Below, piece after piece: positions 1-64,000 of a stretch of DNA of 64,000 nt. Source of the stretch: Niastella sp. (GTDB taxonomy: Bacteria; Bacteroidota; Bacteroidia; Chitinophagales; Chitinophagaceae). Position numbers and translations under genes: made by a program. Positions within the stretch are counted from its first letter, which is position 1; the number at the start of each line of letters is the position of its first letter. Under the pieces are notes generated by a model. That model saw nothing but the letters and a program-made list of their open reading frames with translations, had not been told where the DNA came from and ran no database searches. The stretch spans positions 38,395 to 102,394 of the forward strand of contig JAGIBF010000006.1 in NCBI GenBank assembly GCA_017744515.1, read 5' to 3'.

Positions 1-1320
1 CTTACCATCTTTACCCGTATGATAACCAGCAAAAGCACGGGCGCCGCCAACAGAACCACTTTTCATTTTCATACCATTATATTCGGGCAGACAGTTGTAG
101 AAAGACGAATACCAGGGCCGCGTTTTGGCATATTGCAATACCTGCACCAGCGAACGTGTAGTAACGCGATTTTGTGGCGACAAGCCACTGCCATCCATGA
201 TATGGATAGCCGCTCTATCGATACCCTGTTGTTGCCAGAAGTTGCGTACAAGCTCTACCCCCTGTTCAGTTGTCACACCCTTTTCTCCCTTTTGAGACAC
301 CAGCGTCTTCAACAGTGCTTCGCCATACAGGTTGATGCTCCGGCGCAGGAACCAATAATTGATACTGTCAAGCGGAGGAGAAAGCAATTCACCAAGCGTT
401 TCCTGCATAACTGGCCAGCTTCTTTTATTCGCTACTTTCGCAATATATATTTTGAGAGGACCGTCATGGTCAATCTTTTGCTTATGCAGCGCCATTTGCA
501 ATTCACTTGAAAATTGTACAGGAGGATTGGTGATCGCACCCGATATCTTAAAAGTATCACCCAATGGTATAGTTCCTTGCGCAAAGCCAAATGTGGCATA
601 AGGAGACGTATAAATGTAACCATTATCTCCACTCCCCTTTTTACCGGTAGTGATCAGGTTGATGAGATCTTCAGCTTGAAAGTCAGGATTGGTACCAGCT
701 ATGGAAGTCAATTCTCCTTCCACTTTACCAGGTTTAAGCAACAGATCATATTGATTTTCCCGCCAGTTGATACCCCAACAACCGGCGCCGTAGTAATTGC
801 CAATATCATCCCATATCCAGCCGCCTGGAATAGGTTGAATGGAAAAAACAGAATCATTCAGCAATATCCTTCCATCGATCTTCGTGATCTTGTTTGCTTT
901 GAGAATAGCCACGATCCTGTTAAGCACAGAATCAGGCTTTGTATCTTTCCATCGCCAGCTACCAAGCGTAGGATCGCCGCTGCCGTTGATGTGCAGGTCG
1001 CCAGTCAATACCCCCTTCTCTATCTTACCATTATACCCGATACCTGTCTTATAACGAAACCCCTGCCCCAGCAATTCAAAAGCAGCAGCGCTTGTAAAAA
1101 GTTTTTGCGTACTGGCGGGCGCCAGCCCCACATTACTGTTATGTTCGTATACCAACGTACCAGTCCTGGCATCCGCCACATACAAACTGAAAATGGCGTA
1201 TTTCATTTGAGCATCAGCTTCGAACTGTTGCACAGCTGTTGCCAGTTTTTGCGGAAGCGATTGTGCAACCACCATGAACGAACAAAACAAACAGGCAAAA
1301 AGAAAGAAAATAGACCTCAT
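1..1320 (-). CDS. dacB: D-alanyl-D-alanine carboxypeptidase/endopeptidase (PBP4, peptidase S13); 3' end runs off the window
   Basis: Manual minus-strand translation from ATG 1320: MRSIFFLFACLFCSFMVVAQ signal peptide, SxxK motif (LAPASTQKLFT), and MKSGSVGGARAFAGY near the window edge. Absent from the ORF track because there is no stop in the window. Confidence 0.9.
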   Translation of the reverse strand, partial: MRSIFFLFACLFCSFMVVAQSLPQKLATAVQQFEADAQMKYAIFSLYVADARTGTLVYEHNSNVGLAPASTQKLFTSAAAFELLGQGFRYKTGIGYNGKIEKGVLTGDLHINGSGDPTLGSWRWKDTKPDSVLNRIVAILKANKITKIDGRILLNDSVFSIQPIPGGWIWDDIGNYYGAGCWGINWRENQYDLLLKPGKVEGELTSIAGTNPDFQAEDLINLITTGKKGSGDNGYIYTSPYATFGFAQGTIPLGDTFKISGAITNPPVQFSSELQMALHKQKIDHDGPLKIYIAKVANKRSWPVMQETLGELLSPPLDSINYWFLRRSINLYGEALLKTLVSQKGEKGVTTEQGVELVRNFWQQQGIDRAAIHIMDGSGLSPQNRVTTRSLVQVLQYAKTRPWYSSFYNCLPEYNGMKMKSGSVGGARAFAGYHTGKDGK

Positions 1321-1804
1321 AACTTGCATTCAGGTTAAGTAACACCAACCTAAGCAAAAGTTGTCAACTAACAATGAGTAGCGTTCCACAGTTTGCCTTG
1401 TCATAAAAAGTATGAGTCACATTGTTCTGAAAATCCCTGCTTGTCTTAGTTTGGCCTAATCTGTCCTAATTGGCAGGGTTTCGCTCGGCCAACAGTTGTC
1501 CCCATAGTTTGTTAGCACTACATTTGATTAGCTTCACGATTGATGACAATTGGGCAGCAGAAATGGCAGAAAGAGGAATTTAACAGGAGATTGCGAAAGA
1601 CCTGGTATAGGGCTGGAGTATAGCAGAGGTATGTCAACGGTATGTCAGAAGTATAGATAGTGTATTCAAATAGTGGAGTTGACCCAAAAGTGCAGTTTTC
1701 ACCAAAAACAGCAGGGCGGCTGATGCCCCTGCTTCATCATAAATTTAGTTCTTTGAAACCGAAGAGGGAGATTTCCCTTTTCAACCTGTTAACCTGGCAA
1801 CTAA

Positions 1805-2482
1805 TCAACCCTCCTCCTTGTACCTGATCAACCAAAACGCCATCGATCCAAACACCAATACCACCAGAGGTAAGTATATCCGATCATACAGATTTCCCTG
1901 CAGCCAACTCACATGACCGTAATCACTCAGCAATCGCCACACCACACGCAGGATATTCACCCCCATCACAAAACGAATGATCCTGTTTACACGCTGACCA
2001 CCACCAAAGAGAAAGAAGAGGATGACGTAACTGATAAAGCCGGAGAATATTAGCGGAAAGTACAACGCCTGTTGAATAGACTGGAAGGTCTGGAACTGAT
2101 CGATAATTCTTTGTAAATCCTCACCATTGCTTTTCAACGCCAATATAGGCAGGTGCTGCTGTATATAAAACAATTCAATAGAACGCAGGATCATCTCCAA
2201 TATCAGGAAGATAAAGAAGCCTGGAAAAGCAAAACGCCCCCACGCATGATTGATACGCGCAGCAATAGAACAAACAACATAATACAGGAACAACAGCCCG
2301 AACATGGCCAGCAACATCAGCCAGGAGCGAACGACGTGCAAGGGATGATATCCCTGCAACAGCTCTTCCCTGGGAGAGGCAGGCGTCGGGAATTGCCCGA
2401 ACACATACCATTGAAACGATTGAATACCTATATATACTAATGCCACTACAGCGGCAACAATGCGTATTTGTCTGTCTTTCAT
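1805..2482 (-). CDS. Hypothetical multi-pass membrane protein
   Basis: 225-aa ORF with about 6 hydrophobic segments, divergent from the AraC gene. Confidence 0.7.
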   Translation of the reverse strand: MKDRQIRIVAAVVALVYIGIQSFQWYVFGQFPTPASPREELLQGYHPLHVVRSWLMLLAMFGLLFLYYVVCSIAARINHAWGRFAFPGFFIFLILEMILRSIELFYIQQHLPILALKSNGEDLQRIIDQFQTFQSIQQALYFPLIFSGFISYVILFFLFGGGQRVNRIIRFVMGVNILRVVWRLLSDYGHVSWLQGNLYDRIYLPLVVLVFGSMAFWLIRYKEEG

Positions 2483-2620
2483 GTTGAATGATTTAACGTT
2501 AAGACCTGTAAGGTTTCCCGGGCATGTACGTAGCCAACCTGACAGGTCATACGCTGATACCCACTGTTAAAATAGAAAGACTTCCCGGCCAACGCCCCAC
2601 CACTCCCCAAAATCCCGAAA

Positions 2621-3645
2621 ATGGATAATAAAATGTTATAAACCGCCAGAAACCAGACCAGCAAAGCATTTACAGGCTATATTTAGAATATCTGAACAAG
2701 CCAGCCACCATACAGTATTACAAAACAGTTGTCAACAGGGTACAGGAGTACCTCGAAGCCAACGTGCAGGAAGATGTTTCCCTCCGACGACTGGCCGATC
2801 ATTCTTTTGTATCCTATCACCATCTCACTGATATCTTTGAACAGGTAGAAAACGAATCGATCGGTGGTTACATCAGGCGCTATCGCCTCGAAAAAGCAGC
2901 TTCACTTTTATTGTATACAGACCATTCGCTGGCCATTGTTGCAGAGAAAACCGGCTACACGGGTTCACCTTCCCTATCGAAAGCATTTGCACAACATTTC
3001 CATTGCAGCCCGGGCAAGTTCAGAAGAAAGCCACGCTTCCTGCCCCATTCTCCCAACGCCATACTGGATGGCATCGGCTCTGCAGCCGCCTACGAAACCA
3101 TATTGACAAAAGAGTTTTCATTTCAGTACCGCATAGAAACAATAAAAGACCATTACACAGTTTGCAAGCCATTAAAGATGGTGCCTGCATTTGCACAAAA
3201 ACATTTTCTGTACGATGCATACCTGCAAACAGTACATGATGACCTCGACAAAGACCTTGAAGGCCGTTTCATCATCAGGCCATTCGACTCATTGAACTTT
3301 GCACCCGCCAGCAAGTTTACCATGCACCACGGCAAACTGATTACTGCACAGGCACATGTCCGGCTATCCCAGGACCTGTACACCCGGTATGTAGTGACGC
3401 CCGTAAAAGAAGGGCAATACCTGGTGTTCGATATTCCACCCGGCTCGGTAAATGAGCACATCACCAACTACACCACCCTATTCCGTGAAAACCTGATCGG
3501 TTATAAAAAACTATTCCACCCCGAAGATTTCTACATCTTTTTACTCCTGAGCGAAGAACCGGATAAGATCGGTGAATTTTACATGTATTATTCGCCGCTG
3601 CCCCAAGAGCAAACGTCTTGCCTTTCTGACATACTAACCTTTTAA
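2621..3645 (+). CDS. AraC-family regulator (N-terminal HTH pair, C-terminal effector domain), with an apparent 1-nt frameshift near the 5' end
   Basis: AraC HTH motifs (RYRLEKAASLL, GYTGSPSLSKAF, SPGKFRR). The frame is open from 2632 and AraC-like sequence (VNRVQEYLEAN) lies upstream of the track's GTG at 2764. ATG 2621 is out of frame by one base. Confidence 0.8.
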
Positions 3646-3702
3646 TCTGTAAACGGATCCCCTTATCAACTTTTCAACTTATCACCCTATCAACTTCTCC
3701 CC

Positions 3703-3710
3703 TACCTTTG
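3703..3710 (+). promoter_or_regulatory. Bacteroidota primary-sigma -7 box (TACCTTTG) for cinA
   Basis: Matches TAnnTTTG and ends 18 nt before ATG 3729. Confidence 0.6.
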
Positions 3711-3728
3711 TTCCCCAATTCAGAAGAT

Positions 3729-4985
3729 ATGGAACAGGTTTTAGCCTCGATCATTACCATTGGCGATGAGTTATTGATAGGACAGGTAGTAGACACCAAC
3801 AGCGCCTGGATGGCGCAGGAGTTGAACAAAGCAGGCATCTGGTTGAAACGCCGGGTGGCAGTGGGCGATAACAAGCAGGAGATCATCAACGCCCTCGACG
3901 ATCAAAGCCGCGACACACAGATCATCCTGATCACCGGTGGACTCGGCCCCACGGCCGATGATATCACCAAGCCGGTACTCAACAACTATTTCGGCGGCAA
4001 AATGGTGGTAGATGAAAATGTGCTGGCCCATGTGAAGTACTTATTTGAACAGGTATACCGCCGCCCCATTACCGATCGCAACATGAAGCAGGCAGAAGTG
4101 CCTGATGTATGTACGGTATTGCATAATGCCCGCGGTTCGGCCCCCGGCATGTGGTTCGAGAAAGATGGTAAAGTATTCGTTTCCCTCCCCGGCGTACCCC
4201 ATGAAATGAAAGGCCTGATGACAACTGAAGTGTTGCCAAGATTACAGCAGCGATTTACGATGCCTTTTATTTCCCACCGTACGTTGCTGACAGCCGGTGT
4301 GGGAGAAAGTTATATCGCAGACCATATACAAAGCTGGGAAGAAGCACTTCCGGCTCACTTCAAACTGGCCTACCTGCCCAACTATGGCATGGTACGCCTG
4401 CGCATTACAGGATCAGGAACGGACAAAGCTCAACTCGATAAAGAACTGGATACCGAATTCGATAAATTAAAGATCCTCGTAAAGCATTGGATGGTGATCG
4501 ACGAGGACCTGCCACTCAACATGGTAGTAGGCAAACTGCTGAAAGAACAGGGCAAAACGATGTGCACGGCCGAAAGCTGCACAGGCGGATATATTGCCCA
4601 CATCATCACATCAGTGCCGGGCTCGAGCGCGTATTATAAAGGCAGTATAGTATCTTACGCCAATGAAGTGAAAGAAAACGTGCTGAAAGTGTCGCCCCAG
4701 ACATTGCAAACAACAGGTGCTGTGAGCGAAGAAACCGTGCGGCAAATGGTACAGGGCGCATTGGTCACCCTCAATACTGACTATGCGCTGGCCACTTCCG
4801 GCATCATGGGACCGGACGGAGGCACTGCCGAAAAACCGGTAGGCATGGTATGGGTGGCAGTCGGCAACCGGGAGAAAGTAGTGACACAGTTATTCAATTT
4901 CCGGTTCGACAGGATGCGGAATATCGAGATGACTGCGAACAACAGCCTCAACCTGTTGAGAAAATTTATTGCAGAACAAGGGTAA
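3729..4985 (+). CDS. cinA: Competence/damage-inducible protein A (CinA; MoCF-like domain + PncC NMN deamidase domain)
   Basis: IITIGDELLIGQVVDTNSAW, TGGLGPTADDIT, TAESCTGG, GAVSEE motifs. Confidence 0.95.
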   Translation: MEQVLASIITIGDELLIGQVVDTNSAWMAQELNKAGIWLKRRVAVGDNKQEIINALDDQSRDTQIILITGGLGPTADDITKPVLNNYFGGKMVVDENVLAHVKYLFEQVYRRPITDRNMKQAEVPDVCTVLHNARGSAPGMWFEKDGKVFVSLPGVPHEMKGLMTTEVLPRLQQRFTMPFISHRTLLTAGVGESYIADHIQSWEEALPAHFKLAYLPNYGMVRLRITGSGTDKAQLDKELDTEFDKLKILVKHWMVIDEDLPLNMVVGKLLKEQGKTMCTAESCTGGYIAHIITSVPGSSAYYKGSIVSYANEVKENVLKVSPQTLQTTGAVSEETVRQMVQGALVTLNTDYALATSGIMGPDGGTAEKPVGMVWVAVGNREKVVTQLFNFRFDRMRNIEMTANNSLNLLRKFIAEQG

Positions 4986-5010
4986 TGCGAACGATTGTTA
5001 GCAAAACCCT

Positions 5011-5018
5011 TACCTTTG
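5011..5018 (+). promoter_or_regulatory. -7 box (TACCTTTG) upstream of the E2 gene
   Basis: TAnnTTTG match in the intergenic region. Confidence 0.5.
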
Positions 5019-5086
5019 ACGCCTAGAAGCGCAAGACACCTTGCGTCAGAATCAATCACTAAAAAACCAAAAACCAGAATCTCATT

Positions 5087-6445
5087 ATGGCAGTTGTTGA
5101 CCTGGTGATGCCTAAGCTGGGCGAAAGTATTATGGAAGCCACTGTTTTAAAGTGGCACAAACAACCCGGCGATCCAGTGAAGATGGACGAAACCGTGCTC
5201 GAAATAGCCACGGACAAGGTGGATAGTGAAGTGCCCTCAACAGCCGAAGGCGTTATAGACGAAATATTATTCAACGTAAATGATGTAGTACCTATCGGTA
5301 CTGTCATTGCCCGCATACGTACAGGAGCAGCAGAACCTGCTACCGCTCCTGCACAAAAGCCACAACAACCAGTTACCAGCCACCAGTCACCGGCAGCCGG
5401 AAGCTGGCAATCGACAACCGTTAACCAGCCAGCTGTAGTAAACGGCAATGCCGGACGCTTCTACTCCCCCCTGGTATTGAACATTGCAGCCGGTGAAGGC
5501 GTAAGTATGACCGAGCTGGAGAAGATACCCGGCACTGGCAATGAAGGCCGCGTTACGAAGAAAGATATTTTACAATATGTAGAAGCGAAGAAAGCAGGAA
5601 ATACAAGCTTCGAGCCTCGAGCTTCGAGCTTCGAGCAGAAGCCTGCTCCAGTCCAACAACAAGCGGCCCGGGTCGTAAACGTAGAAGAACAAAAGCCGCT
5701 CGTAGCTCAAGGCTCGCAGCTCGCAGCTTATTCAGGCAACGTCGAGATCATCGAAATGGACCGTATGCGTAAGGCAATTGCCAACCACATGGTCCACAGC
5801 ACCCATACAAGCGCACACGTTACCAGCTTCACAGAAGCCGATGTTACCAACATGGTATTGTGGCGCGAACGTGTAAAGAAAGAATTCGAAAAACGCGAAG
5901 GAGAAAAACTTACCTTCACGCCCCTGTTCATCGAAGCAGTGGTACGTTGCATCAAGAAGTACCCCTGGCTCAACAGCAGTGTAGACGGAGATAAGATCAT
6001 TCTCAAGCGTGATATCAATATCGGGATGGCTGCAGCCCTGCCCTCCGGTAACCTGATCGTTCCGGTGATCAAGAATGCAGACCAGCTCAACCTGGTAGGA
6101 CTTACCAAACAGGTAAACACCCTGGCCAATAATGCACGGAATGCAAAGCTGAAACCAGATGATACGGCGGGTGGCACCTTTACCCTCACCAACGTGGGTA
6201 CGTTCGGTAGTCTGATGGGCACCCCCATCATCAACCAGCCGCAGGTAGCGATCCTGGCTGTAGGAGCTATCAAGAAAAGACCCGTGGTAATAGAAACCGA
6301 ACAAGGCGATTCAATTGCGATCCGCCACATGATGTACCTGTCCATGTCATACGATCACCGCATTATAGACGGCGCACTGGGAGCTACCTTCCTCAATGCC
6401 GTTGCCAAAGAATTGGAACATTTTAATCCCGAACGGGAAATCTAA
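5087..6445 (+). CDS. 2-oxoacid dehydrogenase complex dihydrolipoamide acyltransferase (E2)
   Basis: Lipoyl domain EIATDKVDSEVP, E3-binding GTGNEGRVTKKD, catalytic SYDHRIIDG. Confidence 0.95.
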   Translation: MAVVDLVMPKLGESIMEATVLKWHKQPGDPVKMDETVLEIATDKVDSEVPSTAEGVIDEILFNVNDVVPIGTVIARIRTGAAEPATAPAQKPQQPVTSHQSPAAGSWQSTTVNQPAVVNGNAGRFYSPLVLNIAAGEGVSMTELEKIPGTGNEGRVTKKDILQYVEAKKAGNTSFEPRASSFEQKPAPVQQQAARVVNVEEQKPLVAQGSQLAAYSGNVEIIEMDRMRKAIANHMVHSTHTSAHVTSFTEADVTNMVLWRERVKKEFEKREGEKLTFTPLFIEAVVRCIKKYPWLNSSVDGDKIILKRDINIGMAAALPSGNLIVPVIKNADQLNLVGLTKQVNTLANNARNAKLKPDDTAGGTFTLTNVGTFGSLMGTPIINQPQVAILAVGAIKKRPVVIETEQGDSIAIRHMMYLSMSYDHRIIDGALGATFLNAVAKELEHFNPEREI

Positions 6446-6472
6446 GTGTTGTGTTGCTGGCTATTTTTAAGC

Positions 6473-6500
6473 AAGCCTGGGCGAAAGCCCGGGCTTTTTT
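6473..6500 (+). terminator. Intrinsic terminator between convergent genes
   Basis: AAGCCTGGGC-GAAA-GCCCGGGCTT hairpin followed by a T run. Confidence 0.85.
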
Positions 6501-6512
6501 GTGTCCAGCCCC

Positions 6513-7007
6513 TTAATTAGCCCCATAATGCAGGTGCCTGAATGTGATCCTTGTTCCCAGAAAGCGCTTATACTTTACCACAAAAAGATTATTGAACTCG
6601 GTTTCCGGCAGGTCGGCAGCTATCGTATTGTTGTTGGTAAGCCCGTTCACAATATTATCCACGGTATTACTGTGCCCCACGATCAGCGTACTACGCTTCA
6701 ACCCCTTCAGTTTGGCTATAAACGCGGAGTCGGGCATGGGGCCATAGATTTGGGTACTCAGCGACAGCAGGTTGCGCAGCGGCTCTGCCGTGCTTTTAGT
6801 GCGAACAGTATTGGTAGAGAAGATGTAGGCGATATTTTTAGTTGCCAAAGAGTCCTTCAGCGCCTGGGCACGCTGTTCGCCAGCCGCCGTCAGTGGCGGA
6901 TCGTTGGGCGGAGTGGTCCCTTTTTCAGCATGGCGAACCACATAATAAGTATGGCTGCAAGACGTTAGCAATAAGAGCAAGGCTAAGACAGATAGCATGG
7001 ACTTCAT
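6513..7007 (-). CDS. Histidine phosphatase superfamily (SixA/PGM-like) lipoprotein
   Basis: VVRHAEK and LIVGHSNT motifs; lipobox-like LTSC. Confidence 0.85.
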   Translation of the reverse strand: MKSMLSVLALLLLLTSCSHTYYVVRHAEKGTTPPNDPPLTAAGEQRAQALKDSLATKNIAYIFSTNTVRTKSTAEPLRNLLSLSTQIYGPMPDSAFIAKLKGLKRSTLIVGHSNTVDNIVNGLTNNNTIAADLPETEFNNLFVVKYKRFLGTRITFRHLHYGAN

Positions 7008-7104
7008 AAACAATAGTTTTAACACTTTAAAGTTAAACGTCATTTCTCAACAACGGTCAAAATTTCGTAAATTCAATTAACCGCCTAAAACACAAAATTA
7101 CCAG

Positions 7105-7821
7105 ATGAAAACACTTTCCGAAACCTGGTTTGCCGATGGTTATATTGACTTCGAATTGAAGAAGTACACCCTCCTGGCCTATCTACAAGAGGTAAACAAG
7201 TATTTTGACGCCAACAAGCTCTATCCCCAATTGGCAGACGTTATTTTCCACTACAACAACTTAGTGGCCTTCCGCGAAAACAAGAAGTATCTGCAAGAGC
7301 AGTTTCCCAAAACACTGACCGGTGTACAAATGGAAAAACTGCAACTACTATACGAGCAGATCATTGAAGACGATGAAATGATGCAGGAGCTGGAAGACAT
7401 TATCAACTATGCTACCAACAAGATCAAAAAAGCCATCAGCAATGGAACAGAGATATATGAGTTTGTAGAAAACAAGCTCATTATATTCCCGGTGGGTTTG
7501 ATACCATTAGATGTGCGGGAAGGCTATTTCTTCCTGAGCGAAGGCACCCACCGCAACACCCGCGTATACCAATACCGCCTGAGCTTTTTCGAAAAGCACG
7601 ATGAAAAATACAGGGCCATCAAAACCGAATATATAGACAGGTGGGAAAGAAATACAGTGAACACCTACGAAAACATCAAGGCCGAGCTGATACGTAAGAA
7701 AAGAGACCTGCCCAACCCGGCAGTATACTCCATCGAAACAGAACTCACCTTCCCGGTCGATGAAACACTCTTACCCATCGCCAAGCGCAGCCTGGTAAGA
7801 TATATCTCCACTGCCGCGTAA
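7105..7821 (+). CDS. Conserved hypothetical protein
   Basis: 238-aa ORF with coherent soluble composition and an A-rich initiation region. Confidence 0.75.
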   Translation: MKTLSETWFADGYIDFELKKYTLLAYLQEVNKYFDANKLYPQLADVIFHYNNLVAFRENKKYLQEQFPKTLTGVQMEKLQLLYEQIIEDDEMMQELEDIINYATNKIKKAISNGTEIYEFVENKLIIFPVGLIPLDVREGYFFLSEGTHRNTRVYQYRLSFFEKHDEKYRAIKTEYIDRWERNTVNTYENIKAELIRKKRDLPNPAVYSIETELTFPVDETLLPIAKRSLVRYISTAA

Positions 7822-7840
7822 GAGAAACATATTTTGGAGT

Positions 7841-7875
7841 TTGTCATTTCGAATGAAACTCCCCCTCTCTGTCAT
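7841..7875 (+). repeat. REP-like arm, left part (GTCATTTCGAA, spacer, then a second GTCAT cut by the IS)
   Basis: GTCATTTCGAA 7843-7853; TGTCAT 7870-7875 continues as TTCGAAC at 9101 once the IS is removed. Confidence 0.85.
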
Positions 7876-7891
7876 CCTATGTTTGCTGGGA

Positions 7892-8090
7892 AGTAAATAA
7901 GAGGAGAACTTAGTTGATTATTAAAAGGTCATACAGAAGCGGAGAAAAGAATCAGATTAAGTTTTGTCATTGGTCATAAAAGACCGTTCGAAATGCTAAT
8001 GCTTTTCTCCCTTACTGCCAAATCCTGAACAGTTCATTAGGCGTTGTGAGCCTGTATGTAGGATTGATAGGAAAAAGCAGTAATACTTCT
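7892..8090 (+). ncRNA. Predicted IS110 bridge RNA (target-binding and donor-binding loops); ends approximate
   Basis: Stem GGAGAAAAG/CTTTTCTCC encloses TTTTGTCAT (7962-7970) and TTCGAAATG (7987-7995). Stem TTACTGC/GCAGTAA encloses ACAGTTCAT (8029-8037) and TAGGAT (8059-8064). Confidence 0.85.
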
Positions 8091-8111
8091 GCGTGATATA
8101 AAACTAAGTAG

Positions 8112-9089
8112 ATGGCAAAAGTAAAAAACTTTGCAGGATTTGATGTAAGTAAAAAGTTCTTTGACGTTTGTTTGAGTGTTGATGGTTTAATGTCGTCAAC
8201 TCGTTTTAGTAATGATATACAGGGTTTTAAGGCTTTATTCAGTCAGTTGGCTGTGGATACGCATTGTGTAATGGAGGCTACTGGTCCTTATTACCTGCAA
8301 CTGGCTTTTTTTCTTCATGAGCATGGTCTGAAGGTGAGTGTTGTCAACCCTTTAATTATCCGTCGCTTCTGTCAGATGCGTTTGAGTCGTGCCAAGACTG
8401 ACAAAGCGGATGCCAGGCTGATAGTGGCCTATGGGATTAAAGAGGAACCAGCTGTTTGGGAGCCGCCGCAACAATATGTGATTGAGCTACAACAATTACA
8501 GGCATTGTGTGATCAGTTTCAAAAGCATTACCGGGCTTTAAGTAACCAGTTGGAGGCATTTACTGCGAGTGGCTTACTGTGCAAAAGGCTTGAACGACAA
8601 CTTCTGAAGGAATTGGCGCATATAGAAGAACAGATAGCCGGAATAGATAATCAGATGCATGAATTAATAACCGTGCATCACGGAGAAATGATGAATAATC
8701 TGACGAGTATTCCGGGATTAGGCAAGAAAACTGCGCTGGCCTTAATCGTGTTAAGTGGTGGCTTTAAGAAGTTCAACAATTATAAGCAGTTGAGTGCTTA
8801 TGTGGGTTTAAGTCCGCGGATTTATGAGTCTGGAACAAGTGTAAAAGGTCGTTCCCGGATTTGCAAAATGGGCATGAGTCGGATACGTGCTTTATTATAT
8901 GTATGCTCCTGGAGCGCAAAACGATGTAATGCGGCCTGTAAAGAGCTCTACGACCGGTTAGTGTTGAATGGGAAAAATAAGCGACTGGCGCTGATCGCCG
9001 TGGCTAATAAGCTGATAAAACAAGCATTTACCATAGCTACCACCAATGTTGCGTATGATAAGAATTACAGGAAAAACATTTGTTTATAA
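8112..9089 (+). CDS. IS110-family DEDD recombinase (transposase), apparently intact
   Basis: GFDVSK, VMEATG, KTDKADA (DEDD), SIPGLG, GLSP..YESG (catalytic Ser region). Confidence 0.95.
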   Translation: MAKVKNFAGFDVSKKFFDVCLSVDGLMSSTRFSNDIQGFKALFSQLAVDTHCVMEATGPYYLQLAFFLHEHGLKVSVVNPLIIRRFCQMRLSRAKTDKADARLIVAYGIKEEPAVWEPPQQYVIELQQLQALCDQFQKHYRALSNQLEAFTASGLLCKRLERQLLKELAHIEEQIAGIDNQMHELITVHHGEMMNNLTSIPGLGKKTALALIVLSGGFKKFNNYKQLSAYVGLSPRIYESGTSVKGRSRICKMGMSRIRALLYVCSWSAKRCNAACKELYDRLVLNGKNKRLALIAVANKLIKQAFTIATTNVAYDKNYRKNICL

Positions 9090-9100
9090 ACACAGTTCAT

Positions 9101-9164
9101 TTCGAACCCTGCCATACGCACCCGCCTCCACAACCAGTGTACAGGGTGAGAAATCTGCTATCGA
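9101..9164 (+). repeat. REP-like arm, continuation (TTCGAAC...GTGAGAAATCTGCTATCGA)
   Basis: 9146-9159 is a perfect inverted repeat of 9642-9655; 9146-9164 is the reverse complement of 41196-41214. Confidence 0.85.
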
Positions 9165-9276
9165 GTGATTAGCAGCTGAGCCCAAACCGGGAAAGAAAAT
9201 AAAGACCAGTTGTGCTATTTAATATCCGTACTTCAATCTAAGGCTGAAGATTTCCCGTATACTGGGTAAATCTAAT

Positions 9277-9621
9277 ATGCAAGTAAACCAGACCTATTTT
9301 GTATACATACTAACGAACCCCAATAAAACGGTACTCTATATTGGCGTTACCAATAATCTTGCTCAACGTATCATAGAACATTATATCAACCGCGGAAGCT
9401 CATCCACTTTTGCAGGCAGGCATTTTTGTTACCAATTATTATACTATGAAACATTTGGACAAATACGGAGTGCTATAGCAAGGGAAACAGAGATCAAAAA
9501 ATGGAACCGGAATAAAAAAGAGGCACTGATCAAAACAATGAATCCGGATTGGGTTTTCCTGAATAAAGAGTTGTTTGGCCAGCGGCCACCTGAAGAGGCG
9601 ATTTCACATAGAGGCAGTTAA
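9277..9621 (+). CDS. Small stand-alone GIY-YIG nuclease
   Basis: YFVYIL, LYIGVT, conserved Arg (QRIIEH) and Glu (ARETEIKKW); 114 aa. Confidence 0.92.
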   Translation: MQVNQTYFVYILTNPNKTVLYIGVTNNLAQRIIEHYINRGSSSTFAGRHFCYQLLYYETFGQIRSAIARETEIKKWNRNKKEALIKTMNPDWVFLNKELFGQRPPEEAISHRGS

Positions 9622-9641
9622 TAAAATCCGTTGTATTCGCA

Positions 9642-9766
9642 AGCAGATTTCTCACTGCGCCGCAGCTGCGTAATAGTCATAGTTCCCAATGGCTCCGTTC
9701 GAAATGACATTTAAGGGAGCAGTGTTACTATTTGTTCGAAATGGCAAAGAAGGAGGAGTTTCGTTT
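9642..9766 (-). repeat. REP-like right arm, inverted relative to the left arm
   Basis: AGCAGATTTCTCAC 9642-9655, GTTCGAAATGACA 9697-9709, GTTCGAAATGGC 9734-9745, then a purine-rich spacer resembling the reverse complement of 7852-7870. Confidence 0.85.
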
Positions 9767-9883
9767 ACAATAATACAAAAGTGGAAAACAAATGCAGTCA
9801 GCATTAAGGAGTATTTAACCATCCGGCTATAGCACCATCCTAAAAAGCGAACTATATTTAGGGAAGCGAAAACCCACCCGCAT

Positions 9884-10489
9884 ATGAAAAAGCTCTGCTT
9901 CCTGTTTGTGACAATGTTGTTTTGCCACCTGTCACTCCTGGCCCAGGTGAACGTAGGCGTGAAAGCCGGTATCAATATCAACAGGATCAAGTATAAAAAG
10001 GCGGACCCTGAAATGGCGAGCATTGGATTTCAGGCAGGTCTGCTGGCAAAGATTCACGTTACGGATGGTTTCTTCGTCCGCCCGGAAGTGCAATACTCCC
10101 GTAAAGGATACCGGTTTCCTGCCATTGGGTCTGATGGACAGGGGAATGTAAGGTATCATTATGTGGCTGTACCTATACTGGCCGGCATCCCCGTCGGCAG
10201 CAAATTCAGCTTCCTCATAGGACCGGAATTCGGCTACCTGGTGAAAGCCAATTCGAAATTCTCCACCAGTACCCGCGATGTGACGCAGAATTTCGAGCGT
10301 TTCGACTGGGGGCTTGACCTGGGCGGCGCCTGGCAGATCACTTCTTCCCTCGGTCTGGAAGTGCGCTATAATTATGGTTTCTACGGCCTGCTCAAAGGCG
10401 TCACCACTGGCCAGAATGGCGAAATTACCGGCAGCAACCGTGACGGCGCCAACCGGGTGATACAGGCTGGATTGTTTTATATGTTGTAA
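9884..10489 (+). CDS. Outer-membrane beta-barrel (porin-family/PorT-like) protein
   Basis: Signal peptide, GVKAGIN start, PEVQYSRKG, alternating beta pattern, aromatic C-terminus. Confidence 0.85.
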   Translation: MKKLCFLFVTMLFCHLSLLAQVNVGVKAGININRIKYKKADPEMASIGFQAGLLAKIHVTDGFFVRPEVQYSRKGYRFPAIGSDGQGNVRYHYVAVPILAGIPVGSKFSFLIGPEFGYLVKANSKFSTSTRDVTQNFERFDWGLDLGGAWQITSSLGLEVRYNYGFYGLLKGVTTGQNGEITGSNRDGANRVIQAGLFYML

Positions 10490-10672
10490 CACACACTTCC
10501 CATTCCGGGAAAGTCATTCAGCAACCACAATGTCTAAATTGCCCCACAACAGGCGCAAAGTAGCCTCATCCATGCATAATCCATGCGTAAAGTGCGCTTT
10601 AACTTGCAAGGATGAAGCATGGATGAAGCAAGGTTGAAGAACCTAAGAAAGTACGGATCCCGGGATTTCAGC

Positions 10673-11209
10673 TCAATGCAGCTTCCTGTTGTACTCATCT
10701 ATCCTGATAATTTTACCATCTTTCATTTTCAAATCGTTGATGACGGCTACAGAATCTTTTACGCCTTTCAACGTCTCCCAGGTTTGCGTGTACCAAAGTG
10801 TTACCCATTCTTCGCTTTTATCTTTCGAGACAACAGACTCCCAATCTTCCATTTTCACCACCACCGTCTTATAACTGTTCCTTCCTGCAGAAAAGAATGC
10901 CTTCAAGCTATCGTTCGACATTGTTTTGTCTATGCCATCGAATTTCACCGTAACGGAGTCACCAAAATATTGGAGCGACTCATCCACTTTGCCTTCTTCC
11001 CATGCTTTCAGGCATTTTAAAACATTCATTGTATTGGCCGGGCTTCCGATCTCCCAATTATCCGGATTTTTAATAGTATAAGGGTAATTCATGGCTGTTG
11101 CCGCAGTGGCGGCTGCCGGCGGCTCTTGCGTTTCGTCCTTTGCATTTTTTTCTGCATTATTACAGGAACAGGCAATTGCTACTAAAAAAAGGGAAGTCAA
11201 TTTTTTCAT
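10673..11209 (-). CDS. NTF2/SnoaL-like lipoprotein
   Basis: Lipobox IACSC; EWVTLWY and KDGKIIRIDEY patterns typical of the NTF2 fold. Confidence 0.75.
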   Translation of the reverse strand: MKKLTSLFLVAIACSCNNAEKNAKDETQEPPAAATAATAMNYPYTIKNPDNWEIGSPANTMNVLKCLKAWEEGKVDESLQYFGDSVTVKFDGIDKTMSNDSLKAFFSAGRNSYKTVVVKMEDWESVVSKDKSEEWVTLWYTQTWETLKGVKDSVAVINDLKMKDGKIIRIDEYNRKLH

Positions 11210-11719
11210 GATGTGTTGTTTAAGACTTAAAATTTATGAGGATGATCGATTGCCAATTGGATAGATGCAAGGGCTATTGTAATTGCCGACCCAAAATTCA
11301 GGCTCAGGAAAAGATCCTGTGAGGAGTTTTTAGGCATTTGCTATAAAAAACCGGCTTTTAACCCGACGAATTGTGCATTATGAGGACAAATCCCGCATTG
11401 GAAATAAAATGGCAAAACGGGCACTGCCATGGTGGCCGGCATCTACCCGGATGGTAGCAGAGTACTCAGGGGGTGCTCAGGGAGTGCTCTAAGTATTGTC
11501 AGGGAATACTCTAAACACCCCTTTTTATGTGGATACCCCGTATATACGCAGAGCATACTTAGGCAATATTCAGAGCATTCGCCTACAACTCCTCTACAAT
11601 TCCGCTACCATTCCACTACTTCTATTCCTGAAGTGCCCTTGCTCCCCAAAGCAAAAAACTTCCCGTCGCCTGTTCACCTTCACCCGATCTGGTTGATATA
11701 TGAACAGAACCGACTAATT

Positions 11720-13411
11720 ATGCAAACAACTACCCCCTCCTTTTTTAAGAAACATCTGATGCCCGTCCTGCTATTGGGAGCCGGCATCCTGCTGCTGGCC
11801 TATGGCTGGTTTTTCCGCGGTGCGGCTGATCTGAAAGTAAAGATCAAGCCGGCCACTTACATCATGCCTGCCGCTTATAAGGTATACGCCAATCCTGAAG
11901 TCCTGGGCGGGCGTTACAACTTGTTTAAAGCGGTGATCGAAAACCCCAGTGGTGAAATGGTGCAGGATATGAAGGTGGAATACCGCATTCCCAAGTACAT
12001 CGACGAGTGGACGGAAGCGCCTGCTGCGGCCCACGTGCTGCCCGGACAAACCGTAGTGGCCATGGGCTACCCTGCCTTTGACCAGAAGATCACGGAGAAG
12101 AACTCACAATCGAAAGAGAAGGCTGAAGTGCGCATTACCTGGGGACCGAAAGGCAACCGCGAGGAGGTGAAGGAAACTTTCTCTTTTACCATGATGGCGG
12201 CGGGTGATTTTGCCTATACCGATATGCCGGCTTCGGAGATCGCCAGCTTTGCCGATATGATGCAAAATAATCCGCTTTCCGTATGTTTTATCACTGCCGA
12301 AGATCCTGCCGTGCGGTACTATACCGGTAAGATCCAACAAAAGATATTAAAGGGTGAAACTGCCGGTGTGACGCATACTGCCGAAGAGGGCGTACGTTTC
12401 CTCAAAGGTATTTATGAAGCTACGTTACGCTCGGGCATGGTGTATAGCAGCACGCAGGCGGTGCCCTCCAGTACGGGAGATGTACAAACCCTTGTGCAAC
12501 GCATTCGCCTGCCGCGCGAAGTGATCAGCAATAATACTGGTCTTTGCATCGAGCTGAGTTTTTTGTATGCCAGCATCATGCGTAATGCGGGCCTCGACCC
12601 GGTGGTGTTTTACATTCCGGGCCATGCCTACCCTGGCTTTAAGCTGAATGGCCAATATTATGCTATCGAGGCTACTTCTATTGGTGGCGCAGGTCTTGGT
12701 GGTTCCAAATCGGCCGACGAGGCGTTGCAGATCGGTATGAAGGAGCTGCAGGAATTTTTCCAGCGCATGCAAATGGGTGATGACCGTTATTATATGGTGG
12801 ATGTAACGGAAGGGCTGAGCCAGGGCATCATTCCGATGGAACTGAAAGAGGATGCTTTTACCCGCCAGAAGATAGATGAAGTGGCAGCGAATTGGGAAAA
12901 CGGTGGCGGTGTACCTGCCAATAATGTCGTATATGTTCCTTCCAACAATGGTGGAGGTGGAAACACCGGTGGAGGAAATGATGGTGGTGGAGGTGGTAAC
13001 ACCAATACCGGCTTCGTGCAGTATAGTCGCAACATCAGCTTTGCTTATCCTCAGGGTTCAAAGGTCATCAACAATCCCAATCCGCAAGTGCCTGTATTGA
13101 TCACCATGGTAAATACGCCCGGACAGGCTGTCACCGCGCAGGTATATGAATTCCAAAACGCCTCCGGCGTGAACCAGGCATTGGAAAGTTTGCGGGAAAT
13201 GCTGTATCAAACGGGTCAACAGATATCTTACCAGACTGCGGGCTCTCACAACGGCTATACGCTCGTGAATGGTGTTACCAACTACAATGGCAACAGCATG
13301 CCGTGGATCGGTGGCCTGCGTAATCGCAACGGTCATGTGGAAGGATTGATCATCGGTATCTATAATGGTAACCAGCAACTGGCTCAACAAATTCTTGGAT
13401 CGCTTCGCTAA
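11720..13411 (+). CDS. Membrane-anchored transglutaminase-like (Cys-His-Glu) protein with a Gly/Asn linker and C-terminal domain
   Basis: Start reassigned to ATG 11720 (MQTTT). N-terminal TM; GLCIELS, PGHAYPG, YAIEAT motifs. Confidence 0.75.
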   Translation: MQTTTPSFFKKHLMPVLLLGAGILLLAYGWFFRGAADLKVKIKPATYIMPAAYKVYANPEVLGGRYNLFKAVIENPSGEMVQDMKVEYRIPKYIDEWTEAPAAAHVLPGQTVVAMGYPAFDQKITEKNSQSKEKAEVRITWGPKGNREEVKETFSFTMMAAGDFAYTDMPASEIASFADMMQNNPLSVCFITAEDPAVRYYTGKIQQKILKGETAGVTHTAEEGVRFLKGIYEATLRSGMVYSSTQAVPSSTGDVQTLVQRIRLPREVISNNTGLCIELSFLYASIMRNAGLDPVVFYIPGHAYPGFKLNGQYYAIEATSIGGAGLGGSKSADEALQIGMKELQEFFQRMQMGDDRYYMVDVTEGLSQGIIPMELKEDAFTRQKIDEVAANWENGGGVPANNVVYVPSNNGGGGNTGGGNDGGGGGNTNTGFVQYSRNISFAYPQGSKVINNPNPQVPVLITMVNTPGQAVTAQVYEFQNASGVNQALESLREMLYQTGQQISYQTAGSHNGYTLVNGVTNYNGNSMPWIGGLRNRNGHVEGLIIGIYNGNQQLAQQILGSLR

Positions 13412-13441
13412 TATTTACTCAACCAACTCAACAGCTCATTT

Positions 13442-14119
13442 ATGAAATACTTACCGGCTTATATATTGTTGCTCGTATGCTTGTTCTTTACCAGCCACGT
13501 CGTAGCTCGCCAGCAACAGCAAGACCCTACCGGCCTCAACCAGGAGATCGATTACCACATCGATAAGCTGGGGGATGCCACACTGGAGCTGCGCATGAAA
13601 ATGAATGCCATGCAGTGGCAGAGTTTCAAGGCAAGTCCGGTGGCCAGCAACCCTACCATCTTTAAAAGGGATATGGAGCGGCAGATGGCTTCTTATATCA
13701 TCGATGATATAAAGACCAACCTCAATGAGGGTGATCGCAGCTCGCTTACTACGCTGAAGGCGCGTAGCCTGGCTCAATACAAGGGTAAAGGGTTGTGGGA
13801 AGTGAAACTGGATATGAAGAACCCGAACGTGACCAAGGTATCCGACAACTGCTACCTGCTTACCGGCAATATGATCTCAGGAGGCACGCTTATTCACCAG
13901 TTGCAGAAGCTATTTCTGCCGGAAGGGGCCAGCGACATCAAGCAGGACACCGACACTTTTGGCAATGCGATCATTTCTTATAAGCTGGATGTAGAGCCGG
14001 CTGCTATCAATCTATTTGCCATAACGGGGATTGTATGCATCATTACCGGAGCCACTTTCCTGTTGATACAGATACGCAGATCCCGCAGTTTTACGCCGCA
14101 GGCTCAGGCTATCGGGTAA
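13442..14119 (+). CDS. Hypothetical exported protein with a C-terminal TM anchor
   Basis: Signal peptide, beta-rich body, C-terminal hydrophobic helix + RRSR; starts 30 bp after the upstream gene. Confidence 0.75.
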   Translation: MKYLPAYILLLVCLFFTSHVVARQQQQDPTGLNQEIDYHIDKLGDATLELRMKMNAMQWQSFKASPVASNPTIFKRDMERQMASYIIDDIKTNLNEGDRSSLTTLKARSLAQYKGKGLWEVKLDMKNPNVTKVSDNCYLLTGNMISGGTLIHQLQKLFLPEGASDIKQDTDTFGNAIISYKLDVEPAAINLFAITGIVCIITGATFLLIQIRRSRSFTPQAQAIG

Positions 14120-14218
14120 ATTGGCTGAATACAGGTCAATTTTAATACAGGGACAATCCGGCGGAAGAAAGATATATTATAATAATACTTATCTTCCAAG
14201 TGAAAAGACTGTATTCAT

Positions 14219-14776
14219 TTGGAAATCTCATTCGACCGATCTGGCACCAACCCTGACGAGTTATTACATAATGTGTATGCAGCAAACTATCCATGGTTGC
14301 TGCAATATGTACAGCAAAATTCGGGCAATGCTGCCGATGCGCAGGATATTTTCCAGGAGGGTGTGTATGCTGCCTGGACCAACCTGCGGGAAGGCCGCTT
14401 CACCGGCAACAGTGCTCAGTTCAATGCCTACCTGCGACAGATCTGTAAGCATAAATGGCTCAACCAGCTTAAATCGACTGGCCGCTCACGCACCAGTTAC
14501 CAGGACGACCTGACTCATGTAGAACAGACAGCCGATGATCCACAGGTCATCGCAGAGCAACTGGAACAGAGCAGGCTACTGAAAGATTGCTTTGCACAGC
14601 TGGGTGATAAGTGCAAGCAGGTATTGGGTTTGTTTTATTACAGGCGACAATCGCTGGCACAGATCGCCGCAGTAACCAACAATACAGAAGAAAGCGTGAA
14701 AACGATCAAATACCGTTGTATGATGCAATTAAGGAAGTTGTACCTCGAACAAAATAAAGCGAATGGCGGATTATAG
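14219..14776 (+). CDS. ECF sigma-70 factor
   Basis: DAQDIFQEG region 2; SLAQIA..ESVKTIKYRC region 4; TTG start. Confidence 0.9.
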   Translation: MEISFDRSGTNPDELLHNVYAANYPWLLQYVQQNSGNAADAQDIFQEGVYAAWTNLREGRFTGNSAQFNAYLRQICKHKWLNQLKSTGRSRTSYQDDLTHVEQTADDPQVIAEQLEQSRLLKDCFAQLGDKCKQVLGLFYYRRQSLAQIAAVTNNTEESVKTIKYRCMMQLRKLYLEQNKANGGL

Positions 14777-15515
14777 GGATCATATCAGCCAGGAAATGTT
14801 TGAGCAGATTGAAAGTTACCTGCTCGGGCGCATGGATGCTGTGCAACGGCAGGCATTTGAGCAGGCCATGGCCAACGATGTGCAACTACGCAACGAAGTG
14901 GCATTGCAACGCAAGTTGATAGCCACTGTGGAAGCTGGCAGTTTTATCGATGAGCAACCTGGCGCAGAGACTACGACAACTCCTGCTGTACCTGCACCAG
15001 TGCGTACCATGAACAGGCGCTGGTGGTATGCAGCCGCTGCAGCACTGATCATAACGATTGGCGCTACCTGGTGGCTGCGCAGAACGGAAACAGTCTCGCA
15101 AGACCTGTATACTCAATACTTCCATGTCGATCCCGGCTTGCCTGTAGCGATGAGCAGCACCCATGCTTATACTTTTTATGATGGCATGGTAAGTTATAAG
15201 GAAGGCAAGTATAAGGAGGCTGCTGCGATGTGGACAAAACTGGGTAATGAAAAGGGATTTACCGATACGTTGCAATATTTCATCGGTGTAGCTCATCTCA
15301 ACAACAACGCATTACCGGAAGCTAATCAATACCTGCTGCCGGTAGCCAACAATAATACCAGTGTGTGGAAAGGCAAAGCTACCTGGTATCTCGCCTTATC
15401 CTATATTAAAGTGGACAATCGTACTGAAGCCGTCCGCTGGCTAACCCAATTACCCAATGATGAACGGGCGAAGCAACTGCTGGCTGAACCAGCTTTGCGG
15501 GAACCCGGTAAATAG
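14763..15515 (+). CDS. Putative anti-sigma factor (cytoplasmic N-terminus, TM, periplasmic TPR-like domain)
   Basis: IESYLLGRM N-terminus, TM WWYAAAAALII, ATWYLALSY TPR-like helix; overlaps the sigma stop. Confidence 0.75.
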   Translation: MADYRDHISQEMFEQIESYLLGRMDAVQRQAFEQAMANDVQLRNEVALQRKLIATVEAGSFIDEQPGAETTTTPAVPAPVRTMNRRWWYAAAAALIITIGATWWLRRTETVSQDLYTQYFHVDPGLPVAMSSTHAYTFYDGMVSYKEGKYKEAAAMWTKLGNEKGFTDTLQYFIGVAHLNNNALPEANQYLLPVANNNTSVWKGKATWYLALSYIKVDNRTEAVRWLTQLPNDERAKQLLAEPALREPGK

Positions 15516-15522
15516 CTGTATC

Positions 15523-18500
15523 ATGCGTGGGCTGATCATCCTGCTGTGTTTCCTGACAGCCGCGTTACCGCTGGCTGCTCAATCTGACTACTATCAACGC
15601 TCACGCGATGCCTACAAGGCATTGAAGACCGATAGTGCTGTGTGGTATATACAACAGGCTATCCGCTATTACAGCAACAACAAGCAAATCGACAGCCTTG
15701 TGCTGGCCTATGTGCACAAGGGTGATATGGCCTGGCGCGAACAAGGTACCGCACAAGGGCTTGCCGTCATAGATACGGCTCTTTCACTTACTAAAAAACT
15801 TCCGCAGAACAATGTTGCTATTGTAGCCGCGCTGGACAAGAAGGGGCAGATACTTGTGAACAATGCCCGGGCGCAGGAAGGAAAGCAATACCTGCTGCAA
15901 GGGCTTGCTCACATTCCGGCGAATGCACCACCGAATGAGTTTTACATTGCATTGTATACCGACATCTCCTGGATGTATCTTGAACTGCAGGATTTTGCCA
16001 ATGGTATACTGTATGGCGAAAAAGCCAAACAATCTATTGAAAGGTTGCAAGGTAAAGATTCGCGCATGCTTATCAGCGTGTACCAAACGCTGATGTATCT
16101 GGCGCATGATGCCGGTAATTTTCGGGAGGCAGAGCGGTATGGCCTGGAGATGTACCGGCTGGCCGACAAACACCTGCCGGCCATTCATGCCAACCGGGCA
16201 TTGGCGCATAATGATCTTGGCTCCATTTATGAAAGCATGCAGCGGATGGATGAAGCGCTACACCACCGCCAGGAAATGGTGCGCATCATTCAACTGGTGT
16301 ACCTGAAAAACAAGAATCCCAACTTACTGGCGATTGGCTACAATAATATGGGCAGGCTGTATGAAGCCATGGGTGAGATGCAACTGGCGCATGAGTATTA
16401 TGATAAGGGCCGTCGCCTGCATGAAAAGAATTATGGCACTGATGGTTATGGTATGGTACGGCCGCTGAGTCACATAGCGAATATCAAGCGGGTCATGCGG
16501 AATTTTGATGAAGCCGACAGCTTGTTTGCCAGGGCCTACCGGATTGCACAGCAACAAATACCCAATGATCCGGTAGACCTTGCTTATATCGAAACGCAGT
16601 ATGGTGATCTCTTTTATGACCGTGGTCAATTTGAGGCAGCTGCGCGCTACTATCAGCAGGCATTGCAACATGAGGCCAAAGCGGGCATTACTAATAGCAG
16701 GCGCACACAGAGTAACAAAACCACCTTGGGACAGGCTTATGCAAAAATGAAACGCCTTCCCGAAGGTTTATCCTTATTGCAAGAAGGTCTCGACAACTAT
16801 CGTGGCTGGTATAGTAAAGGTAATGTGGTGATAGCGGGACAGTTTGACAAGATATGTGAAGCTTATCTTGACGCCGGGCAGCTATCTGAAGCGATGCGCT
16901 ATTCGGACAGCTCCTTCCTGGAGTTGTTGCAACTTCCCTCCTTCCCCGCCGGCAACTGGCTTCAAAAAATACCGGTGAGTCATTTTATCCTGCGTTATAT
17001 ACAACATCGCACAGCAATTGAACAAGCGCTATATAAAAAAGAAGGTAAGAGCACCGGGCTGATGAATATTCTGCAACTGGCAGATGATTACAGTGCTTAC
17101 CTTGAGAAAAGCTTACCCGCGCTTCGTACGCAAGCCTCGTTGCTGCAGTTGGTCGCCAATCATAAATATATTTACAACACCGCTATTGAAGCTTGCTGGG
17201 AATTGCATCAAAAAGAGAACAAACCATTATGGCTGGAAAAAGCTTTTGGCTTTAGCGAAAGCAGCAAAGCGTTGTTGCTACGCCTGGCTGCCAATAACAT
17301 ACTCGTAGATGCCGCCCGCGGCTCAAAGGATGTTACTGCCGGCAAAGACCTGAACTGGCGCAAGCGTATTAGTCAGCTCAATGCTCAATACCTCGATGCA
17401 GGCAGTAACAATGATTCTGTGCTCACGCTGCTCACTACCACGATGGAATCGTATTATCGTTTTCAGGATAGTTTAATGAAATCCGGCAATGCAGCTACTC
17501 AACTGAAGTACCGGGTGAAGCCTTTTTCTATCGACGAGGTACGTGAGGAGTTATTAAATGAAAAGCAAACGCTGTTACAGTATGCCGTTACAGATGAATA
17601 TGTGTTTTTATTTGTGCTGAATGCGCGCAACCTCACGCTGAAACGTCTTCCGCGGAAGACACTGGAAGATGTAAAGGCTTTACAACAATTGTACAACCTA
17701 CAACCGGCAGCTTTTGTACTGCCTGCGCACCGGCTGTATAATGCATTGGTAGCGCCTGCTGTGCCGTTGCTGTTATCGGACAAATTGTTGATCGTACCCG
17801 ATGCGGACCTGTATTATCTGAACTTCGAGTTATTGGTATCAGCTGCAACTGTAGCCCCTTTCAATAAGCTACCTTACCTGGTACAACGGTACAATATTGC
17901 TTACCAGCTTTCGGCTACCAGTGCGCTGCAATACAAGGCTGCCAGCAAGCAGGTAAGCGACAGGGCTCTCCTGTTGACACCTGTATTTACCGATGAAATG
18001 AAAGCAGCCTACCGTAAGAGTATTAAAGACAGCTTACTGGCCGACCAGCACTATTTATCACTGCTGCGCCAGCCTTTTGCGCTGAATGCAGCCCAACAGA
18101 TCAGTAGTTATGTAAGTACTGATCACTTTACCGGACCACAGGCGTTGGAAAGTACTTTTAAAGAAGCAGCGGCCCGGTACAAAATACTTCATCTGGGTAC
18201 TCATGCGGATATCAACAATGCATCGCCGCTGCAATCGAGGTTCTTCCTGGCCAAACCTCCGGCTGAAGACTCCACTGACAGCGAAGATGGTTACCTGCAT
18301 GCCTATGAAATATATGGCATGACATTGCGCGCCGAGCTGGCGGTGCTTACCGCCTGTGAAACGGGTACCGGCGCCTGGAACCAGGGTGAAGGGGTTATTT
18401 CTCTGGCGCATAGTTTTATGTATGCCGGCTGTCCTTCGGTGGTGATGAGCCTGTGGAAGATCGATGAAAAGTCGAGTGCAGAGATCATTACGCTGTTTTA

Positions 18501-18744
18501 TAAGCATCTGGCCAGGGGCGCCTCTAAAAGCGAGGCGCTGCGGGCAGCCAAACTGGAATACCTCAATAATGCCCCGCCCGAGCTGAACCACCCTTATTTC
18601 TGGGCTGGCATGACGCTCATTGGTGATGATGCGCCTTTGGTCCACTCCTCCTCTACCTGGCTGTGGATTGCTATTCCGGTTGCTACCGTATTGGCCATTG
18701 GCAGCCTGATATGGGTGCGCCGGCGGCGCTCCAAAAAAAGTTAA
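15523..18744 (+). CDS. TPR-CHAT (caspase-like) protease with a signal peptide and C-terminal TM
   Basis: Multiple TPRs; LHLGTHA (His) and LTACETG (Cys); HPYFWAG; start MRGLIIL at 15523. Confidence 0.9.
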   Translation: MRGLIILLCFLTAALPLAAQSDYYQRSRDAYKALKTDSAVWYIQQAIRYYSNNKQIDSLVLAYVHKGDMAWREQGTAQGLAVIDTALSLTKKLPQNNVAIVAALDKKGQILVNNARAQEGKQYLLQGLAHIPANAPPNEFYIALYTDISWMYLELQDFANGILYGEKAKQSIERLQGKDSRMLISVYQTLMYLAHDAGNFREAERYGLEMYRLADKHLPAIHANRALAHNDLGSIYESMQRMDEALHHRQEMVRIIQLVYLKNKNPNLLAIGYNNMGRLYEAMGEMQLAHEYYDKGRRLHEKNYGTDGYGMVRPLSHIANIKRVMRNFDEADSLFARAYRIAQQQIPNDPVDLAYIETQYGDLFYDRGQFEAAARYYQQALQHEAKAGITNSRRTQSNKTTLGQAYAKMKRLPEGLSLLQEGLDNYRGWYSKGNVVIAGQFDKICEAYLDAGQLSEAMRYSDSSFLELLQLPSFPAGNWLQKIPVSHFILRYIQHRTAIEQALYKKEGKSTGLMNILQLADDYSAYLEKSLPALRTQASLLQLVANHKYIYNTAIEACWELHQKENKPLWLEKAFGFSESSKALLLRLAANNILVDAARGSKDVTAGKDLNWRKRISQLNAQYLDAGSNNDSVLTLLTTTMESYYRFQDSLMKSGNAATQLKYRVKPFSIDEVREELLNEKQTLLQYAVTDEYVFLFVLNARNLTLKRLPRKTLEDVKALQQLYNLQPAAFVLPAHRLYNALVAPAVPLLLSDKLLIVPDADLYYLNFELLVSAATVAPFNKLPYLVQRYNIAYQLSATSALQYKAASKQVSDRALLLTPVFTDEMKAAYRKSIKDSLLADQHYLSLLRQPFALNAAQQISSYVSTDHFTGPQALESTFKEAAARYKILHLGTHADINNASPLQSRFFLAKPPAEDSTDSEDGYLHAYEIYGMTLRAELAVLTACETGTGAWNQGEGVISLAHSFMYAGCPSVVMSLWKIDEKSSAEIITLFYKHLARGASKSEALRAAKLEYLNNAPPELNHPYFWAGMTLIGDDAPLVHSSSTWLWIAIPVATVLAIGSLIWVRRRRSKKS

Positions 18745-18856
18745 CAATTCCTGTTCACCTTCCTGCAAGTTGATTGATATAAGGAATATAGACAGCCTAT
18801 ATTCTAAGATCTGCCGCCTCTATCCTGCATTTCTACTTATTTAACCACCAACTTGT

Positions 18857-21800
18857 ATGAGAAGACTTTTACTCCTCCTCTTACCGGTATTATGTCCGGT
18901 ATTATTGATGGCGCAAGCCGATTTCAGCACAGCGCTGCCCATTACCGCAGGATCTGAACAGACAGGAACAGTAAGTCCGGCGGGGCGATATGTGTATTAT
19001 AAGACTTTACTGCCAGCCGATGGCACTGTTACCATTTACCTTGAGGGCACCCATATGGGTGGCGCTAACGGTTCTTTTTCTTTTTATGCGTATGACAAAA
19101 GCGGCCGGCAGATCGGCTATGATGGGTCTGTTGGCAGCACTACGGCGAAGCAAGGTGATATCGTGCGCGACACGGTACGCATTACCTCCCGGGCTGCCGA
19201 TAGTGTTTACCTGCTGATCTATGAAGGCAGTAATCGTACTTACAATTTCAAGATAAAGTATGCAGTATTGGACCAAAGCGCCAATGATCCTGAACCGAAC
19301 GGCCTCTTCAGCAATGCTACGCCGATGGACCATGACAGGAGCTATGCAGGGCATCTGGGATATGAAGCGGATAATGTAACAGACCGGTATGATTATTATA
19401 AAACGCTGCTGCCAGCAGATGGGACTATCAAGATTTACGCCGAGGGCATACATACCGGCGGTTACGCAGGTTCTTTTTCGTTGTATGTATATGATAAAGA
19501 TGGGCGGCAAATCGGCTACAAGGCCAATGTGGGCAACACATCTACTATCGAGGGTCAAACTGTACGCGATTCTCTCAGTGTATACTCGCGCAGCGTCGAC
19601 AGTATTTACATCCTCTTGTATCAAGGCAGCTCCCGGTCGTATAGTTATAAGGTAAGTTATACCGTCACCGACCGTAACCCCAATGATCCTGAGCCGAACA
19701 ATACGTTTGCGCAGGCTGGTTTCTTCAACATGGGAGAAATCATGCAAGGCCAGCTTGGACAGGAAGCCAACAATGTCACCGACCGGTACGATTATTACAA
19801 GACCAGCCTGCAGGCCGATGGTACACTGGTCGTATATCTTGAAGGTGTGCACACCGGCGGATATGATGGCTCCTTTTCTTTTTATGCTTATGACAAAAGT
19901 CAGCGACAGATCGGCTACCTCGCTGCTGTAGGAAGTACCACTGCCAAGCCGGGTGATATTGTACGCGATACTGTTCGTATTACTTCGTTGCAAGCAGACA
20001 CCATTTATCTGCTGGTGTACCAAGGCAGCTCCCGCTCCTATAGTTACAAGATGAGTTATGAAATAGCCGATCAAAGCACCAATGATCCAGAGCCGAACAA
20101 TACGATGGCGCAGGCCGTACCGCTCAAAGAGCAGGAAACGGTTGCCGGTCATTTGGGATATGAAGCGGATAATGTAACCGACCGTTACGATTATTACAAG
20201 ACCGCGTTGCCTGCGGATGGCACTATTACTGTATTCCTCGAAGGCGTTCATACTGGCCGTGCTGCAGGCTCTTTTTCATTTTATGCGCTCGATAAAAGCG
20301 GGCGGCAGATCGGCTACCTCGCCAATGTGGGCAGCACCTCTACTCAATACGGGGCAACTGTACGTGATACCGTGCGCATCACCTCCCGGCAGGCTGATAC
20401 CGTATACCTATATCTGTATCAGGGAAGTTCGCGCTCTTACAGTTACAAGATGCGGTATGAAATGACCGACAAGAGTGCCAATGATCCGGAGCCCAATAAT
20501 GTGCGTGCCGATGCTACTCCTATCAGCTATAATAACACGGTGGAGGGGCATCTTGGGTATGAGGCGGATAATGTAACCGACCGGTATGATTATTACAAAG
20601 CCGTGATGCCGGCCGATGGTACCGTTACCGTATATCTTGAAGGAGTACATACCGGTGGCGCTAATGGTTCTTTTTCTTTCTATGCGTATGATAAAAGTGG
20701 ACGCCAGATCGGTTACCTCGCCAACGCAGGCAGCAATACTGCCAAACAAGGGGAAACTGTACGTGATACCGTACGCATCACTTCCCGCCAGGCTGACACC
20801 ATCTACCTATCCGTGTACCAAGGCAGTACACGCTCTTACAGTTACAAGATGCGGTATGAAGTACTGGACCAAAGCGCCAACGATCGGGAGCCCAATGGGG
20901 AGTTTGAACAGGCACAGGCATTGGATCATCATACCATAGTGAGCGGCCACCTCGGTTATGAAGCTGATAACGTAACTGATCGTTACGATTATTATAAGAC
21001 CTTGTTGCCTGCCGATGGCACCGTTACCGTATACCTCGAAGGAGTACATACAGGTGGCGCCAATGGTTCTTTTTCTTTCTATGCTTATGACAAGAGCAGG
21101 CGGCAGATCAGTTACCTCGCAGCTGTTGGCAGTAACACTGCCAGGCAAGGTGATATCGTGCGCGACACCGTGCTGATACCATCACGCGCTGCTGACAGTC
21201 TTTACCTGCTCGTGTACCAGGGCAGCTCCCGGTCTTATAGTTATAAGTTACGTTATGAAATGCCGGGGGCGCTTACAGGCGACAAAGAACCAAATAATAC
21301 TTTTGAAGAAGCATTGCCGATCAAGCACAGCGATACCGCCAAAGGATTATTGGGATACACCAGCGCTGCCGGTGTAGACCGTTATGATTATTATAAAATG
21401 GCCGTGCCCGCTAAAAGCTCCGTGAAAGTATACATCGAGGGCGTGCATACGGGCGGCTCAGATGGTTCTTTTGGATTATGGGCCTATGACAGGAACCGCC
21501 GTCAACTAACTGCTAAAAGTGCTGTTGGTGCGTCGGTAGCCGCAGGAGGCATTGTGCGCGACACCATCGAAGTGAATTGTAACAGCACCGACAGTCTTTA
21601 CATAAGCCTGTACCAGGGCAGCAGCCGGTCATTTACTTATAGTGTGCGCTTCGAAGTATACGACAACCGGCCCATCGCAGCGTTCAGTTATACGAGAACG
21701 GGTAACGAGTTTGGCTTCATGAATGAAAGCAGGAACAGCAGCAAGCTGCTGTGGAAGTTCAACAACCAGACCAGCACGGTGACGCATCCTTTGCAGCAAC

Positions 21801-24457
21801 TGAAGCCCGGTTTTTATGATATACAACTGATCGCCACGAATGCTACCTGCAACTTCAGCGATACGGCGAAAAAGTCGCTTACTATTTCCGGTATCGAGTC
21901 TTTCACTCCAACAGAAAGCGGTGCGGGCGGCGACCTCAGCATGACTATCTTCGGCGGCGGACTGGATGGCAATACCACTGTGACCCTGAAGAATGGCAGT
22001 GAAACGTTGAACACCATCGAGAAATATACCAACCCCAAGGGCAACCAATTGGGTATTGTATTCGATCTGCATTTCGCCAAACCTGGTGATTATGATCTTG
22101 AAGTCAAGTTTCCCAATGAACCCGCTATCGTGTATACCAAAGCGTTTAAGATCAGCGCCATGATCTATCCCGAAACCTGGTCGGAAGTAACAGGCCCTGG
22201 CATTTTCAGGACCGGCCGCACCAGCAACTTCAACCTCGTGGTAGGCAACCGGGGCAATACCGTGGCCCGTGGCGTGATTGTAGCCATGATATGGCCTAAA
22301 TCGGCGCAGATAGAATGGCTCGGTAAAGAATACCGTCCCGACCCTAATGGCTTTGCATCCGTAACGCTGGATGATGGCGAAGTAGTGAAAACGCCCAACA
22401 GCAAGCTGAGCTGGGTATACGATATCAACACCACTACTCCTATCGATACTTTCCTGCTGGAGCCTTATAATGGTTATGTACGTTACTTCACGGTACCGGT
22501 TGTTCCACCCGGCTCTACTATTGAACTGCCCTTCCGTATGAAATCGGACAGCTCCGCCCACCATAAGTTCTATACTTATACGGTAAAGCCCAACCAGTTT
22601 GGTTCCTGCGAAACGTTTAACATACAAACGGTGTTCACCAGTCCGCAGGCAGTAGAACTTGCGATCAATACGCTCGATATCGCCGTCGATGAACTGAAAG
22701 TGCCTCCTGCAACGAAGATACCTGCTCAGGTGGCCGTGAAGACGCTGAAGGTGACGCAAAAGCATATCGATGTGGGCAGCAAAGTAGCAGCGCACCGGTT
22801 CTGGGCCTGGTGGTATGGCGCCGACGATCTTACTGAAAGTGAATATAGCGACTATTATAAGCAGGGCCTGGAAGCTGATGAATTTGCGCAGCAGCAGTTG
22901 ATGGATATTGCCTTCGACAAAGCCATCGACTTCGGCACCGGTCCGTTGCTCAAAAAGAGAGCGGATGCGCTGACCGACAAGATACATGGCAGCAACCAGG
23001 CTGCGCTGAACCATAAGGCCAAGTTCGATGAACTATCGGTGAGACCCAAAAAATACCAAAGTAGGTCGCAGCGGCAAAACCGCATTCGTATGAAAGATGA
23101 AGAGGCCCGTCTATGGCAGAAAGCTTTTGAGAGCGGCGAAATGAATATCAATGACCTGCGCAAACTGGAGTTCCTCGAGGCTGGCCTGCAAGGAGCCAAG
23201 CACCTTAAGAACGGCGTGGGCGAAATTGAGCTGCTCATCAAGTACATCGAGGAGAACTGCCCTGAGCACAAGGAGCAGGCAGATAAGCTGAGAGAGCTAC
23301 TGGACAAGGAAGAAGACATTACCGATCCCCGCGAGAAAGATTCAGAAACGCGTACTTCTTATGACCCTAATGCGATCTATGGCCCCAATGGTTTTAAGGC
23401 AGCGCGCTATATCAACTCAAGCGACAGGCAGCCATTCCTGATCACTTTCGAGAATGTGGATACTGCCAAAGCTGATGCCCAGATCGTGCGGATCATCGAT
23501 ACCATCGATCGTACTAAGTTTGATCTGTCGTCCTTTGAGTTTGGCTCCGTAACAGTCGGCAAGCATCAGTTCAGGGTACCGAAGGGGCGGAAACAGTTCA
23601 TGATTGAAAAAAGCCTGTTGCCTCATATCAACATGAAGGTGCGTATCAATGCATCGCTGGACACAACAACAGGTATCGTGTTCTGGCTGTTTACGGCCAT
23701 CGATCCGCAAACCGGCGACCTGCCCGACTTCGATGGCTTCCTGCCTCCGAATACAGATGCTCCTTCCGGTGAGGGCAGCGTGTCCTACACCATCGCCCCG
23801 AAAAAGGGCCTTACGGATGGTACACAGCTTCGCTCCCGCGCTTCCATCGTGTTCGACACCAACGAACCTATTCTTACCAATACGTGGCAGAACACCATCG
23901 ACGCAGTGAAACCTGTAGGTCATATCAGCGCCAAGATATATGAGGACACCCTGATCGTGTTGGAGTACAGTGCTTACGATGCCGGATCGGGCGTGGATTA
24001 CTATAATGTGTATGTATCTACTGATAATGGTCCATGGGCCAATGTGCCGGGTGGTAATGCAACCAGGGTAATGTTGCAAGGTGAAGCCGGTAAAGTTTAT
24101 CGCTTTTATGTGGAAGCGCAAGACAAGGCAGGTAACCGGGATAGGAAGAATGCTCTTGGTGAAGCAGTCGTGAAATTGCCGGAAGGCGCAGGCAGGCAGC
24201 CCGGCTCGCTTACCATCTATCCCGTGCCCACCAGCGGCCTGGTAAATATGGAATTGCTGGTAGAACAGGAACAACAGGTGTCTATCACTGTTTACTCGGT
24301 TGCCGGTCAGCAAATGGGTATGCTGTATAATGGCAAAGCCAATGGATTGCTGAAAGTGAGCAAACAACTGGCGCACCTGCCCAACGGCCTCTACTTCGTA
24401 ACGGCTAAAGGCAGCCAAGGCTTGAAAGTGACGAAAAAACTTGTGATCGCGAGATAA
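18857..24457 (+). CDS. Large T9SS-secreted repeat protein (7 PPC-like beta repeats, Ig/PKD-like domains, helical insert, DPN-type domain, Fn3-like domain, type A CTD)
   Basis: Signal peptide; 7 copies of YYK..P.DG..Y.EG.HTGG..GSF; C-terminal IYPVPT...LPNGLYFV..KKLVIAR. Confidence 0.9.
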   Translation: MRRLLLLLLPVLCPVLLMAQADFSTALPITAGSEQTGTVSPAGRYVYYKTLLPADGTVTIYLEGTHMGGANGSFSFYAYDKSGRQIGYDGSVGSTTAKQGDIVRDTVRITSRAADSVYLLIYEGSNRTYNFKIKYAVLDQSANDPEPNGLFSNATPMDHDRSYAGHLGYEADNVTDRYDYYKTLLPADGTIKIYAEGIHTGGYAGSFSLYVYDKDGRQIGYKANVGNTSTIEGQTVRDSLSVYSRSVDSIYILLYQGSSRSYSYKVSYTVTDRNPNDPEPNNTFAQAGFFNMGEIMQGQLGQEANNVTDRYDYYKTSLQADGTLVVYLEGVHTGGYDGSFSFYAYDKSQRQIGYLAAVGSTTAKPGDIVRDTVRITSLQADTIYLLVYQGSSRSYSYKMSYEIADQSTNDPEPNNTMAQAVPLKEQETVAGHLGYEADNVTDRYDYYKTALPADGTITVFLEGVHTGRAAGSFSFYALDKSGRQIGYLANVGSTSTQYGATVRDTVRITSRQADTVYLYLYQGSSRSYSYKMRYEMTDKSANDPEPNNVRADATPISYNNTVEGHLGYEADNVTDRYDYYKAVMPADGTVTVYLEGVHTGGANGSFSFYAYDKSGRQIGYLANAGSNTAKQGETVRDTVRITSRQADTIYLSVYQGSTRSYSYKMRYEVLDQSANDREPNGEFEQAQALDHHTIVSGHLGYEADNVTDRYDYYKTLLPADGTVTVYLEGVHTGGANGSFSFYAYDKSRRQISYLAAVGSNTARQGDIVRDTVLIPSRAADSLYLLVYQGSSRSYSYKLRYEMPGALTGDKEPNNTFEEALPIKHSDTAKGLLGYTSAAGVDRYDYYKMAVPAKSSVKVYIEGVHTGGSDGSFGLWAYDRNRRQLTAKSAVGASVAAGGIVRDTIEVNCNSTDSLYISLYQGSSRSFTYSVRFEVYDNRPIAAFSYTRTGNEFGFMNESRNSSKLLWKFNNQTSTVTHPLQQLKPGFYDIQLIATNATCNFSDTAKKSLTISGIESFTPTESGAGGDLSMTIFGGGLDGNTTVTLKNGSETLNTIEKYTNPKGNQLGIVFDLHFAKPGDYDLEVKFPNEPAIVYTKAFKISAMIYPETWSEVTGPGIFRTGRTSNFNLVVGNRGNTVARGVIVAMIWPKSAQIEWLGKEYRPDPNGFASVTLDDGEVVKTPNSKLSWVYDINTTTPIDTFLLEPYNGYVRYFTVPVVPPGSTIELPFRMKSDSSAHHKFYTYTVKPNQFGSCETFNIQTVFTSPQAVELAINTLDIAVDELKVPPATKIPAQVAVKTLKVTQKHIDVGSKVAAHRFWAWWYGADDLTESEYSDYYKQGLEADEFAQQQLMDIAFDKAIDFGTGPLLKKRADALTDKIHGSNQAALNHKAKFDELSVRPKKYQSRSQRQNRIRMKDEEARLWQKAFESGEMNINDLRKLEFLEAGLQGAKHLKNGVGEIELLIKYIEENCPEHKEQADKLRELLDKEEDITDPREKDSETRTSYDPNAIYGPNGFKAARYINSSDRQPFLITFENVDTAKADAQIVRIIDTIDRTKFDLSSFEFGSVTVGKHQFRVPKGRKQFMIEKSLLPHINMKVRINASLDTTTGIVFWLFTAIDPQTGDLPDFDGFLPPNTDAPSGEGSVSYTIAPKKGLTDGTQLRSRASIVFDTNEPILTNTWQNTIDAVKPVGHISAKIYEDTLIVLEYSAYDAGSGVDYYNVYVSTDNGPWANVPGGNATRVMLQGEAGKVYRFYVEAQDKAGNRDRKNALGEAVVKLPEGAGRQPGSLTIYPVPTSGLVNMELLVEQEQQVSITVYSVAGQQMGMLYNGKANGLLKVSKQLAHLPNGLYFVTAKGSQGLKVTKKLVIAR
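18920..21670 (+). repeat. Seven intragenic tandem repeats with an exact 399-bp (133-aa) period
   Basis: The Asp codon of DRY starts at 19382, 19781, 20180, 20579, 20978 and 21377, plus a more divergent first copy. Confidence 0.95.
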
Positions 24458-24547
24458 ACCCGGGTTTTATATACCTGGACGTGTAACCCCTATGGACGAA
24501 CCGGCTGTTTCATTCTCTGCATAATAAACACGGCTGGTTTTTCAAAC

Positions 24548-24578
24548 AGGCGCCTCCTTTACCGGGGGCGCCTTTTGT
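24548..24578 (+). terminator. Intrinsic terminator
   Basis: AGGCGCCTCC-TTTACC-GGGGCGCCT hairpin followed by TTTGTT. Confidence 0.7.
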
Positions 24579-24729
24579 TCTTGACCTGATCCGGCCGCTT
24601 TTTATAAGTACCCACTTATCGATGGTCATTTTTTTTTAGAATTATGTTTTTGAATGGCTACACTAAAGCCTCACGCTCACGCTTTACCGGAAAATCTTTA
24701 TCTTTCGAAAAAAAGCCGGTCAAACAAGT

Positions 24730-27135
24730 ATGAAACGATTACTCCTTTCCGTAATCTTCCTCATGGCATCGCTGTATACCTTTTCCCGGCAGGAAAAAAA
24801 AGACATCGCTTCGCTGCAATCAGCTTTACAAAACACCACTGAAAACTCCGAAAAAACGGCTTTACTGACAGAAATATCCCTGTTCTATTATTTTGCCGAC
24901 AGCCTCGACAAAAGTATTGCGCACGCAAAAGAGCTTCTTGCGCTTGGCAATTCTACCGGATCAAAACAAGCTACAGACGCGGGAAACATTATTTTGGGTA
25001 TATGCTATGGATGGCAAAATAAAATTTCCTTGTCAGAGCATTATCTGCAACCATATAGAGATATAACCAGCGTACAACGGGACACACCTGTATATAGGGC
25101 CATGTTTGGCTGGTATGGCAGTTTCTACAGTAGTTTCAAAAAGGACTATGATAAAGCGATCAGTTATGCATTCAAGGTACTCGCCTTGCAGCAACCGGCG
25201 GAATCCAATAAGACTGCCAATACCTATGCTTTTCTTGGAGATAACTATTATTTAAAAGGCGATCTCTTGCCAGCCAGAAAGTACTGGAAAAAGGCAGAAC
25301 CTTTTATGCATACCAACTCATTACTTATATTAAACATCGGCAAGACTTTCAACTGGAAGGGGCCGGAGGGTGATTCAGTGTTGTTTTATGCAAACAAGGC
25401 GCTTGAACTTACGCGCAAGGATGGCAACAAGAAAGTAGAAGCGGATTGTCATTTTTACATCGGCAGTGTTTATTTAGGCCGACGGGATACACGGGAGGCC
25501 GAATCTCATTTAATGTCTTCTTTGTCACTTTTCCGGATGGTTGGCGACACTTATATGACGGGCCTGCTTTTAAACAATATCGGTGAAGCTCATTTGTTAA
25601 GGGCCGATTACCCAAAGGCATTCGAGTTCTTTGATGAATCGCTGAAGATCGGCGAACGATTGCAACACAAGGAGCTTATGCTGGTCAATTATAATGATAT
25701 GGCCGTTTCCCTCAAGTCGAACCAGGATTATCAACGGGCGCTCAGTTGCTTATCCAAAGCATTGGCAATCATGGGAGATTCCGATCCTTTAAAGATCAGA
25801 GGGGATATCGAGGGGAATATCGGCTGTGTTTATCTTTGCCTTAACGATACCATAAATGCGAAGAGGCATTTTAACAATGCCCTGAGTAATTCGGGTCATA
25901 AAGGAAATGTTCAGTATCTCGGTCCATTGATCAACAACCTCAGCAGCATCTATTTACTACAGGGCGCTTACAAGCGATCTATGGAGCTTGTTCATGATGC
26001 GCTTACTGCAGCCCGGAAAGGTTTGGACAGCAGTACGATCGCTTTAAGTTATACGCGGCTGGGAAAGATCTATCTCGAAATGTCGAAAGACTCCAACATC
26101 ACCAACAGGCCGGATTCGCTCCGGAACCTACCGGTTGCGCTGCTGCAACAGCGGGCAGCGGTCTACCTCGACAAGGCTGCCAACTTTTACCAGAAAAAAG
26201 AGAGCTACGAGCCGCTGCACGAAAGCTTCCGGTTGCTGGCTGAAGCGCAGGATTCTTCCGGAGACTATAAAACGGCACTCGTCAATTACCAGCGTTATAT
26301 AAGCGCGCGTGACTCGGCCATCAATCTTGAAAAGATAAAAGAATTCGCTGAGCTTAAAAGCCGGCTTGAAATCGAGAAAAACGAATCGCTGGCCAAAGCC
26401 CGGCTTCAATCGTGGCTCATTACCGGCGGGGTGGTGCTCGTGGCCATTGTTTTTATCTTTTCCTTATACAGAAGGAAAGAGAAAAGCCGGTTCAACCTGG
26501 AACTGAGCGCACTGAAACAGGAGGCATTGAATGCACAGATGAGCGACCATTTCATAGGTAATACTATGGATTCGATCAATGCTTTTATTTTGCAAAACGA
26601 TCAGGAACAAGCCAGTAAATACCTGATCATGTTCAGCCGTTTGATCAGGAAAGTGCTTGAGAATTCGTCGCAAAGACTGATCCCCCTGAATGAGGATATC
26701 GAAGTGCTGACCTCCTACCTGGAACTGGAAAAACTCAGGTTTCACAACGGGTTTAGTTATTCGATCATCATAGATCAATCCATCGACCCCGATCATACGC
26801 TTGTGCCGCCAATGGTATTACAGGTATTGGCCGAAAACAGCATCAAGCATGGCCTCGCAAAACGTGATTATGGACAGCTCTCTATAAAGATCGACAGCAA
26901 AGGCGATACTATCGTATGCCAGGTTGCCGACAATGGTACCGGCAGGCAACTAACCACCGATGCTACCGGTAAAGGCAGGAAGTCGATCGGCAGCGGCCTT
27001 GCTCAAAGATTGCTGCAAGCCAGCAACAGGAATAAGGGGCTGGTTTCGTTTGGGATCAAGGACATGGTTGACAGCAACAATCACCCTACGGGAACTTCCG
27101 TTGAATTTACTTTACCTCATATTTCTATCGAATAG
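24730..27135 (+). CDS. TPR-sensor histidine kinase (LytS/YehU-type)
   Basis: Signal peptide, TPRs, one TM, H-box AQMSDHF, YLELEKLRF, ENSIKHG, DNGTG. Confidence 0.9.
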   Translation: MKRLLLSVIFLMASLYTFSRQEKKDIASLQSALQNTTENSEKTALLTEISLFYYFADSLDKSIAHAKELLALGNSTGSKQATDAGNIILGICYGWQNKISLSEHYLQPYRDITSVQRDTPVYRAMFGWYGSFYSSFKKDYDKAISYAFKVLALQQPAESNKTANTYAFLGDNYYLKGDLLPARKYWKKAEPFMHTNSLLILNIGKTFNWKGPEGDSVLFYANKALELTRKDGNKKVEADCHFYIGSVYLGRRDTREAESHLMSSLSLFRMVGDTYMTGLLLNNIGEAHLLRADYPKAFEFFDESLKIGERLQHKELMLVNYNDMAVSLKSNQDYQRALSCLSKALAIMGDSDPLKIRGDIEGNIGCVYLCLNDTINAKRHFNNALSNSGHKGNVQYLGPLINNLSSIYLLQGAYKRSMELVHDALTAARKGLDSSTIALSYTRLGKIYLEMSKDSNITNRPDSLRNLPVALLQQRAAVYLDKAANFYQKKESYEPLHESFRLLAEAQDSSGDYKTALVNYQRYISARDSAINLEKIKEFAELKSRLEIEKNESLAKARLQSWLITGGVVLVAIVFIFSLYRRKEKSRFNLELSALKQEALNAQMSDHFIGNTMDSINAFILQNDQEQASKYLIMFSRLIRKVLENSSQRLIPLNEDIEVLTSYLELEKLRFHNGFSYSIIIDQSIDPDHTLVPPMVLQVLAENSIKHGLAKRDYGQLSIKIDSKGDTIVCQVADNGTGRQLTTDATGKGRKSIGSGLAQRLLQASNRNKGLVSFGIKDMVDSNNHPTGTSVEFTLPHISIE

Positions 27136-27142
27136 ACACACG

Positions 27143-27904
27143 ATGACAACTACCGCAATCATTGTAGAAGACGACCCCATGCATGCGCACACACTGCAAC
27201 TGCTCATAGAAAAACTGGACAGTACTATTAAAATAGCCGGTGTTTATTCCACGGTGGAAGAATCGTCCCGGGCTATCGACCAGCACCAGCCGGGTCTTGT
27301 ATTTCTCGACATCGACCTGGAGCGGGGGGACAACGGTTTCGACTTGCTGAAAAGGTTTCCCAAGCCTGGCTTCTCAGTTATATTTACCACTCAGCATAAC
27401 AGTGCGGACAATGCTATTCTTGCCATCCGGGCCTGCGCGCTCGACTTTTTACCGAAACCTATCCTGGAGCAGGAACTTGCCGACGCGCTCGCCAGGGTCG
27501 ACAAAAATAAGGGGCCTGAACAAACCGGCTCTCTGAGGAATAACCTGGAGGCGGGAAAACCCGGGTATATATGGCTGTCTGACCTAAAGGGAAAAACGCT
27601 TATTGACGTTTCCAATATCAGGTACTGCGAATCCAGCAATTCATCATATACACATTTCTTCCTCGATGAACCGGTAAATGGCTTGTCGCAATACACGGAA
27701 TCGAAAGGTATTGGGATTTGGGAGAAAATATTGTCCGGCACTCACATCATCCGGACACATAACAAGTTTTTACTGAACCTGAAGCATATGGGTAAATATT
27801 GTCAGGACCATTTCCTGCTGCGTAACGGGACTAAAATTCCCATAGCCCGCGGCCGGAAACAGGAGGTAAAGGATGCCCTGGACCGCTTCCGCAAAGGGCT
27901 GTAA
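27143..27904 (+). CDS. LytTR-family response regulator
   Basis: IVEDD, LVFLDID, DFLPKP receiver motifs; RTHNKFLLN LytTR-like; start MTTTAII. Confidence 0.9.
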   Translation: MTTTAIIVEDDPMHAHTLQLLIEKLDSTIKIAGVYSTVEESSRAIDQHQPGLVFLDIDLERGDNGFDLLKRFPKPGFSVIFTTQHNSADNAILAIRACALDFLPKPILEQELADALARVDKNKGPEQTGSLRNNLEAGKPGYIWLSDLKGKTLIDVSNIRYCESSNSSYTHFFLDEPVNGLSQYTESKGIGIWEKILSGTHIIRTHNKFLLNLKHMGKYCQDHFLLRNGTKIPIARGRKQEVKDALDRFRKGL

Positions 27905-27979
27905 TACCAAATTCAAAGGAAAACATACTGAAATCAAGGCCGAATTGAACATGACATCGCCGGGTTCTACTTTGGTGTC

Positions 27980-28792
27980 ATGCTTGAGATCATCAACCAC
28001 ACGTTGTTCAAAAAAGACCATACTTACGCAAGGATGGTCGACAGGTATCTTCCCGAAACAGGGGCCGGCGTCAATATATATTCAGACCACCAGCGGCAGC
28101 TTATCCAGCAATTAAGGCCGCAGGTAAAGAAGGAATTTTTCTTTACCATCACCGATGTAAGAACAGGCAAGATCATATATAGTGAAGGGGTCGATAAATG
28201 GTTAGGGTTTGCCTCTTCTCATTTCAATCAAAAAACCTACCTCGGTTGCCTACATCCGGGCCACGCCGTCGTACAGAACTTCTTTAGTCTTTCTCTTTTC
28301 GACCTGTTGATCGGTAAAGAGATCACAGCCGGCCATCACTCGCCAGTATGTACAGGCACTATTGCCCTGAAGAATTCGAAAGGCAGCTTCCTCTATTGCA
28401 AAAAAACAAGTTACCCTTTCTTCATTACCAATGAGAGTTACGTAGGTGAATACCTGAGTGAATACATCATCATTAAAGGATATGCCGGAGAGGACTACAG
28501 CATGGTGCTGAACGATGATAAGGTCAGTTACAACGAGCGGATCTACAAAAGAGCAAGGCATCGGTTTGAAGAAAACTCAGGTTTCTCGACGCAGGAGCTA
28601 CGGATCATCAAGCGGTATGCCTACTCGAAAGACCCAACCAGCGAGCAGATCGCTCAGGCATTCAAAATCCAGAAGGGCACAGTAGACAAGTTCAATAAGC
28701 GGATCCTCAAAAAAACGGAACTGTTGTATAAAATGAGTTTTGCCAACGCAAAGGATACAGCGTTGTATTTCAGGAAAACAGGACTTATCTAA
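27980..28792 (+). CDS. PAS-like + LuxR-type HTH regulator
   Basis: Y..CLHP PAS-like motif; FSTQELRII..TSEQIAQAF.IQKGTVDKF HTH. Confidence 0.7.
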   Translation: MLEIINHTLFKKDHTYARMVDRYLPETGAGVNIYSDHQRQLIQQLRPQVKKEFFFTITDVRTGKIIYSEGVDKWLGFASSHFNQKTYLGCLHPGHAVVQNFFSLSLFDLLIGKEITAGHHSPVCTGTIALKNSKGSFLYCKKTSYPFFITNESYVGEYLSEYIIIKGYAGEDYSMVLNDDKVSYNERIYKRARHRFEENSGFSTQELRIIKRYAYSKDPTSEQIAQAFKIQKGTVDKFNKRILKKTELLYKMSFANAKDTALYFRKTGLI

Positions 28793-28898
28793 TGATCATG
28801 CAGCACTGCCGGCACTATTAATTCATAACCCAAGTACCTATGGTAGGTACAAAACGGGACAACCGGAACATCTATTTTTAAACCTTCAAGCAATAGCA

Positions 28899-29432
28899 AT
28901 GAAACAATCTGTCATTCTTTCTTTTCTGTTATCATGTATGTTCTTTTCATCAACAGGCCAGCAAACCGCATTTTCCAAATCCGACAAATTACTCAACCTC
29001 GGTATAGGGGTCAACTCCTATTACCAGGGGGGTATTCCGCTGGGCGCATCCTTCGAAGTGGGAGTTTCAGAAGACATCAGCGTGGGCGTGAGTATCGACT
29101 ATCTTTCTTACCGCTACCGTTTTTACGGGGATTACAGTTACAAGTTTACGGCGCTGTATGCCGGGGCAAGGGCTTCTTATCATTTCAATGAACTTCTGGA
29201 AATCGACAACGAAAAGATCGATGTTTATGGAGGTGGTACGCTTGGCCTGAGAAGCTTCCGCTGGAAAGACACCTACTCGGACGAAAGCCTCAGTGGCAGG
29301 TATGGGTCAGGCTTATACGTTGGCGCCTACGTGGGTGGGAAGTATTATTTCAATCCCAGGATCGGCGCCATGCTGGAAGCAGGAGCCATCGGCTCTACCA
29401 ATGTGCGGATAGGCGTTGGATTTAAATTTTAA
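28899..29432 (+). CDS. Outer-membrane beta-barrel protein
   Basis: Signal peptide MKQSVILS; Gly/Tyr-rich strands; terminal GVGFKF. Confidence 0.85.
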   Translation: MKQSVILSFLLSCMFFSSTGQQTAFSKSDKLLNLGIGVNSYYQGGIPLGASFEVGVSEDISVGVSIDYLSYRYRFYGDYSYKFTALYAGARASYHFNELLEIDNEKIDVYGGGTLGLRSFRWKDTYSDESLSGRYGSGLYVGAYVGGKYYFNPRIGAMLEAGAIGSTNVRIGVGFKF

Positions 29433-29449
29433 TCGAAAAGCAAACTCTT

Positions 29450-30607
29450 ATGAAACAAGGATATTTTTCTTTCACAATAGCTGTTTTGATATTGTTGTTG
29501 GGTGGCTGTAAAAAAGATAGTGCGGATGATCCTGATAATGGAGGTGGGAATGGCCCTAATCCAGTAGTGGTACCCAAAGACTCTACCATCATCACTTTTG
29601 CGGGCAATGGCACTGCCGGGTTCAGCGGAGATAACGGCCCGGCCGTCAATGCACAACTATCGACTACCTGCAGAAGGGTTTGTGTTGACAATGCCGGCAA
29701 CGTATATATTGCGGATGGCACCAATCACCGGATCAGGAAAATAGACAAGGCAGGTATCATTACCACCATCGCCGGAACAGGCGCCAATGGCTTTGCCGGA
29801 GATAATGGGGCCGCTACTTCGGCCCAATTGTCGGCACCAGAAGGATTACTCGCAGACGCTGCCGGCAATATCCTCTTTGCCGACAAAGGGAATGACCGGA
29901 TACGCAAGATCAGTCCTTCCGGGGTTATCACTACCATTGCCGGCACCAAATATAACTACAGCCCCAATTATGGAGATGGAGGATCGGCGACCTCCGATTC
30001 AGTAAGATTGAATGCCCCCAATGCCATTGCACTCGACAAAGCAGGTAATCTTTTTATTGCCGACTGGGCATCCGGCCGTATCAGGAAGGTAACGGCATCA
30101 ACGGGCATTATCACCACCATTGCCGGCAAGCGACCATCAGGGCTCGCAGGCAACGGAGATGGCGGGCCTGCGCTCAATGCAAAGATACCTTACCCAACAG
30201 GTCTGGCCTTCGACCAGGCAGGCAACCTCTTCATCGTATCAGAGCAAACGATCCGCAAGATAGACCTGAGTGGAATCATCACTACGATCGCAGGGACCGG
30301 ACAAGGCAGCGGTGATCCGGGAAATGGCGGACCAGCCATATCTGCCAACATCTGGCCTGTGGATATTACCTTCAACAACTTCGATGAGCTCATCATCGCG
30401 GATTATGGGAGAAGCCTGCTAAGGAAGATCGACAAGAATGGTATTATTTACACACTGGCAGGGGGCTATAATGCACCGCTGGGCGATGGAGGCAAACCCA
30501 TCAATGCCGGCCTCACCTATCCTACCGGCGTGGCCTGTGATGGAACGGGCAATATCTACATTGCCGATTATGGCGCCAGGCGGGTGAGAAAGATCCAACT
30601 GAAATGA
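29450..30607 (+). CDS. NHL-repeat beta-propeller lipoprotein
   Basis: Lipobox LGGC; about six GDxGPA..A.L..P..D.AGN..IAD..N.RIRKI repeats. Confidence 0.9.
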   Translation: MKQGYFSFTIAVLILLLGGCKKDSADDPDNGGGNGPNPVVVPKDSTIITFAGNGTAGFSGDNGPAVNAQLSTTCRRVCVDNAGNVYIADGTNHRIRKIDKAGIITTIAGTGANGFAGDNGAATSAQLSAPEGLLADAAGNILFADKGNDRIRKISPSGVITTIAGTKYNYSPNYGDGGSATSDSVRLNAPNAIALDKAGNLFIADWASGRIRKVTASTGIITTIAGKRPSGLAGNGDGGPALNAKIPYPTGLAFDQAGNLFIVSEQTIRKIDLSGIITTIAGTGQGSGDPGNGGPAISANIWPVDITFNNFDELIIADYGRSLLRKIDKNGIIYTLAGGYNAPLGDGGKPINAGLTYPTGVACDGTGNIYIADYGARRVRKIQLK

Positions 30608-30670
30608 TCGATCTTTTAAGCCTTTCCTATGGTATTAAAATTATCTCCTCATTTCTTTATACGCTTAATA

Positions 30671-31624
30671 ATGAAAAGTGTCTTTATCACTATCGCCGCT
30701 GTATTGATCATACAAACCTCTATGGCTCAAAAAAAGGTCAATACCACTTTTGAAAGTATAAAAGAACAATGCCATGGACTGCCGGAGGACAAAAGGGTAC
30801 GACTGACAGTAACCCGTTTTTCCGTATCTACCGGGAATGCTCCGGCAGATTTTGGAGGCAACCTTGCTACCATGCTGACCAACGCTTTACAAGGAGTGAA
30901 TTGTTATACAGTGCTGGAAAACCTGCAGCACGAAGAAGATTACAAAGGAGAGGTAGATCATGGCGAAGGTGAATATGCGAGAAAGTCTTCAGCTCCTAAA
31001 AAGGGAAAGCAACTGGGTGCACAAATAGTAGTAACAGGAGAACTTACTGAATACAACTCCAAAAACAATGGGGTCAGGTTTGGCATTGTAAAAGTAGGCA
31101 GCAATAAGGCGAAGGTGGGTTTTATCTTAAAAATGATCGACCCTGAAACGCGTAAGATACTTTACTCGCAATCCATCAATACGGAAGGTAAAACCAGTGG
31201 CACGACAGAGGTCGGTGCATTTGGCGTAAATGTTGTGAGCGCTGGCGGGAATGACCCGGCGCTGGCCAATGCCTGTGAACAGGGGATTATCAAGGCAGTG
31301 GAATTCCTTGCGTCAAAAAGGGATTCGCTCAACCTGAAGGGCACTGCTTCCAATGCCAACAGCGGGGCTATAATCAATGAAACAGAAGTGACACTGACTG
31401 AAGCCAATTTTACTTCTTTCAATAATTTCTATACATTGCTTACCAGTATTCCCTCTTTTAAATCAGCCGAAAAGTCCCTTAAGTCGGGCACGGCCAGCTA
31501 TTTTGTTTCACATCTCAACACTACAGATAAGCTACTGGAAGAACTAAATAAAAAGCTGAACGGTGTATATGAAGTGACAGGGTTTGAAAATGGCAAGATC
31601 GAGATCAGGGCTAAAAAACAGTAA
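30671..31624 (+). CDS. CsgG/HfaB-like protein with an extra C-terminal domain
   Basis: LATMLTNAL...YTVLE, GAQIVVTGELTEY, LKMIDPET motifs. Confidence 0.8.
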   Translation: MKSVFITIAAVLIIQTSMAQKKVNTTFESIKEQCHGLPEDKRVRLTVTRFSVSTGNAPADFGGNLATMLTNALQGVNCYTVLENLQHEEDYKGEVDHGEGEYARKSSAPKKGKQLGAQIVVTGELTEYNSKNNGVRFGIVKVGSNKAKVGFILKMIDPETRKILYSQSINTEGKTSGTTEVGAFGVNVVSAGGNDPALANACEQGIIKAVEFLASKRDSLNLKGTASNANSGAIINETEVTLTEANFTSFNNFYTLLTSIPSFKSAEKSLKSGTASYFVSHLNTTDKLLEELNKKLNGVYEVTGFENGKIEIRAKKQ

Positions 31625-31744
31625 AGGCAAAACAGGTTGTCTCTAAAGCAATTGATTGCCGGAAAGATTCAATGCATGCCATCTTCCCGGTAAAATACGC
31701 CGGAATTACTTTAGAGACAACCTGTTTATTATTTATGATCAGCA

Positions 31745-33412
31745 CTATGCCTTTTTTGAGGCCTTCATTTTCTTGCACCAAAACCACAAGCCCACTGCTA
31801 TCATCAACACTTGCATGAATGCCCAGAACATGGTGCTGATGTCGCGGGTGAGCTTACCACCCCAATCCATGAAGTGGTGTTTATGAAAGAGTGCGAAGCT
31901 GTACCCTTCTGCCAGGTCTTTATCGTTCACCACAGTAGCCAACTGACCAGTGCTCGTTTCCACATAGTATCTCTCCTTACTGTTTTCTGCATAGCCTACT
32001 TTCCAAACGGGTAAACGTTTATTCACAAAGCCGTATTCATCCACAAATTTGGTGATGACTGTTGTGTTCAGGATCTTATCGGCCTGACTTCCGCTGAACA
32101 GGGTGCCCAGGTAACGTGCGTATTGTTCTTCGCCACCTGCAAGCAACTTATAATCGGTTGCAGATATATACAATGTATTAGGCGGTGGCACACTCATGCT
32201 CTTCATCAGATCCTTACCGCCTGAAGGGGTTGATTTCCCTGCCGCAGGTTTAGTGCTTTTATGAAATACCTGCCAGTATTCGCCGCTTTCCATTTTGACC
32301 AGTGATACGTTCGTGATCCGTTTATCTGAACCAACTGTGGTGTAGAGTTTTTGCCAATCGATCGAAGCCTGCGGGGCAGTAAAACGATTATCAACAGTGG
32401 TAATACCGGGGGCATCGGCGTTTAACTTTTCAAAAGCATGGAAAGCGCCGCTGAAGGTGAACAGCAAGGTAAAGAGAGAAGCAGTGAGTGAAGTGTAGCG
32501 GTGTATGCGCCGGGCACGAACCGTTGAGTTGCCATTTGCCTTCCTGGTCTTCGTGGTAAAGAACATGTACAATCCCATGATGGTGGTAAACATCGCCATC
32601 AACATGATCAATATCTCGATGACATGTTTTCCTTTGCCCATGAAGTCCAGCCATCCCAGGGTATGAAACCAGGAAAAGAAGGTATCGAAAGCAGCGCGCC
32701 GGTTGTCTACAGCGAAAGCAAACCGGTCCTTCGCGGTCTCTACATAAATGCGAACGCCGTCTGCCCGATCGAAACTTACTTTATAAGCAGGCAGGTAACG
32801 GTTCACATATTTGTATTCGCTGTCGAATTGTTCGATGAAATCTACGGTAGTAACCTTTGCTCCTTTGGTGACGTTCATGATCGTAAACATCGTGTTGGTA
32901 CAGCAATCATGGTCACCGCTCAATGCTTCTGCCGCAGGGGTTGTACTGCCATCGGGCAAAGGTTCCGGCTTAAGAGATGCCAGCATCTTACCGGCTTTGG
33001 CATCTGCTGCAGCCTGCTCGTCTCCTTCAAGGAATTGTTTGGCCAGGTAACGGGCATACAGTTGATCGCCATCGGGCAATAGCTTACCATTATCGGCGCT
33101 GTAGTATTTCAATACAGCATTGCCTGGCAGTTTTACCTGGTAAAACAAATTGCCGTTCATAGCTACCAATCTGAACCGGCTGAATGAATCCACTTTATTC
33201 TTTTGCAGCGCCTGTGCCAGTGATACTTTGATCTTTGCTGTGTCAATGACAGGTGCTGTTAACTTTTGTGTAGCGACCTGTGGACGAACGTTGGTCATCA
33301 GCGGATGCATAAAGCCACTCATTGCCCACAGCAATACCGGCAATGCTATAATGAGGCTTACTATACGGTGCAACCGGTACATGTTCCGGCGGATATATTT
33401 TCGGAGGGACAT
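31745..33412 (-). CDS. PepSY-associated TM-helix protein
   Basis: RLHRIVSL..AMSG, FSWFHTLGW, ALFHKHHF; lies directly downstream of the TonB receptor. Confidence 0.85.
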   Translation of the reverse strand: MSLRKYIRRNMYRLHRIVSLIIALPVLLWAMSGFMHPLMTNVRPQVATQKLTAPVIDTAKIKVSLAQALQKNKVDSFSRFRLVAMNGNLFYQVKLPGNAVLKYYSADNGKLLPDGDQLYARYLAKQFLEGDEQAAADAKAGKMLASLKPEPLPDGSTTPAAEALSGDHDCCTNTMFTIMNVTKGAKVTTVDFIEQFDSEYKYVNRYLPAYKVSFDRADGVRIYVETAKDRFAFAVDNRRAAFDTFFSWFHTLGWLDFMGKGKHVIEILIMLMAMFTTIMGLYMFFTTKTRKANGNSTVRARRIHRYTSLTASLFTLLFTFSGAFHAFEKLNADAPGITTVDNRFTAPQASIDWQKLYTTVGSDKRITNVSLVKMESGEYWQVFHKSTKPAAGKSTPSGGKDLMKSMSVPPPNTLYISATDYKLLAGGEEQYARYLGTLFSGSQADKILNTTVITKFVDEYGFVNKRLPVWKVGYAENSKERYYVETSTGQLATVVNDKDLAEGYSFALFHKHHFMDWGGKLTRDISTMFWAFMQVLMIAVGLWFWCKKMKASKKA

Positions 33413-33415
33413 GGG

Positions 33416-35752
33416 TTATTTTTTGAAGAGGTGACCAAAATCGTAAGACAGCCCTACGTTGAAATTCCGGGGTTCTGCCGGGTTGTAGCTATAGCCAAAG
33501 CTGCTTTTGCTGGCAGTATAGGCGTAATAACTGTCGCCCAGGTTGATCGTATTTACCCACACTTCCATTGCTTTCCATTGGTAGCCCACGCGCAAATGCA
33601 CCACGTTGAAACCGGGATATTTAACTGTATTCACCGGATCGAGCCAGTAACTACCCACATGCTGCCACTCCACCCCTACTCTTAAACCTTTCACAAAAGA
33701 GGGGCGATACCACAGTTCTGTATTGTATATCCAGTTGGGGGCTCCGTTCATTTCATTGCCGTCATATTTTACGCCTTTCTCGTTGAAGTTGGTAAACTCA
33801 TGGCGACTGTAAGCGCCACTGAAGCGAAAGGTCACCTCTTTAACAGGTATAGCATTTACGCCCAGCTCAATGCCCTTGTGCAGGGTTTTACCAGCGTTTC
33901 GATTCTCCGTAGATCCATCATCCAGCTTTACAGACACCACCTCATTGGTACCTTCGAGGTAATACAGGCTTACATCAGCGCTCAGTTTGTCTTTCAGCAG
34001 GGAAAGCCATCCGCCAGCTTCATAATTGTAAAAGGTAGAAGATTTTAAATCAGGCACCTTTACTCCACGATACATCTCTGTGACCTCCGGTGGCACGAAG
34101 CCCTGGCTATAGTTGGCATAGATACCTGCCGTACGGCTGAAGTTATAGGTGAACCCTACTTTCGGGCTCAGGGCGCTGAAATGATTAGTGGTATCAGGTG
34201 AGCCACTAAAAGCAGAAGGCTTTAAATGGTTGTCGAACTTATATCGAAAGAGATCGTAGCGCAATGATGCTACTACCCGCAGTTTTTCTACCGGCGACAA
34301 TTCCACATTTACAAATGCCGCATAGTTGTTGATGTTGTTGCTGTAATGTGTGAGTACACTATCCTTTGGCTCGTAGCTCAGGTATTTGCCGCTAACTGAA
34401 TCTTTCTTTATGCGGATGTAATCTGCGCGGTAAGTTGAAGGGCTGATATCTGCGCTAACACCGCCAATGATGGCTGCTTCTTTCCAGGCGAATTGTTGTT
34501 TGTGCTGTGCAATGAGTACATAGCTGTTGAAAGATGCAGCATTGATCTCCCCATGTGCGAGGTCCTTCTTCCCTACCCAACTATTGCCCTGACGACGGTA
34601 ATCGTCTTTTACTGAGTAAGCAGGGTTCTGACCGATGGTATTATCCCGGTACAGAAATGACACACTGCTTTTGCTGTTGTCATTCCAGGTATGTTGTAAT
34701 GTAGAGCGATAGCGCAGGGCATCTACTGAACGATAGGTAAAGGTTTGCGGATTGAGAAATGATTTGTTGGCAAATTTGGTGCTGTCGATACCACCGGGCA
34801 TATCGCTGTAATAATCCATCGAGGTGATGGTATTCGTCAACAGGGTCTTATCGCTAAAGCGGTAATCGACACGGGCGCTGAGTATGCCTTTATGAAAATC
34901 GCTGTATTCAATGTAACTGTTCCGTTTATCTGCATAATAGCCGTTCACGCTTACGCTCCATTTGCCGCTGGTGAATCCGGTTTGCAGATCGGCTCTTTTA
35001 TAACCTATGTCGTTGCCTTGTACAGATAGTTTAAGGGAAGGCAAAGCCGTAGGCGCCAGGGTAATGAAATTCACCACGCCTCCAATGGCTTCACTGCCAT
35101 AAAGAGAAGACGATGGGCCTTTATTTACTTCTATGTTCCGTACGGCAGCCATGTTCATCTCCAGCAAAGCGTTGTGGTTGAATAAGCCGGTTGTGCGGAT
35201 GGGAATACCATCTTCGAGGTAGAGAAACAGGCTTTTGGTGGTCATCGGCTGGCGAATGCTCATGGAGTGTTGTTCGTTGCCAAGGTTTACCATGTACACA
35301 CCGCTCACTTTATTCAATACCTGGTCTGCCGTGATGGGGCGCGTGTCCTGTATGGTTTTAGACGTCAGGGTGTTGATGGCGATGGGCGCCTGTGAACGTT
35401 TGGCCACATCGCGGTTGGCAGTGATCACCACTTCCTGCATGGTGCTGTTATTGACCTGCAGTGCGATGATCAATTCAGTTTGTGATCTATCGACTTGTAT
35501 GTTAACTGATTGATAACCGACAGAAGAAACGATGAGTTGTTGTTGTCCTTCGGGCAGTTGTAGTTCAAACTCTCCATTATTATTGGTAAAAGCACCCAGT
35601 TTAGCAGCTTTGATCTGTACAGCTGCGTGTGCAATGGGTTCTTTGGTTACGCCATCTATTACTTTTCCGCGGCATTTGCCTGATTGGGCAACTGCCTGTT
35701 GTATAAATAATACGCTGCAAAGCGTGAGAAGGTATTTAATTACACTTTTCAT
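33416..35752 (-). CDS. TonB-dependent receptor (N-terminal CarboxypepD_reg-like domain, plug, barrel)
   Basis: Start MKSVIKY; EVVITANR, IEVNKGPSSSLYG..GGVVN, PRNFNVGLSYDF. Confidence 0.95.
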   Translation of the reverse strand: MKSVIKYLLTLCSVLFIQQAVAQSGKCRGKVIDGVTKEPIAHAAVQIKAAKLGAFTNNNGEFELQLPEGQQQLIVSSVGYQSVNIQVDRSQTELIIALQVNNSTMQEVVITANRDVAKRSQAPIAINTLTSKTIQDTRPITADQVLNKVSGVYMVNLGNEQHSMSIRQPMTTKSLFLYLEDGIPIRTTGLFNHNALLEMNMAAVRNIEVNKGPSSSLYGSEAIGGVVNFITLAPTALPSLKLSVQGNDIGYKRADLQTGFTSGKWSVSVNGYYADKRNSYIEYSDFHKGILSARVDYRFSDKTLLTNTITSMDYYSDMPGGIDSTKFANKSFLNPQTFTYRSVDALRYRSTLQHTWNDNSKSSVSFLYRDNTIGQNPAYSVKDDYRRQGNSWVGKKDLAHGEINAASFNSYVLIAQHKQQFAWKEAAIIGGVSADISPSTYRADYIRIKKDSVSGKYLSYEPKDSVLTHYSNNINNYAAFVNVELSPVEKLRVVASLRYDLFRYKFDNHLKPSAFSGSPDTTNHFSALSPKVGFTYNFSRTAGIYANYSQGFVPPEVTEMYRGVKVPDLKSSTFYNYEAGGWLSLLKDKLSADVSLYYLEGTNEVVSVKLDDGSTENRNAGKTLHKGIELGVNAIPVKEVTFRFSGAYSRHEFTNFNEKGVKYDGNEMNGAPNWIYNTELWYRPSFVKGLRVGVEWQHVGSYWLDPVNTVKYPGFNVVHLRVGYQWKAMEVWVNTINLGDSYYAYTASKSSFGYSYNPAEPRNFNVGLSYDFGHLFKK

Positions 35753-35949
35753 TATCGTCCGGTTTTGGCATGAAGTATTTGCCACCTTTGCCATCGCAAA
35801 AGTGCATGGAACAACGGGCCACTTCAACGGGAGGCTGTATGAAGTGGAAAATTTTGAGCATGAATCGAAGACTACGCTACTATACGCCACCCACTTTGCT
35901 CACCGGTAAGCAAAGGGATAATGTACATGCAGGTTACACTACGGGATTG

Positions 35950-36318
35950 TTAAGCTCGCGGAGGATGAAAAATGGCAGCAACATCCTGTTGGATGGTATG
36001 TGCTGCGTAAGCGGGGAAACGAGTAGCTATTACTGTATACAGTTCAAGGTGTGCTTCTTCTGCGACTTCGTTGAACAGGAATACTTCGAACTTTTCTTTG
36101 CCGCCATTCATCGGGGTGCTCTCCTGCTTGTCCTGGGCGGTCATTTGCTTGCGCAGGTAACACTTACCGTGACAATCGGAGTTGGGCTTTGCACGGTTTT
36201 CACACAAAGTAGCGGCAATGGTTCGCTGGTTGATGGCAAAGCTCACCACCAGCCAGCATTTGCTGAAGGTTTGTGCCATTACGATCACCAGCAATAATAT
36301 GGCGCCTGCCTGCTTCAA
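35950..36318 (-). CDS. Small Cys/His-motif membrane protein typical upstream of Bacteroidota metal TBDRs
   Basis: TTG start 36318; LCENR...CHGKCYL and FHPP motifs; -7 box TACTTTTG at 36333-36340 on the minus strand. Confidence 0.75.
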   Translation of the reverse strand: MKQAGAILLLVIVMAQTFSKCWLVVSFAINQRTIAATLCENRAKPNSDCHGKCYLRKQMTAQDKQESTPMNGGKEKFEVFLFNEVAEEAHLELYTVIATRFPAYAAHTIQQDVAAIFHPPRA

Positions 36319-36529
36319 TTGTGAAATTTGTGCAAAAGTAAGGTGTGAATGCTGAAATAAGAACAACCAATACGGGGGATTTTTTTAAGTTCAGCATCTT
36401 GAGGTTAACGTACAAGGTCAGCGTTCACTAATCACACTGAGCTCAAGTATCATATTCCAGGACTTGGTATTGTTGACGTCCTTCTCTATATTGGGGATTA
36501 AACGACTCTCTTTACTAAATATTCAAACT

Positions 36530-37459
36530 GTGTTCTCTTTCTTTAAGCGCAAAAAGCCACTATTACCGGTTCCAGAATGGGCTTCCTTTTTTACCCAGGA
36601 AGAATATAACAGATTCATATCTCACCTCGAAGGCTATTTAAAAGGAAAGAATGTCGAACGCGATTATGAAGATGCAGCCTTTGTTATTGAAGATGAATAC
36701 AATGAGAAAACCACTCATGGCTTAAATAACATTGCTCAGCAATGTAAACAAACACCTTCCCGCAGATGGAAGAAATTGATAGTTTCTCATTTTGATTCAT
36801 TTAAAAAGATTGACAAGTTCAACCGTGAGTTTGAAGCTCATGCACACAACTTTACCCATGTAAGTCCGTTTCTTGGCGTAAGGCTCTATAACAAGGGATA
36901 TATTAGCACTATTGGGGATGGCATCGTGATTACACGGCCTGTTACGGAAGACATTATTGCCATGCTGGTCTTCGACTTTCCGCATAGTGTGTCAAATGTA
37001 AAGCCTGAACAGAGTGTTTTTTGGAACAAATCGGAGGATGAGCTTTTCGAGATAGGTATTTCAAATATAAGGTCCAATTATAAAACTGAGATATCCAGTC
37101 ATCGATTGGAAGAATTCGATATCTTCATGGCTGAGGGGGATCATTTCTTTGTCCCCAATATTTTACTGGAATTACAACAACATCCATCGCTAATAGGTAC
37201 TTACGGATCGCTGATAAGCATTCCACACAGGCATAGTGTCCTGTTCTATCCCATTGAAAATATGCAGGTTGCCAAAGCGGTCAATCATTTTATCCCGCTC
37301 ACCAATTATATGTATGAACAAGGGCCGGGCTCCATCAGCCCGAAACTGTACTGGTATTATCAGAACTCTTTTCAATTATTGCCTTACGAACTAACTGACC
37401 GTTCTTTAAAACTAATACCGCCGGATGACTTTGTATCCATGCTGAATCTACTGGAATAA
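36530..37459 (+). CDS. Hypothetical protein (weak DUF1444-like resemblance)
   Basis: GTG start MFSFFKRKK; WNKSEDELFEIG, LISIPHRH and GPGSISPKLYW motifs. Confidence 0.65.
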   Translation: MFSFFKRKKPLLPVPEWASFFTQEEYNRFISHLEGYLKGKNVERDYEDAAFVIEDEYNEKTTHGLNNIAQQCKQTPSRRWKKLIVSHFDSFKKIDKFNREFEAHAHNFTHVSPFLGVRLYNKGYISTIGDGIVITRPVTEDIIAMLVFDFPHSVSNVKPEQSVFWNKSEDELFEIGISNIRSNYKTEISSHRLEEFDIFMAEGDHFFVPNILLELQQHPSLIGTYGSLISIPHRHSVLFYPIENMQVAKAVNHFIPLTNYMYEQGPGSISPKLYWYYQNSFQLLPYELTDRSLKLIPPDDFVSMLNLLE

Positions 37460-37467
37460 TCAATCGC

Positions 37468-38346
37468 TTAGCTTACTTCATTTACCTGATAATGTTTGCG
37501 GTGGGCCATCGGTGTTTTACCGGTGATGGTCTTGAAGTGCCGGTTGAAGTTGGAGAAGTTATTGAAGCCGCTTTCGTAACATACCTCGGCAATGCTTTTC
37601 CGGGTTTCGGCCAGCAGTTTACAGGCATGCCCTATCCGTACTTCCATGAGGAACTGGGAGAAAGTCTTTTTAATACGTGACTTGAAGTAACGGCAAAAGG
37701 AGTTGGGACTAATGTGTGCTACTTTAGCAATCTGCTCCAGCGTAATCTCGCGGGAGAAGTTCTTCATAATATGCTGGTATATATTGTTCATGCGATCAGC
37801 TTCCATTTCATTGTACTGGAAATCCAATCCTTTGCTGCATACTGTTTTGGTTTGCCGTGAGCCGGCGATTGCATGCAATATCTGCATCAATAAAATAAGG
37901 CGTTCGCCTTTACGGGCCGTCACCAATTGCTGCATGTATCCGGCTACCGCTATCCTCGTCTGGTTTTTGATACGCACAGCCTGCTGGGCCTTATCAAATA
38001 ATCTCAACACGTCTTTGTTCTCCGGTAATTTAAAGAAGTCTGCACCTAAACATTCCGGCGTAAAATGTACCACGATCGCTTCCACTTGTAAAGTGGAGTT
38101 TTTACGCAGGTATTTTTCATCGCTCCTGAACCAGTGGGGCAGGTTGGAACCCAACAGGATCATATCGTTGGCCTTGAAGTGGTGGATATGGTCGCCAATG
38201 AATTGCCGGCCATAGCCTTTTATAAAATGTACCAGTTCAATTTCGGGATGGTAGTGCCAGTGGTTGTAAAAATGCGGCAATATAGCATGGCGTACACTGA
38301 AGGAATGATCAGCTTCGAGGTGGATCTTCATTAAATGCGCCTTCAT
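37468..38346 (-). CDS. AraC-family regulator (cupin + HTH)
   Basis: WHYHPEIEL; SFCRYFK; GFNNFSNFNRHFK. Confidence 0.93.
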   Translation of the reverse strand: MKAHLMKIHLEADHSFSVRHAILPHFYNHWHYHPEIELVHFIKGYGRQFIGDHIHHFKANDMILLGSNLPHWFRSDEKYLRKNSTLQVEAIVVHFTPECLGADFFKLPENKDVLRLFDKAQQAVRIKNQTRIAVAGYMQQLVTARKGERLILLMQILHAIAGSRQTKTVCSKGLDFQYNEMEADRMNNIYQHIMKNFSREITLEQIAKVAHISPNSFCRYFKSRIKKTFSQFLMEVRIGHACKLLAETRKSIAEVCYESGFNNFSNFNRHFKTITGKTPMAHRKHYQVNEVS

Positions 38347-38461
38347 GCTAAATCGATTTTAATACTTTCATGGTATAAAATATACACTAAGGTATGTTTC
38401 CGATGGTAAGATAGTATAAAAAATAGGTAATAGCGTGGTAAGTAGTTTTAGTAAATGCTTA

Positions 38462-38469
38462 TACTTTTG
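38462..38469 (+). promoter_or_regulatory. -7 box (TACTTTTG) upstream of ppsA
   Basis: TAnnTTTG match in the divergent intergenic region. Confidence 0.5.
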
Positions 38470-38664
38470 TCTTCACGATCAAGTTACAGGCCTCTACAAT
38501 TGCGGCCAATGAGCAGGGCTCCTATGTGTATCGAAAACACTTTGCCTGCTTTTTGCTTTTCTTTATCAATCCCAATAATCCATTGGTTACAATCTATTTG
38601 ACTCATTGAAATAATACGGGGCAGGAAATCTATTGCTTACTATTCACCGGAAAAAAAAAAACAC

Positions 38665-41100
38665 ATGTCAAGTCGTATCATCATGGCGCTCAACCAGGCA
38701 GGTATTAAAGACATCGATCTGGTAGGCGGAAAAAATGCTTCTCTCGGAGAAATGCTGCAGCATCTTACACCATTGGGTGTAAAGATCCCTCAGGGCTTTA
38801 TCATCACAGTAGCTGGTTACACCAAGTTTATCCGTTTCAATAAACTGGAAGAACGGATACAACAGATCATGGAGTCTATCAGGACTGATGACATTACTTC
38901 TCTGCAGCAAGGTGGAGCGGCTATCAGGCAGTTGATCACCCGCAGTCCTTTTCCCCCGGAAATGATCGACCAGATCAGTGATGCGTATGATGAATTGTCT
39001 GAGCAGTACAAACAGATCATTACCGATGTAGCGGTGCGTTCATCGGCTACAGCTGAAGACCTGCCTGACGCTTCATTTGCCGGACAACAGGACACTTACC
39101 TGAATGTAAAAGGCATTGACCAGTTGCTGGACTCCGTTAAGCGTTGCTTTGCGTCTTTCTTTACGGACAGGGCCATCAGCTACCGGCAAAGTTTTGGATA
39201 CGACCATTTCAAGATTGGCTTATCGGTGTGTGTGCAGAAAATGGTGCGATCAGACCTTGGAGCTTCCGGTGTAGCTTTTTCATTGGATACTGAAAGTGGC
39301 TTCAAAGATGCCATCGTGATCAATGGTGCTTTTGGCCTTGGAGAGTTGGTTGTGCAGGGCACTGTGTCGCCAGATGAGTTCATTGTATTTAAACCTGCAT
39401 TGCAAAAAGGGTTTCAGTCTATCATTGAAAAGAAGCTGGGCACCAAAGACAAAAAGATGGTCTATGGCGATGAGCCTGGTGAGCGGGTAGCTATTGTAAA
39501 CACAAGCCCGCACGAAAAGAACAACTTCTGTATTCCGGATCATATCGTATTGCTTCTCAGTAAGTGGGTAATGGACATTGAAAAATATTATTCCACGCTT
39601 CACCAACGCTGGTGCCCCATGGATGTGGAATGGGCTGTTGATGGTCTGTCAAAGGAGCTGTACATCGTACAAGCACGCCCTGAAACGATCCACTCCCGCA
39701 AGCGGGCGGGCACTTTTACTGAATACAGCATACAGGATGCAGACAGGGCAGAAAAAATACTCGCCAGGGGTATTGCTGTAGGTGATAAAATTGCCAGTGG
39801 CAAGGTGAGGGTATTGGACTCCCTGGATACACAAAATCTACATGCGCTTCAATTCGAGCAAGGTGATGTGCTGGTGACCGATATGACAGACCCCGACTGG
39901 GAGCCTATCATGAAAAAAGCGGCTGCCATCATTACCAATAAGGGTGGCCGGACCTGCCATGCAGCTATCGTGGCGCGTGAAATGGGCGTGCCTGCTATTG
40001 TTGGTTGTGGGCAGGCTACACAGTTATTACAGGAAGGACAAATCGTTACAGCTTCCTGTGCAGAAGGCGAAACAGGATTAATCTATGCCGGTATTATTCC
40101 TTTCGAGACCGTATCGTTTGACCAAAGTGATTTTCAGGAGGTAGAAACGCCTGTATTGCTCAATGTAGCTTCTCCCGACATGGCATTCCGCTTTGCCAGC
40201 CTTCCGTGTAAAGGCGTAGGTCTGGCCCGGGAGGAATTCATTATCAACAATTATATTAAGGTGCATCCACTGGCGCTGTTGCATCACCGCCGGCTGAACG
40301 ATACCAAACTTACCGCGGCCATAGAAGATATTACACGGGGCTATAAGGATGAAGAAGATTTCTTTGTGCAGAAGTTATCGCAGGGTGTTGCTAAAATAGC
40401 TTCGGCTTTTTATCCGCACAAAGTGCTGGTACGTTTTTCCGACTTCAAGAGTAATGAGTATTACAACCTGCTGGGTGGTAGTCATTTTGAACCTTCGGAA
40501 GAGAATCCCATGATCGGCTGGCGGGGTGCTTCCCGGTATTACTCTCCTCAATATAAGGAAGCTTTTCTACTGGAGTGCAAGGCTATCAAGCATGCCCGTG
40601 AAAAGATGGGCCTGAAAAATATTGTAGTAATGATCCCTTTCTGTCGTACCGTAAGCGAGCTGAACCAGGTATATGCTGCCATGAAGGAGGGCGGACTTGA
40701 ACGTGGTGTAGATGGCTTGCAAGTGACGCTTATGGCCGAGCTGCCTTCGAATATCATCATGGCCCGGGAGTTTGCCTGCCATGTGGACGGGTTCTCCATT
40801 GGCTCCAATGATCTCACCCAACTCGTGCTGGGCCTCGATCGCGACTCTTCGCTGGTTGCACATATTTACGATGAGCGCAATGAAGCTGTCAAGTCGATGA
40901 TCATGATGCTCATCAATGCTGCCCGGGAAGCTAATATCCCGGTGGGTATTTGCGGGCAGGGGCCTTCTGATTTCCCTGACTTTGCCCAATTCCTGGTGGA
41001 GATGGGTATCGATTCTATCTCTGTTACGCCTGATTCGTATTACAAGACAGTAAAGGCTATTTATCATATAGAACAGCAGTTAAAAATATTGATAGCTTAG
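38665..41100 (+). CDS. ppsA: Phosphoenolpyruvate synthase
   Basis: VGGKNASLGEM, AVRSSATAED, GGRTCHAAI (phospho-His), FSIGSNDLTQ, GICGQGPS. Confidence 0.97.
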   Translation: MSSRIIMALNQAGIKDIDLVGGKNASLGEMLQHLTPLGVKIPQGFIITVAGYTKFIRFNKLEERIQQIMESIRTDDITSLQQGGAAIRQLITRSPFPPEMIDQISDAYDELSEQYKQIITDVAVRSSATAEDLPDASFAGQQDTYLNVKGIDQLLDSVKRCFASFFTDRAISYRQSFGYDHFKIGLSVCVQKMVRSDLGASGVAFSLDTESGFKDAIVINGAFGLGELVVQGTVSPDEFIVFKPALQKGFQSIIEKKLGTKDKKMVYGDEPGERVAIVNTSPHEKNNFCIPDHIVLLLSKWVMDIEKYYSTLHQRWCPMDVEWAVDGLSKELYIVQARPETIHSRKRAGTFTEYSIQDADRAEKILARGIAVGDKIASGKVRVLDSLDTQNLHALQFEQGDVLVTDMTDPDWEPIMKKAAAIITNKGGRTCHAAIVAREMGVPAIVGCGQATQLLQEGQIVTASCAEGETGLIYAGIIPFETVSFDQSDFQEVETPVLLNVASPDMAFRFASLPCKGVGLAREEFIINNYIKVHPLALLHHRRLNDTKLTAAIEDITRGYKDEEDFFVQKLSQGVAKIASAFYPHKVLVRFSDFKSNEYYNLLGGSHFEPSEENPMIGWRGASRYYSPQYKEAFLLECKAIKHAREKMGLKNIVVMIPFCRTVSELNQVYAAMKEGGLERGVDGLQVTLMAELPSNIIMAREFACHVDGFSIGSNDLTQLVLGLDRDSSLVAHIYDERNEAVKSMIMMLINAAREANIPVGICGQGPSDFPDFAQFLVEMGIDSISVTPDSYYKTVKAIYHIEQQLKILIA

Positions 41101-41144
41101 TTTAGTTACGGAGAAACCAAAACAAGAGCGGAGAGACCGAAAGC

Positions 41145-41178
41145 AGTCCCGCCCGAAATGGGCGGGACTCACTATTTT
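41145..41178 (+). terminator. Terminator hairpin after ppsA
   Basis: AGTCCCGCCC-GAAAT-GGGCGGGACT followed by a T-rich tail. Confidence 0.75.
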
Positions 41179-41195
41179 TTAACAAGGCGTTTGCT

Positions 41196-41268
41196 TCGAT
41201 AGCAGATTTCTCACTCCGCTATCGCTCCGTTCGAAATGACAAAAAAGGGAGAGTTCAGTTCGAAGTGG
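41196..41268 (-). repeat. Solo copy of the GTCATTTCGAAC...GTGAGAAATCTGCT REP family
   Basis: TCGATAGCAGATTTCTCAC-14 nt-GTTCGAAATGACAAAAAAGGGAGAGTTCAGTTCGAAG. Confidence 0.9.
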
Positions 41269-41367
41269 GCTATTATTTGTTCAAGTTAAAATAGCTGATA
41301 GAATCGCCAGTAAAAGTTATTGACTTACCACCCGGATCGGATAGATTGCAACTTCTAAAAAGTTTGC

Positions 41368-42579
41368 ATGTACCGGTATATTGCTTTGTTGTTTGTTCAT
41401 AGCTCGCTCCTGTTCACCTGCTTCGCACAGGAAACGACGCCCCTATCCTATGACAATTTTATCCATGTAAGGAATGGGTTAAGGAATAGTTATACAGCCA
41501 TCACCCAACGTCAGCAGCTCACCGTTGCTTACCTTGGTGGTTCCATTACGCACAACCCGGGCTGGAGGAACAAGGTGGACTCTTTCTTACGACAGACCTA
41601 TCCGGCCTGTCGTTTCCGTTCCATTGGCGCCGGCATACCTTCACTTGGCAGCCTGCCGCATGTGTTTCGTCTGCAACAGGATGTATTGGACTCTGGCAAG
41701 ATCGATCTATTGTTTATTGAAGCGGCTGTAAACGACCGGGTTAATGGCACGGACAGCATTACGCAAGTGCGTACGCTGGATGGTATTGTACGTCATGCGC
41801 TACGTTCCAATTCCAGCATGAATATTATTATGATGTCGTTTGCCGATCCGGATAAAACTAAAGATTATGACAATAACCACATTCCGGCAGAGATCGTGAA
41901 TCATGAAATGGTGGCTGCTCATTATGGGCTTCCTTCTATCAACCTCGCCAGGGAGGTGCATGACCGGATGCAACATGGAGAGTTTTCGTGGGAGAAAGAT
42001 TTTAAAGACCTGCATCCTTCTCCTTTTGGCCAGCAGTTGTATTTTGCCAGCATCCGGGAATTGCTGCAACGCTGCTTTGCCCAGGCAGCACAAGCCTCCG
42101 CTGTAAAAAGAAAAACAGCCCTACCTAATCCACTTGATCTTTATGCTATAGAGAAAGGGAGATATTATCCTATTAAGGATGCCCGTACTGATAATAACTG
42201 GCAATCGACTCCTAACTGGACGCCCACCGATGGCCTTACAACCCGGCCTGGCTTTGTAAACCGTCCTATGCTGGTAGCTACTACACCCGGTGCTACGCTG
42301 ACGCTGTCGTTCAAAGGGACTGCCATTGGCATGGCCATCGTGTCGGGCAGTGATGCCGGCCATGTTTCCTACTCCATCGATAATGGACCATTTAAAGAGA
42401 TCGACCTATTTACTCAATGGAGCCGATCGCTCCACCTACCCTGGTATATATTATTCAGCAGTGAGCTAACTGAAGGCAAGCATCAATTGCAATTAAGGAT
42501 AGCCGACAAGAAGAATGAAAAGAGCAATGGTCACGCCTGCCGCATTGTACACTTTCTAACCAATGACAGCCGTAAATAA
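41368..42579 (+). CDS. SGNH/GDSL hydrolase with a C-terminal beta-sandwich
   Basis: YLGGSIT, EAAVND and DLHP blocks; signal peptide. Confidence 0.88.
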   Translation: MYRYIALLFVHSSLLFTCFAQETTPLSYDNFIHVRNGLRNSYTAITQRQQLTVAYLGGSITHNPGWRNKVDSFLRQTYPACRFRSIGAGIPSLGSLPHVFRLQQDVLDSGKIDLLFIEAAVNDRVNGTDSITQVRTLDGIVRHALRSNSSMNIIMMSFADPDKTKDYDNNHIPAEIVNHEMVAAHYGLPSINLAREVHDRMQHGEFSWEKDFKDLHPSPFGQQLYFASIRELLQRCFAQAAQASAVKRKTALPNPLDLYAIEKGRYYPIKDARTDNNWQSTPNWTPTDGLTTRPGFVNRPMLVATTPGATLTLSFKGTAIGMAIVSGSDAGHVSYSIDNGPFKEIDLFTQWSRSLHLPWYILFSSELTEGKHQLQLRIADKKNEKSNGHACRIVHFLTNDSRK

Positions 42580-42709
42580 GAAACCGGGAAAAGAAGGTAA
42601 ACTTACCTTCTCTCCCGGGGTGGTTGACAGGCTCTCCAACCAAATAGCGCTCCTCACAGATGCTAATAAGTATATGAATAAACAAAGGGGGATTGAAGGA
42701 GCTACTTTA

Positions 42710-43600
42710 TCAATGCACCGCTTCGATATGATTTTGTTTCCTAAATTCTTCGGGTGAGATGCCTGTATACTTTTTAAAGAACCTGGAAAAGTAAGCGTTG
42801 TCCCGGAAGTTGAGCTGGTACGCAATTTCCGAGATACTGACACCGGCATTTACCAGCAACCGCTTTGCTTCCAGCAACACCCGCTCACGGATTATTTCTC
42901 CAGCCGACTTACCCACCAGACTTTTGGAAAGTGCATTCAGGTAATTGGGTGTTACATGCAGCATGGGGGCATAGTTTTTCGGTAATTTTTTATCTACAAA
43001 GTGAGCTTCCACCAGCTTCCGAAAATTCCTCATGATCATCATACCGGACCTTGACACCTGGCTGCATTGTTCTGCGTTCACATCTCTGCTCACCGTAATG
43101 AATATTTCAAATAACAGGCACCGAAGCATGTCGATACCATGGAGCCTCGTATGGCCGATCTCATCCAGTATTCTTACAAAAAGCTCTTCTACCTGTACTT
43201 TGGCCTTTTCAGACAGCTGTATTACCTGCTCCTGGCAATTGCCGTTGAAAAAGAAAAACTGTTGCAGGTATTCAGGGTCCAGCAACATCCTGTAAAATTT
43301 ATCGGAGAAATTGACTATATATCCATCAGCCTCTTCTGAAAAAATCCAGTGATGTACCTGTCCAGGGTTCATGAAATAAATCTGCCCGGGCTGTACAGGG
43401 AAATTTACAAAGTCAATGAAATGCTTACCGGCTCCCCGGGTAAAGTAAACCATGTGAAAAAACGAATGCCTATGGGGCTGAAGCAGATACTCCCTCGTCG
43501 TAAGATATTGGTTAAAGCGGTAAGCTATGATTTCATCCGGATTACGATCATTTCCTCGAATAGTTTTTATAGAATAATGGGGTATCTGCTTCTTTGCCAT
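42710..43600 (-). CDS. AraC-family regulator
   Basis: PHRHSFF cupin; LLEAKRLL; FRDNAYFSRFFKK; -7 box at 43611-43618 on the minus strand. Confidence 0.93.
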   Translation of the reverse strand: MAKKQIPHYSIKTIRGNDRNPDEIIAYRFNQYLTTREYLLQPHRHSFFHMVYFTRGAGKHFIDFVNFPVQPGQIYFMNPGQVHHWIFSEEADGYIVNFSDKFYRMLLDPEYLQQFFFFNGNCQEQVIQLSEKAKVQVEELFVRILDEIGHTRLHGIDMLRCLLFEIFITVSRDVNAEQCSQVSRSGMMIMRNFRKLVEAHFVDKKLPKNYAPMLHVTPNYLNALSKSLVGKSAGEIIRERVLLEAKRLLVNAGVSISEIAYQLNFRDNAYFSRFFKKYTGISPEEFRKQNHIEAVH

Positions 43601-43756
43601 AGGTCACATACAAAGTTAACAGCCCCCTGTAGTGCCGGACTTGCACTTTCTATGCCTTGTATGGCACTATTTACTTATGACCATTTTCGGGTATTCGGAA
43701 GAGGTTTAGCGGGTGCCTATAAGCGGTATAACGAAAGGCAATTTGAAATATTAGTC

Positions 43757-45079
43757 TTAGCGGGTAGTGTAAGGTCCCACGACTTTGATGACAGGCATAT
43801 CGTCCCGGCTATCGTCCAGCACGATCACATAGTAGCTTTTGCCACCGGGCAACACACGTACTACAATGTGTCCCTGCTGGCTGGCGTAAGCTCTGTCAAT
43901 CAATGGTCCGATAACCAGTTTGGTGGGCTCCATCATGTTGGTGGCGAAGAGATCGCGCTTTGCGGCATATAAGTGAGGAGAGGTAACGCGGATAAGGACT
44001 TCATGACCGGGATGATCGGCTGTCCACACCTGCTGTAGCCATACCTGTGGCTGCAAGGTCCTGATCTGAAATTCGTTGACCGCATCGCGGTTACCGTGGT
44101 GATCCATTGTGGCTACTTCCACCTGCCCGACAGCTTTTGCTACCGGCGTTTCCACATCACGCCAGGCTGGATCTCCTAAAAATACATTGCCTCCACAATC
44201 GCCTCCGGTATAATAAACAAAGGGGCCATAGTTGATCGTGAGCACGTTACTCAGGCTGTTCTCATCGGGCCATGTTTTACTGTTGGCGGAATCAACGGGA
44301 GGAAAATGTTGTATTACTGCGCTGTCTTTCCCTGTCCATATCCAGCCATTGGATTTTACGTTCTGCACATAGCAATTGGGAAACTGCGCAGGCTTGTACT
44401 GCATGGCTATTTGTGTGCGGGAGCCGGCTTTCAGTGTCTGTACCTGCATGCCATGCTGCCGCTTTTCGGTTTGCATGTACTGTTGCAGGTTTTGCCATGT
44501 CTTTACGAAATGTGTTTCGCCGCCCGCATACCGTGCCAACAATGTTGACATGGGCACCGGATAGGTTGTATCGCGTATCAGCAGGTTACGTATTGGCACC
44601 ATGCCTCCCACACCTGTGATGCCCGTCAATGCATAGCTTTTATCTGCCGACAGCGGTGCTGCCGGATACCAGCTTCCAAAGTGATCATCGTGAAAATGGG
44701 ATATCACTGCGTAATCGATCGTGGCTTTCCTGGTGGATGGCGCTACCTGTTGTATATAGCGTGCAATCCATTCATGGGGCTGGCGGCTTTCATTGGGGCG
44801 CAATACCGTATTGCGTTTAGAAGTTGTTCTTGGATTAGTGGGGTCCATTTCGCCTGCATCAAACAGTATCGTAGTGCCATCGGGCAAAATATAATAAGAT
44901 GCATTGCCTCTGCCCGTATTGATGTGGTGCAGATCGAGGTAGCCTTCTTTCCACGCCGGCAGTGGTTTGCCGGGTGTGGCGAGTTCTATAGTGGTTTGTG
45001 CGTGCAGGCTATTGGAGACTGCTATCAATAAGTAAATGCACAACAGACAAGAGCGGGTTGCTTGTTTTACGGGTAACAT
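43757..45079 (-). CDS. Secreted metallo-beta-lactamase-fold (ComEC/Rec2-like) hydrolase
   Basis: ISHFHDDH (HxHxDH), MDHHG, signal peptide. Confidence 0.85.
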   Translation of the reverse strand: MLPVKQATRSCLLCIYLLIAVSNSLHAQTTIELATPGKPLPAWKEGYLDLHHINTGRGNASYYILPDGTTILFDAGEMDPTNPRTTSKRNTVLRPNESRQPHEWIARYIQQVAPSTRKATIDYAVISHFHDDHFGSWYPAAPLSADKSYALTGITGVGGMVPIRNLLIRDTTYPVPMSTLLARYAGGETHFVKTWQNLQQYMQTEKRQHGMQVQTLKAGSRTQIAMQYKPAQFPNCYVQNVKSNGWIWTGKDSAVIQHFPPVDSANSKTWPDENSLSNVLTINYGPFVYYTGGDCGGNVFLGDPAWRDVETPVAKAVGQVEVATMDHHGNRDAVNEFQIRTLQPQVWLQQVWTADHPGHEVLIRVTSPHLYAAKRDLFATNMMEPTKLVIGPLIDRAYASQQGHIVVRVLPGGKSYYVIVLDDSRDDMPVIKVVGPYTTR

Positions 45080-45152
45080 ATCGGCAAACATATCTTTGTA
45101 TTGGATGATCTGCTTTGCTTATAAACGACTTAACAATGATTTCATATTACAC

Positions 45153-45269
45153 ACTTCGACAAGCTCAGTGTGACATAGCGTGCTCAATGTAACACAGCGT
45201 GCTCAGTGTAACACGCTTTTTTGTTTCAGGGTGAGCCGCCCTTTGAGGGCGACCCACCCTGAAACAAAA
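45153..45269. repeat. Composite repeat: CTTCGACAAGCTCAG REP + three 19-bp tandem units + CAGGGTGAGCC...CACCCTG hairpin
   Basis: REP at 45154; GCTCAGTGTGACATAGCGT-like unit x3 (45163-45214); long hairpin 45218-45269. Confidence 0.8.
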
Positions 45270-46052
45270 TCAGAATATCCGCTCTACAAAGAGATTCACG
45301 ATCTCGACGGCGATGAGGATGATAATGATCCATTCCAGTGTAGAGCTATGTGAATGCTGATTGATGTCTTTGTAAATTTCAAGGTTTTCCTGGATGATGT
45401 CGAGGCTTTCCTGCAGGCTGCGGTAGCGTATCCTGATGTCCAGTTCGAGGTTGAGCTGTGCATTCAGTTCATTGAGGTACTGGTCTTCCCAGGTAATATC
45501 GGGGCTATCGAATATATACAGGTTGCGGGCAATCCTGTTTTTCAGGTTCAATGCTTTGCCAATGTATTTCAGCAGCCGCTTGCCTTTGATCGAGAAGCGT
45601 CCTTTGTGTTCCAACTCATCACTGAAGAAGGCTGTCTGCTCCAGCAGGATATTGGTTTGCTCAATGTAATAATCCAGTGCTACTGACTGGGCTACATTCA
45701 GCATAATGATCTTGGCTACGTCTACATTGATGTGGTTGACGATGACTTTATCGAAGAGGGCTTTGGTGGGCGAGTCGGGGACTATTTCTATATTGATCTG
45801 CTCGCTTTCCAATTCGTTTACGGCCAGCGCCAATATTTTACGAATGGAACCGATGATATCTGTTTGCACCGTCTTTTCAATGCCAAAGAATACTACGCTT
45901 CCATAATCAAATACCTGAAACCAGGAGTATTGGCTTGTTTCGTAGATCAGTTCGGTGGGGTCGGTATAAACGCAATGAAAGGCAAGGCTATTCTTAATGA
46001 GTTTAAGGTCTAACCGTTCTCCTAAATGATATCCTATAGCAGTGATTTGCAT
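45270..46052 (-). CDS. RMD1/DUF155-family protein
   Basis: FDYGSVVFF, AQSVALDYY, LEWIIIILI. Confidence 0.9.
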   Translation of the reverse strand: MQITAIGYHLGERLDLKLIKNSLAFHCVYTDPTELIYETSQYSWFQVFDYGSVVFFGIEKTVQTDIIGSIRKILALAVNELESEQINIEIVPDSPTKALFDKVIVNHINVDVAKIIMLNVAQSVALDYYIEQTNILLEQTAFFSDELEHKGRFSIKGKRLLKYIGKALNLKNRIARNLYIFDSPDITWEDQYLNELNAQLNLELDIRIRYRSLQESLDIIQENLEIYKDINQHSHSSTLEWIIIILIAVEIVNLFVERIF

Positions 46053-46100
46053 GTTTGAACAATCTCACTACTAAAGTACATATTATTGGGGAATGCCGTG

Positions 46101-46397
46101 TTAAGTGTGTTGCATGATCACATTCAGCAAGCTTCGTTTATCGATCATACCTGGATGGCGCCAAAGTATTTTTCCCTCTTTGAAGATGATAAAGGTAGGT
46201 ACAGCGGATACACCATAAGCTTGTGCGGCCTGCGTGTTCTTGTCAATATTGATCTTTATTATTCGTGCTTTGCCGCTCACTTCTTTGGCCACTTCCTGGA
46301 TAACCGGACTCATTGCTTTACAGGGGCCACACCAATCGGCATAAAAATCGACCAATACGGGTGTTTCTGACTGTATGAGTTGATTAAATGGTTCCAT
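46101..46397 (-). CDS. trxA: Thioredoxin
   Basis: DFYADWCGPCK and cis-Pro AVPT. Confidence 0.93.
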   Translation of the reverse strand: MEPFNQLIQSETPVLVDFYADWCGPCKAMSPVIQEVAKEVSGKARIIKINIDKNTQAAQAYGVSAVPTFIIFKEGKILWRHPGMIDKRSLLNVIMQHT

Positions 46398-46402
46398 AGT
46401 TA

Positions 46403-47332
46403 TTAATTTTTACCGGTTTCAATGAATGTTGCCTGCAATTGCCGGAACAGCTTTTGTTGTTCTGGCGTCAGCTGTTCTGGTATCAATACCTGCATTTCCA
46501 ACAGTAAGTCGCCGGTTTGGTCCTGCGTATTGTATACGGGCATTCCTTTTCCTCTGATACGGAGCAACTTGCCGTTTTGTGTGCCGGTCGGTATTTTGAT
46601 CTTCAGCGTACCGGATAATGTGTGCACTTCCTGTTCGCCGCCCAGTACGGCCGTAAACAGGTCTACCTGCACTGTTTGCCTGATGTGATCGCCTTCGCGC
46701 CTGTACACAGCATGTGGCAATACCTGTATGGTTATATACAAATCTCCGGCCTGTCCGCCATTTGCCCCTGGCGCTCCTTTGCCTGCCAACCTGATCATCA
46801 GCCCACTGTAAGCACCGGGCTTGAGGGTGATGCGTACTTTCTGTTCGTGCAGGGTAACCACGCGTGCGGTTCCATGGAATGCTTCTTCGAGGCTAATAGT
46901 CATTTCCGATTGATAATCCTGCCCTTTACGTTTGCGGCTTCCGCGCTTTCCTCCTGAGGCTCCCGCGCCTGACCGGTTGAAGAATTCGCCAAAGATGTTG
47001 GAAAAGTCTTCGCCCTGTCCAAAGAACTGGCTGGGATCGCCCTCGTATTGGTAGTACTGTCCACCACCCGCATCGTCGTATTGGTGTGGCCCCTGCCCTG
47101 CCCCATTGAACTGGTTCCAGTTGGCGCCGTACTGATCGTATTTCTTCCGTTTCTCCGGGTCACCTAATACTTCATAGGCTTCATTGATCTCTTTAAACTT
47201 TTCTTCTGCTTCTTTATTTCCTGCGTTCTTATCGGGGTGGTATTTGACAGCCAGCTTGCGAAAAGCTTTTTTGATCTCTTCGTCTGTTGCCTGTTTTTTT
47301 ACTCCCAGTATTGAATAATAGTCTTTAGCCAC
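46403..47332 (-). CDS. DnaJ-class co-chaperone without zinc finger (CbpA-like)
   Basis: J-domain HPD, G/F region, DnaJ C-terminal domains. Confidence 0.92.
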
Positions 47333-47386
47333 TGTTGTTATTATACGTTACTTAAATAGTTTCACAGAAACTAACTCTTCAACCGT

Positions 47387-47410
47387 CCTTCGACAGGCTC
47401 AGGATGACAA
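47387..47410. repeat. REP family 2 copy
   Basis: CCTTCGACAGGCTCAGGATGACAA. Confidence 0.8.
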
Positions 47411-47450
47411 CTTAATTTTACAGCAATAGTATAACAATTTACACAGGCAT

Positions 47451-47996
47451 TTAGTTATGGGCCTTTTCGGCCAGGTGTTTTTCTATTTCGGCCGACAGGG
47501 ATTCGTAGCTGTAATCGCCCGCATATTTGTGTCCATTAAAGTAAAACGAGGGCGTTCCATTTACGCCGCTGCGTATACCGCTTTCGAAATCGTCTTCTAC
47601 TTTTTGGCGCAGTGCTTCATCTGCTATATCGTTATCAAATGCGTCGATATCGAGGCCAATTGCTTTTGCAAATTCGTGAAATATATTTTCTTTTCTCAGC
47701 CGGGATTGGTACTCAAATATCTGGCTGTGCATTTCCCAAAACCTGCCCTGTCTTCCTGCTGCTTCTGCAGCTATGGCAGCCGGTATTGCCATTTCGTGTA
47801 CATTGGACAACGGGAAGTGGCGCCAGGCAAACAGCATTTGTTTGCCGTATTTTTCTTCCAACTGTTTCACGATGGGATAAGCCGCTCCGCAATGGGGGCA
47901 CTGAAAATCTCCATATTCTACCAACTGCAGGGTTGCGTGTGCATTTCCCAATGTATGATCCTGCCGACTGAGCGGAGGGGTAAGTTTAGATGGCAT
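47451..47996 (-). CDS. DsbA-family oxidoreductase
   Basis: EYGDFQCPHC, RHFPL, GVNGTPSF. Confidence 0.9.
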   Translation of the reverse strand: MPSKLTPPLSRQDHTLGNAHATLQLVEYGDFQCPHCGAAYPIVKQLEEKYGKQMLFAWRHFPLSNVHEMAIPAAIAAEAAGRQGRFWEMHSQIFEYQSRLRKENIFHEFAKAIGLDIDAFDNDIADEALRQKVEDDFESGIRSGVNGTPSFYFNGHKYAGDYSYESLSAEIEKHLAEKAHN

Positions 47997-48468
47997 GGTT
48001 AGTAGTTGTAGGTTGTGTAATTGATTCCAAAGCTTCTATAATTCCATCGGCTCCCGGATTAACGGATTTGGGAGAAAGATAGCTCCACTGTATAATACCG
48101 TTGGCATCGATCACAAACAATGCGCGTTCGCACTGGCCATCTTTGTCGTTATACACACCGTATTTTTTGGCTACTTCTCCTTTGGGCTCAAAATCGGCCA
48201 GGAGGGGGAAATGGAGGGTACGTTGCTGTGCATATGCTGCATGGCACCATTTCCCGTCTACTGAAATCCCGATCAGCTGTGCGTTGTACTTTTTAAAGAA
48301 ACCCAGCATTTCATTGTACAGTGACATCTGGTCGCCACAGACCGGGCTCCAGTCAGCTGGATAGAAAGCAAGGATAACATTTTTACCTTTGAATTCTTCT
48401 AATGAACATTTCTGATCCGGCGTTGCGAATAATTCAAAACCCGGGGCTTCATCATTCTTCTGTAGCAT
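47986..48468 (-). CDS. AhpC/TSA peroxiredoxin
   Basis: FYPADWSPVC, GISVD, LLADFEP, ERALFVID; start MLQKND. Confidence 0.9.
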   Translation of the reverse strand: MLQKNDEAPGFELFATPDQKCSLEEFKGKNVILAFYPADWSPVCGDQMSLYNEMLGFFKKYNAQLIGISVDGKWCHAAYAQQRTLHFPLLADFEPKGEVAKKYGVYNDKDGQCERALFVIDANGIIQWSYLSPKSVNPGADGIIEALESITQPTTTNHAI

Positions 48469-48633
48469 AACATTATTATTTAGTATGAAAAAAACAACTA
48501 GCGGGTACTGCGGGCGGGGATGGGGATTAACGGGCTTTCTTAAGACTTCAAACTTCATGCCTCAGGGGTACTGAATGTTTACAACAATCCAGCGGCGATA
48601 TTGTTATCTTTCCCACACATATCAAATACCAAT

Positions 48634-49665
48634 ATGGAATACAGACTATTAGGCAATTCGGGACTGCAGGTACCAGTTTTAAGTTTTGGCACTGCCACTT
48701 TTGGCGGTGTTGGCGATTTCTTCAAAGCCTGGGGGACTACTCAGCAGGAGGAAGCTAATCGCATGGTGAGGCTGTGTATGGAAGCAGGGGTTAACTTTTT
48801 CGATACAGCCAATGTGTATTCGCGGGGTGTTGCGGAAGAAATACTCGGCAACGCTGTAAAGGGAATGCGCGACAAAGTGCTGATATCCACTAAAGCAACC
48901 TTTACGATGGGTGATGGCGCCAATGATTTCGGTTCCTCCCGCTTTCACCTCATCCGGTCGGTGGAGGATTCGCTTCGCCGTCTGCAAACTGATTATATCG
49001 ATATTTATCACATGCATGGTTTTGATGGCAATACGCCTGTAGATGAAACTTTGCGCACATTGGATACGCTGGTACAGCGTGGAAAGATCCGGTATATCGC
49101 CTGTTCCAACTTCTCGGGCTGGCACCTGATGAAATCGCTGTCTGTGTCGGAAAGGTATGGCTGGACAAAATACATTGCTCACCAGGCGTATTATTCTTTG
49201 CTTGACCGCGAGTTTGAATGGGAACTGATGCCGCTGGGTATCGATCAAAAGATCGGTACTATCGTGTGGAGCCCGCTGGCATCCGGACGCCTTGGTGGGA
49301 AATACCGTCGTAACCAGCCGCTGCCCAAGGAGAACCGCGTACAGCAAGGTGGTGGCCATGGTCCGGCGCTCAACGAGGAGTTCCTCTACCAGATCATGGA
49401 TGCACTGGATGAAGTGGCTGCAGAAACTGGTAAGTCGGTAGCGCAGGTAGCCATCAACTGGTTGCTGCAACGTCCTACTATTGCGAATATCATTATTGGA
49501 GCGCGCAATGAAGAACAGCTGCAACAGAATCTTGGGGCTATTGGGTGGAACCTGACAACAGAACAAGTGAAAAAGTTGGATGCAGCCAGTGATAGGGATC
49601 CTATCTATCCTTACTGGCATCAGCGTCAGAATGTGCGGTTGAATCCGCTGCCGAAGTTTTATTAG
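48634..49665 (+). CDS. Aldo/keto reductase
   Basis: FFDTANVY, ISTK, DYIDIYHMH, GKIRYIACSN. Confidence 0.95.
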   Translation: MEYRLLGNSGLQVPVLSFGTATFGGVGDFFKAWGTTQQEEANRMVRLCMEAGVNFFDTANVYSRGVAEEILGNAVKGMRDKVLISTKATFTMGDGANDFGSSRFHLIRSVEDSLRRLQTDYIDIYHMHGFDGNTPVDETLRTLDTLVQRGKIRYIACSNFSGWHLMKSLSVSERYGWTKYIAHQAYYSLLDREFEWELMPLGIDQKIGTIVWSPLASGRLGGKYRRNQPLPKENRVQQGGGHGPALNEEFLYQIMDALDEVAAETGKSVAQVAINWLLQRPTIANIIIGARNEEQLQQNLGAIGWNLTTEQVKKLDAASDRDPIYPYWHQRQNVRLNPLPKFY

Positions 49666-49718
49666 TTCACGAATTGTCCGGGAACACGAATTTAGAGCGA
49701 ATTACACGAATTAATACA

Positions 49719-49750
49719 AAAGCCGCTTCGGTGATGAAGCGGCTTTGTTA
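49719..49750. terminator. Bidirectional terminator
   Basis: AAAGCCGCTTC-GGTGAT-GAAGCGGCTTT. Confidence 0.85.
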
Positions 49751-49771
49751 TTTGTACTCGCCGGCGAGTGA

Positions 49772-50605
49772 TTATCCTATAGATTTTGCTACGCCGCGGA
49801 AGTAGCCGATCGATTCGGCCAAGCCGGCGAGCGGATCGGTCATGTCTTTTTCGAACTCTACGCTGCAGAGGCCCTGGTATTTTATTTTGTGCAGTGCTTT
49901 TACCAGCGCCGGGAAATCGATCACGCCCCTACCTACTTCAATGGCTTTACCATCTTTGGCTGCTACGCTTACATCTTTAATGTGCAGATCGAATATCCTG
50001 CTTTTGTACAGCCTGATTGCTTCTGCAGGATCCTCGCCGGCTCTAATAGAGTGACCGATATCAATACAGATACCCATCCTGGGGTCACGGTCTTTGATCA
50101 GGTCGTATACGTTCTTCGGTCCGGGATATAGTTTATCTTCTGGTCCGTGGTTGTGGATGGCCAGTTTGATGCCGGATGATTTCACTACGCTTTCTGTGTA
50201 GTCGAGGAGCTCGGGATTGGGTACACCAACGATGAGTGGTACTCCTACCTTTTTGGCGTAGGCGAAGGCTTCGTCCACCGCTTCTTTGGACTTCATATAT
50301 ATAACGCCTACTGCGTATACGTTGATACCGGCATCGGCAAACTGCTTCAGCACGCTCTGAATCTTTTCTTCATTGCTATTGAGGGGCAGGTGAAAGTCTT
50401 TTACGGAAATGTATTTCACATTCACCTTTTTCATCATAGCAATTGACTTTTCCAGATCGAATTTGGCAAATGTATACCCGGCAATACCGGTTAGTACGGG
50501 CGCCGGTTCTTTTTTAGCGGGTGCGGCATTTCCAACGAGGGGCAATGTAAATGTACCGGCGAGACCTAAAGCTGACTGTTGCAGGAAATTACGTCTTGAT
50601 GTCAT
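49772..50605 (-). CDS. Sugar phosphate isomerase/epimerase (TIM barrel) with a Tat-like signal
   Basis: SRRNFLQ; AIHNH, CIDIGH, HIKD, SVEFE. Confidence 0.9.
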   Translation of the reverse strand: MTSRRNFLQQSALGLAGTFTLPLVGNAAPAKKEPAPVLTGIAGYTFAKFDLEKSIAMMKKVNVKYISVKDFHLPLNSNEEKIQSVLKQFADAGINVYAVGVIYMKSKEAVDEAFAYAKKVGVPLIVGVPNPELLDYTESVVKSSGIKLAIHNHGPEDKLYPGPKNVYDLIKDRDPRMGICIDIGHSIRAGEDPAEAIRLYKSRIFDLHIKDVSVAAKDGKAIEVGRGVIDFPALVKALHKIKYQGLCSVEFEKDMTDPLAGLAESIGYFRGVAKSIG

Positions 50606-50879
50606 ATAGCTTATTTATGCAATTGATTGATATGGAACCCGGAAGATACGACAAACGGGTTTGCGCCAGATCAAATTTTCTATTACCCTGTATTAAAATC
50701 GATTAGCCTGTACTATTTGTTATTTATTTTAAGTATTTTTGTATCACCCTCGTAATTATCTCCATTTCTTCCTGTGTAAGCTACCGTGTTCAATTTTCTA
50801 TGTGTTAGCCACCGTTAGTTAACATTAGCTTCTCTCCACAACTGAACCTTATTGTCAGTAACCCTAAAACCTTTTTTGT

Positions 50880-51218
50880 ATGGAGATGTACTTACTATTG
50901 AAAATTCTCGTGCTTATCGCCCTGGGCGGTTTATTCATGTTGATGTTTTTTGCCGAAAGAATCAGGCTGAACAGTAAAGAAAAAGGAGGCCGGAATATCG
51001 TTATCCTTTTTGGCGTATGCCTTGCCGCCACGTTATTTTTCTCAGTGGTTTCCATGATCCTGCTCAATGAGAGTATCTCTGCGTCTTTGAACAATGACCT
51101 GATGCCTGTGGAGGCACAAATTTTCCTCTACCTCGGTATCCTGTCATTTGTTCCTGCTTTGATCGCTGCTCCCAAAGTGATGACTCTCCTGTTGAGGAGA
51201 AAGCAAAAGCATGCCTAA
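50880..51218 (+). CDS. Small 3-TM membrane protein
   Basis: Three hydrophobic segments and a basic tail. Confidence 0.65.
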
Positions 51219-51280
51219 GCAACCCGCAGGTAATAAATATTGTATTTTTGGTACTGCCGCCCTTAACCCGCGGCTTTACC

Positions 51281-51772
51281 ATGATCTTACAATCATTGAT
51301 AAAGCATAGGCTCATCATTTTATATGGTGTAGCATTGGCTGTTCTGCTGTTTTTACTGAAATGGCTGGAGCTTCGCTTTATCATTATGAACCATGCTTTT
51401 GAAGTATATGCCGGCGCTATTGCCGTGATCTTCACTGCCCTGGGTATCTGGCTGGCGCTCAAGCTCACCAAACCCAAGGTGACTACCGTAGTCGTAGAAA
51501 AGACAATCTATATCGATAAGGAAGTACCGGCCCCTTCCGGCATGGGGTTTACGCCTGATGGACAGGCCCTCAGCAAATCCGGTATCAGCAAACGGGAACT
51601 GGAAGTGCTGCAACTGATCGCCCAGGGGTTGAGCAACCAGGAGATCGCCGACCAGCTATTCGTTTCTCTCAATACTGTAAAGACGCATTCCTCCAACCTG
51701 TTCCTTAAACTGGACGTAAAACGGCGGACCCAAGCCATTGAAAGGGCCAAAAAGCTGAGTATCATACCCTAA
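51281..51772 (+). CDS. Membrane-anchored LuxR-type HTH regulator
   Basis: Two N-terminal TMs; [28 protein letters not shown]. Confidence 0.9.
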
Positions 51773-51894
51773 AAGTGCTCACCTTTTGGGATGAAACTGC
51801 CCTATCCTACTCAAAATCACTCCAAAGTATGAGGTCCCGTAGCTGATTATGCTTCAAATTTGCCGGGTAACCTTCAATCAAAACTTACATCGAC

Positions 51895-52437
51895 ATGAAA
51901 AAGATCGTTTTAGTCTTTGGCCTTATTGCCGGGCTCATTGTAACCGGTATGATGGTATATGGTACACTCCAGATGAAGAATAATGAGCATTTTCAAGATA
52001 GCATGGTGCTGGGCTATACGACCATGGTGGTAGCCTTTTCGCTCATTTTTGTAGGTGTCAAGAATTTCCGGGACAAGCATAATAACGGTGTTATCTCTTT
52101 TGGCAAAGCGTTCCGGATCGGATTATATATTACATTAATTGCTTCTACCATGTATGTGGGGGCATGGCTGATAGAGTATTATTTCTTCTTTCCTGATTTT
52201 ACGGAGAAATACACAGCCTGTGTGATAAAGGATGCTAAAAAAAGTGGAGCTACTCAGGTGGAATTGAATGCCAAGATGGCCGAAATGGCCCAGATGCAGG
52301 AAATGTACAAGAACCCACTATTCGTGGTATTGTTCACTTACCTGGAGATATTTCCTGTTGGGTTGATCATTACGCTGATCTGCGCCTTTTTGCTAAAGAA
52401 AAAGCGTAAACCGGAAGATCAATTTCTTGCCTCGTAA
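51895..52437 (+). CDS. DUF4199-like membrane protein
   Basis: GVKNFRDK..GVISFGKAF pattern; 4 TMs. Confidence 0.8.
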   Translation: MKKIVLVFGLIAGLIVTGMMVYGTLQMKNNEHFQDSMVLGYTTMVVAFSLIFVGVKNFRDKHNNGVISFGKAFRIGLYITLIASTMYVGAWLIEYYFFFPDFTEKYTACVIKDAKKSGATQVELNAKMAEMAQMQEMYKNPLFVVLFTYLEIFPVGLIITLICAFLLKKKRKPEDQFLAS

Positions 52438-52775
52438 AGGGCAAGTGGTAAATGGCGAGCAGCGAGTGGGGCGCCTGGAATCGGGAGTAAATTTTATGGG
52501 CTACCTGCTCATGCTGCCCACCATTTACTATTTATGTTCATTGATGCTTTTGCGTTTGTCATTTTTCATATTCTATCTGTTGCCACTTACCTACTACTTT
52601 CGATGGATTAAATCCTTTTAATCCGGGTCTGACTTTATCATTCCTTTAAGACTCTCCGCGCAGCTTTTTCATACTTTTGCTGTTCCCCCTACGATCTGTT
52701 ACGAACCTTTCTATCAAAATTCACCTCTCCAATTCAACTGCCGGGAATTCCATTTTATTATTAAAAACGCTTGTA

Positions 52776-53522
52776 ATGAACAAAGTTTTGTTTTATCTCC
52801 GCAGGAGTATGATCCCTGTGATTGCAGTTGTATCGTCGGGTCTGTTGTTTACAGCTTGTTTAAAGGATAGTGATTATAATAACCCCGACATTCCTGCTGC
52901 AGGTCTGTTGTCTTTCAACCTGGCCCCGGACCAATCGGGTATGGTGATCAGACTTTCGGGTAATAGTCTTACGCGTGAACCATTGTCGTACACTGGTTTT
53001 ACCGGCAACTATCAGAACATTTACGTTGGCGACCGCAACATCGAGGCTTTCAATTACAACAGTAGCAACCGGCTTACTTCCAGCAGCTACAATTTTGAAA
53101 AGGACAAGTATTATTCGTTGTTTGTAACCGGTAATAATGGTGCTTACCGCAACATTGTGTCTGTCGACAACTTCGATAGTTTGTCTGCCTCATCTGGAAA
53201 GGCTTATGTTCGCTACATCAATGCTATTACCGATTCAGTAAACGCTTCTACTGTTACTATTGCCGCTGGCGGCAGCAATGTGGTGAATGACAACGCTGCT
53301 TATGGTGCAGTTGGAGAATTTACAGCTGTGACGCCGGGTAGTATCACCATTGCTGTAAAGAATAACAATGGTGTCGATGCCAACCGCAGCATCAATGTAG
53401 AGCAGAAAAAGGCTTATACCGTTCTGCTGATCGGTGTGCCAGGCGCTACCGACGAGGACAAGAAAGTGCAGATCAAATTCATCAACAATGGAACTTTGGC
53501 TGACAGTACTGCGAACCAGTAA
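52776..53522 (+). CDS. DUF4397-like lipoprotein
   Basis: Lipobox FTAC; FNLAPD and YVRYINA repeats; -7 box at 52672-52679. Confidence 0.8.
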   Translation: MNKVLFYLRRSMIPVIAVVSSGLLFTACLKDSDYNNPDIPAAGLLSFNLAPDQSGMVIRLSGNSLTREPLSYTGFTGNYQNIYVGDRNIEAFNYNSSNRLTSSSYNFEKDKYYSLFVTGNNGAYRNIVSVDNFDSLSASSGKAYVRYINAITDSVNASTVTIAAGGSNVVNDNAAYGAVGEFTAVTPGSITIAVKNNNGVDANRSINVEQKKAYTVLLIGVPGATDEDKKVQIKFINNGTLADSTANQ

Positions 53523-53551
53523 CCCCGTATAATAAGATCCAATATACATCG

Positions 53552-53576
53552 AAGCCCTCCGCTGTGCGGAGGGCTT
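53552..53576. terminator. Terminator hairpin between convergent genes
   Basis: AAGCCCTCCGC-TGT-GCGGAGGGCTT. Confidence 0.8.
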
Positions 53577-53598
53577 ATTAGTTTACAGGATATTCTAC

Positions 53599-53643
53599 CA
53601 GGGTGAGCCATCCTTTGACCCTTCGACAAGCTCAGGGTGACAA
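53599..53643. repeat. REP family 2 copy preceded by a partial CAGGGTGAGCC unit
   Basis: CAGGGTGAGCC 53599-53609; CCCTTCGACAAGCTCAGGGTGACAA 53619-53643. Confidence 0.8.
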
Positions 53644-53685
53644 GGAAGGGTCACTAATCAAGGTGGCGACATTTAGGACGTCGCT

Positions 53686-54189
53686 TTATCCTCTATCCCA
53701 GAAGAAGGGTGGTTCGATGCCCAGTGAGCGGAGGTATACGTATCCCTGGCCGCGGTGGTGGTTTTCGTTGTCCAGCCAATACAGTGTGCTGCTGTATACC
53801 GGTTGTTCGTATTGTCCAAGGGCAGCATCTACTTCCTGCCAGCGGTCTGATTCTATTTGTCTCCAGTATTCATTGAGGTATATGGTAGCCGCATCCCACA
53901 ATTCCAAAATGCCTTCTTTGGTTTTGGGTTGCGTGTCGCCTGTGTAGAGATCTTTCAATTCTTTCCATTCGCCGGTGGCGGTTCCGTATATCCCTATAAA
54001 TGTCAGTGTTATCAACTCCATGGCCAGGTCTGAAAAAGGACGCATGCCTCCAATGGAATAAGTAAATAGTTTGTCTTCTGGAAATGCTTCTATCACGCGC
54101 CGGGTAAGGCCGCGGTGGCCTTGCCAGTGGGCTAATAATTGTTCGGGTGTAACGATTACTGTGGCAGTACTGATGGCGTTTGCTTGCAT
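53686..54189 (-). CDS. DinB/YfiT-family protein
   Basis: GMRPFS, ENHHRGQ.YVYLR. Confidence 0.9.
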   Translation of the reverse strand: MQANAISTATVIVTPEQLLAHWQGHRGLTRRVIEAFPEDKLFTYSIGGMRPFSDLAMELITLTFIGIYGTATGEWKELKDLYTGDTQPKTKEGILELWDAATIYLNEYWRQIESDRWQEVDAALGQYEQPVYSSTLYWLDNENHHRGQGYVYLRSLGIEPPFFWDRG

Positions 54190-54322
54190 ATTGATTGAGT
54201 TTTGTTACCTCAAAGAAACATGGGGGTAGTGACAGCCCTATGTCAGCATTGACAAGCGTATTCAAAATAAATTTCAGAAAGTCTTATTTCTGTCTGCGGA
54301 GTAGGTTTGCGACCCTGACAGG

Positions 54323-55339
54323 TTAGTAGGGCATGGATGGCACTTTTAGTACCAGTTCTCCTTCGAGGTTGATCTGGGTGATGCTGTTGCGCTTTTCGAT
54401 GGCTTCGAGCAGCAAGCGGGTGGCCAGGCGGCCTATTTCGTGCAAGGGTTGTTTGATATAGGCAAAGGGGGCATGAAAGAACTCCAGGGCTTCTGTTTCA
54501 TCGAAGTTGACGATCATGAGATCGTCGGGAATCTTTATTGGCATAGCGCTGATGCATTTCAATCCTGCCACGGCAAGGTTATTGGCGCCAAACAGCAGGC
54601 CATCTACCGGATCAGGACCAGATAGCAGCGTCTGTATGGCTTTCTCCACCGCTGCTTTTTCTACTTTGATATTGACTTCTTTTACGAGGTTCTTTGGCGC
54701 CGGGAGTTTGTGTTGTTTCAATGCGGCTGTATATCCTCTTTTACGTTCCTGCAGGGTAAACACTTCGGTATCGTACGTGATCATACCAATTCTTTTGCGA
54801 CCGGCTTTGATCAGGTATTCTACTCCTTTGAGTGCAGCTCCGTAGTTGTCGAGCGCTACGTGATTGGTTTTGATCTCTGGAAAATAACGATCGACCAATA
54901 CAAAGGGGATTTGCTGTTGTTGCAGGTAAAGTACCTGGTGCTCAGCGAAGGCAGGCAGCGCAATGATGAGCCCATCCACCTGCCTGTCCAATAGGGTATC
55001 AATGAGCTTACCTGACTTGCCTGCATTTTCATCGGAGCTACTGAAGATCACCGTGTATTGGTGCTGTTCTGCTTCGTCTTCGATAATGCGCGCGAGGCCG
55101 GAGGAGAAAGGGTTGGCGATGTCCGATACGATCAGGCCGATCGTGTAAGTTTTATTCGTTTTGAGGCTACGTGCAACCTGATTGGTCCGGTAGTTCATTG
55201 CAGCGGCAGCATCGCGGATACGTTGCGCCAATTCCTTCGACACCCTGTTCTCCCGTTTGTTGTTCAACACATAGGAAACAAGGGCCGTAGAAACACCCAC
55301 TTTCTGGGCAATATCCTTTAAAGATACCTTCCGCTCCAT
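54323..55339 (-). CDS. LacI-family transcriptional regulator
   Basis: SLKDIAQKVGVSTALVSYVLN HTH; ARSL hinge; periplasmic-binding-fold domain. Confidence 0.95.
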   Translation of the reverse strand: MERKVSLKDIAQKVGVSTALVSYVLNNKRENRVSKELAQRIRDAAAAMNYRTNQVARSLKTNKTYTIGLIVSDIANPFSSGLARIIEDEAEQHQYTVIFSSSDENAGKSGKLIDTLLDRQVDGLIIALPAFAEHQVLYLQQQQIPFVLVDRYFPEIKTNHVALDNYGAALKGVEYLIKAGRKRIGMITYDTEVFTLQERKRGYTAALKQHKLPAPKNLVKEVNIKVEKAAVEKAIQTLLSGPDPVDGLLFGANNLAVAGLKCISAMPIKIPDDLMIVNFDETEALEFFHAPFAYIKQPLHEIGRLATRLLLEAIEKRNSITQINLEGELVLKVPSMPY

Positions 55340-55463
55340 AGCAGCTACTAAAATACGTTAAAGCTTTAACCAATCCGAATAATGCAAATATATGTCTATC
55401 AACCACCTATACATGCCTCTTTTGTTAAAGGGCCATTAATAATCTTTTAATTAGCCGCTTAGC

Positions 55464-55479
55464 GGTTAAACGTTTAACC
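55464..55479. promoter_or_regulatory. LacI-type operator (perfect 16-bp palindrome with central CG)
   Basis: GGTTAAACGTTTAACC, just upstream of the -7 box TAACTTTG (55489-55496); related palindrome GTTAAAGCTTTAAC at 55357-55370. Confidence 0.75.
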
Positions 55480-55588
55480 AGATAGTTGTAACTTTGTGTT
55501 TTCTAAATCACATTTAATGATAGCCTGTGCTTGCCAACCACTGTTACTGTGGGCAGGAACAGGTTATTAAAATTTAAAGCCAGTGTGT

Positions 55589-55879
55589 ATGGAAACTGTA
55601 ACTAATGTGGGGCTCATTGAATGCAATACGTCTATCGAGTCATTCAAAACGGAAACGCTTGGTGAAGCTGGTGGGTTTCGCCTGAAAAAGGTGATGGTAC
55701 CCAATGTGTCGGCCGAAATTACCCGGTTGCATTATCCGCAATCTGAAATTGTACAGGACAAACGCGCTATTATAGAAGATGCGAGTATAGATCTCATAGT
55801 AATATCAGGGGTGGCGAAAGGTGACCTTGATCTGGTGGCTGAAGTTGTGCAAACAGGCAAGCACGTGCGGATCGTTTAG
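55589..55879 (+). CDS. Stand-alone degenerate Gfo/Idh/MocA N-terminal (Rossmann)-like protein
   Basis: YPQSEIV...IIED.SIDLIVI...GKHV resembles the GFO N-domain; stops before EKP. Confidence 0.6.
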   Translation: METVTNVGLIECNTSIESFKTETLGEAGGFRLKKVMVPNVSAEITRLHYPQSEIVQDKRAIIEDASIDLIVISGVAKGDLDLVAEVVQTGKHVRIV

Positions 55880-55966
55880 TGTGTTGCTGGTTTTGTTTAC
55901 CTGTAAGATTGATAAGATATTACCTATGGGAACCGGGCCTAAGATCACATGAGTCCCTCTACACGA

Positions 55967-55996
55967 ATGCCTCGCCACTGCGGGGCATTTTTTGTT
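55967..55996 (+). terminator. Intrinsic terminator
   Basis: ATGCCTCGC-CACT-GCGGGGCAT followed by TTTTTG. Confidence 0.75.
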
Positions 55997-56014
55997 CTTT
56001 AGTTAAATTCTGTA

Positions 56015-56055
56015 GTTGCCCGACCTGGATTCGAACCAAGGCAAACGGAACCAAA
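56015..56055 (-). pseudogene. 3' half of a tRNA-Gln(TTG)-like sequence (att-site remnant or decayed tRNA)
   Basis: Minus strand TTTGGT-TCCGT-TTGC-CTTGG-TTCGAAT-CCAGG-TCGGGCA-AC: anticodon loop from U33, intact T-arm and 3' acceptor strand; no complementary 5' half. Confidence 0.75.
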
Positions 56056-56088
56056 TTGTCGCAGGATCATTACGCTTAAACGCAATAT

Positions 56089-57342
56089 ATGAAACAATCG
56101 AACTTTTTAAACACCCTTAAACCCGGTTTACTGACGTTAACGCTTGGCGGTGTGGTAGTGGGTATGACGGAATTTATGATGATGGGTGTGTTGCCTGATG
56201 TGGCTACTTCGCTGTCTATTTCCATTCCTTCGGCTGGCCACCTTATATCAATTTACGCTTTGGGTGTAGTGATCGGTGCGCCACTGATGACTGCCCTGAC
56301 GGGCAAGTACCCGCCGCGTCTTGTTCTCATGTCGATGATGGGCATGTTTGCTTTGTTCAATACTTTGTTTGCGTTGTCGCCCAGCTATCCTTTATTACTC
56401 GTATCGCGTTTATTTGCTGGCCTGCCTCATGGCGCTTTCTTTGGGATGGGTGCTGTAGCAGCCAGCAGGATGGCAGCACCGGGCAGGGAAGCAAGGGCTG
56501 TATCGATGATGTTTGCTGGTCTTACCATCGCCAATATTGCCGGTGTGCCGCTGGGCACGTGGATGTCGCACGCGATTGGCTGGCGCTATGCTTTTGGCGC
56601 TATTGCTGTGATCGCCGTGATAGCAGCACTGAGTATCAGGAGATGGATGCCTGATCTTGCTCCGGCTCCCGACGCAGGTTTTGGCAAAAGTATCAAGGTG
56701 TTCAAACAAATAGATATCTGGCTCATCATCGGTATTTCCAGTATTGGTACCGGTGGTCTTTTTGCCTGGATCAGTTATATTGCTCCGTTGATGACCAATG
56801 TAGCCGGATTCAGCAGCGGCAGCATCAGTAGTATCATGATCGTTGCCGGCCTGGGTATGGCATTCGGGAATTTTGTAGGTGGCAGGCTTGCCGACCGGTT
56901 CTCTCCTCTGAAAACAACCGGTTCTTTGCTGCTGGCTATGATCGGCGCTTTGATCATCGTCTCATTTACCAGTTATTATAAAGTGCCGGCCATCGGCATG
57001 ACTTTCATTACCGGCGCGATCGCTTTTGCTGTTATTGCACCTATGCAGATGCTCATGATCAATGCTGCCAAGGGGGCTGAAATGCTGGCTTCATCGGCGC
57101 TGCAAGCCAGTGCCAATATGGGTAATGCGCTGGGCGCTTACCTGGGTGGGCTGCCTATTGCAGCTGGCTTTGGCTATACTTCTCCTGAATATGTAGGTGC
57201 CGGCCTCGCGCTCACTGGTTTTATCCTTTGTATGGTGCTTGCCCAACAGCGAAAGAGCCCCGCTCCTCTCTCCCATCCGGAAGGTAAAGTGAAGGCTCAT
57301 TCTCCGTTGAAAGAAACCAGTTACGAAAACAGTGTTTCTTAA
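56089..57342 (+). CDS. MFS transporter (AraJ/DHA1-like)
   Basis: TEFMMMGVLP, YALGVVIGAP, GLPHGAFFG; 12 TMs. Confidence 0.95.
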   Translation: MKQSNFLNTLKPGLLTLTLGGVVVGMTEFMMMGVLPDVATSLSISIPSAGHLISIYALGVVIGAPLMTALTGKYPPRLVLMSMMGMFALFNTLFALSPSYPLLLVSRLFAGLPHGAFFGMGAVAASRMAAPGREARAVSMMFAGLTIANIAGVPLGTWMSHAIGWRYAFGAIAVIAVIAALSIRRWMPDLAPAPDAGFGKSIKVFKQIDIWLIIGISSIGTGGLFAWISYIAPLMTNVAGFSSGSISSIMIVAGLGMAFGNFVGGRLADRFSPLKTTGSLLLAMIGALIIVSFTSYYKVPAIGMTFITGAIAFAVIAPMQMLMINAAKGAEMLASSALQASANMGNALGAYLGGLPIAAGFGYTSPEYVGAGLALTGFILCMVLAQQRKSPAPLSHPEGKVKAHSPLKETSYENSVS

Positions 57343-57365
57343 TTAGTATGTGTTAGCATCGTTGG

Positions 57366-57917
57366 CTACACTGTAGCCATAGTTACGTGCTTATAAATAT
57401 TTTTCAGCTGAAGTGTATGTCTGCGGCCATGGCAGATGGCAAAGGTTATCAACTCCCAACGTGTAAGTTCACCAATACCGGGAAAAGGAAAATCGGTGCA
57501 GGTTAGTGTCAGGTCCATTGTTCGGGCCTTCATGGCTATTTCGTCCAGGCAAGCTCTGAAGCTGTTCAGCATTTCATTCCTGTCGTGTGGCCCATCTGAT
57601 GGAAGAATGAAGTCGGGTGATTTCATTTTGGTATCGAAGTCCAGGAATATGGATTCTATCGTTATCACGTGTTCATCTGCTTTTCTTTCTGTTGTTGGTT
57701 TGGTATTCCCATTCATCAGTTGGGGTATTCCTTCTATTGATTTCAATAAATGTTCCGACACTTGTCCGGCGGTCCAGCTTCCTGCAAATGGCAGTTTATT
57801 GAATTGCTGCTGGCTGAAGCCTGCAATGATCTGCAAGAGTTCACGGGCTGTGATGTCTAATTCCTTCAATAACTTGTTCAGGTCGTTGATGGGCAGGTCT
57901 ATGTAATTTACTGGCAT
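57366..57917 (-). CDS. DinB-family protein
   Basis: GSWTAGQVSEHL, CHGRRHTLQ. Confidence 0.85.
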   Translation of the reverse strand: MPVNYIDLPINDLNKLLKELDITARELLQIIAGFSQQQFNKLPFAGSWTAGQVSEHLLKSIEGIPQLMNGNTKPTTERKADEHVITIESIFLDFDTKMKSPDFILPSDGPHDRNEMLNSFRACLDEIAMKARTMDLTLTCTDFPFPGIGELTRWELITFAICHGRRHTLQLKNIYKHVTMATV

Positions 57918-58020
57918 ATACTTTGTTTTTTCATGAATTTGATGGTGTAAACTTACTGGCTATTCTTGTTTTAGGGCGTGTGCCGTTACGACAAATAAGC
58001 GGGGGGAATGCGGCTTTTTT

Positions 58021-58069
58021 GAGTATAGAGTATAGAGTTCAGAGTCGAGAGTCTTGAGTTTAGGGTATG
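58021..58069. repeat. Degenerate heptamer tandem array (GAGTATA-like x7)
   Basis: GAGTATA GAGTATA GAGTTCA GAGTCGA GAGTCTT GAGTTTA GGGTATG. Confidence 0.8.
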
Positions 58070-58194
58070 GCATCAACCGTCTCAAGTCGCATCTGGCCCT
58101 TGTAGCATACTTTCCTCACTACAGCTATTCACTTCCTTTAGTGGTGCAGGTACGAGAATTGTGCCACTGATAGCTACACAAATATCATATTATC

Positions 58195-58383
58195 ATGAGA
58201 CAACATAATAATGGCCGTGCTACTGAAGAAAAGTTCCGTGAGCCGGAAAATAAAGACAAGCAGGGTGTAGATAAAGCTCCAGGTGAAGAAAAAGGTAAAG
58301 GTGAAAAAGTAACCGAGAAAGATCTTAAAGGCAAGAAGGTAGATGCCGATCCGGAAAAGAAAGAGGACCAGCCTGCTCAGTGA
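58195..58383 (+). CDS. Small hydrophilic (Lys/Glu-rich) hypothetical protein
   Basis: 62-aa ORF with an A-rich initiation region and stress-protein-like composition. Confidence 0.6.
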   Translation: MRQHNNGRATEEKFREPENKDKQGVDKAPGEEKGKGEKVTEKDLKGKKVDADPEKKEDQPAQ

Positions 58384-58406
58384 TCTGAAACATAAGTTAT
58401 ATAGCA

Positions 58407-58514
58407 CAGGGTGAGCCGCTCCTGCTGGGCAGGACAAGCTCTTTGAGGGCGACCCGCCCTGAGTGTTGCAAGATTTAGTCTTCTAAAGCGCCTTCGACAA
58501 GCTCAGGCTGACAG
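58407..58514. repeat. Composite repeat: CAGGGTGAGCC...GAGGGCGACCCGCCCTG + REP family 2
   Basis: Same ends as 45227-45261 with an internal insert; CCTTCGACAAGCTCAGGCTGACAG at 58491-58514. Confidence 0.8.
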
Positions 58515-58563
58515 AGGGTTTGCTGGCATATGATTTAAGGTGTTATGAATAAATCTTTCCTTT

Positions 58564-61308
58564 ATGGCTTTAGCTACTTACCGGAAGAAGCGCTCGTTCA
58601 ATAAAACGCCGGAACCTACCGGGGGAAAGGCTACGGGCAAAGCTTTGCGTTTTGTGATTCAGAAGCATGATGCCACCCGTTTGCATTATGATTTCAGATT
58701 GGAAATGGAAGGTGTGCTTAAGAGCTGGGCAGTGCCTAAAGGGCCTTCGCTGAACCCGGAAGATAAACGGCTGGCCATGATGGTGGAGGATCATCCTTAT
58801 GATTATCGCACTTTTGAAGGTATTATTCCTGCAGGAAATTATGGCGCTGGTACTGTGATCGTGTGGGATGAGGGAACTTATGAACCGCTTGAACCGAGTG
58901 GAGATAAGAAGCAGGATGAAAAAGCGCTGTTGAAACAACTGAAGTCCGGCTCCCTCAAATTCAGTCTCCATGGGCAAAAATTACAGGGAGAGTTTGCCCT
59001 GGTAAAGCTGAAGAATGCAGAAAACAATGCCTGGCTGCTAATCAAGCACCGGGATAAATATGCAAAATCCACTGATGTAACCCGCAAGGTCCGTTCTGTA
59101 GTATCTGATAAAACGCTGGAAGAAGTAACCAGGACAAGTCATCATATTTATGGTGTGGCTAATGGAACTTCCAGGGCTTCGTCATCTGCAAAAGCAAAAA
59201 AGAAGACTTCGACCAAGAAGGCAGCCGGAAAAAAAACTGCTACTAAAAAGACCGCCCGTAAAACGGCCTTACCCCTGAAGAAAGCAGCTCCCCGCAAGAC
59301 CGCGGTATCAAAAAAAAAATCGCTAGCGGCTCTGCAGAAAGCGCCTAAAGCGCCATTCCCCAACCATATCAGCCCTATGCTGGGCACGCTGGTGAGTGAG
59401 CCTTTCGACCAGCCGGGCTGGTTGTATGAGATCAAATGGGATGGTTATCGAGCACTTGCACTTTCTCATAATGGGAAAGTAGAGTTGTTGTCGCGCAATA
59501 ATAAATCTTTTGATGAGAAGTTTTACCCGGTTTACCAGGCTGTAATGGACTGGAACCTCAATGCTATTATAGACGGCGAGATCTGTGTAGTGAATGATAA
59601 GGGTATTGCACATTTTGGTTCTTTGCAAAACTGGCGCAGTGATGCCGATGGTGAGCTCGTGTATTATGTATTCGATATTCTGTGGCTGGATGGTCATGAT
59701 CTTACTGAGTTGCCGCTGGTTGAACGCCGGGCAATCTTACGTCCGCTGGTACCCACCTCCGGCATTATCCGCTATAGTGAGGCTTTTGAAAGTTCTGCCA
59801 CTGAATTCCTGTCGGTTGCTGCAGAGATGGGCATGGAGGGTATCATGGCCAAGAAGGCTGATAGTATCTATGTGCCCGGTGAGCGTACGCGCGACTGGCT
59901 GAAGCTGAAGGCCAATAAAAGGCATGAGGTAGTTATTGGCGGCTTTACGCAAAATGACGACTCTCCCAAGTTATTCAGCTCTTTACTCGTAGGTGTATAT
60001 GATGGTAAACGACTGAATTACACCGGCAAGATCGGTACCGGTTTCAATGATAAGATGCAACAGGAAATGATGCGGCTTTTCAAGCCTCTTATTACTACCA
60101 GGTGTCCTTTTACCGAGTTGCCGGATGTAAATAAGCCTTCGCGCTTCCGGCCTAATCCCCCTCATGCCAAGGTAACCTGGCTTAAACCAAAGCTCGTAGG
60201 CGAAGTGAGTTATGCAGAGATGACCGACGATGGCGTAATGCGCCATCCCAGTTTTGAAGGGATGCGGGAGGATAAAAAGGCCCGTTCCGTAGTGGCTGAG
60301 ACGGCCGTGGAAGTAAAGGAGGTCACTAAAAGGGCGAAGAAAAATCCTGCTGCCAAATTGCTCAGGAAGGGCGGTAAACAGGAAAGGAAGACGCTGTTAA
60401 ACCCCTCTGAAGCGACGCAGGTAAGGTCTATCAACGGGCATAAGCTCTCTTTCTCCAACCTCAATAAAGTGTTCTGGCCAAGGGAAAAATATACCAAACG
60501 TGACGTGCTGAACTATTACTACCAGGTGGCGCCCTACATCCTTCCTTATCTCGTAGACCGGCCTCAATCGCTGAACAGGTATCCCAATGGCATCAATGGT
60601 AAAAGCTTTTACCAGAAGGATATAACGGGTAAAGCACCTAACTGGATCAAGCAATTTCCTTATACGACCAGTGAGGGAGAAGACAAGAATTTCATGGTAC
60701 CTACCAATGAAGCCGGCCTGTTGTGGATGGCCAACCTAGGAGCTATCGAGATGAATCCCTGGAATAGTACTATTCATAAACCGGACCATCCCGACTGGTG
60801 CTGTCTCGATCTTGACCCTGACAAGGGGAATACTTTCGAGCAGGTGATCAAAACAGCACAGACCGTAAAGCAAGTACTGGATGAGCTGGGCGTTTCCGGG
60901 TACCCGAAGACTTCAGGCTCTACCGGCATTCACGTGTATATTCCGCTGGGGGCGAAGTATACTTATGACGAATGCCAGCTATTTGGCAAGCTCATTGCGA
61001 CCCGTGTGCATGAGCTATTACCATCATTCACAAGCATAGAAAGGCTGACCAAAAACAGGAAGGGAAAGCTGTATATCGACTACCTTCAAAATCGCCCGAA
61101 AGCCACGCTGGCAGCGGCTTACTCGCTACGTCCGAAGCCTGGCGCCACTGTATCTATGCCACTCGATTGGACAGAAGTACAGCAGGGTTTAAAGCTCACC
61201 CACTTCACGTTAAAGAACGCCGTGGTACGTATCACTCAAATGGGTGATATCTTCAAACCGGTATTGGGAAGAGGAGTGAATATAGGGAGAGCTCTTAAGC
61301 AATTGTAA
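58564..61308 (+). CDS. ligD: NHEJ DNA ligase D (phosphoesterase-ligase-primase/polymerase)
   Basis: QKHDATRLHYDFRLE (PE), EIKWDGYR (adenylation Lys), EGIMAK, DLDPD and KTSGSTGIHVY (Pol). Confidence 0.97.
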   Translation: MALATYRKKRSFNKTPEPTGGKATGKALRFVIQKHDATRLHYDFRLEMEGVLKSWAVPKGPSLNPEDKRLAMMVEDHPYDYRTFEGIIPAGNYGAGTVIVWDEGTYEPLEPSGDKKQDEKALLKQLKSGSLKFSLHGQKLQGEFALVKLKNAENNAWLLIKHRDKYAKSTDVTRKVRSVVSDKTLEEVTRTSHHIYGVANGTSRASSSAKAKKKTSTKKAAGKKTATKKTARKTALPLKKAAPRKTAVSKKKSLAALQKAPKAPFPNHISPMLGTLVSEPFDQPGWLYEIKWDGYRALALSHNGKVELLSRNNKSFDEKFYPVYQAVMDWNLNAIIDGEICVVNDKGIAHFGSLQNWRSDADGELVYYVFDILWLDGHDLTELPLVERRAILRPLVPTSGIIRYSEAFESSATEFLSVAAEMGMEGIMAKKADSIYVPGERTRDWLKLKANKRHEVVIGGFTQNDDSPKLFSSLLVGVYDGKRLNYTGKIGTGFNDKMQQEMMRLFKPLITTRCPFTELPDVNKPSRFRPNPPHAKVTWLKPKLVGEVSYAEMTDDGVMRHPSFEGMREDKKARSVVAETAVEVKEVTKRAKKNPAAKLLRKGGKQERKTLLNPSEATQVRSINGHKLSFSNLNKVFWPREKYTKRDVLNYYYQVAPYILPYLVDRPQSLNRYPNGINGKSFYQKDITGKAPNWIKQFPYTTSEGEDKNFMVPTNEAGLLWMANLGAIEMNPWNSTIHKPDHPDWCCLDLDPDKGNTFEQVIKTAQTVKQVLDELGVSGYPKTSGSTGIHVYIPLGAKYTYDECQLFGKLIATRVHELLPSFTSIERLTKNRKGKLYIDYLQNRPKATLAAAYSLRPKPGATVSMPLDWTEVQQGLKLTHFTLKNAVVRITQMGDIFKPVLGRGVNIGRALKQL

Positions 61309-61575
61309 AGAGGCATCGAGGCAACAAGGTCACGACCGTCGTCGGGAGCAATGAGGTAAAAAGCGACTTTCCCTTGGGAAAAAGGCATTTCTCCAATGAA
61401 GTTTATTCACAGAACGTGTATAACTCTCAGAGGGCATTCTTGACTGATATGCTCTAATCTTACTATATTACTTCATTATTTTTGGGAGGAAAGATTAACG
61501 TCCTGTCTAATGCAGGAATAATATCCCTTCCTTCCGGCATTAGACATCATCATCAATCGTAAAAACCAGAACAAA

Positions 61576-61965
61576 ATGGCAACAAAAAAAGCGCCCAAAA
61601 AAGCAGCTAAAAAAGCAGCACCAAAAAAGGCCGCTAAGAAAGCAGCTCCTAAAAAAGCAGCTCCTAAGAAAGCAGTAAAAAAAGCGGCTCCCAAAGCAGC
61701 TAAGAAAAAATCAGCCAGGAAACCTAATGCAGCTTTCATGGCACCTCTCACGCCCAGCGCTACACTCGCTGAAGTGATCGGTAGCAAACCAATCCCAAGA
61801 ACAGAGATCGTTAAAAAGATCTGGGATTACATCAAGAAGAATGGTCTGCAAGACAAAAAGAACAGAAGAAACATCAATGCAGACTCTAAGCTGAAACCAA
61901 TCTTTGGTAAAGACCAGATCACTATGTTTGAACTGGCAAAGGTTGTTAACAAGCATGTAAAATAG
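61576..61965 (+). CDS. SWIB/MDM2-domain protein with an H1-like AKKAAPKK N-terminal tail
   Basis: PRTEIVKKIWDYIKKNGLQD...ITMFELAK; Lys/Ala/Pro repeats. Confidence 0.93.
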   Translation: MATKKAPKKAAKKAAPKKAAKKAAPKKAAPKKAVKKAAPKAAKKKSARKPNAAFMAPLTPSATLAEVIGSKPIPRTEIVKKIWDYIKKNGLQDKKNRRNINADSKLKPIFGKDQITMFELAKVVNKHVK

Positions 61966-62057
61966 TCCTTCAGGTCTTACTAACCCTTTGCCGGGCTACC
62001 TGATAACCCGGCAAAGTTTTTCTCCTCTCCTACTTCCTCTTCCGATAAGCAATATTG

Positions 62058-62529
62058 TTATTTACTGCACTGGTATTCTATCTCCAAAGTATCGTACCGG
62101 TTTCCGAATATCTGGGCATCTTCAGATATCATCTTTACAGGTAGCCCCCAATCGTTATAGGCTGTTATCTCGTTGTTTGGATACAATGGGTTGCCGAAAT
62201 ATAATGGATTGTTCACGCTATAATCCCAATGTATAAGTGACCATACAGGGTTGGTGCGATAAGGATTTACTTTATCATCGTAGGTTGCCCACTCCGTGAT
62301 ACGGTTGCCTGCTGCATCGTAGGCATAATTGGTCGTATGGGCAACTGTTCCATCCAGCGCCAACTGGTTTGTTTTGTATATCCTGCCTTTGTTGTCAAGG
62401 TAATGTATGTATACATTATACTGATAAGCTGTAGCGGCATTGGGCGGAATGACGTCGGTTATCTGGCCTGAATAAATAAAGTAGTGCTGCCACTACGGCA
62501 AGCATCGTCAGGCGTACTGTTGTTTTCAT
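62058..62529 (-). pseudogene. Disrupted exported protein (signal peptide out of frame with a YD-like C-terminal part)
   Basis: ATG 62529 gives MKTTVRLTMLAVVAALL and stops after 37 codons; another frame is open from about 62490 through NYAYDAAGNR...YDDKVNP to 62058. Confidence 0.6.
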
Positions 62530-62716
62530 AACTGATAAAGTTTGTGTTTAATAAAGGTTGATATCTGTAAGGTTCGGGCAATAGCAAGCCTTCTCCTTAC
62601 AGGATTATGAAATGCATAACCGGGATATTGTGTATGGAAGATATTGGGCGGGATGCCGGAATGTGATGGTGCAGATTAACGGGGGCTGATTAAGCGGGTG
62701 CGGTATTGTTGTAAGC

Positions 62717-62763
62717 CCCTTCGACAGGCTCAGGGGGACAGCCAATAGGCTCAGGGGGACAGC
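62717..62763. repeat. REP family 2 copy with a duplicated right half
   Basis: CCCTTCGACAGGCTCAGGGGGACAGC then AGGCTCAGGGGGACAGC. Confidence 0.8.
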
Positions 62764-62921
62764 GTAACTGTACTAAAATTAGGAGTTATTTCAATATCAA
62801 TGGACGTACAAATACGGTTTTTGATTTTCCTTATTTACATCGATGGTATAAATGCCAAACAGGTAATGCCCTATGAAGACATCACCTGTTTAGTATTCAT
62901 GTTTGCACATAAAATTGCCTG

Positions 62922-63359
62922 CTACAATGGTAGCATAGGCATCGGAGTGCGGTCATAATAGCTTGTTACCCGATCGAAGTAATCATGATCATTGGTGTCG
63001 GGCCAATGGTCTTTATCGAATCCGGGGGATTCTTTCAGGTAATCTTTATCACGATTCAATACGAATACTTCTTTGGCATGGTTCAATCTTAATTCTTTGA
63101 AAGGGATGGCAAACAGCTTTCCGCCTAATCCGAGGAAGGAGCCGCTTTGCAATACTGCATATTCCACTTCGCCTGTATGGAGATTGATCATCAGGTCTTC
63201 TATTTTACCCAAATCATCTCCATTAGGATTTTCTATTCTGTCGCCAGTAATAGAACGGGCTGTCAATCGCCTAACGGGATTATTGGCATCCGGGCCTTCA
63301 TGGTTTACTCCCGTTTGGTTGTCGGCTTCGTAGTTCTTATTATATGTTTCCATGATCAT
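62922..63359 (-). CDS. PRC-barrel domain protein
   Basis: LGKIEDLMI...YAVL.SG.FLGLGGKLFAIPF; SPGFDKDHWP. Confidence 0.92.
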   Translation of the reverse strand: MIMETYNKNYEADNQTGVNHEGPDANNPVRRLTARSITGDRIENPNGDDLGKIEDLMINLHTGEVEYAVLQSGSFLGLGGKLFAIPFKELRLNHAKEVFVLNRDKDYLKESPGFDKDHWPDTNDHDYFDRVTSYYDRTPMPMLPL

Positions 63360-63431
63360 CCTCCTTTTTTTTAAGGCTTAAAATCATAGATGGTATAAAT
63401 GCTGTGCCAGGCAGCGTGTATTGCACTCCCC

Positions 63432-64000
63432 TTATTGTACCATTACTTCAGCAACTTTACTTTCTATCAGAGTCTGGTTGAAGCCGTGAAATACGTGGGT
63501 AACCTTACTGTTTTTATCCAATAATATGGAGGAAGGGCAGCCGGAAAGTCCCAGTTGATCAAACAGGGCCTGCCCCTTGAATAGCATATGGTAGTTTGGC
63601 TGGTATTTGTTGTAAAAGAATTTCATGTCGTCTTCTCCGTCTTCGATATTAATGGTTATGAGCTGAAAGCCGTCTTTACCAAACTTTTGCTGCAGGATAT
63701 TATAGTGTGGCATGGCCTGCATGCAGGGTCCGCAGGATTTGAACCAAAAGTCGAGCAAGACCACTTTTCCTGCAAATTGTTGTAATGAGATGCTGTCGAT
63801 CGCTTCAGCTGTATAACGTGGCAGGGTGAAGTTGTGCACCAGGGCGCCTGCTTTTACAATTGGTTTTCTTTCTTTGGCCTTGAATGGGCTGTACCGTGCT
63901 GCATAGGTTGCATATAACCAGGAGTCATCTTTGGGGGCGGCAGGGTTGGCTTCGATAGATCTATACGTAACGGTAATAAAATCGCGGTCGTCGATACCGC
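63432..64000 (-). CDS. TlpA-like thioredoxin/redoxin-domain protein (5' part beyond the window)
   Basis: GKVVLLDFWFKSCGPC, GCPSSILLD; frame open to the window end. Confidence 0.85.
   Translation of the reverse strand, partial: GIDDRDFITVTYRSIEANPAAPKDDSWLYATYAARYSPFKAKERKPIVKAGALVHNFTLPRYTAEAIDSISLQQFAGKVVLLDFWFKSCGPCMQAMPHYNILQQKFGKDGFQLITINIEDGEDDMKFFYNKYQPNYHMLFKGQALFDQLGLSGCPSSILLDKNSKVTHVFHGFNQTLIESKVAEVMVQ

Follow-up and report, generated by a model that had tools for sequence, protein, structure and literature searches.

Cleavage by Ssn nucleases lowers the recombination of repeat-bearing DNA in Neisseria. The described enzyme, SsnA of Neisseria meningitidis, is a 94-aa GIY-YIG nuclease which binds its hairpin repeat (NTS/SRM, Ssn-related motif) solely as single-stranded DNA, and its cleavage activity is abolished by mutation of Y6, Y17 or E64 (Chenal et al., Nat Commun 2025, PMC11893778). 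The characterised Ssn enzymes cleave single strands of DNA, at a position a few nt to the 5′ side of the hairpin, and are inactive on double-stranded DNA and RNA (PMC11893778). The NTS has the form CGTC-ATTCCCGCG-loop-CGCGGGAAT-CYRG, and 42% of ssn loci have repeats on both sides, with 71% having them on at least one side; the same study reported an IS-like NTS-ssnA-NTS layout, drew the analogy with RAYT/REP/BIME and raised nuclease-driven repeat spread as a hypothesis, and does not name Bacteroidota in its main text (PMC11893778). Our literature searches found no follow-up paper on Ssn, and nothing on GIY-YIG nucleases coupled with REP, RAYT or REPIN. Here we describe a locus from a 64,000-nt window of a Niastella sp. 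genome (G000, contig C139; positions without a contig name are those of the window), which on its sequence is very probably (we estimate about 85%) a member of the Ssn/SRM family, consisting of an ssnA-like GIY-YIG gene with cognate hairpin repeats on either side. Since this gene-repeat partnership was published in 2025, the locus represents a new Bacteroidota example and not a new kind of system; a preliminary description of the DNA knew of no characterised system of this type, but Ssn/SRM is such a system, including the layout and the RAYT/REP/BIME analogy (PMC11893778).

The gene encodes a 114-aa GIY-YIG protein (9277–9621, + strand). On either side of it is a copy of a structured repeat, the two being inverted relative to each other, and the left one is split by an IS110-family insertion sequence (7876–9100, + strand; transposase 8112–9089, Pfam PF01548 and PF02371). 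All sequence elements of the arms that had been listed in the preliminary description were found at their positions in the window. On the left side, the interval 7836–7875 (+ strand; identified from sequence, repeat pairs and fold) contains the outer 5′ half-site TGTCATTTCGAA (7842–7853, with GTCATTTCGAA at 7843–7853) within a small GGAGTTT...GAAACTCC hairpin, followed by a CT-rich spacer and GTCAT (7871–7875), the first five bases of the left SRM. The 31-nt outer unit of this interval was found again at seven other loci. When the IS110 element is taken out, GTCAT becomes contiguous with TTCGAAC (9101–9107), the start of the main part of the left SRM (9101–9170, + strand; class 1, long-loop form; nhmmer match C139:47491-47558). 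This part has the sequence TTCGAAC-CCTG...CAGG-GTGAGAAATCTGCTATCGA with a 38-nt centre (9108–9145), its 5′ GTC tag having been displaced by the IS110, and DNA folding gives the stems ATTTC/GAAAT and ACCCTG/CAGGGT, the latter of which covaries to GCCCTG/CAGGGC in other copies. The right SRM (9637–9709, − strand; class 1, 71-nt form; nhmmer C139:48031-48101, E = 1.2e-16) has the sequence TGTCATTTCGAACGGAGCC...GCAGTGAGAAATCTGCTTGCGA, and pairs inverted with the left arm (pairs I3 and I4). The inner repeat is a perfect mirror, with GTGAGAAATCTGCT at 9146–9159 and AGCAGATTTCTCAC at 9642–9655, and forms the core of a 19-nt inverted pair (I3, 89%). Further to the right are GTTCGAAATGACA (9697–9709) and GTTCGAAATGGC (9734–9745), with the right outer half-site GCCATTTCGAAC on the − strand and its GGAGGAGTTTC spacer (9734–9765; inverted pairs I7 and I8) mirroring 7840–7866. 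The hairpin preceding the ATG (AGATTT..AAATCT) was likewise seen in the sequence; a congener's ortholog with 67% identity retains just part of it (AGATTTTTCGTATACTGGATAAACTT). An Rfam scan of 7700–10000 (E ≤ 1) gave a single chance-level match (RT-6) inside the transposase gene; the repeat does not belong to the curated RNA families.

The product of the 9277–9621 gene contains PF01541 (E = 1e-14, residues 7–81) and no other Pfam domain, and so has the single GIY-YIG domain and the size (~90–150 aa) of the Ssn family, which CDD catalogues as cd10448 (GIY-YIG_unchar_3). Homologs were found by tblastn in Neisseria, Sinorhizobium and Sphingobium. The match in Neisseria gonorrhoeae is an ORF of 94 aa surrounded by six canonical NTS repeats, and we used this ortholog as proxy for the assayed N. 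meningitidis SsnA. The two proteins align in BLASTP with E = 1e-17 and 40% identity over residues 5–86 of 94, which is within the thresholds used for the family (E < 1e-10, at least 75% coverage; PMC11893778), and hhalign gave a probability of 99.8%. The SsnA residues Y6, Y17 and E64 align with Y10, Y21 and E70, which are shared by all, or by no fewer than 90%, of the 13 homologs aligned, and Y10, Y21, R31, H35, E70 and N89 are conserved in the family alignment. The protein thus resembles Ssn in its single domain of about 100 aa, its Y, Y and E catalytic residues and its identity to the Neisseria ortholog. A search of NCBIfam gave sub-threshold matches only, with TIGR01453 far under its cut-off (23 vs 56 bits). 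The only solved structures matched in a PDB sequence search were 1zg2 (E = 5e-8) and 1ywl (E = 1e-5), of the small UPF0213/YhbQ GIY-YIG proteins, which have the same fold and size but match more weakly than SsnA; we know of no association of UPF0213/YhbQ with repeats.

Homologs of the gene are enriched for flanking arms relative to control genes, as had been anticipated, and this enrichment is phylum-wide and specific. In a sample of 77–80 homolog loci from Bacteroidota, with ORFs of the neighbouring genes as controls, a flanking inverted-match score of ≥14 was obtained for 47% of homolog loci and 3% of control ORFs (p = 8e-23). The gene had repeats on both flanks in 56% of the loci and on one or both flanks in 71%, and there were 371 hairpin-consistent motifs around the homolog loci versus 9 in the reversed-sequence control, with 174 of the 371 located ≤250 bp from the gene. 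The repeats follow a shared scheme, TGTC-(5-bp stem)-GA-loop-GA-(stem′)-CT, in which the two stem arms change together from one species to another. A loose hairpin scan (GTC plus any 5 nt ... complement plus C) was non-specific, with 548 matches versus 522 in the control, and arm orientations were counted with a scan requiring the GA dinucleotides (342 versus 7 in the control). The nearest arms of 43 loci were +/− in 16, −/+ in 13 and direct in 14, and such a lack of fixed orientation is not what would be expected of a transposon bounded by defined terminal inverted repeats; neither fixed end orientation nor the identical whole-unit copies and duplication of an insertion sequence or transposon were found. 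These comparisons also bear on chance juxtaposition, in which a short gene would by accident have a copy of a frequent intergenic repeat on each side. Although the repeats are common (111 copies) and locally clustered, their density gives an estimate of ~5e-6 per gene for a copy within ~150 bp on both sides, and the pattern is seen again at a second gene on contig C87, at the ortholog in congener G003 and at most of the 80 loci in other genera. The comparison of homologs with control ORFs refutes chance juxtaposition, which has a negligible probability.

The 7.63-Mb genome contains 111 copies of the class-1 SRM (nhmmer), or approximately one per 69 kb, which cluster locally on contigs such as C119, C133 and C144, and hairpin-consistent sites numbered 233 versus 11 in the reversed control. 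The local form is TGTC-ATTTC-GA-loop-GA-GAAAT-CTGC, with TGTC-ATTTC...GAAAT-CT on both sides of the gene. As in published Ssn/SRM systems, the gene has its own hairpin repeat on both flanks, which is present in about a hundred mostly intergenic copies and is oriented, with GTC as its 5′ tag, then the stem and directly thereafter a C, and there is one repeat dialect per nuclease. The oriented hairpins are genome-enriched as well, with the described length of ~20–50 nt being exceeded by local long forms of 62–66 nt. The published SRM search string, HGTCWYN(0-2)YYVSBRHN(0-5)WNVSBRGN(0-2)RNCYNB, which for an SRM-flanked gene should match on either flank at a distance of up to 500 bp, gave no matches in 7700–10000 and 22 sites genome-wide; the same script recovered all six NTS of the Neisseria locus as positive control, and the string misses the present locus because its loops of 20–45 nt exceed the N(0-5) allowed. 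A generic repeat pattern gave 58 matches in this genome versus 8 in the control, and up to 295 versus 3 in other ssn-bearing genomes. The local repeats differ from published SRMs in their 5-bp stem with conserved GA..GA dinucleotides and loops of 7–45 nt, while the system differs from published ones in its upstream half-site arrays and in the occurrence of two orthogonal nuclease/repeat pairs in one genome. The half-site arrays have a period of 27–29 nt, are located upstream (5′) of 46 of the 111 elements, and were also found in G008 and G016. The second pair involves the only other stand-alone GIY-YIG gene of the genome, an ssn-like gene on C87, which has a different SRM class on both sides. 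This class-2 SRM (TGTCACCCTGAGCTTGTCGAAGGGTC; in the window at 53617–53642, − strand, C139:92011-92036) is present in 82 copies here versus 0–6 in congeners, and no ortholog of the C87 gene was seen in any congener compared. The nuclease gene is single-copy for each repeat class.

The layout was previously likened to that of RAYT genes and their REPs, and this parallel holds for the single-copy nuclease gene, the hairpin repeats on both sides and the pairing of each gene with one repeat class, as in RAYT/REP-REPIN-BIME systems; the predicted action of the repeats as single-stranded hairpins and their clusters in alternating orientation are further similarities. The flanked gene is a GIY-YIG gene and not an HUH Y1 tyrosine transposase, with hydrolysis in place of the covalent tyrosine transfer by TnpA-REP; the tag is TGTC instead of GTAG, and mobilisation by the enzyme is hypothetical here. 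Ordinary REPs moved by a RAYT-like Y1 (HUH) transposase of the genome, with the GIY-YIG gene as bystander, would find their driver in a 196-aa Y1_Tnp-like gene (C119:5593-6183), which lies 136 bp from one degenerate repeat on a repeat-rich contig. This gene is kept at 73–80% identity in all seven congeners, including repeat-less ones, there is no SRM within ~1.7 kb on either side of it in the other six genomes and the repeat adjoins only one side in G000, while the GIY-YIG association holds phylum-wide. The congener comparison thus largely refutes the Y1 gene as driver, and we rejected it as very improbable.

The IS110 element interrupts the left SRM between TGTCAT and TTCGAAC, and every other IS end, each found where a contig terminates, directly adjoins this position of the repeat; the element is targeted at the SRM, at one fixed position in every copy. 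Its 5′ non-coding region contains CCGTTCGAAATG (7984–7995), identical to the 12-mer at 9695–9706 in the right SRM, and ACAGTTCATT (8029–8038), identical to the right end of the IS (9092–9101) (direct repeats D2 and D14). IS621 of E. coli is an IS110-family element inserting into REPs, and the Nf phages use Piv/IS110-type integration into Neisseria dRS3. Similarly, the IS110-family element ISPpu9 of Pseudomonas putida inserts into REPs (PMC12288879). The element in the window resembles such REP-inserting IS110 elements in its fixed repeat position and in the 10–12-mers matching the repeat and its own ends, but has an SRM as target and not a RAYT-type REP. It is a parasite of the repeat, outside the nuclease/repeat system.

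The nuclease gene itself could likewise be a selfish, homing-like invader of SRM clusters, with the arms being its target and not its product, which is improbable. Head-to-head pairs of these arm types that enclose no gene, with the arms 16–17 nt apart, do occur (C99:69893-70021 and C133:30258-30410), the gene is patchy in the genus (2/7 genomes), and the cassette lies at a synteny break, since the gene following the 238-aa upstream gene in all six congeners is the one that ends contig C8 in G000. Such an invader is at odds with the single gene copy per class and with a 114-aa single-domain protein lacking the separate DNA-binding domain of GIY-YIG homing endonucleases of the I-TevI type, and homing needs duplex cutting, which characterised homologs do not perform (PMC11893778). 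An empty site for the whole cassette, which the preliminary description had proposed to look for, was not found in the congeners. The G003 ortholog is also flanked by repeats, and its immediate gene neighbours differ from those in G000; the G003 copy is ≤14 kb from the ortholog of a gene located 31 kb from the cassette here, so that a local rearrangement may have taken place.

The nuclease-less repeat copy at 41196 was confirmed as an intergenic solo class-1 SRM of the short 44-nt form (41196–41239, − strand; nhmmer). It is missing at the orthologous site in G002, G003 and G005, which have CTCACTATTT + 6 nt + GTTAAAATAG, where G000 has ~107 nt including the SRM, and by this comparison it is a gain relative to the three congeners; no clear target-site duplication was seen at this one site. 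The notion that repeat number tracks nuclease presence was borne out in part. Strong expansion occurs only with the cognate gene, and all four genomes with a close class-1 gene show a generic-pattern excess of at least 26, with an excess of at least 20 in 3 of the 37 remaining genomes, but G006 and G029 contain true repeats without a detectable gene.

Such data raise the possibility, put forward in the preliminary description, that the repeats are generated or spread by the nuclease, whether or not it also acts in a restriction-like way, as a RAYT-like REP system with a hydrolytic GIY-YIG enzyme, in which cleavage beside the hairpin on single-stranded DNA would start hairpin copying via host repair or replication. 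The Ssn nuclease might then be required for proliferation of its own repeats, and the half-site arrays might be footprints of cleavage and repair. We regard both proposals as tentative and rather unlikely, albeit in line with the hypothesis raised for Ssn (PMC11893778). They would account for the expansion of each class with its cognate gene (82 versus 0–6 for class 2), the excess in the genomes carrying the class-1 gene, the gain at 41196, the changed neighbours of the gene between G000 and G003, and the position of the 5′ half-site arrays exactly at the expected place of cleavage (here, in G008 and in G016), and a number of the short copies have exactly the same sequence, which suggests recent spread. 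Conversely, it is established enzymology that GIY-YIG enzymes hydrolyse without a covalent intermediate, so that there is no HUH-like strand transfer, and neither an insertion mechanism nor a target-site duplication could be defined, with the 5′ boundary of the element being fuzzy. The gene-less repeats of G006 and G029 and the variable arm orientation also argue against nuclease-driven spread, and joint acquisition or joint loss explains the co-occurrence equally well.

By homology with Ssn, the protein is expected to recognise the repeat only when its sense strand (5′-TGTC-ATTTC-GA...GA-GAAAT-CT-3′) is single-stranded and folded, and would hydrolyse that strand on the 5′ side of TGTC, a few nucleotides away from this tag, with double-stranded DNA and RNA predicted not to be substrates. 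The nickase acting on duplex or cruciform DNA that had been envisaged is not what the homologs show, as these cut single-stranded DNA and are inactive on double-stranded DNA or RNA (PMC11893778). The ~110 class-1 copies would then mark cut sites for single-stranded DNA, candidates for which are DNA entering the cell by transformation or conjugation and the intermediates of replication or repair. The system, read here from sequence, differs from the published ones in its Bacteroidota host and in a lineage with no known natural transformation, and may for this reason have another role in the cell.

In Bacteroidota, including Chitinophagaceae, the abundant TGTC...GA...GA...CT hairpins can be annotated as Ssn-related motifs, and the small 'GIY-YIG nuclease family protein' genes adjoining them as ssnA-like. 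This goes a modest step past the published description, in that the SRM search string misses long-loop dialects, that two separate nuclease/repeat pairs can be present in one genome with each repeat class expanded together with its gene, and that IS110 elements can be aimed at SRMs. The two orthogonal pairs and the congeners lacking both constitute a natural test bed for whether the nuclease spreads its repeats or only cuts them, and every additional nuclease/motif pair might serve in the laboratory as a site-specific cutter of single-stranded DNA.

The 114-aa gene with a single GIY-YIG domain at 9277–9621 (PF01541, E = 1e-14) lies in a 7.63 Mb genome (172 contigs, 47% G+C) from a genus of Bacteroidota with large genomes, and its nearest named relatives are found in the Chitinophagaceae. 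The window spans C139:38395–102394. All sequence elements listed in the preliminary description were found at the coordinates it gave. After removal of an IS110-family element (7876–9100, transposase at 8112–9089 with PF01548 and PF02371), the left side is made up of TGTCATTTCGAA-spacer-TGTCATTTCGAAC-38 nt-GTGAGAAATCTGCT, and is mirrored by the right side. The preliminary description interpreted the nuclease and its inverted REP-like arms as a candidate mobility system of a type not known to be characterised; the association of gene and repeats is real, but such a system has already been published as Ssn and its Ssn-related motifs (SRMs) (PMC11893778), and this class of enzyme cuts single-stranded and not duplex DNA.

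In Neisseria meningitidis, the 94-aa SsnA represents the GIY-YIG family cd10448 of CDD (Chenal et al., Nat Commun 2025, PMC11893778). It recognises the NTS hairpin repeat CGTCATTCCCGCGMAVGCGGGAATCYRG exclusively in single-stranded DNA, which it cleaves a few nt upstream of the repeat, and it cuts neither duplex DNA nor RNA. Mutation of Y6, Y17 or E64 abolishes cutting, cleavage depends most on the three bases 5′ of the NTS stem, binding depends most on the C directly 3′ of the stem, and deletion of ssnA gives approximately five-fold higher transformation by NTS-bearing DNA (PMC11893778). Searches with tblastn of plasmid records identified proteobacterial homologs of the window protein, including a Neisseria gonorrhoeae match (in an evidently chromosomal record) to a 94-aa ORF amid six canonical NTS repeats, with 40% identity over residues 5–86 (E = 1e-17) and a probability of 99.8% with the family profile. 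Residues Y10, Y21 and E70 of the window protein align with Y6, Y17 and E64 of SsnA, and are conserved in the family. The local repeat shares with NTS the GTC tag, the stem and the C following the stem, whereas the GA..GA next to the local stem on its inner side, a possible tandem G.A mismatch, is absent from NTS. The published degenerate SRM string had zero matches at the locus, because the local loops are longer than its N(0–5) gap. The locus is assigned as a probable member of the Ssn/SRM system whose repeats are of a long-loop dialect. A nuclease gene acting as a homing-like invader is a weakened alternative, as the protein has a single domain and characterised homologs do not cleave duplex DNA.

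Ssn homologs from multiple phyla have their own SRMs on both sides in 42% and on at least one side in 71% of cases (PMC11893778). The ortholog in congener G003 (67% identity) is flanked by the same repeat as the window gene, and elsewhere in the order, homologs from other families have repeat dialects of their own at their flanks, such as TGTCATTCTGAGCGAAGCGAAGAATCT. We fetched 80 Bacteroidota loci and scored 77 for the best inverted match between 250 bp upstream and 250 bp downstream, with 394 neighbouring ORFs as control. The median score was 13 at the homolog loci versus 8 for the controls, and scores of at least 14 were reached by 47% versus 3% (Mann-Whitney p = 8e-23). A hairpin-consistent search (GTCAT-NNN ... 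N′N′N′-ATC) gave 371 sites in these loci versus 9 in the reversed sequence, with 174 located ≤250 bp from the gene; SRM-type hairpins were present on both flanks at 56% of the homolog loci and on at least one flank at 71%. The stems covary among species (TTC/GAA, CCC/GGG, GCC/GGC, CCT/AGG and others), and 80% of the hairpin sites have GA..GA just within the 5-bp stem; this feature was noted in loci L027–L106 and genome-wide in the genome under study, at about 80% of Bacteroidota SRMs. Chance juxtaposition of repeats and gene is excluded by the controls. Repeats were on both sides of the gene at 43 homolog loci, where the nearest arms were oriented +/− at 16 loci, −/+ at 13 and directly at 14. 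The mirror layout seen in the window is therefore common but not obligatory, and these orientations agree better with arrays of alternating repeats than with the fixed termini of a transposon.

Iterated nhmmer searches of the whole genome identified 111 copies of the ATTTC-stem repeat found around the window gene (class 1), of which 97 are outside open frames of ≥150 aa. The sense-strand layout is TGTC-ATTTC-GA-[loop]-GA-GAAAT-CTGCTATCGAAGCAAAnG, with a sharp 3′ boundary and a fuzzy, CT-rich 5′ boundary. The ends do not vary among copies, and three length forms occur: 43–44 nt, 68 nt (with an extra ACCCTG/CAGGGT stem that covaries to GCCCTG/CAGGGC) and 71–72 nt. At a density of ~1 per 69 kb, copies flanking a given short gene on both sides have an estimated expectation of ~5e-6. 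Head-to-head pairs with only 16–17 nt between the arms occur at C99:69893–70021 and C133:30258–30410, combining a long-loop left arm with a short or 71-nt right arm, like the arms around the ssn gene; these pairs represent derivatives that lack the gene or, alternatively, sites that could serve as targets.

The sole other match to the window protein in the genome is a second stand-alone ssn-like GIY-YIG gene (C87:32856–33143, within C87:32822–33210; 35% identity), with copies of another SRM dialect, TGTCACCCTGAGCTTGTCGAAGGGTC (class 2), on either side. The frame of this gene stays open across the downstream SRM and on into hutU (urocanate hydratase), for a total of 701 aa. No ortholog was found in congeners, the only matches in the genus at E ≤ 1e-8 being two distant ones in G003. 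A structure-aware genome scan detected 233 SRM sites versus 11 in the control, among them 108 ATTTC-stem sites and ~115 class-2 sites (ACCCT, AGGCT and related stems), and strict class-2 matches numbered 82 here versus 0–6 in the six congeners.

A generic hairpin pattern was strongly enriched over control in most gene-bearing genomes (e.g. 295 vs 3, 170 vs 5 and 102 vs 10). Out of 41 relatives, a close class-1 gene is found in 4, all with an excess of the generic pattern over control of ≥26; an excess ≥20 was seen in 3 of the remaining 37. The link between repeats and nuclease has exceptions in two relatives, G006 and G029, which have true SRM-type hairpins (the class-1 long-loop form and TGTCATTGCGAG...GCAATCT, respectively) without a detectable ssn homolog (E ≤ 1e-5); their repeats may have outlived a lost gene, or else divergence or a gap in the assembly may hide the gene.

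The solo repeat at 41196–41239 is within ~107 nt missing from the orthologous intergenic site of congeners G002, G003 and G005, where the empty site consists of CTCACTATTT, 6 nt and GTTAAAATAG, and repeats were therefore gained in the lineage of the genome under study; no target duplication was definable in this comparison. For the whole nuclease cassette, which the preliminary description suggested may be autonomous, six congeners yielded no empty site between 7821 and 9884. The gene that follows the 238-aa upstream neighbour of the cassette in these congeners is located here at the end of another contig (C8:22438–23983), thus placing the SRM/IS110/ssn block (7822 onward) at a synteny break or assembly gap. 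The immediate neighbours of the G003 copy differ from those in the window, and both copies are 14–31 kb from one shared orthologous gene, which makes local rearrangement as possible as transposition. Just downstream of the ortholog of the 238-aa gene, G005, G003 and G002 (loci L108, L109 and L113) have a different intergenic repeat, with runs of an 8–9-nt unit (AAGTCGGAAAGTCAGTAAAG... and its complement) around a central palindrome.

Tandem arrays of 5′ half-SRMs are found immediately upstream of whole SRMs genome-wide (e.g. 7842–7875). They add 1–4 half-sites with a period of 27–29 nt at 46 of the 111 class-1 copies; the period is ~11 nt in G008 (L007) and ~23 nt in G016 (L012). This region is where characterised Ssn enzymes cleave (PMC11893778), and the arrays could be traces left by cutting and repair. 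The Ssn authors likened NTS-ssnA-NTS to an insertion sequence, drew a parallel with RAYT/REP/BIME and put forward a hypothesis of domestication (PMC11893778). That the nuclease drives the spread of its own repeats, as suggested in the preliminary description and raised by the same authors (PMC11893778), fits the co-expansion of repeats with the gene, the recent repeat gain and the half-site arrays, but is on balance unlikely for a hydrolytic enzyme without any strand-transfer mechanism. The RAYT-like Y1 (HUH) gene was rejected as driver: it is near one degenerate copy, yet all seven congeners conserve it, and in the other six genomes the ~1.7 kb to its left and right is free of the repeat.

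Every detectable end of the IS110 element in the assembly, including those at contig ends C9, C100, C119 and C128, abuts the same class-1 position (TGTCAT|TTCGAAC), and insertion into the left repeat has turned its GTC tag into TTC at the right junction. In the 5′ non-coding region of the element, CCGTTCGAAATG matches the repeat and ACAGTTCATT its own right end (identical 10–12-mers), as would be expected of a bridge-RNA-guided element targeting class-1 repeats. Parallels exist in Pseudomonas, where IS110-type elements target REPs, and in Neisseria, where their target is dRS3/NTS. As a probable Ssn/SRM member, the locus adds useful local detail to this known system.

What the first reader, a model, noticed from the sequence alone, without database searches (positions are those of the whole stretch)
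7876..9100. IS110 bridge recombinase whose four RNA guides can be read directly and are programmed against a resident REP
Seen in the sequence: the 236-bp left end folds into two consecutive stem-loops. Loop 1 has outer stem GGAGAAAAG 7941-7949/CTTTTCTCC 8002-8010 and inner hairpin TGGTC/GACCG. It displays TTTTGTCAT (7962-7970) and TTCGAAATG (7987-7995, revcomp CATTTCGAA), which together spell the target TTTTGTCATTTCGAA, the REP stem. Loop 2 has outer stem TTACTGC/GCAGTAA and inner hairpin TAGGC/GCCTG. It displays ACAGTTCAT (8029-8037, identical to the IS right end 9092-9100) and TAGGAT (8059-8064, revcomp ATCCTA = core AT + IS left end), which describe the circle junction. The recombinase has intact DEDD and Ser motifs. 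Established: IS110 elements such as IS621 use a bridge RNA with left/right target and donor guides, and IS621 targets REPs. Inferred: this is a Bacteroidota ortholog with an AT core (TCAT microhomology), a candidate programmable recombinase from a phylum with few tools.
Basis: partly seen in the sequence, partly recalled or inferred. Interest (0 to 1): 0.85.

Follow-up and report, generated by a model that had tools for sequence, protein, structure and literature searches.

The report
IS110 bridge-RNA element targeting a genomic repeat
This is a real, apparently intact IS110-family insertion sequence whose guide ("bridge") RNA can be read from the DNA and matches the abundant intergenic repeat it inserts into. 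It is a correct reading, but of a mechanism already described in 2024 and since mined at scale.

Summary
Window 7876-9100 is a 1,225-bp IS110 element. It has a 236-nt left end and a 325-aa recombinase that aligns along its full length to IS621 and ISCro4, with D11/E55/D97/D100/S240 conserved.

The left end encodes a two-loop RNA (7934-8091). A covariance model built from it finds one full-length copy upstream of the recombinase in 58 of 58 distinct Bacteroidota orthologues. In those copies 96.6% of cells are paired and 38 of 40 pairs show compensatory changes.

The guides behave as bridge-RNA guides:
- The right target guide changes among orthologues and tracks each element's own right flank (71/89 matches against 42.5±4.6 when permuted; 0 of 20,000 permutations reach it).
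- A left-end change in one orthologue is compensated in its donor guide.

In this genome every recoverable insertion lies at TGTCAT^TTCGAAC. That 13-mer occurs 104 times (0.26 expected) and is the 5' end of an extragenic repeat family. The circle junction would assemble a Bacteroidota-type promoter (TTG-N20-TAnnTTTG) in 17 of 17 close relatives.

No RNA, circle or activity data exist. Verdict: a new member of a known kind. It is well documented computationally and of modest interest.

The parts
7836..7862 (+). Upstream half-unit of the repeat, GGAGTTTGTCATTTCGAATGAAACTCC. It holds an unoccupied copy of the target (TTTGTCAT^TTCGAA, 7839-7853) and forms a small hairpin.
   Evidence: Sequence; motif search; DNA fold z = -4.0; the same half-unit plus full-unit arrangement occurs elsewhere in the genome.
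7867..7875 (+). Left target plus core of this insertion: CTCTGTC-AT.
   Evidence: Sequence; matches LTG TTTTGTCAT at 7 of 9 positions.
7876..9100 (+). The IS110-family element (1,225 bp). It has no terminal inverted repeats and no target duplication beyond the shared (TC)AT.
   Evidence: Identical ends recur at three other contig ends, where identity stops exactly at these boundaries. Orthologues share the same boundaries...GTCAT|CCTATGTTTG and ACAGTTCAT|flank.
7878..7885 (+). TATGTTTG, a perfect Bacteroidota -7 box (TAnnTTTG), at the extreme left end. It overlaps the right-donor sequence.
   Evidence: Sequence; nearly invariant in the close orthologues (CCTATGTTTG in 15 of 17). Its promoter role is inferred from the published Bacteroidota consensus (my own knowledge).
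7908..7915 (+). 5' strand (ACTTAGTT) of a long-range helix. Its partner is AACTAAGT at 8101-8108, three bases before the ATG.
   Evidence: MFE fold; RNAduplex z = -3.2 here and about -2.1 to -2.8 in five of the close orthologues with other sequences, absent in the distant clade. Function unknown.
7934..8091 (+). Bridge RNA core (158 nt), bounded by closing helix P0 (CAGAAG 7934-7939 / CTTCTG 8086-8091).
   Evidence: Model R1 hits 58 of 58 distinct orthologue loci full-length, upstream of the ORF. 96.6% of cells are paired and 38 of 40 pairs are compensatory; slid controls give 46-57%.
7941..8010 (+). Target-binding loop. P1 7941-7949/8002-8010; P2 7955-7958/7998-8001; LTG 7962-7970 (TTTTGTC+AT); hairpin P3 7971-7975/7982-7986; RTG 7987-7995 (TTCGAA+AT+G).
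   Evidence: RTG against right flank gives 71/89 matches versus 42.5±4.6 when permuted, 0 of 20,000.
8012..8083 (+). Donor-binding loop. P4 8012-8018/8077-8083; P5 8023-8026/8069-8072; LDG 8029-8037 (ACAGTTC+AT); hairpin P6 8038-8042/8050-8054; RDG 8059-8064 (TAGG+AT), possibly extended to 8056 through two G·T/U·G wobbles.
   Evidence: LDG equals the right end in the close clade and changes with it in other clades. In L064 the left end GCTA... is matched by RDG ...AGCAT.
8112..9089 (+). Bridge recombinase, 325 aa: a RuvC-like DEDD domain (D11, E55, D97, D100), a coiled-coil, and a Tnp domain with S240.
   Evidence: Pfam; invariant columns in 14 homologues; full-length alignment to ISCro4 (9t56, E = 1.4e-37) and IS621 (8wt6, E = 2.3e-37).
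9079..9082 (+). TTTG inside the last codons of the recombinase. After circularisation it lies 20 nt upstream of TATGTTTG and would serve as the -33 box.
   Evidence: Sequence. TTG at this spacing is found in 17 of 17 close orthologues, including those whose stop codon lies upstream of it. In the integrated state the motif is found in only 1 of the 13 elements that have a full 45-nt flank.
9092..9100 (+). Left donor plus core: ACAGTTC-AT, the right end of the element.
   Evidence: Identical to LDG 8029-8037.
9101..9164 (+). Right target TTCGAA (9101-9106) and the rest of the interrupted repeat unit (TTCGAAC-CCTG...CAGG-GTGAGAAATCTGCTATCGA).
   Evidence: Sequence; family alignment of 112 genomic units.

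Best explanation
Window 7876-9100 is a functional-looking IS110-group insertion sequence, that is, a bridge recombinase system.

Its left end encodes a roughly 160-nt bridge RNA with two internal loops.
[quoted passage not shown] Together they specify the 15-bp site TTTTGTC-AT-TTCGAA.
- In the donor-binding loop, ACAGTTC-AT and TAGG-AT would pair in the same way with the right-end/left-end junction of the excised circle.

The DEDD/Ser recombinase would then exchange strands at the shared AT core. This inserts the circle without a target duplication.

The specified site is the conserved 5' end of an abundant extragenic repeat, with more than 100 copies. The element therefore has many neutral landing pads.

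Circularisation would join a -33 TTG in the right end to a -7 TAnnTTTG in the left end. That would switch on bridge RNA and recombinase expression from the circle only.

Shown here: anatomy, conservation, covariation and insertion-site specificity. Inferred by homology to IS621: RNA expression, RNA-protein complex formation, the cleavage positions and the circle intermediate.
For: Protein:
- Both Pfam IS110 domains are present.
- It aligns along its full length to the solved bridge recombinases IS621 and ISCro4, E about 1e-37.
- The catalytic D11/E55/D97/D100/S240 are invariant in homologues.

RNA:
- Fold z = -5.5.
- There is one full-length model hit upstream of the ORF in 58 of 58 distinct loci.
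- 96.6% of cells are paired and 38 of 40 pairs have compensatory changes. 0 of 500 shuffles reach the observed values on four of the five measures (5 of 500 for further pair types), and slid controls give 46-57%.

Guides:
- Eight different right target guides among close orthologues each match their own right flank: TTCGAA, TGCGAA, GCTGAA, CCTGAA, GGTGAG, TCCGAA, TTATGC and CGGATA.
- That is 71/89 Watson-Crick matches, or 81/89 with wobble, against 42.5±4.6 when permuted (0 of 20,000).
- The LDG follows the right end across clades.
- A C-to-G change at the left end in L064 is compensated in its RDG.

Insertion sites in this genome:
- The three left junctions read CTCTGTCAT|, TTTTGTCAT| and GTTTGTCAT|. 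The two right junctions read |TTCGAAC.
- Extra junction contigs in metagenome runs show the same pattern. The IS contig depth is 28.6 against 4.4-6.6 for the flanks, suggesting about 5 copies.

Target abundance:
- TGTCATTTCGAAC occurs 104 times against 0.26 expected.
- Only 15.5% of the 116 GTCATTTCGAA sites lie in long open frames, against 89% of the genome.

Promoter:
- The junction gives TTG-N20(19)-TAnnTTTG in 17 of 17 close elements.

The architecture and strand rule agree with the published definition (PMC11208160; PMC13626964).
Against: - There is no direct evidence of transcription, circle junction or recombination. No RNA run holds the left end. The DNA runs are contigs only and show no joints.
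- Only one copy is fully assembled; the others are contig-end stubs.
- The four distal LTG positions track the left flank only weakly across orthologues (28/64 against 22±2.9, p about 0.03). This copy's own left flank has two mismatches.
- Two orthologues sit at right flanks that do not match their RTG: L015 at 0 of 6 and L019 at 4 of 6.
- Some orthologues carry LDG core positions that do not match their own right end: GT in L005 and L020, AG in L017, L044 and L056.
- The helix statistics come from an alignment fitted to the model, which favours the structure.
- The AT core and cleavage positions are assigned by analogy. The shared TCAT leaves the exact crossover undetermined.
Confidence: 0.92

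Rival explanations
1. The element is an IS110 relic or domesticated copy. The RNA structure and guides are inherited but the system no longer transposes in this genome.
For: No circle or empty-site evidence was found. Only one assembled copy contains the RNA.
Against: The ORF is intact with all catalytic residues. All recovered ends are 100% identical. The IS contig is about 5 times deeper than its flanks. The element is absent from six same-genus genomes. Together these point to recent spread within this lineage.
Confidence: 0.05
2. The left-end structure is a cis-regulatory leader (attenuator or translational control) of the transposase. The matches to the target arise because the element picked up repeat sequence.
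For: A long-range helix pairs 7908-7915 with 8101-8108 next to the start codon, so some cis-regulation is plausible. The repeat is abundant, so capture is conceivable.
Against: The two halves of the target are not a contiguous repeat copy. They lie on opposite sides of a hairpin and in opposite senses, exactly as in IS621. The same arrangement holds for the element's own ends in the second loop. Orthologues in other hosts carry different 3' guides that match their own flanks, which capture does not predict.
Confidence: 0.02
3. Site choice is made mainly by the protein, or by the DNA structure of the repeat, with the RNA contributing little. This would be a 'structure-gated' recognition, as proposed for ISPpu10.
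For: GTCAT and the right end ACAGTTCAT are nearly invariant across close orthologues. Distal LTG positions match only weakly. An ISPpu10 preprint reports an added requirement for a target hairpin.
Against: RTG-flank covariation is very strong. Full repeat units do not fold better than shuffles. This reading would add to RNA guidance, not replace it.
Confidence: 0.15

Closest known systems
IS621 (E. coli) bridge recombinase and bridge RNA (Durrant et al. 2024, PMC11208160; Hiraizumi et al. 2024/2026, PDB 8wt6)
   Same: - The recombinase has the same domains and aligns along its full length (E = 2.3e-37).
- The RNA is encoded in the left end.
- There are two internal loops, each with a 5' guide identical to the top strand and a 3' guide reverse-complementary to it.
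- A core dinucleotide is covered by all four guides.
- A promoter is split across the RE-LE junction.
- The natural targets are repeated extragenic sequences.
   Different: - The core is AT (within a shared TCAT) instead of CT.
- The right target guide is longer, with 6 non-core nt against the 4-base RTG (core included) described for IS621. This gives a 15-bp target.
- A closing helix encloses both loops, and no separate 5' stem-loop was found inside the conserved model.
- The junction promoter is of the Bacteroidota -33/-7 type rather than sigma-70.
- The protein is distant, aligning only at E about 1e-37.
ISCro4 / IS622 bridge recombinases used in human cells (10.1101/2025.05.14.653916; PDB 9t56)
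   Same: It is the best structural-database match of the recombinase (E = 1.4e-37, residues 5-318). The catalytic motifs align (GfDvSK, mEAT, KTDxxDA, YESG-S).
   Different: The host phylum, target and core differ. No activity data exist for the present element.
ISPpu10 / ISPpu9 of Pseudomonas putida (REP-targeting IS110 elements; 10.64898/2026.03.19.712850)
   Same: These are IS110 elements that insert into one conserved, multi-copy intergenic sequence and so use the repeats as safe landing pads.
   Different: ISPpu10 is reported to need a target-DNA stem-loop as well as RNA pairing. Here the full repeat units show no significant DNA fold, and such a requirement was not testable.
IS1111-group elements with seekRNA
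   Same: Same recombinase family, with RNA-guided site choice.
   Different: In that group the guide RNA is encoded downstream of the gene, in the right end. Here only 11 nt follow the stop codon and the RNA lies upstream, so this is the IS110 group.

Membership tests
IS110 family (IS110 group) bridge recombinase system | N-terminal RuvC-like DEDD domain | tested here: met
   PF01548 at E = 1.6e-22. D11, E55, D97 and D100 are invariant in 14 homologues and aligned with ISCro4 in the printed alignment; IS621 matches over the same span (E = 2.3e-37).
IS110 family (IS110 group) bridge recombinase system | C-terminal Tnp domain with catalytic serine | tested here: met
   PF02371 at E = 1.6e-22. 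S240, in the YESGTS motif, is invariant and aligns to the YESGSS motif of ISCro4.
IS110 family (IS110 group) bridge recombinase system | No terminal inverted repeats and no target-site duplication beyond the core | tested here: met
   The left end CCTATGTTTG... and right end ...ACACAGTTCAT are unrelated in either orientation. The flanks are ...TGTCAT and TTCGAAC..., and only (TC)AT is shared.
IS110 family (IS110 group) bridge recombinase system | Long non-coding left end encoding a conserved RNA with two internal loops | tested here: met
   The left end is 236 nt. Fold z = -5.5. The model hits 58 of 58 loci. 38 of 40 pairs are compensatory. No Rfam family matched.
IS110 family (IS110 group) bridge recombinase system | LTG/RTG complementary to the left (bottom-strand) and right (top-strand) target | tested here: met
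   In this genome the guides match the flanks at 7-9 of 9 (LTG) and 6 of 6 (RTG). Across orthologues the RTG covaries with the flank, 0 of 20,000 permutations. Distal LTG covariation is weak (p about 0.03).
IS110 family (IS110 group) bridge recombinase system | LDG/RDG complementary to the RE-LE donor junction | tested here: met
   The LDG equals the right end at 9 of 9. The RDG equals core plus CCTA. There is a compensatory left-end/RDG change in L064, and LDG/right-end co-variation between clades.
IS110 family (IS110 group) bridge recombinase system | Core dinucleotide shared by donor and target and covered by all four guides | tested here: met
   AT ends both LTG and LDG and is complemented in RTG and RDG. 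It is AT, not the CT of IS621. Some orthologues have a mismatched LDG core. The cleavage position itself is not testable here.
IS110 family (IS110 group) bridge recombinase system | Promoter reconstituted across the circle junction | tested here: inconclusive
   The sequence motif TTG-N20-TAnnTTTG is present in 17 of 17 joined ends. It is present in only 1 of the 13 integrated-state elements that have a full 45-nt flank. Promoter activity was not measured.
IS110 family (IS110 group) bridge recombinase system | RNA expressed, bound by the recombinase and required for programmable recombination; circular intermediate | not testable with these tools
   No RNA run holds the left end. The runs are contigs only and show no joints. 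Metatranscriptome contigs cover an orthologue, but DNA carry-over cannot be excluded.
REP (repetitive extragenic palindromic) elements | Short, abundant, extragenic repeat | tested here: met
   GTCATTTCGAA occurs 116 times and TGTCATTTCGAAC 104 times against 0.26 expected. 15.5% of the GTCATTTCGAA sites lie in long open frames against 89% of the genome.
REP (repetitive extragenic palindromic) elements | Imperfect palindrome forming a stable hairpin | tested here: inconclusive
   The conserved ends can pair (ATTTC-GA-AC.../...GT-GA-GAAAT). As DNA, however, three units fold no better than shuffles (z = -1.3, +0.4, -0.5). Only the half-unit 7836-7862 is significant.
REP (repetitive extragenic palindromic) elements | Associated RAYT (Y1 transposase) flanked by inverted REPs | tested here: not met
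   There are three Y1_Tnp hits in the genome. None is flanked by inverted units of this repeat.

The most novel reading that the evidence does not exclude
This element may represent a Bacteroidota-wide IS110 lineage with its own rule set:
- an AT core inside a conserved TCAT;
- a 15-bp target with a 6-nt non-core right guide;
- conserved U·G closing pairs on both inner hairpins;
- a circle-only Bacteroidota -33/-7 promoter.

Its right target guide has been naturally re-programmed host by host, following local variants of a pan-Bacteroidota repeat (GTCAT|TTCGAA, TGCGAG, GCTGAG, CCTGAG, GGTGAG, TCCGAG). That would be a ready-made natural reprogramming series, and a native-promoter chassis for bridge editing in Bacteroidota.
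Probability: 0.6. Interest if true: 0.45.

Novelty: new member of a known kind. Interest (0 to 1): 0.33.

Why it matters
The finding shows that a bridge RNA's four guides, its target and its donor can be read correctly from raw sequence.

It documents a well-populated Bacteroidota clade, with 58 distinct RNAs. In that clade the right target guide has diversified together with host-specific repeat variants. The junction promoter follows Bacteroidota rather than sigma-70 rules.

That is useful for annotation, because neither the RNA nor the repeat is in Rfam. It also offers a possible orthogonal, longer-guide bridge recombinase.

It does not change the understanding of the mechanism.

Tried and rejected
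1. Rfam search, both with permissive E-values on 7000-10000 and at gathering thresholds on the whole window. No family matched the RNA or the repeat.

2. MAFFT/RNAalifold on unanchored left ends. These recovered only two helices, because the purine and pyrimidine runs misalign. They were replaced by a covariance model built from three close sequences.

3. Empty-site search with the joined flanks in 40 relatives. Only the upstream gene is conserved (77-83% identity in the same genus) and the intergenic region is not, so no orthologous empty site could be shown.

4. Circle junction and expression:
- DNA runs are contigs only and show no joints.
- No RNA run holds the left end.
- Metatranscriptome contigs cover a Mucilaginibacter orthologue, but they cannot separate a small RNA from read-through or DNA.

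5. The idea that the neighbouring GIY-YIG gene (9277-9621), flanked by inverted repeat units, mobilises the repeat. This was rejected as a general relation. The genome has only two homologues and the second has no repeat nearby.

6. The idea that a RAYT mobilises the repeat. No Y1 transposase is flanked by inverted units.

7. Guide and core assignment in the Flavobacteriaceae clade (right end ...CAGTTCTT|TGTTG). The core-covering guide positions do not obviously agree with the ends. This was left unresolved.
Full report
**Observation**

Every string and coordinate in the finding is present as stated.
- The 236-nt stretch between the left boundary (7876) and the start codon (8112) folds to -71 kcal/mol. 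Shuffles give -47.9±4.2 (z = -5.5, 0 of 200 as good).
- The ORF 8112-9089 (325 aa) carries both IS110 Pfam domains, DEDD_Tnp_IS110 and Transposase_20, each at E = 1.6e-22.
- It aligns over residues 5-318 to the two bridge recombinases with solved structures: ISCro4 (9t56, E = 1.4e-37) and IS621 (8wt6, E = 2.3e-37).
- In an alignment with 13 homologues of 58-80% identity, D11, E55, D97, D100 and S240 are invariant.

**Anatomy**

The conserved RNA spans 7934-8091 and has seven helices.

| Part | Coordinates |
|---|---|
| Closing helix P0 | 7934-7939 / 8086-8091 |
| Target loop, P1 | 7941-7949 / 8002-8010 |
| Target loop, P2 | 7955-7958 / 7998-8001 |
| LTG | 7962-7970 |
| Target loop, hairpin P3 | 7971-7975 / 7982-7986 |
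| RTG | 7987-7995 |
| Donor loop, P4 | 8012-8018 / 8077-8083 |
| Donor loop, P5 | 8023-8026 / 8069-8072 |
| LDG | 8029-8037 |
| Donor loop, hairpin P6 | 8038-8042 / 8050-8054 |
| RDG | 8059-8064 |

- The two loops are built alike. Each inner hairpin is closed by a U·G pair that is conserved in 48 and 55 of 58 sequences respectively.
- The RDG could extend to 8056 if two G·T/U·G wobbles are allowed. This is inference only.

**Is the structure real?**

I fetched 80 loci encoding relatives of 42-64% identity from Bacteroidota genomes. They include Chitinophaga, Mucilaginibacter, Pontibacter, Christiangramia, Winogradskyella and others.
- A plain MAFFT alignment recovered only two helices.
- I therefore built a covariance model from the window and two close relatives, using the seven helices.
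- The model finds exactly one full-length match, always just upstream of the recombinase gene, in all 58 distinct loci.
- On the resulting alignment 96.6% of cells are standard pairs, against 73.8% in shuffles. 38 of 40 pairs show changes on both sides. Sliding the 3' partners by 1-3 columns drops pairing to 46-57%.
- The alignment is fitted to the model, which favours the structure. Even so, the margin and the many pair types per position (AU/GC/CG/UA) leave little doubt.

**Are the loops guides?**

The published rule has three parts (PMC11208160):
[quoted passage not shown] - the core is included in all four pairings.

Here LTG TTTTGTC-AT and the reverse complement of the RTG, (C)AT-TTCGAA, spell TTTTGTC-AT-TTCGAA. 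LDG ACAGTTC-AT is the right end. The reverse complement of the RDG, AT-CCTA, is core plus left end.

The decisive test is across species.
- Close orthologues carry eight different RTGs.
- Each matches its own right flank: 71 of 89 positions Watson-Crick, or 81 of 89 with wobble. Random re-pairing gives 42.5±4.6, and 0 of 20,000 permutations reach the observed value.
- Examples of the reverse complement of the guide against the flank: TGCGAA against TGCGAG, GCTGAA against GCTGAG, CCTGAA against CCTGAG, GGTGAG against GGTGAG, TCCGAA against TCCGAG, CGGATA against CGGATG.
- L064 has a left end beginning GCTA instead of CCTA, and its RDG reads AGCAT instead of AGGAT.
- The LDG follows the right end between clades: ACAGTTCA, TCAGTTCT and TTAGTTCT.

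Weaker points:
- The four distal LTG positions match the left flanks only slightly better than chance (28/64 against 22±2.9).
- Two orthologues sit at non-matching right flanks (L015, L019).
- Five orthologues have an LDG whose core positions do not match their right end.

**Insertion sites in this genome**

The assembly holds one complete copy and three contig-end stubs that are 100% identical.
- The three left junctions read CTCTGTCAT|, TTTTGTCAT| and GTTTGTCAT|.
- The two right junctions read |TTCGAACCC and |TTCGAACGGAGCG.
- In soil-metagenome contigs the IS contig has depth 28.6 against 4.4-6.6 for its flanks, which suggests about five copies. Further junction contigs again show repeat sequence on both sides.
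- The element is absent from six genomes of the same genus. This suggests recent acquisition and spread.

**The target**

TGTCATTTCGAAC occurs 104 times in the 7.63-Mb genome (0.26 expected). The full 15-mer occurs 24 times.
- The motif is the fixed 5' end of a repeat family of this form: cccTcTTtT-GTCATTTCGAAC-[variable centre of about 16 to 45 nt]-GTGAGAAATCTGCTATCGAAGCAAA.
- The family is often preceded by tandem 27-29-nt half-units.
- The GTCATTTCGAA sites are extragenic: 15.5% lie in long open frames against 89% of the genome.
- Calling it a REP is fair for abundance and location. However, full units do not fold better than shuffles as DNA, and no Y1 transposase is flanked by inverted units.
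- An unoccupied perfect site lies only 22 bp upstream of the insertion (7840-7853).

**Expression model (inferred)**

Joining 9100 to 7876 gives TTTG(9079-9082)-N20-TATGTTTG(7878-7885).
- This is the Bacteroidota -33/-7 promoter consensus as I know it from the literature on Bacteroides and Flavobacterium promoters.
- The same TTG-N20(19)-TAnnTTTG is found in 17 of 17 close elements. That includes those in which the TTG lies after the stop codon, so it is not merely a coding constraint.
- With the genomic flank in place of the right end, the motif appears in only 1 of the 13 elements that have a full 45-nt flank.
- This parallels the sigma-70 junction promoter of IS621. It also parallels the weak expression of bridge RNA from integrated copies (PMC13626964).

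**Comparison with what is known**

All sequence-level defining features of the IS110-group bridge systems are met. The differences are of degree: an AT core instead of CT, a longer right target guide, a closing helix around both loops, and a phylum-specific promoter.
- The 2024 paper already noted that some orthologues have longer RTGs.
- A 2026 preprint mined bridge-RNA loci genome-wide, with attention to longer guides.
- Another 2026 preprint showed that IS621 edits Bacteroides thetaiotaomicron, B. ovatus and Pontibacter.
- REP-targeting IS110 elements are also known, namely IS621 and ISPpu10.

I therefore class this as a new member of a known kind.

**Limits**

No experiment-like evidence could be obtained.
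- No RNA run holds the left end.
- Contig-only DNA runs show no joints.
- Metatranscriptome contigs that cover a Mucilaginibacter orthologue cannot separate a small RNA from read-through or DNA carry-over.
- An orthologous empty site could not be found, because the intergenic region is not conserved in the genus.

**Verdict**

Novelty is low to moderate and interest is 0.33.

Noticed in passing
window 9101-9164 (+), 9640-9747 (-), 41190-41250 (-); genome-wide: The target belongs to a repeat family with fixed ends (GTCATTTCGAAC ... GTGAGAAATCTGCTATCGAAGCAAA). Its centre comes in at least three interchangeable classes: GGAGCGATAGCGGAGT, GGAGCCATT...GGCGCAGT and CCTGCC...CAGGGT. The ends can pair as ATTTC-GA-AC/GT-GA-GAAAT with tandem G·A mismatches. 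Tandem 27-29-nt half-units often precede a full unit. It is not in Rfam and no mobilising enzyme was identified.
   Followed up: partly
window 9277-9621 (+) with repeat units at 9101-9164 (+) and 9640-9747 (-): A 114-aa GIY-YIG protein gene is bracketed by inverted repeat units, which looks RAYT-like. Genome-wide there are only two homologues, and the other (C87:32883-33143) has no repeat nearby. A general GIY-YIG/repeat partnership is therefore not supported.
   Followed up: yes
window 7908-7915 with 8101-8108: A long-range 8-bp helix (ACTTAGTT/AACTAAGT) encloses the whole bridge RNA and ends 3 nt before the recombinase ATG. Equivalent pairings with other sequences occur in several close orthologues (z about -2.1 to -2.8) but not in the distant clade. 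It might couple RNA folding or processing to translation of the recombinase.
   Followed up: partly
loci L025-L083 (Flavobacteriaceae clade): This clade has the same RNA architecture but different ends (...CAGTTCTT|TGTTG). Guide positions over the presumed core do not obviously agree between LDG (..CTG), RTG (..CAA or ..CAT in reverse complement) and the DNA (..CTT). Either the core or register differs, or mismatched core guides are tolerated or used.
   Followed up: no
L005, L020 (LDG ...TTCGT) and L017, L044, L056 (LDG ...TTCAG) against right end ...TTCAT: Natural donor-guide core positions do not match the element's own right end in five close orthologues, while the target guides keep AT. 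This may relate to the handshake-guide or directionality effects described for IS621, or it may be decay.
   Followed up: no
L015 and L019 right flanks: Two orthologues sit at right flanks that do not match their RTG (0 of 6 and 4 of 6). These may be off-target 'half-match' insertions or later rearrangements at the right junction.
   Followed up: no
G000 C97:33340-33681, C131:7331-7657, C119:5902-6108: There are three Y1_Tnp (PF01797) genes in the genome. None has the inverted-repeat flanks expected of a RAYT for this repeat family.
   Followed up: partly
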